A stretch of DNA of 64,000 nt from Stylophora pistillata (lineage: Eukaryota). This document shows, one piece after another, positions 1 to 64,000 of this stretch (positions are counted from its first letter, which is position 1; each line of letters opens with the position of its first letter). Position numbers and translations under genes: made by a program. The stretch covers positions 1 to 64,000 of the forward strand of contig NW_019218386.1 of NCBI RefSeq assembly GCF_002571385.2. Reading direction: 5' to 3'. Below the pieces are notes generated by a model that was not told the DNA's origin, did no database searches, and worked only from the letters and a program-made list of their open reading frames with translations.

Positions 1-38581: not shown

Positions 38582-39493
38582 TATGGTGGGTGATTACCGT
38601 CATAATTCAATTTTTGATTTTCTGACATAGTATTACATTTTGCATAGTAAAGAATTTTTTGTCTGTTTGAATTTTATGTTGGTTTCATCAATTTTCTGAC
38701 AGAATTCAGAAATTTTCGTCTGATCAAATTTTCGGATAACCTAAACTTTCAATTTTTGGGCTGTGTCAGGTTTCGGGGAGCTTTTCGAATTTTCGACTAG
38801 TTTAGAATACTTCACAACTCCGATTCGTTTCTGGTGAATTTTCTGCCAGTATTTCTAATTTTCGGACACATTCAATTTTCTGCTACAACTTTTTCTCCAG
38901 TTGGCCTGGTGACTACGAGAAACCAGATCGAGGTAATGTTATTGTTGATCCAAGATGGCGGATAGAGTGATGGCGCTTTCTCAAGAAGAGCTGCAATCGT
39001 TCAGATACTTGCGAGAGCTTTGATTATTCGGGAAATTGAAGGAGGAGGGCTTGACCCAAATATAGTGGACGTCTTACACTTTAGGCTGGATTGGCTGCAT
39101 GGTTTAATAGCTCGTCTTGTTCATTTGTATGAAATCGATGAACAAATTGTGTTAACCTAATTGGGGGTGCACGGGATTGCCTTATTGGAAGTCAAAATAT
39201 TTTTGATGTTTCATCACTTGCTACTGCCTTTTGTGGGCAACGTGGACGTCCAAGAAATTCAATTCCCAGAGATCAGCTTGATTTTCTGATCGGTAGTAGC
39301 TTTACTGTTGTCGATATCTCAACTTTGCTAGGTATCAGTGTTCGGACTGTTGGAAGACGCTTGGTCGAGTTTGGGTTGCGTGTGAGATTAACATACTCCA
39401 ACACAGACAACGAAGAACTCGACCAGCTGATTCAAAACATCCTAACTATGTTACCTCGATCTGATTTAATTATGACGGTAATCACCCACCAAA
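38582..39493 (+). mobile_element. Internally deleted DNA transposon, IS3EU-like, keeping a degenerate N-terminal HTH region
   Basis: TIRs TATGGTGGGTGATTACCGTCATAATT (38582-38607) and AATTATGACGGTAATCACCCACC (39468-39490). Frameshifted coding relic from aagATGGCG (~38955) to GQRGRPRNSIPRDQLDFLIGSSFTVVDISTLLGISVRTVGRRLVEFGL. No TSD seen. Confidence 0.7.
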
Positions 39494-40579
39494 GAAGAGA
39501 GCATGAATATCATGTATCACGTGAATCCCCACATCCTCTGCGTCTTCCGTTTCAGTAGCGTATCATCTCGAAACTGAAAATTGTGATGCGAGCGTCATCA
39601 AGGTTCATCGGTCATATCACGCCACATCATCGATCGACCAATCATTGTTCATTAAGGTCAGTTACAAAACGGGAAAGGAAAGAAAATTATTTTAATTTGT
39701 TCCGGCTTGCGAAGGAGAATAGAGGAAGCTACCAGACAAGCTAGTGGTAAGATGAATTTTGTGTTTAAGTGAGCAAATATAGTGTCACTCGATAACAAGC
39801 GAATTGAAATAGAATTATTTTTGTGAGATTTCTGTTCGTTCTTTAACTTGGACTTGGACATAAATCCAAGTACAGACCCCCTCATGCTTGAACGACGAGT
39901 TAATTATTTTTTCCATCGGTCTTCAAAATTATGTAGCATAAACATTCGAGCACGGTAATTAAAATTAGATTTGGCCTGGAAACAATGTACAGAGCGAGCG
40001 ATACAGACGACATCCTTGTCTGCGAATTCCGCTCAGAAAAATTACCTTCAGCATTGTGATTTACGAAAAGCAATAATCTATTAAAGCTTCTTCATTTGCT
40101 GACTAATGATCACATTCTGCAAAAAGTAATTTGGAAACGATGTCTACATTATCACGATTTATAGCCATGGTGGGAGAATCCATTTAAAAGCTAATTTAAA
40201 TGAACGCCTTTACAAAACATATGAAGACTTCCATGTATGTCGATTATAAACAATTTATGTTCTCTTGAGAGTGACTGACTTTCGAAACTTCTTAATCATT
40301 AAAATTTTAACTTCTATGTGCCTCTGCTTGCGAAACTATGATGTCGTGCAAAACAGAAACAACTTTGAAAGCGAAAGATAACGAAGTTATTGATGACGAA
40401 GTTTGATCTCCGGGGTTCGATGTCAATTTTATCATTAGACTCTCAACTATTAATTTCATTTTTTCTATCCAAGAGTGGATCACATGAACCACTTCACTGG
40501 ACACTGCTGCTCATCTCCACTACACCCTTGCCGCTGATCTCATCTCTTTTTCATTCCTTACACACTCTTTCTCAGGAAC

Positions 40580-41842
40580 ATGCTTTTGACGGTCATAGTC
40601 TTCGGTGTTCTTGCCCACTGTTTTTCAAGCTGTGAAGCTGATACTCCTTACACACCAAAAGGAAAAGGAAGTGATGTGGTTGCCGATGTTGTACAGATGA
40701 TCAGTGACTTGGATATATTTCCAACCGATCACAAATTCCTTTGTCGTGTGGCCTGGGTCGAGTCCAAATATGGAACTGCGTCTGGAACTTACAGGCGGTT
40801 TTATTACGGAGGAATTTGGCAGGTAAAGAACTTGGTCGGGGAAGTTGCATATGTACCCACCCTGATAACAGACTCAATTGGGTAATAATGGAGGCGGGAG
40901 GGAGGGGGTATAGTGGGATTCATTTAATTTCCAGAGAGGAATACAAGGGGAGTGGGCATGTGGCATATCAACTCAATTATGATGCTTACTGCTCTCTCCA
41001 ATAGTTTTAAACAAATTGACTTTTCTCATACGCTCCCAATATTCAGGAAGGACTATCACAGTAACAAACTAACTGAAGGTGCGGTCTTTTGTACCCCCTT
41101 ACCCCTCCAAATAGAAATAAAATTAGAAACTCAGGAAATGAAGCACCCCTAAACAGTTACCAATTTAGAAATGAGAGTACTGAAATACATAGTGTATTGC
41201 TGTAAACATGTGAGTGAGTAGCAAGGGCATGATATCAGGTCGAGTTAACAGAACTGACAAATATGTACTTCATTTGATTGGTTGGTCATTCTTGTTATGC
41301 CTCCATGTTGTAGACTCTCGCTGGTGCGGGGTAATGAGAGGCGAAGCCAGAGGGTTTAAGTNGGCATGCAATATGAGCACACGGAACCCCACGCAGACTC
41401 ACATGCTTGCCAGCTCGAATCTCCCGTGCCTCGCCACCCATGACTCAGCGTTGAGGAAAACCTCGCAGGTTATGGCTAACATTTAGGCACCACCTTTTTG
41501 ATAATCCCATTCAAGATACCTTTGTCATAGGTGGACTTCATTGGCTATCGCGAAACAGTTACGCAGCAAGGCCTGAGGAAGTACTGGGACCGAATTAGGG
41601 AGCGACTGCACATAGACTGGCAAAAAACTTCATGGTCAGATTTGCAAAAGCCACTATACTCTGGACTGGCTGCCCGATTATTTCTTGCCAGAATTCCTGC
41701 TCCTATTCCAGCTGATGTTAAATCGCAAGCTCTGTACTGGAAGGAATATTACAACACCTCAGCTGGGAAAGGAACTGTACAAAAGTTCATTTCTGATGTT
41801 AGACAAGCAAGAGGGTGTGCTGCACAACCTCAAAGAGGTTAA
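40580..41842 (+). CDS. Secreted 184-aa protein with lysozyme-like / lytic transglycosylase-like motifs
   Basis: Exons 40580-40822 (CAG|GTAAAG) and 41531-41842 (TCATAG|GTG) join in phase 0. Signal peptide MLLTVIVFGVLAHCFSSCEA. Motifs RVAWVES61KYG, GGIWQVD, YWKEYYNTSAGKGT. Confidence 0.85.
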
Positions 41843-43263
41843 CACTATCATTAAAGATAAAACATGTTCACGTCAGTAAATGGCTCTAGATGGAATTCTC
41901 TAATTTTTTTAATACATTTATTTTTTCCTAATTAAGTTTGGATTTAAGTGTACACCTAATGTTTTTGCCTGGCAATTAGATATTAAACAGTTTTGAAATT
42001 TAACTATGGCCTATTTGCTCACAAGTTCAACTGAAATTTTCTTCAGTTAAGAGCCTCAGCATGCTTGTGTCCAGTGAGCATTGATCATACTTCATTGAAA
42101 TCTCAATTTCCTGTTGTTTACATTCTTCCATATTATAGGAATCTTTGTGTCTCATAACAGATTAGACAAACACTCTTTTATCATTACACACTTATTTTAA
42201 ATCCCCTCTCCAAAAGCTGGAAAGACCAGAAGCACAAAGGAAGAGTACATTAATTGATAATTTTATATTTTTTACCCCATCAAGTGTGGAAGATGAGACA
42301 CTAATTCTCTAGTAGTCTTGCACACATTTTGAAACGTCTGAATTAAGTGAATGTTGAAATTCAAACTTGCCATTGAAGATTCACATCAAAAATAAAACTT
42401 AAGATCAGGGATCATAGAGTACCTTGAGTAATTAAGAGTGGGAAGCCAGAAAAGAGCCAAAGTTTTATCTTACACCAAATTTTATTTTTCAAAACATTGA
42501 AACCTGTGCTAAAAGGGCATGAACTGGACTCCTGGAAGTGTTCATGGAGTGTTAACCAAGTACACATTTTTCTACATTTGTACAACAGTAAGTCAGATAA
42601 GTTGATCATAATCCCAAATACAGCAGAGGGACTGGTCAACATTTTAAGTTTGACCAACTCAGATAGACAAAAATAATTACTTACAGGAATACAAGTTTTC
42701 AAAAGTATGCAAACTAAAACTCAAATTTAAGCCATCTGTTTAACATTGGTTTCATGTAAAAAAAAAAAATTAATTTGGTTTCTACCTTCATTAATAAAAG
42801 TTTCAACTTAAAGGAGAGGTATATGCTATAGTCCCTGAAGACAAACCCTGGTAGTGATTGATAATTACCGCCATTTAAAACTCACCAATAATCAGCAAAA
42901 ATGCAGTGGTCAAACAACAGTTAACTGACAACCTATAATTGGACCAATCAATTTTCTCTTTCTCATATCATACATTTGAATCTGTAAATATAATTATTTT
43001 CTTAAGGAATTAATAAGTTAGAATGTTGGTATCTCGTAAACAATCAGAGACTTCACTCCTTACGGCAGTGCCCTAATTGACGAAAGAATACTCACTGACA
43101 TCTCATCATGAACTTTCCACCCCCTTGTGCTTCCTTGAAATCATGGGGTCCTTTTCTTTAAAGTTCACTTTGAGAATTCAACAAATCTTCAGTAGAAAAA
43201 ATGGTAGAAAAAATTTAGATAGCAGGGCAGGCACTCTATGTGCTCTTGTCAAGTGTTGCTCTG

Positions 43264-46200
43264 TCATGCTTCTGTATACCTTCCACTCATTGTCATTATC
43301 AGATCTTCCATTATGTTAAAACCCTGCAAAAAGAAAAAAAAACAGAGCTGGGTAGAAGAAAAGAAACCTGGAGCAAATATGTGAGTCAATGATAGGTGAT
43401 AAGAGAGCAAATGTGATTTTTTTTTCTTAATTAAAACTGATCTGTTTATACCTTGTTTGCTCCATGTTGAAGAAACGATTGTCCAAAAGCTTCCATCATT
43501 CCTCCAAGTAATGAACCAACACCATAAACATTGATACTACCTCGCTGCTCAAATGATGTCCTACCAAGTGACACAATAAAACATGGTTGGAGAGGGTGAT
43601 CTTTATTACTTAACACCACAGAAAATGCCCTTCTGATCAATGATTCTTCAATGATTCTTAAATGATTATTCAATGATTCTTTAATGATTTTTCAATGATT
43701 CTTTAATGATAATTCAATGATTCTTTAATGATTTTTCAATGATTCTTCAATGATTTTTCAATGATTCTTTAATGATTCTTCAATGATTCTGCCATGATTT
43801 TTCAATGATTCTGCCATGATTTTTCAATGATTATTCGATGATTCTTTAATGATTCTTCAATGACTATTCAATGATTCTTCGATGATTTTTCAATGATTCT
43901 TTTAAATTAATGATTCTTCGATGATTATTCAATGATTCTTCAATGATTTTTCAATCATTGTGATTAATCAATGATTCTTCAATGATTTTCTGATGATTTT
44001 TCAATAATTCTTCAATAACTCTTTGAACAATAACTTTTCAGTGATTGATCAATGATTCTTCAATGGTTTTCCAATGATTCTTCAGTGATCCTTCTTAAGA
44101 CTTTTCCAAGACTTTTCCATGATTCTCCGAGACATACAGGATGAAGAATACTGGCAAAATCAAGAGTGAGGGCAAACAAAAGCAAAATTTTTCACCATTA
44201 ATTTTGTTTAATCTATGCAATTGGGTTTCACTCATCAAGTAGTTTTAAATATGTATCACTATTTAACTTGGGAAACCAAGTCATCAAGAGAATGATAAAA
44301 TGGTGGTTTTGGCTGCACTTTTGCATCCAACAGAAAGTGCCATTTCCTTCTACCTCTTGCATGGTTATTTGCTTCTGAGTACCAGAGAAATTCTATTGTT
44401 TAAGAAGTAAGGTGACATACCAGTCTGGATTGTTTTCACATGCTTTAAAAGTGCTGAACTCTTCTAAGGACGCATATTTGGACCATGTAAGGTTATAACA
44501 GTGAAGACGAAGACATCTTTCTTTACTATTGAGCCATGCTTCCTCTTCTACTTGAATAGCTGGGAATGGACACAACTAGAAATAAAACATTTAACAATTT
44601 TAAGTTTTACCACAAAGGAATTTATTTTTATTGGTGTCTGAAATATTACTTACCATTTGCTTATTCAAAAAGTGCACAACAAAAGCCACAAAAAAATAGT
44701 CTGAAGCACTGTCCCTTTATATCTAATGGTAACAGGACTGAATGAAGTCCAATTTGGCCTGTAATCATACATTACAAGTGATTAACAAAGTTGGACAACC
44801 GCAAAAATGTCTACTTTAACCATCAGCAAATGTAGAGGCAAATTGCTTTTGATTTTTTAATGAACAAAAATGACAAAATATTTAAAATGTTGTATATGCC
44901 AAACCTAGACTTGCAGTGAGGTGCGAGTTCAGACCTAAGAGCCCTGTTTATGAGGAGTATCACATTTGTTGAGATAAAAAATTTTTGTGCAGTTAACCAC
45001 ACAAGATCAATGGTCAACATACAATTGTACTGTTCATGTCTAGCTATAAGTACATACCTTTTTAAAGAAACCTGGCAAAACATTCACACATTCTCCTCTT
45101 CTCAATAAATATTCTTCTCCAGTTTCTGGGTCTTCAAGACCACAAAAATGTAAAAAAGAAAATCAGAACAAAACCAAATTAATCACAGTAAAAACAAAAA
45201 AAAAAGTGAAATTAAGAAATGTAAAATATTACAATCCTCCATTATACAGTTCTCTATACATTTGCTAAAAGTGCTGACAAGGAGAATTTGTTTAACAATC
45301 AAGAGCCTCTTTAGTTGGTGTTGATTATTTCCTATAAATGCCACAACCAGGACAGATAATTATTGTAAGGGAAATTGATATAATTCTGTTGGTCACCCTC
45401 AGGTGTATAAGGATTAACAGTACAAGGCTTTTGTAAAATGTAACGACGACGAACTACCATCAGTTGCATGTGATCGAGATCTTTAATCAGGAAAACATAT
45501 CGATTGGGTATGGCTGGTACATGTATTCAAAGAAATCCTTTTCTCGTTTGTAACTTTTTGCTCCGTGATACTATGTAGAAAATTTATTTAACAAGTCTTC
45601 AATGATGGTACCAATAGAAATTTGTTAACTTTATAGAATAAAATCAGTTTTGGCCATTTGTGATAAACCAGTTTATTTTGAAATTCCTGAGGCAGTATCA
45701 CTATCAAGATGACACACACTCAATCAAATGAACTACAGTCGTTTATTAAAAGGTATTTCAATGTTTGCCCTGATACCAAAGGATATGAAAAATTAATTGC
45801 ATACATATTGTTCAAAGTAAACAGCCCTATTGGAGACTTCAGAAAAGTGGACTACAGCAACCTCTAGTTCACCACTAAATTTTCTCCGATACTTATTGGT
45901 TAAAATTGATCATGTGATGCAATAGTGTTCATCCGTGGAGAGACACTATCAGCCCATAGTGCCCATCTGCAGAAAAAACCCGGATGGATAGTACTCATCC
46001 ATGAAAAAATTTGAATGGTTTGACTGCTGCGAAGTTAGGCAGATCGGTAAAACAGTGACTTGTCAATTCTGACATGTATAACATATTATTTAGCCAATGT
46101 ACAGTTACGAATTACTGACATTTGTGACAGGCTGTATGCATGAATAAATATTTGATTGATCTGCATTTAGTGGGTTTTGACTGTTTTTCAACTGGCACGC

Positions 46201-47027
46201 AAAAGAAAATTTAGTGGTGAGCAATAAAGACAATAGAGCGTTTAGGTCTCGGAACTATCGGTCTGATAGTTGCCCTTTGGATATTTGATGTTCTTAAAAC
46301 TAGCATAATTATTTGCCTTCTCAGGCAAATATTTGTTTTAAGAACATCAAATTTCCACGGGGCAACTATCAGCCGATAGTTCCTCAACAGAAACACTCTA
46401 TTGTTTAAATAGATTACAGCTGTTACCTGTTTTGTGTTGCAACACTGTTATAGACGTCACATTGGAATCTTTACCACAAGTGTACTATTGTTGTGCGTAC
46501 ATGTAAGCACAAGTGTGCACAATAGTGAAAAAAACAGAAAAAGAAGCAGTCACTATCAACTCCTTGTTTTCATGTAGTTGTTCGAAATTCGTTACGTTTG
46601 AGGTCTTATAAGTATTGAAATGTGTACAAAAGTACAGAAATCACAATCTTCAAACACAACATACATGTTGTGCAACGATTTACCTTTTTAGCCATATTCT
46701 AGAATTGATCTTGGAAAGATTTCCGTATAACCCCATACATTAATTATGCATCCATTTCTTAAAGACTAAATGTAAAGGTTTCTTTGCAACACTCGATGCA
46801 TAATTAATGTATGGGGTTACATGGAAATCTTGCCTTTACTTTTACATCTACATTCTTCTGCTAGGAGAAAAAAAAAACCCTAAAATTGTGCTCTTGTATT
46901 TAATAACTGAAATCTGTGCACATGTATGTACGGAAGCGTATTTGAAACAAACCTTTTGGAAGTAAGCATGTATCACTTTCTCGAATGGATGTTTGAAGGT
47001 ATGGCTAATTTCAACATGCCGGACCAT
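43264..47027 (-). CDS. PRELID2: PRELI domain-containing protein 2-like (176 aa)
   Basis: Six phase-consistent exons: 47027-46953, 46484-46427, 45131-45058, 44575-44421, 43560-43452, 43323-43264. Product includes HTFKHPFEKVIHAYFQKY, IQVEEEAWLN, NLTWSKYASLEEFS, ENNPDWTSFEQRG, GFNIMEDL. Confidence 0.88.
43637..44127. repeat. ~12-bp degenerate minisatellite (TCAATGATTCTT)n in a PRELID2 intron
   Basis: Roughly 35-40 imperfect copies visible. Confidence 0.95.
46716..46831. repeat. Inverted repeat, ~37-bp arms (small MITE or hairpin) in PRELID2 intron 1
   Basis: AAGATTTCCGTATAACCCCATACATTAATTATGCATC vs GATGCATAATTAATGTATGGGGTTACATGGAAATCTT. Confidence 0.85.
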
Positions 47028-47238
47028 TACCACAGAGGATCGCTTCCGCCATGAAACAAGAGAGACAAAAAGTCGTGCGATAAGGCACTCACAACAGACC
47101 CTTAGCTAACACCACGACGGTTTTCGTCTTTGTCAACTGAAGCATTAATATATAAACAGCTGTGTAATTGGTCCATTCACCCACACAACAAATCATTCAC
47201 CAATCACAACAAAGCTTATGTCTGTTCCAATATGGCGG
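47028..47238. promoter_or_regulatory. Bidirectional promoter between PRELID2 and the FKBP-like gene
   Basis: Divergent start codons ~210 bp apart; CCAAT boxes (ATTGG 47168, CCAAT 47200 and 47227); ATGGCGG YY1-type motif on each side (47052 minus, 47232 plus). Confidence 0.7.
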
Positions 47239-50200
47239 ATGAAAATGATTGATTCTCGTGTTTCAGCCCTGCCGAGGACTATAACTCGAAAAGGAACTGG
47301 ATTAGAAACACCGAATTATGGATCATCTTGTCATAGTGAGGGTTTGAGTCAAATTTTACGCTTTATTTATTTCTTTTGCAATGTTAAATTGTCTATCGAT
47401 TTCTTTAACGAATAGTTATGCTTCATTGCAGTCAAACTGAAGATTTTTCCTCCGGATGGTACAGTCCTTCACAATGCTCAGAAGAAAGTCGTTATAGGTG
47501 AAGGTAATTAATCAACTTATAAATTTGATTTCTTTGCATGTTCTAGCGTATTTGCAACTCACGAATCGCTATTATCATCATCCAAAACACTGCATTACAA
47601 GCTAAAGATCGATCTTTCTGGATTGATTAATGTTAGCTGTTCCCAAAATACCACTATTTCTGTAAATTCTTTTAAATACATAAAATGGCGATGGCTCAAA
47701 TTTAGTAATTTACTTGTAACTAACAAAGAGAGAGAAGGATCATGCCGAAGCATGCATTTATTGATCATCTATTCCTTTTTTGTTTTTTTGCTTACTTTAA
47801 AGGTGACAGTGAAGTATCTGAGACCTTGGACAAATGCCTTGAGTGTATGCATGCTCAGGAAATCTGCTTGATACCTTTTGACAACGAGGATTTGTGCCAA
47901 GAGCTGGGTATTGTCTATGAAAGGGATCTTAAATGTGAAATTGAGCTTCTTTCCTTCTCCAAGGTACAGTGTGCTGTACATATTGATTCATATCTACAGC
48001 AATCATCTTAGGTGGTTTTTATCTTATAGAGATACAGCTTGTGAAAAAAATTCAGGCTTGTATTGGAGTTAAACCCATGACCTCTGTAATAAGTAGATGT
48101 AGTGCCTCAACAACTGAGCAAACAGTTGAGCTCACAGCCAACAAAGCCATTCCAGCCTGAATTTTTCCATCTCATCTTCATTTCAGTAATCCTCACTTCA
48201 CAGATAATTATACAGTTATACCTTGCTTATCTGGACTCGTAGGGACTTGGGTAGATATAGTTCGGATAATCAAAAGTCTGAATAATAGAAAATATGAATA
48301 TTAATTGACAACATTGTAAGCCAAAGAAATAAAGATAACACATTAATTTTTAATTCTAAAAGTCCACTTCGATGACTACCAATACACGTACATCTATGAA
48401 TTGCACCTATACTCATGTGCATGCAAGCTTTAGCGACTTTCGCCTCAATCCTTTGCTTGTCTCAATGTTGTCGGTGAATTTCAGGATGTTATCCCTGTTC
48501 TTGCGCATATCAGAGATCTGTTGCTTGCTGATGCCAAATTCAAGCACTAAATTTGTTCCTTTTTCTCCTTTATGAAATAACTATTTATTTATCCTTTATC
48601 AAGAGAACAGATCGCTTTCACTTTAAAGGCATGTCATTTTTAGTTATGATCATTCACCTGTGTTTACATAACCCACACTTATCGAACTGATCAAGCATGA
48701 CATTCCCTTACAAAACAATAATATTGAACCAATTAAAACTCAGCTGAGTGCATCAGAATGCTTTTTGTCTCCAAGTGCTCAATGTTTTTAAAGTGGAGGA
48801 GGTAGTGCACTGCTTTAAATGCACTTTTCCTGGCTTTAAACATTATCTCTGAATTTGTTACCTCTTAGTTTTGGAGATCAAAGCTTATTAATATTCATTA
48901 AAAAAATGGGGCTAGAGAAAAAGTTTGCATAAACAAAAAGTCCGGATAATTGATGTTCAGATAATCAAGGTTTGACTGTATGTATAAATCAAAAGTTGTT
49001 CATTCATTGCTACACAGATTTATTATGAAGCGACAAAATGACCAGCTCCCAGTTATTTCAACTACTGCTTAATGAGTGTTACTACAATGATCACTGTCAT
49101 CTTCACTCTGTTCTGTTTACTCATGTCAGCTCTGAAGGGATTTATTCCCAGCTTTATATTTTGTGCATAATTTAAAGAAATGCATGTGACAGAGTAAGAA
49201 GAAATCTGAAAGAGAAAGTTGTTTAGGGTATTATCACACTACCTGATATGGGTAAACAAAACATACAAGCTTGAGAGGTATCTATAGTATAATTTTGTAT
49301 CCAGAACAATTGGTATCATAATTATGGAAAATCTTAACACATGCGCTTTACATTTCTCAATTTTTTTTTTCTCTTGCAGGCAAAAGAGCCTTGGGAAACT
49401 ATCCCAGAGGATAAAATGTCCCTTGCCAAACATCACAAAGAAAAAGGAACAGATTGTTTTAAGGTTACCTTTCATTTCTTAGTTCATTTTTAAAAAAATT
49501 GACATACATCTGTACCTCATTTTTTGCAGGCTTTTCTCAGTTCACTCCCTAACTGCCCTAAAGAGTTGTTGAAGGGTAAATCTCTCTACTCACATTCTAA
49601 TACTAAATCATTTTCATGTGATGTCATCAAATTCCAAAATTTAAAACTATAAAGAGCCACGAAAAAATTAATTCTCACCAGGCATAAAGGGGTTTAAATT
49701 CATATCTGTTTTCAACTTTTCAGCCCAATAGACTGTGCTTGCTTGGTTTGGAAACCAGTGCAGTTTGAAGTTCACAGTGGTGGCGTTGCATGACATACAG
49801 CTCTGATGGTGTCTGTCATCCATTCACATTATGTTATTGCCAAGTCACGAGCCTTCTCCTTCGTAGTTTGCTTATAAAATGTTTTTACATATGTATGTCC
49901 CCTGCCAATTATGTCCTTCAGTGGTGCACCCCCTTTTTAGAAAAATTCTGTATCAACCTCTGGTGTGGCTGCCTTCAAAACATTTTCCTAATGATCCTTT
50001 TTGATTGGTATCCTTTAAGTCTGGAAACTGGACCAGCGCTGCAAGACGTTATAGCCAAGCCCTCAAGCAGTTGATCCTAATAGAAGATAAATTGTCTGAA
50101 CGAAAAGAAGATCAAGAACAACTGAGAGCTACTTGTCTTCTCAACTTATCTGCATGCCAAGGAAAGCTTGGGCAGTATGACTTTGTAGCACTAAACTGCA

Positions 50201-51807
50201 CAAAGGTTAGAAATGACTACATTTCAGTTGTGCACTTTATAAGTGTAATAATTTTGAATATGTAGTTACATTGCTTGATGGCTTTCCACATAGAAAACCA
50301 TTGTCATAATTATTTTAATATTGAGCCCATTGAATTACATGTTACAGCATTGTATGGTTAGGACTTTTTTCTTTCCCTATCAATCACAAATTTAGTTGAA
50401 CTTATAGAGTCAAAACAAGGTAAACATTGTTATCAAGACAAATTGGCAAATAGTTAGCGAGCATTTCTACACTTGGCTACTGGTGGTTATTTTTTCAGTT
50501 GATCTTGTAGTTGAAATGTTTTTTTTTTTATGATTGATTATAAGCAGTAAGTCGCAGCCCTTTGCTCCTTCAGGGGGTGTTTGATTTATTTTGATTTTTT
50601 TCAAGTCTCCTTCCTTAAAATGTAACTTTATATCATAGCTTCATTTGGGAGCTTTTAAAACACTGATTTGTTTGTCAGAAAGAATGAAACAGAATGTAAG
50701 GGGTTTCTTCCTAGGGATTGCAACAGATTTTTGATCAACACTGTTTGGTCTAGAATATTAGAATAAGAGCTTCCTAGTTTGACTGTTTGACATCAAGCAC
50801 ATGTTCCAGTTGCCTTCAGTCGCTCAGAAACGTCAGTTAATTATTTTTATTATAGCTAGGTGTACTACACGTAGTGGTATTATTTTAGTTTTCATGTTTC
50901 TTTGAATACCTACTGTAGGTACTAAGTCTGTGGCCTACAAACGTTAAAGCTCTCTTCAGACGAGGACAGGTGAGACGATTTGATATAAAGATATTTTTTT
51001 CCACCTTAAAATCGTTTATTTACTTGTTAACGAAAGGTTACCGTATTTGAGATGTTGTTAAAAATTGACCGTGAGAGCAATAAGCGGTGTTACGTGATTA
51101 AACTGTATCGTCCAGAGGCGGATATATTCCTTATTTACGTGTTTTTCATACCAAAGCTAAGTTTCAAATTTATTTTTAGTTGTAATGTGAATAGTTGTAC
51201 TTGATTTACTTTGATGAATAGTGTCGTAATTCTTCACAGGCATTTGTTATCTTGAATGAATTCGAAAAGGCAAGAGAGGATTTAGAGAAGGTACTAGCTT
51301 TCGTTTACATTAACATGGGGGAGGTCGCAGGCAAGTTAATTAATTTTAAGAGTGCCATTCCATCTCGAAAAGCGGTCAGTAAGGATCAAGAATCCTGGTT
51401 TCAACCGTGATATGTTGGTCCTAGTGTACTACACGTAATCGTGAGAACGTATTTTACTTTCCCTAACCCAATGAAACACTTTATGTCAGCAAATCTCAAA
51501 ATAAAATTATACGGAATGGTGATAATTTCAATTTTTTTTTATGGGCTTTCTTTACAGGCAAAAATCTAGAAAGGAGAAGGAGGCATGAAAACCATTGCAA
51601 TTCCTCAGGTTGATGTCAGTAAATTTGAGTTCAGTTAACGAGTCAGGATATCACCCGCAATAAGCTATTTTTCTTCTTCAGGCTCTAACATATGACCCGT
51701 CCAACAGAGCAGTAAAAGATCAATTAAGAATTCTCAAGCAGAAGGAACAGAAACACGATGAAAAGTTATCCAATGCACTAGGTGTGATGTTTGGACGCAA
51801 CATGTAA
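47239..51807 (+). CDS. FKBP-like immunophilin/co-chaperone: degenerate FKBP domain plus TPR repeats (~275 aa; FKBPL-like)
   Basis: Eight phase-consistent exons: 47239-47335 (in-frame ATG also at 47218), 47432-47503, 47803-47963, 49380-49463, 50020-50205, 50919-50969, 51240-51290, 51682-51807. Motifs ITRKGTGLETP, LDKCLECM, EIELLSF, HKEKGTDCFK, LNLSAC, NVKALFRRGQA, DPSNRAV. Confidence 0.88.
48213..48978 (-). mobile_element. Pogo/Tigger-like (Tc1-mariner) deletion derivative
   Basis: TA-flanked TIRs CAGTTATACCTTGCTTATC / GATAATCAAGGTTTGACTG; minus-strand relic EFGISKQQISDMRKNRDNILKF resembles the CENP-B/pipsqueak-type HTH. Confidence 0.75.
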
Positions 51808-52305
51808 CTGTCGATTGGCAGGACTTTTTCCCACAAGATTGGGAGAGTCCCTGAGAACACTACAGTTTGATTTTCACTATCCTTACCTACGCTGAAACGC
51901 ATTGCATAGTAAAGATCGGTAGTAACGCACAACATTGTAATTTACTGTCCAACTTTCTGGTCTATATCAGGACCCCTAACTTCAGTCAACGGCCAGCGAA
52001 GATCTTTTTTTAGGCAAACTCTGTCTCCGTTTCAAAGCTGCAGACGAACCTCAGACCTTCCTATTTTGTGGTCGGATTCTCCACCAACTTAACAGAGCTA
52101 TAGGGAATAAGTTTTAACTCCCAGAAAAGATTTACTTAAAATGTACCTTTCCCCTATAATATCTGTACATTATCCAGCAAACAAATGATGGAAATCTTTT
52201 AGCTCAAACTCATCAAGTAGAAGTTGTTATCTTAACCAATAACTGAATTCTGTAAACAATTTACAAGGAAATGTGAAGCAGCTTCAGAGTAAAATTAACC
52301 ATCAG

Positions 52306-52615
52306 GCCCCGGTTTTTTGAAGGTTGGACAACGCTATCCGATGGATAAAACTCTATCCAGTGGATAACGCCTGGGGCGGTTCCTGGGGTGGTTCGGTCGA
52401 ACCCCCTAAATTTTCTCTCAAAACGCTGGAAATCATGTTTCCGAAGACATAATTTTCAAAATCTTGGACCCCTCAGAAGGGGAACAATTCTCCGAACCCC
52501 CCTTGACTAAATCCTGGATCCGTGCCAGAACGCTATACGCTTTCCTATCACTAATCCGCCGGGTAGCGATTTATCCGTAGGATACCCTAACCCGCCCTTC
52601 ATACAACTGGGCCCA
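52306..52615. mobile_element. MITE with a nested second MITE-like insert (~52371-52525)
   Basis: Ends GGCCCCGGTT...GAAGG and CCTTCATACAACTGGGCC, with internal TATCC/GGATA repeats; interrupted by GGGGCGGTTCC...CCTGGATCCG, similar to the 3311 family. Confidence 0.5.
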
Positions 52616-53495
52616 GACTTTGTGAGTGAAGGGGTTATCCAGCTAGACCACACCATACAAAAGGATGTTATGTGAGAAATTCCCTGTGTATGGCTAAAAT
52701 CAGCCATAACGAAAGTTTCCTGTGTATATGTTGAGCACGAAAACTTTGAGCTCAGTTATACAGTTGTGACTCGCCTCTGGTGCCACCCTCACGTTTACAT
52801 CATTATTCTGCGCGACTGAAATGAACGCAATAAAAGATTAACGTCAAACAGAACATCATGTCGACCTGGCCCAAACCTTTGATACTTTGAGTGAGAAAAA
52901 TCATAAACTTTAATTTTCTAACAATCACTAAAATATTTACAAAAATTATGATAAAATACTTAAAAATCGAAAAATGGTACCTTGAGTGAGAAAATGACGA
53001 ATCTGAACATATCAGGAAACATGTAACTTTGTCGGTCAAGAGCAAAATGTCATTGACGTCATTTGGATCACTCTTTTTTTGTCAGAAAAGTTGCCAAAAA
53101 ATGTGATTTCTAATCCTGTTGTAAGTCACTATTGCTTGTGAAATGTACCAACAATGTTTTCATAATCGATCTACTTTTCTAGTGTTGACCTCCGTATCCA
53201 AGTACAGATTAACTCTCTCATTCACGTTTCTCATCCTTTCCTTAGAAAGAAAAATTACCTACACAGGAATTTTTATGTCAACCAATTTTCTGTCTGGGAT
53301 AGTTTAATCTTTTTCTCGTCTTTCGCATGTTGTGCCTGACACCTGGACGTGGTAATCTCTATTTTAAAAGGTCACCATTCAGGATGTCCATAACCCGGAA
53401 ATGAACATTTTTTTACCGTGATAAACCCCTCGTGGAATACTGGGTGGAAATAGAGACGCGCCCGCAGTATAATTGCGGCTTTTCGCCTTAATGCG

Positions 53496-53509
53496 TCCTC
53501 TCTCTCTTC
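53496..53509 (+). promoter_or_regulatory. Polypyrimidine TCT initiator / 5' TOP tract of RPL10A
   Basis: TCCTCTCTCTCTTC about 25-35 nt upstream of the ATG, typical of animal ribosomal protein genes. Confidence 0.7.
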
Positions 53510-53532
53510 GTCTGCTCGCCGAGTTTAGCAAT

Positions 53533-54487
53533 ATGAGGTAAAGGCTTGTGCAATCTTCAATTTTTTTACTTGTTATTGGCCATCCAAAGCCAAATCATGC
53601 GGGAATAAACTGAAAAGGTGTTGATAAGTTTGATTTGGGAAGTATACGACTCCAACCATTTCATCAAGATTAAATGTGAGGAGATTGTCGAACGAGGAGT
53701 TTGAGGCAACATGGCGATCGATCAGTATGGCCATGAAAAATAGTCGAGTACTGTCAATTCCCTGAAGTATTGAACAACGAAATTGACTGTGACCCAAACA
53801 CGCTTTTGGTGATTGGAATATCTCTTGGTCACCTGATATCAAGTTGGAAGGAGTTGTATTATTTCGAGATTCGAGTTATACAGTGTACTCCAGACTTCTA
53901 TCTTTAATTCGCCTCTCTTTGTTATTTGAAGAAATTCCTAACCACTTGAAATTGATCTTCAGTTTCTCAGAAAGGAAACACCGGTTTATTTACTGTCGTC
54001 ATCAAGGTTACAGCGAATCGCGCACTGTTTCTTGATCATCCTGATTATGTATTATTTTACTTGCTTGTAACGCATCTAAATGTAACTTAACAAAACTTGC
54101 CCACTACAAAGTTTAAAAGATCATTGAAAACTGACGTAAGTACGTAACTAAAGAAAATTAAAATTCTTTTGTACTCTCTTACCAGTAAGCTCCACCGTGA
54201 TACACTTTACGAGTGCTGTGGTGCTGTCCTTCAAGGAGCCAAGGACAAGAAAAGAAAGTTTACTGAAACTGTTGAGCTCCAAATCAGTTTAAAGAATTAT
54301 GATCCTCAGAAGGACAAGCGTTTCAGTGGAACTGTGAAGCTTAAGAATATTCCTCGACCTAAACTCAAGGTCTGTATCCTTGGTGATGCTTCACATTGTG
54401 ATGAGGCGAAGGCAAATGACATCCCCTGTATGGATGCGGAAGCTTTGAAAAAGTTAAACAAGAACAAGAAACTTGTTAAGAAGCTGG
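53533..54487 (+). CDS. RPL10A: 60S ribosomal protein L10a (uL1), N-terminal 102 codons only
   Basis: Exon 53533-53537 (ATGAG|GTAAAG) plus 54186-54487 give [11 protein letters not shown]...[26 protein letters not shown]...[13 protein letters not shown], ending at G|GTGAGT. Downstream exons were not found in the window. Confidence 0.93.
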
Positions 54488-55137
54488 GTGAGTCTTTCAA
54501 TTTGGTATACATTTNTAAACTTGGATCTATATTTGCCAGCCATTTTGACTCTTCGTCGTCGGAAATATGATTCAAATTGTCCGCCACTTTTTTTTTTTTC
54601 GTAACTACAATCCAATTCTTCGCTTGCGCGATGCGAGAAAACCTGTTTAACCGGTACTCTACAATAGACGAGTAAAAATACCGCGTGATATTTGTACTCA
54701 TCTAGGGCGTTATTTGTACTCGTCTAAGTGTAGTTAGATAATAAAAGAATATATGCACTCAAACTAACTTCTCAAATAATTTATTCAAGGTACTATTACC
54801 CTCAGGCTTTGTATTTAATGAATTGTTGATAGACGTAGGTTACTAATTCTTACGTTTTTACATTTGGGCTGTCAGCCCCAGGCTAAGGGTAGACATTTGT
54901 TGTTTTTAGCACATAGTTGGCCTACAAGCATAATGTCTCATCAAATTGATTGATTACCATTAAAAAATTGATTATCAAGAAATTTGTTCATTTTAAACAG
55001 AAGGAAAATGAACAAAACTTCGGACTTGGGAATAGATGGACAAAGATGACAAAGGGCGAGTGCCGCCAGACCGTATCTTCCTACACCATCCTAAATCAAG
55101 TGCTCATTATGTGTTGGCGACTCATGCATTTGATTAA

Positions 55138-57405
55138 AGAAAGGGCATGTAAACCCAAAAATCGTACATTCTCTTTTCGCATTGCTGTTTAGCAAATATA
55201 TCTAGTACACCAAAAGTACAATTCGTTTTTTCTCAAAAATCCATTTTCACCTTGTTAAAGCTCTTCCAAATTCGAAACATTCGCCATTTTGAATTACGCC
55301 ATCTTTCCTGTGACGTCATGGGTGGAACCCTCCGGTACTGGAGGTCAAAAGCGCATGAGATACCTATAAGTCTCCTTCGCATCCCTTGTTTGCCGGTCTC
55401 GTCACGATTTTTACACTTACAATTTGGTTGAATATATTCAATTTTTTCATAATGGTAAAGCGTTGTGTTGTCCAGTTTTGTAGTAATTCAAACAAAACCG
55501 GGCATACAATGCATAAATTTCCCGTCCAAAAGAACCATATTTGAAGCGGCGACAAAGGGTTAAATTTGTTGAAAAGAGCCGACTCGCCGAACCGTCCAAA
55601 CATTCTGTTATTTTTAGCAGTCATTTTTCACCCGCTTCTTTTGAGAAAAGCTACATGGTGGAAGTGTGCCTTAAAAAAGTTGCTGGTCACTGTGTTGTAC
55701 CGACGATTCAGGCCCCACCAAAAACAAATTCTTCTGAAGTAAAAAAGCGACCCGTGCAGTCAGCAGATAGCGAGGATGCGGAGGTGGCCGACCGAACTGA
55801 GAAACGACCGAGGAGAACTAGAGCTCTCCAAACGTTAAGGAAAAGAAAGGGAGACAAATAAGAAATTCCTAAAAACCTCGCAAACTGTCAACATTTTGAT
55901 AGCCATGAAAGGGTCTCAAATTCATCCCAACACCCGTGACAAACGAATGTAAAACCAGACCAACTCTTGCTAGATTTATTCGCATGGTGAGTGCATGCGC
56001 CTCCAAAACACCTTTCATGGACAAAACAAAGAACCACATCCGTCTCATATCAAACTGGATGCCACCGTTTCAGCCTTTTCTTGCCTTTTAGAGCTATTGG
56101 GAAAATTTCATGGCACAACCTGCAGAGATTATTTATCTAAGCCATAAAAGAATTTGTAACGCAATGAGGTAACAGCTCTAACTCGGAGTTAAAAAACAAC
56201 TTTGCTTTAAACCTCACAAAAGCAACACAACAACAGTCACGAAGAAGACAGACTAACTTAAGAGGCCAAAGTGCAACTTGACAACGGAGTTCACTTCAAA
56301 CTTTTCAAAGCACCGATGGTAAAAAACACGCAGGAAAGGAGGGCTTATGAGATCATTGATCAAATGCATCGAGGTAAACGCTTTGATGGCATGACTAAGA
56401 AATGGTTTCAACAAACTCCCAATCCGCCTATATACACAGTCTGCCCTTGCTAAAAACAATTTTCATATATCATCCGTTTATCTCTGAAAACTTAAACGGA
56501 AAAATCTATAAGGACACGCTTGTGAGAGCAAAACAAAAAGGATTATTTGAAGGCGATAATGCGACGCGACCACAAAAGCGACATGGTGAGTCTGTACCGT
56601 CCTTTGTTCTTACTCGTTTCGGGTGTGACTATTTGTGCCATACTGCTTCCTATACGCGCAATAGCCCGTCTACAGCACCCGGACATCGAGGCAGGTTGCT
56701 TGAAAACCTGAATGTTCAGTAATTCATTTTTGGTGTCAGACCCTTGTTTCTTCACGTTTCGCCACACTTGCCTGATTTCCGTACAACAGACGTTTTCATG
56801 TATTTTCGGCATTGACTGACAAGTTTCATACCCCCACCTTAAATAATTTTATATCAAACAACCACGGGAGCTCACATTAAAGAATTCTCTTGCAATTGTT
56901 TAGATTTTAAACTTCCTTTATTGTAGGTTTTCATGACAAATGAAAATAAATGACACAATGAATTAAATACCAGTCTGTGTTTCCGAGAAGTTCGGTATCG
57001 CTGTCGGTTTTGTGCTTCCTTCGTGCGGATCGTTTGGTGAACCCTACGCGGCTTGTATCGATAAAGACGTGGCCCAGACGCTCCTAAAGGTTCTAAACTA
57101 TCCCCATCGCTGTCATATAAGTTTAAGGCATTCGAGTCACTCTCTTCTGAAGAAACATCGTGCGAACTATTGCTACTTACACGAGCTGCCCTATCTACTG
57201 TGGAGACCGTGTTGCGCAATATTTGAGTTCCACCGATTACTTTACGACTTCTTGCTATTGTTTTCATCAGAAGTAGGATTTCGGTTAAAAATGCCGATTT
57301 TCTCCCTAAAAGAAGTCGAATTGGGCAAAACGAATTGCAAATTCGTATTCTTAGCCACTTACAACTGAGTATAAGAAAAACATGTCTTTTTGGGTTACAA
57401 GCCCT
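55138..57405. mobile_element. Kolobok-like non-autonomous DNA transposon with a THAP relic (+) and a convergent P2X7-C-terminal-like Cys-rich relic (-)
   Basis: TTAA at 55134-55137 and 57406-57409; imperfect TIRs AGGGCATGTAAACCCAAAAA / TTTTTGGGTTACAAGCCCT. From ATG 55452: MVKRCVVQFCSN...HKFP, frameshift, ...SSHF...VVPTI (THAP). Minus strand: YRYKP, SMPKIHENVCCTE, ITEHSGFQATCLDVRVL*. Confidence 0.75.
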
Positions 57406-59434
57406 TTAAGATATGATTAACCTCCGCACTAGCATGACAAGCTGAAAGGTAAATCGCTGAGATATTATCACATTTCAACCTTACTATTTGCAAAAGCCAA
57501 TTAACAAGAGTACTTCAAGAAAAAAACACCAACATTCTTGTCAGTTTCTTCCCCTGTCGAACTTAAACTAATTCTTTAATTTATTTACGCCGGGAATATG
57601 CACCCTTGAAAGCTTCTTCATCCGATGAAGAAGCCTTTTTAATGGTATTAATATTATGCTAGCTCTCGAAATTCACTGAGTCGGGAGGTGTTTGTACGTG
57701 TTTCGAGCACTGATACACTTTTTCGCTGACAGAGAACCTAAACTGACGCCCTTACAGCCGGTGAGTCGATTATTAGAACATCAAAAAGTACGTAAAGAGG
57801 TTAGAAACCCTAGATTAAAAAGCAGGTTTTCAGCCATACAGTCAAGTGACTCATAAAAAAAAGGTATCCGCTGAATGGAAATGTAATTGGTCGCACAATT
57901 TTTTCCGGAGTATTCTAGGCTTATTTCAGTGCATGGAGCGGCATTTAAATGGACATTTGTGATTTGAAGGATGAAATCCTTTTCAATTTGGTCATTAATT
58001 TCACATGTATCTATAGAAAGCAAACATCCTTTTGATAACAAGTGTAAATGGCATAGAAAAAATAAACGGGAACCCGCCGACCTCGTTACAAACCGTAAGT
58101 TATCTGGTGTCACGCTCGAGCAGTAACTTTTTTAACCCTACAGTATGCTAGTTAAAAGTCTCTTTAACATGGGGTTTGTAAACTTAAGCTAAATCTTGAA
58201 ATTCACGGACTTGTGGGGTAGTTATACGCGACCAGATCTAGATCCCATACACATGAAAGACGCTCCAAATATCATTTAAAACTTTTGTAAACCCAATCCT
58301 ATATTTGATGAAATTACCAGGGAGCAACAAATCCACATAAATTCATTAAGAAGTAAGAATTTAAATACTGCAAGGTAGGATTTTGTCAGTTGCCTTGAGG
58401 CGACCATAAACGTCTATCTATTGTCGGAAAAGCCATCTAACGTTCAAAGTCACGTACTATCTTGGGTTGAGTTGATGCAAATTGCTATTAGTTAAATAAT
58501 CAATAGGGCGACAAAACCACAAAGTTGACACAACTTTTTGCCGGAACGATCTAGAGTGGGTAAAGAAGTTGAGAGGAATCTTGGTTGGAAAGATTCAGTG
58601 GCAGCTTATCGATTTCACATTTTCATTTGTTGATCATATGCACGAGCAACCTACGTAAAATAAACAAATTCGTCCATTCACCTCTCCCACCAAATATTCC
58701 CAAGTGTGGATCAGGCACTCGAATTTTCTTCATATCCTTTCGCTCCCGTTTTTGTTCAGACTTTCTCAATCTGCCGGTTGGTGCATTTTCAGAGCTGATT
58801 CTAACAAAATTTTCAATTATACCTTCCGAGTTTAACAGCTGCTTTTAGCCCGAGACAGAAACTGCTTAACTATTCAAATGGATTCAGGAATGAAAATGTG
58901 CACTTAAATTTATATAACAAAAGAGAGAAGGCAAAGGAATAGTCATTTATGAATATGTGCCATTCAGACGGAAATGTACATAAATGGCTTGAGGTAATAA
59001 TTACTTTTCACAGGAGCCCATCCTGCTTTTGACTGAAGGACTTCCATCCGGAGACCTTCCCAGGTTATGAAGACATTTGTTCAAATTGATCCTAGTTTCG
59101 TTTACCATTGTGGAAAGGAAAAACGGCCAAGAAAGAAAAAAAAAATTACAAATACTCAATGCCGAGCTGAAATGAGTTTATATTTACTTTCCTTTGGCCG
59201 CTCGTTGACTCAGTCATAGCTCAAAGCGGAAATCTGAAATGAGATAGGAAATGGTGAGAACAAAGAACAGGAACACAGGTCTAGCCAGGTCAATTTTCCA
59301 ATGACGTCAGCCTCGTGTTAGGTAGTCAGACAGCTACGTAATCGCCAAAGGCCAATCAAATAGAGCCTAGTGTTCTCTTCATGTTATAAGCACAAATCTT
59401 TTCTTTACCCTTCATTCTCAATCCACCTCCAGAT

Positions 59435-62400
59435 ATGAAGTTTCTTAAATTGTGCAGAGGAGATTCAGAAGATTCGGAAGATTCAAACTCGGAGACTCGC
59501 ACTCCTATGATTCAACGGTTTTCCTATGGAGTGGGAAACTCAGTGATTGAGGTTAATAGACAGATACTTCTGTCGTTCCGATTGGTCTTCTTTTTGAAAG
59601 TACTCGGTCTGTCTCCAGCTAATGCTGGATGGCTAGTGCTCTTCGCGTTTTCTTCGTTGGTAGTGACGTCCCCGTTGAGTGCATTCTTGGTTGACCGAGT
59701 CAAGATCCCAGTTTTGTCCATGAAACTTGGTAGAAAGAAATCCTGGCATCTTATTGGATCCATTTTAGGGGCAGTCACCATTCCGCTTTTTTTCACACCT
59801 TGTTTTTTTTGTCAAGGTGGTCAATTGGAGACAATGCTGTACATTGCTGTACTTAACTTTTTTATAGCACTATCTTACACTATTGTAGACGTCAGCCACC
59901 TATCACTGCTTCCCTCGATTGCTAAGAATCAAAAGGAAGCTTTTGGATTGAACGCTTTAAGGTTGGTCGCCATTTGTTTATTGTTATAAATGTTTTCTTT
60001 ATCTCGCAATTCGAGAATAAGACTATTGTCCTTTACTTCGGCTCTAGTCCCCGCATTTTCATTGATTGTTTTCTTCGACCCAATGTATTATTTCATATCT
60101 TACCAAATCGATATTTTGTGGTTTCCTGAAGGTTGATAACCAGCTTCTGTTGTGGAATAGGCCCCCTGCCTATTCCTTGGAAGGCTCTTCTCTGGGAGGA
60201 ACAAGGATATGACTCGAGATAACGACCGAAGTGGGGCTTAATTATAGTTTGCCTTACTGAGGGTTAAGTCCCACTAGCCGAAAGCAACTTGAAATAATTT
60301 CACTTGGACCAGTAGTCATTGCGCATTGAGGCGAGAAACATTATATGTCGATTGAAAGAAATAAAGCAGTTTCATTGTTTTTTTCCTTTCAAAGAACTGG
60401 CTTCACATTCTTTATTGGAGTGGTGATCTACCTTGTGACATGGGTAATATTTGGACAAGACCGCAGCAAACAACTATCCAGTGAAAGTTCCATGGATTTC
60501 ACGGTAAAAAAGATTTTTGGCAACTATAAAAAATCTTTCATTTTAGTCACCAATATTTTGCTTTTTTCAAAAGAAAAAAAAATTGATGAACAATAATGGG
60601 TAACTCTTAAGGATCCTCAACAATTTCCTGATCAAAAGAATTCTACTATTATAGGGTCTTTCTTTATACTACCTGAACGTAGCTAGTGTCAAGATTAAGA
60701 AATGAAAGGAACGCAGATTGGCTGAAGTTAAGTCGAGTTATTCTAACTATTTTTTGTCCTGTATTTCAAGGTCATAACTTCAATCTTGGTCGGAATGGCC
60801 TTGGTTTTCTTCCTTATCTTTCAAACTGTGACAAAGGAGCCCACAGTTAATTCAGCCCTGGCTAAGAAGTTTTCAAACAGCGTTGCAGAACTGATGGTAA
60901 GCTAATTGTTCACACCGTTTTAATCCATTATGTGCTTAGACATAAACCCAGAATAGATTCATACTTCGAAGCCATATCAATTGAATTTTAATTGCATTTG
61001 TTCCCTCTATATCAGAGAAAAACTTCCTTCATTCCATCAAATGGTGTTCTACAATCGATGATGTATGAAGTTGTACAGGAGGCACGAGGTAGGACTCGGA
61101 TGAACGTTTATGTTTATTACTGAGATTACCGTCTCTTGGAACGCCAACATTATTTTTTGTTTCTTGCAGATCGGCACCAAAGCAAAGAAAGAATGCGCGA
61201 CTGGTTCGTAGAGAGTCTAAAGTCAAAGGGGGAAGCTACAGTCCAAGCCACAGAGAATTGTGAAAGTAGGATTAGAAAGAGAGCCTTCTCGATGCGTTTC
61301 GTTGACGTATTGTTTTCTGACGAAGATGAAGATAAATGTAAGCAAGAATCGCCCTCTAACAACCATACTTTGACAGAAAAGGCATCAACGAAGCGTCAAG
61401 AGGTTGAAGTGTATGGAGAATCAAAGCCAGGCATTGAGAATGAAGAGGAAGCGTTTAAGAAGCTTAGCATGCTGCCACCGGAGCGAAAAATAAGCCTCCT
61501 TGTTAGCGTTTTGGACAAACTCACAGATGCCTCTGGTGGAAATGATCAGCATTTACCAGATGTACCTGAAGAAATAAAGGAAATCGATGTGACTGTTGAT
61601 GAGAACTGTCAAGCGGTCTCTCCCTTATCAAGTAACCCTGAACGTTGTTCACCCTTAGATAAAGAACGAATGCAGGAAACGTCTCTCAAAAATCGTAAAG
61701 ATAGCAAAGAGATTTCGCCGTCTACTGTGACACTTGGTACTGCGAATGAAGGCTTCGACTGCAACGAGTCAGAGCTGATAGAGCCATGTGAGCATCCAGT
61801 TTCAACCACCATGGAAAATATGGATGAGGCGGACGACTGCAAAATTAAATCTGGGCCGCTGAAGATTGAGGATGTTGAAAGTGGTTGTCAATCAGGAAAA
61901 GAGATGTGTGTACGAGCCTGGTTAAAGAATCCTCATCTATACAAGGTAAAGCAGCCGAGGGAAAAAAGGCATTACCGTGGTTCTCGGTAAATTCTTCCTT
62001 TGCTACATTGTTGTTATTGGGCTTCTTATCCAATATTACTCATTACTATACGTATTCCCTTTTATGACATCGTAAATGAGATGTTAATTTTCTTTTCTTT
62101 TTTCGCTAATTTCGACAGGTCGCAGTCATTTATGCTTGCTCGAGAGTCACACAAGATCTTTCGTACGCCTATTTACCATTATTCCTTACTGACACACTGA
62201 AGTTTGGAAAGGTATGAATGACATCTTCATTTAGGGGTGAAAGTCGATTAAAGGGTTCTTTCAACATGAGAAAAGTCTTCATGTGGTGTGTAAAGGCGAT
62301 TGGTGTTCCAATGGTTCACTCACAGGTTAAGAAATTTGGGTGAATTTTTATTCTCTGATGTTAATTTTGGGCTTTCCACAACTTTGCCAGCTTTCGAATT

Positions 62401-63485
62401 TGCGAAGACTTTCTATTGGTTTGGTAATGATCCTTCGCTCTAAGCTGCAAACCATTCTGTTTATCAGTAAAATAACTTACGTCTAGGTGAAAGATGCAAA
62501 GCATGGAAGTTGTTTTTCTTTCAGGAAGCCATGGCCTATCTTCCACTTGTAATGTTACTAAGCGCAATTGTTTCCCCGGGATTGTCAAGAAAACTTGTCG
62601 GAAATCTGGGAGGCAAGGTATGGCAAGCTAAGTAGAACTTAACATTGAATGTTGAATATGTCAAGCAACTTTCGAATTTGGCATTTTTGCTCATACAATT
62701 GTTCACTATGAAACATCATATCGTCTCATCTAATACAGTAGTATTAGATGAGATAATATATACAGTAGTATATATTCGCACATCTTTTCATATCCATCGC
62801 TGTTAAAAGGGTTTTACACCAGAATTGTGCTGACAAAATCAAGTTATGTGGGTAAAACTGGCTTCAAGGACCTGAGTCATATAATGGTAAATGACTAATT
62901 AAAGACAGCGATAGCGTAATTATAAAAAGAGCCTTGAACATAACTGAATTCTTATCAGGAAACTTCCAAAAGTGTAGTGAGAGATTAACGATCTATATTT
63001 CTGATTTTGCAAATCTGCAAAAGGCCAATGAGTAAGTGACGAGGATCACGGGGTCACTGGGATCATGTTTTATGTGGAAAAGAAGATCATAGAGAGGTAG
63101 TGAGTGACTGTGTTAATAGGTAGCCAAAGTAAATAATGCACATGAATGGCTGAGAAATTGCTTCGGTGGGAAAGGGGAGCCAGCGAATAAACTCGAAGCA
63201 AAGCTATATTCAAAAGTGATTCCTCTTGTGGCTTAACGAGTAGGTGGACAAATACTAGAGTTTAAAAATAGATGACACACAGCACCATCTAAGAAAACGT
63301 TTTCTTTGCAGATCCTGTTTATTATTGCTGCTCTACTCGTTATTGGAGCGTCACTGTGGTTTTACTTCATTACTCCGTCCACAAAAGTATTAACTTACCC
63401 GGCAGGTGCTATATTGGGTCTTGGTTTCTCTACCATGTTTGTTAATGCACTCAGCTTTGGGGCAGACCTCATTGGAGACAACCAA
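59435..63485 (+). CDS. MFSD12-like major facilitator (GPH/MelB family) transporter, 3' end beyond the window
   Basis: Phase-consistent exons: 59435-59961, 60395-60503, 60771-60896, 61016-61088, 61170-61945, 62119-62211, 62525-62617, 63312-63485. Motifs QRFSYGVGN, GRKKSWHLIGS, VSHLSLLP, LNALRTGFT, WLKNPHLYKVA, YLPLFL, ADLIGDN. Confidence 0.88.
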
Positions 63486-63641
63486 GTAAGTAGAGTTACC
63501 AGATAATTATTTTTCAAACAAAGGAGTTATTGGTTTCTCTACCATGTTTGTTAATGCACTCAGCTTTGGTGCAGACCTCATTGGAGACAACCAAGTAAGT
63601 AGAGTTACCAGATAATTATTTTTCAAACAAAGGAGTTATTG
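63421..63641. repeat. 109-bp tandem duplication spanning an MFS exon 3' end and splice donor
   Basis: Copies start at 63421 and 63530 and differ at one base (GGG/GGT); each carries AACCAA|GTAAGT. Confidence 0.95.
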
Positions 63642-64000
63642 ATTTTAAGCTATGAATTTATGTGGTGATATTCGTCTACAATGAAGGATCAAGAGAGGAT
63701 CAAACAAAGATATTTGATCTCGTTTAGAAGCCTTTTTTTGTTGTTGTTGACTAATCCCTCCTATTAAGTTCTTTTAGTGCAATTTAGACTAGAAAGTATT
63801 TCGGGGTTTCTTTAGGTTGGTTTATTTCGCTCGTGGATATGTCCAGAAAACTTCCGGAAAACCAATCATACTCAACACTAAAACAACCACGACTTGGTCG
63901 CTAGCTCGCGTTTTCACCATCAACTCTGGTTCAGGCTTGTTTTTACTGTGCGTTCTTCTTGTTTGTTTCTATTTGTTTGTTCTGATTGTTTACTTTTTTT

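Follow-up and report, generated by a model that had tools for sequence, protein, structure and literature searches.

A putatively secreted coral protein homologous to a phage protein family of unknown function, and the case for peptidoglycan cleavage

Two kinds of described systems bear on the locus reported here. The first comprises the family 1 lytic transglycosylases (Slt70, MltE, MltC) and GH23 enzymes, which carry the motifs E-S, G-[LI]-x-Q and [AY]-Y-[ND]-x-G in the same order as the coral protein. The second comprises antibacterial enzymes that animals have acquired horizontally. Metazoan g-type GH23 lysozymes belong to this class (PMC12855814), and other examples are the T4-type GH24 lysozymes of bivalves, the GH25 ch-type lysozymes and the Dae2 amidases of ticks. 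Cnidarians apparently lack bona fide lysozymes (PMC12855814), and stony corals and sea anemones are reported to be without the g-type (PMC11576321). Lysozyme-like activity has nonetheless been reported in Actinia mucus, and unpublished data have been mentioned as hinting at "non-conventional" cnidarian lysozymes (PMC11576321).

Here we describe a gene of the stony coral Stylophora pistillata, found in a stretch of 64,000 nucleotides of genomic DNA (contig NW_019218386.1, positions 1 to 64,000; hereafter the window). We consider it likely, with a probability of roughly 0.68, that its product is a secreted enzyme that cleaves the glycan strands of peptidoglycan and that was acquired anciently from phages. 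The activity, the substrate, the place where the protein acts and the direction of transfer are all inferred, and there are no enzymatic data for any member of the family, phage or animal. If acquired in this way, the gene would follow the same pattern as the animal enzymes named above, in which a bacterial or phage wall-degrading enzyme gained a signal peptide and introns and was retained. The present family is distinct from them, with a far wider spread among animals and frequent occurrence in multidomain extracellular proteins. No account of the family came up in literature searches directed at it, at its NCBI locus names or at a lytic transglycosylase of corals.

The gene is intact, is expressed and encodes 184 amino acids in two coding exons at 40580-41842 of the + strand. 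Its features are as follows.

39476..39746, + strand: non-coding 5′ exon, from RNA reads and RNA contig L090; upstream end not determined; donor GT at 39747
39747..40575, + strand: intron of the 5′ UTR, with AG at 40574-40575
40576..40822, + strand: coding exon 1, with the ATG and CDS start at 40580; aa 1-81, ending GGIWQ
40580..40639, + strand: putative signal peptide, aa 1-20, MLLTVIVFGVLAHCFSSCEA; a hydrophobic N-terminus judged by eye, without a predictor
40760..40765, + strand: codons of E61-S62 (RVAWVES), the candidate catalytic Glu and then Ser; from sequence and conservation
40811..40822, + strand: the motif G-[IL]-x-Q, encoded here as G78-I-W-Q81; from sequence, conservation and hhalign; D83 comes next, in exon 2
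40823..41530, + strand: coding intron, 708 bases, GT..AG, phase 0, acceptor AG at 41529-41530; seen as an RNA joint
41531..41842, + strand: coding part of exon 2, aa 82-184 (103 aa) plus TAA
41747..41755, + strand: codons of Y154-Y155-N156; from sequence and conservation
41843..43325, + strand: 3′ UTR, from RNA depth past 42300 and L090; end uncertain

The coding intron begins GTAAAG directly after exon 1, and the joint 40822|41531 occurs exactly as predicted. One RNA run shows it in 60 raw reads, of which 59 have the + strand orientation, and three poly(A) RNA runs have it in their contigs (depths 336, 336 and 173). RNA depth is about 45-58 over the exons, as against 0-3.6 over the intron. 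A natural 184-aa protein assembled from RNA contigs (P0260) is identical to the window protein at 180 of 184 positions (98%) and is continuous across the junction. Exon 2 carries the segments KPLYSGLAARL, IPAPIP and YWKEYYNTSAGKGT. A single N stands at 41363 within the 708-base intron and was left as is.

Upstream of the coding region, a single leader, ending in GAAGCTACCAGACAAGCTAGT, is shared by the loose ends of 29 RNA reads ahead of 40575 and of 7 ahead of 40473; its sole occurrence in the window is at 39725-39745, and contig L090 maps to 39476-39761. The seven reads define a minor alternative acceptor after 40473 (AG at 40472-40473), use of which gives a short extra upstream ORF. A spliced-leader origin of this sequence by trans-splicing was considered and rejected, because the leader lies 830 bases upstream in the same window and is followed by a GT donor. 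Since an in-frame TAG lies 9 nt upstream of the ATG, the CDS stands as first proposed. The initial annotation, made from sequence alone, had thus been right in calling an intact two-exon gene of 184 aa, and is corrected only in having missed one non-coding 5′ exon; the signal peptide that it claimed rests on inspection by eye, although a hydrophobic N-terminus is present in coral and anemone orthologs as well. At the other end, L090 maps to 41529-43325 and onward to exons of a convergent neighbour, a six-exon PRELI-domain gene on the minus strand, and antisense RNA reads climb after 41975. Overlap with the 3′ end of that gene makes the end of the 3′ UTR uncertain.

These data bear on the possibility that the gene entered the assembly as contamination from a bacterium or phage, or that it is a chance ORF. 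The assembly does hold bacterial contigs, for example one (C1404) with a low-GC, Slt70-like ORF. Against contamination, two spliceosomal GT..AG introns are removed in poly(A) RNA, the GC content of the gene (0.41) equals that of the surrounding sequence, the PRELI-domain gene converges on it, and orthologs are found in chromosome-scale assemblies of several corals and anemones. On these grounds we reject the explanation, which is all but excluded.

The coral protein is homologous to a phage protein family, phrog_3108, which is annotated as of unknown function. Exon 2 alone matches the phrog_3108 profile with an E value of 1.5e-13 (profile positions 78-156 of 160), and by tblastn it matches 24 phage records. 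Full-length coral and anemone homologs reach E values between 1e-14 and 1.7e-20 against the same profile, covering its positions 25-155 of 160, and hhalign of a coral/anemone profile against a phage profile gives a probability of 99.25% (E 5.7e-20, 122 columns), pairing VES with AET and GIWQVD with GLTQVD (phage TGLTQVD). For exon 1 by itself, neither tblastn nor PHROGs returned a phage match, and its pairwise BLASTP comparison with phage proteins yielded noise only; its homology is visible only through full-length homologs and profiles. The window exons were searched separately, and the full-length and fold work used the proxies P0260 and P0002 rather than the window protein. Among viral contigs, scans with coral-derived patterns found no relatives, whereas a phage-derived alignment did; the genome scan used alignment A6, alignment A4 being too diverse. 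Sequence searches of Pfam, NCBIfam and the PDB with the exons, the full-length homologs and profiles (A2 and A4) returned nothing meaningful, and no sequence-level tie to any PDB chain was found. The matches in those searches, to N_NLPC_P60 (E 0.11), a glycerol kinase and a designed protein, were rejected as chance. The coral protein belongs to a domain family without a Pfam or NCBIfam name, of which phrog_3108 is the phage branch.

The homology to phrog_3108 (for example, Gp54 of Klebsiella phage phiKO2 and the protein of phages PMBT28 and K21lambda1) extends over the whole domain. Common to both are E-[ST], G-[IL]-x-Q-[VM]-[DE], an R, I-P and Y-W-K-K-Y-Y-N-T-x-x-G-K-G, and the predicted structures are alike (TM 0.72-0.82). 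The phage proteins have neither signal peptide nor introns and act either within the cell, together with a holin, or out of the virion, whereas the coral protein is spliced, eukaryotic and apparently secreted; the endolysin-type phage members are merely about 25-35% identical to it. The closest non-animal relatives are instead the C-terminal domains of gp15-slot internal virion (ejection) proteins of marine T7-like phages (P0083, P0096 and L054), with 42-54% identity to animal domains. In these phages the domain forms the tail of a virion protein of 850-985 aa. The lytic domain of classical T7 is an N-terminal SLT domain in gp16; it represents a different family and is absent from gp15.

The animal part of the family is extensive: the domain is present in thousands of invertebrate proteins and ranges over at least six phyla (stony corals, anemones, annelids, a brachiopod, molluscs, echinoderms, mites and a fly). 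In a tree, all 26 of the 26 named animal domains fall with eight phage domains, the marine T7-like ones among them, in one strongly supported clade (100/96), which is itself nested among further phage clades. The most likely interpretation is that the family entered animals anciently from phages, although the direction of transfer is inferred. Most metagenomic members of the family lack an organism label, so that neither the breadth of its distribution among taxa nor how often transfer took place is settled. Two expectations of the initial annotation fared well here: resemblance of the C-terminal block to uncharacterised phage proteins is borne out by the profile, tblastn and hhalign results, and the suspected unannotated invertebrate domain proved to be a large unnamed family. 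The phage or bacterial ancestry that it thought possible agrees with the nesting of all the animal domains in phage diversity. Its idea of a domesticated effector needs refinement, in that this is an old and widespread invertebrate family, neither coral-specific nor a recent domestication.

The fold of the coral protein is of the lysozyme-like class, a statement that holds at the level of the superfamily only and rests on the model predicted for a coral homolog, P0002 (85% identical; AF2, pLDDT 97.8, pTM 0.92). In a VIA-align search all 50 of the 50 best chains belonged to the lysozyme-like superfamily, with moderate Z scores of about 8: a GH73 enzyme (4qdn) at 8.7, MltE (4hjy) at 8.3 (126 residues aligned, rmsd 3.9), Slt70 (1qsa) at 8.0 (122 residues, rmsd 3.5), and phiKZ gp144 and a GH23 chitinase (3w6b) both at 8.0. 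The i-type destabilase 8bbu scored 6.5, a salmon g-type lysozyme 5.9 and the Bombyx c-type lysozyme 1gd6 4.7, so that the model predicts a fold nearer to lytic transglycosylases, GH23 and GH73 than to i-type or c-type lysozymes. Foldseek against the PDB gave nothing at E <= 0.001, its top, non-significant rows being MltE and Slt; in a library of viral structures the phage members of the family came first, followed by SLT, LT_GEWL and destabilase entries. At the sequence level, Pfam SLT (PF01464) matched neither exon (E <= 10) nor any of six full-length homologs (E <= 1), and Pfam Lys and Destabilase matched neither exons nor full-length homologs. Alignment by hhalign with one bacterial SLT domain was not significant (probability 1.3%), while placing VES on KES and GIWQ on the GLLQ of the Slt70-like sequence. 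The Asp after the Gln of the coral protein (QVD) recalls the LMQVD of goose-type lysozymes. In sum, the early suggestion that this is not a c-type (GH22) or i-type lysozyme held, on both Pfam and fold scores, and that of likeness to lysozymes and lytic transglycosylases held for the fold at superfamily level, with catalysis and substrate only inferred.

Conservation was counted over 296 non-phage and 88 phage domain segments, and percentages are given in that order. E61 is kept in 97% and 100%, and position 62 is Ser or Thr in 99% and 100%. Loss of conservation at E61 had been named beforehand as a result that would refute the lysozyme-like reading, and the outcome was otherwise. The corresponding figures are 99% and 92% for G78, 85% and 99% for Q81, 80% and 100% for R130, 97% and 100% for P141, 95% and 95% for W151, 89% and 98% for Y155, and 76% and 100% for N156. 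Position 83 is Asp in 85% of non-phage segments, and in phages it is Asp in 66% and Glu in 32%. As judged from the exon translations, the window protein has the near-invariant residues E61, S/T62, G65, G78, Q81, R130, P141, Y150, W151, Y155 and N156. In the P0002 model, the Glu equivalent to E61 lies at the C-terminal end of helix 21-30. Taking E61 as the counterpart of the lytic transglycosylase catalytic Glu is an inference from motif register and secondary structure, without a residue-level superposition.

An alternative that must be considered is that the protein has lost catalysis altogether and is a secreted protein that binds peptidoglycan or another glycan in pattern recognition, in mucus or matrix, or in the skeletal organic matrix. 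In favour of this, many animal members have architectures of adhesive or extracellular-matrix type (VWA, MAM, LDLa, EGF), the initial annotation read a neighbouring gene as a candidate secreted acidic matrix protein, and in a divergent paralog on another contig (C204) the Q81 and YYN positions are no longer kept. The window gene, however, retains E61, S62, G78, Q81, Y155 and N156; the presence of Glu in 97% of non-phage domains is the pattern expected of an active enzyme; and identities of 64-82% across stony coral and anemone homologs show strong constraint on the whole catalytic core. We consider the non-catalytic alternative unlikely.

The indication of substrate comes from the phage homologs, which occupy two settings: the endolysin slot beside holin and spanin genes, and the C-terminus of internal virion proteins in T7-like phages. 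PMBT28 and K21lambda1 have the family member immediately ahead of a holin gene (phrog_785, E 6.6e-27), which is followed by one for an Rz-like spanin (phrog_89); the annotation of K21lambda1, with 73 genes, lists no other endolysin. A small membrane protein is likewise paired with a family member in phiKO2 (gp53-54-55) and in an Endozoicomonas prophage, and in oyster-associated phages the family member is annotated as an endolysin. It is the phage homologs, and not the coral gene, that fit an endolysin context, next to holin and spanin and, in K21lambda1, without another annotated endolysin. In P0083 and P0096, from T7-like contigs, the domain is at the C-terminus of the internal virion protein in the gp15 slot. 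Because the phage settings are those of endolysins and of T7-like ejection proteins, they imply cleavage of peptidoglycan.

It is conceivable that the coral enzyme acts instead on chitin, chitosan or another GlcNAc polymer, in the manner of GH23 or GH19 chitinases, the polymer coming from prey cuticle, fungal endoliths or the animal's own chitin. Animal domains of the family are often fused to VWA or chitin-binding domains, including CBM_14 in Owenia (P0049) and Haliotis (P0119), and the fold matches include the GH23 chitinase 3w6b and, at Z 5-6, GH19 chitinases. On the other hand, all of the phage contexts indicate peptidoglycan, the coral protein has no chitin-binding module, and the motifs of the catalytic region are nearly unchanged between phage and animal members. 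Chitin stays possible as a substrate, but we regard this alternative as improbable.

Under the preferred reading, cleavage of peptidoglycan by a secreted coral enzyme, E61 at the end of its helix before Ser would be the general acid in cleavage of the beta-1,4 bond between MurNAc and GlcNAc in bacterial peptidoglycan. The substrate groove would be lined by the G-I-W-Q-V-D loop and the Y-W-K-x-Y-Y-N-T-x-x-G-K-G block, and the product could be either hydrolytic, as for a muramidase, or a 1,6-anhydro sugar, as for a lytic transglycosylase. Outside its cells, the coral would probably use the enzyme against bacteria in the mucus or gastric cavity, killing, digesting or controlling them. The family would have entered animals anciently from phages, the closest phage members being putative peptidoglycan-breaching domains of T7-like internal virion proteins, and would have diversified afterwards across invertebrates. 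If this is true, a phage family now annotated as unknown would gain a function, as would a domain found in thousands of invertebrate proteins, a new case would be added of an antibacterial weapon moved from phage to animal, and a new enzyme scaffold relevant to coral-microbiome biology would be at hand.

A bolder reading, against which we judge the balance to tip slightly, is that the family is an undescribed class of peptidoglycan-cleaving enzymes and a further type of animal lysozyme, captured early from phages, and that it would account in stony corals and sea anemones for the lysozyme-like activity of mucus. If so, it might constitute a new CAZy family, which early animals would have taken over from marine phages, out of their machinery for ejection or lysis, and a coral tool for shaping the microbiome. 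It is possible that the coral gene is the "missing" lysozyme of stony corals and sea anemones, its activity being inferred, and the family offers a concrete, expressed candidate for the lysozyme-like activity reported in Actinia mucus. An ortholog exists in Actinia tenebrosa.

The gene at 40580-41842 is a resident coral gene, and its product is a member of phrog_3108, a phage family annotated "unknown function", and of an unnamed animal counterpart of that family.

Coding features of the gene
40580 (ATG) to 40822, + strand: coding exon 1, an 81-aa open frame with the C-terminal end GGIWQ, followed by GTAAAG
41529-41530, + strand: acceptor AG, directly before the exon 2 frame
41531 to the TAA at 41840-41842, + strand: coding exon 2, a 103-aa open frame

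Joined in phase 0, the exons read as a 184-aa protein in which E61-S62 lies within RVAWVES, G78-I-W-Q81 closes exon 1 and Y154-Y-N156 lies within YWKEYYNT, exactly where the initial annotation had placed these motifs. The N-terminus, MLLTVIVFGVLAHCFSSCEA, resembles a signal peptide, as claimed there; this is a reading by eye, inferred from sequence alone.

Four RNA runs were examined over 40300-42300, as raw reads for one and as contigs for three poly(A) runs. The GT..AG joint of 40822 to 41531, which skips 708 bases, is crossed by 60 raw reads, 59 of them in the orientation expected for + strand RNA, and recurs in the contigs of the three poly(A) runs (depths 336, 336 and 173). RNA depth is ~45-58 on both coding exons, compared with 0-3.6 on the intron. 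Reads ending at 40575 (n=29) and 40473 (n=7) are continued by a common leader sequence, whose single occurrence in the window, at 39725-39745, adjoins a GT donor; the gene therefore includes a 5′ exon outside the coding sequence, together with a minor alternative acceptor. This exon leaves the predicted reading frame as it was, because an in-frame TAG lies 9 nt upstream of the ATG. The two-exon coding model thus held; the non-coding exon had been missed. The minor form, with its acceptor after 40473 (7 reads versus 29 for the main acceptor; 40474-40575), adds a short upstream ORF (ATG at 40484, 17 codons, TGA) before the main start codon.

A natural 184-aa protein from four RNA-run contigs (P0260) shares 78/81 exon 1 residues and 102/103 exon 2 residues with the predicted product, uninterrupted across the exon junction. 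The longest contig encoding it maps to 39476-39761, 40575-40824 and 41529-43325, and then crosses into a PRELI-domain gene on the minus strand, covering its six exons (43267-47075). Contamination was considered as an alternative source of the gene and rejected: its introns are spliced in RNA, the PRELI gene shares its contig, and GC content is uniform over the region. The PRELI-domain gene and the lysozyme-like gene are convergent, and the overlap of their 3′ ends explains both the fusion of the two transcripts in RNA assemblies and the rise in antisense reads after 41975.

The exons were searched separately, and full-length natural homologs from these searches were substituted for the spliced product. 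Neither exon nor any of six full-length homologs matched a family in Pfam or NCBIfam, and no PDB chain was matched by sequence, profiles included. Exon 2 matches phrog_3108 (E 1.5e-13) and, by tblastn, 24 phage records, so that the proposed likeness of the C-terminal block to uncharacterised phage proteins is borne out. Full-length orthologs were found by word search in the stony corals Orbicella, Oculina, Acropora and Desmophyllum and the anemone Actinostola, and by a search with the family alignment in Montipora, Porites and the anemone Actinia. Coral/anemone orthologs are 64-82% identical to the coral homolog P0002, used as a proxy, and all have GGIWQVD across the exon junction. For the full-length homologs, the phrog_3108 match extends from profile position 25 to 155 of 160 (best E 1.7e-20), and the coral/anemone and phage profiles align with a probability of 99.25% (E 5.7e-20, 122 columns). 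The register sets RVAWVES on ETAAAET and GGIWQVD on TGLTQVD; the homology is therefore not confined to the C-terminal block and includes the putative catalytic region of exon 1.

The "unannotated invertebrate domain" named in the initial annotation is real and large. Against 1.84 billion representative proteins, the coral/anemone profile matched 2617 at E <= 0.001, of which 259 reach E <= 1e-30; among the top 150, many of them long proteins, every E is < 1e-36. Judged by source names, members occur in an annelid (Owenia), a brachiopod (Lingula), a mollusc (Haliotis), echinoderms (Acanthaster, Amphiura), mites (Halotydeus, Medioppia) and a fly (Pseudolycoriella), besides the corals and anemones. 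Many contain two or three tandem domain copies, or VWA, chitin-binding CBM_14, MAM, LDLa or EGF domains. The coral's own genome (397.6 Mb) has one additional copy (G000:C204:235169-235369; L005:1414-2052, minus strand), which is very divergent, intronless and 212 aa long, with a signal-peptide-like N-terminus. It keeps LVES, reads GGLWNVD (Q81 lost) and lacks the YYN block; possibly it is non-catalytic or re-purposed.

For the fold, animal and phage members were aligned in 95 rows headed by P0002 (147 aa, 85% identity over exon 2), and an AlphaFold2 model was built from them. The model (pLDDT 97.8, pTM 0.92) has an all-helical core, with a small hairpin separating the Glu helix from the GIWQ loop. 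Foldseek against the PDB gave nothing significant, its top rows being MltE, Slt and c-type lysozyme at TM ~0.5. In a Foldseek-independent search of 48,161 chains, all 50 listed rows belong to the lysozyme superfamily.

Structure-search matches to the P0002 model (Z score)
GH73 glucosaminidase 4qdn: 8.7
MltE: 8.3
Fungal muramidase: 8.1
Slt70: 8.0
phiKZ gp144: 8.0
GH23 chitinase: 8.0
MltC: 7.7
FlgJ: 7.5
phi6 lysin: 7.5
Leech destabilase: 6.5
Silkworm c-type lysozyme: 4.7

Taken singly, a Z of 8 is moderate; the assignment convinces because the list is uniform. The lower scores of destabilase and c-type lysozyme, relative to ~8 for the MltE, Slt70 and GH73 rows, fit the earlier remark that the protein does not look like a c- or i-type lysozyme. 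A viral structure library ranks unnamed phage proteins first (TM 0.72-0.82) and then destabilase, LT_GEWL and SLT entries, and a protein-language-model atlas agrees. The protein is thus predicted, by way of its homolog, to have a lysozyme-like fold.

Conserved residues, numbered as in the 184-aa product, in 296 non-phage and 88 phage domain segments
E61: 97% non-phage, 100% phage
S/T62: 99%, 100%
G65: 99%, 91%
G78: 99%, 92%
Q81: 85%, 99%
D83 (acidic): 85%, 98% (D or E)
R130: 80%, 100%
P141: 97%, 100%
W151: 95%, 95%
Y155: 89%, 98%
N156: 76%, 100%

Loss of E61 among homologs would have counted against a catalytic role, and the Glu is kept. The family's motif order is a single, nearly invariant helix-end Glu, S/T, G-[IL]-x-Q ~20 residues on, and [AY]-Y-N-x-x-G near the C-terminus, an order known to typify family 1 lytic transglycosylases and GH23 enzymes. 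With a bacterial Slt70-like protein, the best hhalign register, which is not significant, sets VES on KES and GIWQ on GLLQ. The family's QVD, with its acidic residue after Q, resembles the LMQVD of goose-type lysozymes. The Asp of that motif is considered catalytic; g-type lysozymes keep a catalytic Glu and Asp (PMC11576321). This likeness tilts us slightly toward a hydrolytic muramidase, with a lytic transglycosylase still in play; an action like one or the other is likely, although enzymatic activity is itself inferred. Our main reading, to which we give a probability of about two in three, is a secreted enzyme that would cleave the glycan strands of peptidoglycan with E61 as general acid. 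There are two main rivals: that the substrate is chitin, as the CBM_14 fusions suggest, or that the protein binds without catalysis. The initial interpretation is supported for gene structure, homology, fold and ancestry; activity, substrate and role remain inferences.

Three independent gene contexts of the phage relatives point to cell-wall cleavage. The first is the endolysin slot: Salmonella phage PMBT28 and Klebsiella phage K21lambda1 both have the member flanked by the small terminase gene on one side and by a holin (phrog_785, E 6.6e-27) on the other, and an Rz-like spanin (phrog_89) comes after the holin. K21lambda1 is fully annotated, with a holin but without any gene marked as endolysin, making the family member the obvious candidate. 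A small membrane protein (phrog_27866) is paired with the member in phiKO2 (gp53-gp54-gp55) and in an Endozoicomonas prophage. The second context is that of oyster-associated Zobellviridae phages, where the member is annotated as an endolysin. The third is in ejection proteins: P0083 (853 aa) and P0096 (985 aa) have the domain at the C-terminus and fill the gp15 slot of a T7-like structural module, whose order is connector, capsid, tube, nozzle, gp14, P0083/P0096 and a 1514-aa gp16-slot protein; wall-degrading domains are known from the ejection proteins of T7-like phages. Among 185,579 bacterial and archaeal species genomes, a pattern-limited scan returned only 83 loci. Nearly all of these lie in Gram-negative lineages, and those inspected were phage-like, so the family probably belongs to phages and is not part of bacterial housekeeping.

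Two phage-side observations may be added. The prophage of Endozoicomonas sp. G2_1 (L125:3609-4800, NZ_JAGHQT010000021.1), from a coral-associated genus, has its member between a phiKO2 gp53-related small membrane protein and another membrane protein, a gene order that may represent a lysis cassette. K21lambda1 (Klebsiella phage vB_Kpn_K21lambda1, L178) has genes annotated 2-aminooxy adenylosuccinate synthetase and dATP triphosphohydrolase (31779-34429), which are hallmark genes of phages with 2-aminoadenine in place of adenine.

With 26 named animal domains and 33 phage or phage-like ones, a maximum-likelihood tree, its root not known, supports the phage side of the suggested phage or bacterial ancestry. 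One clade (support 100/96) holds all animal domains, the T7-like gp15-slot domains and the phage domain L054 (42-49% identical to the animal domains). Two IMG/VR phage proteins make up its sister group (100/98), one with the domain at the C-terminal end of 805 aa (L053), the other a 158-aa single-domain protein (L072); endolysin-type members form two more clades outside these. Animal monophyly within the mixed clade has support of 48/41 and is therefore neither shown nor rejected. Because the phage sequences are far more diverse and the animal ones nest among them, a move from phage or prophage into animals is the simpler direction and the likely one; it probably preceded the cnidarian-bilaterian split, and more than one transfer is possible. 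Many rows of a larger tree carry no organism label, so the family's taxonomic limits are uncertain.

Animal capture of wall-degrading enzymes is known from GH24 in bivalves, GH25, and Dae2 in ticks, and g-type GH23 is a further capture from bacteria or phage (PMC12855814). The kind is therefore known; our literature searches found no description of this family. Two recent papers make it timely. According to one, cnidarians apparently lack bona fide lysozymes (PMC12855814); the other reports g-type genes, among cnidarians, from soft corals alone, as well as lysozyme-like activity of Actinia mucus and unpublished hints of "non-conventional" cnidarian lysozymes (PMC11576321). An SLT profile search of the coral's own genome gave two matches, a Slt70-like ORF of low GC and bacterial type and a weak one on a short contig, which is consistent with absence of a g-type lysozyme from this coral. 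The former is an uninterrupted ORF of at least 648 aa (G000:C1404:19061-22378; L096), GC 0.34 and lysine-rich, resembling a soluble lytic transglycosylase; its contig probably entered the coral assembly from an associated bacterium of low GC.
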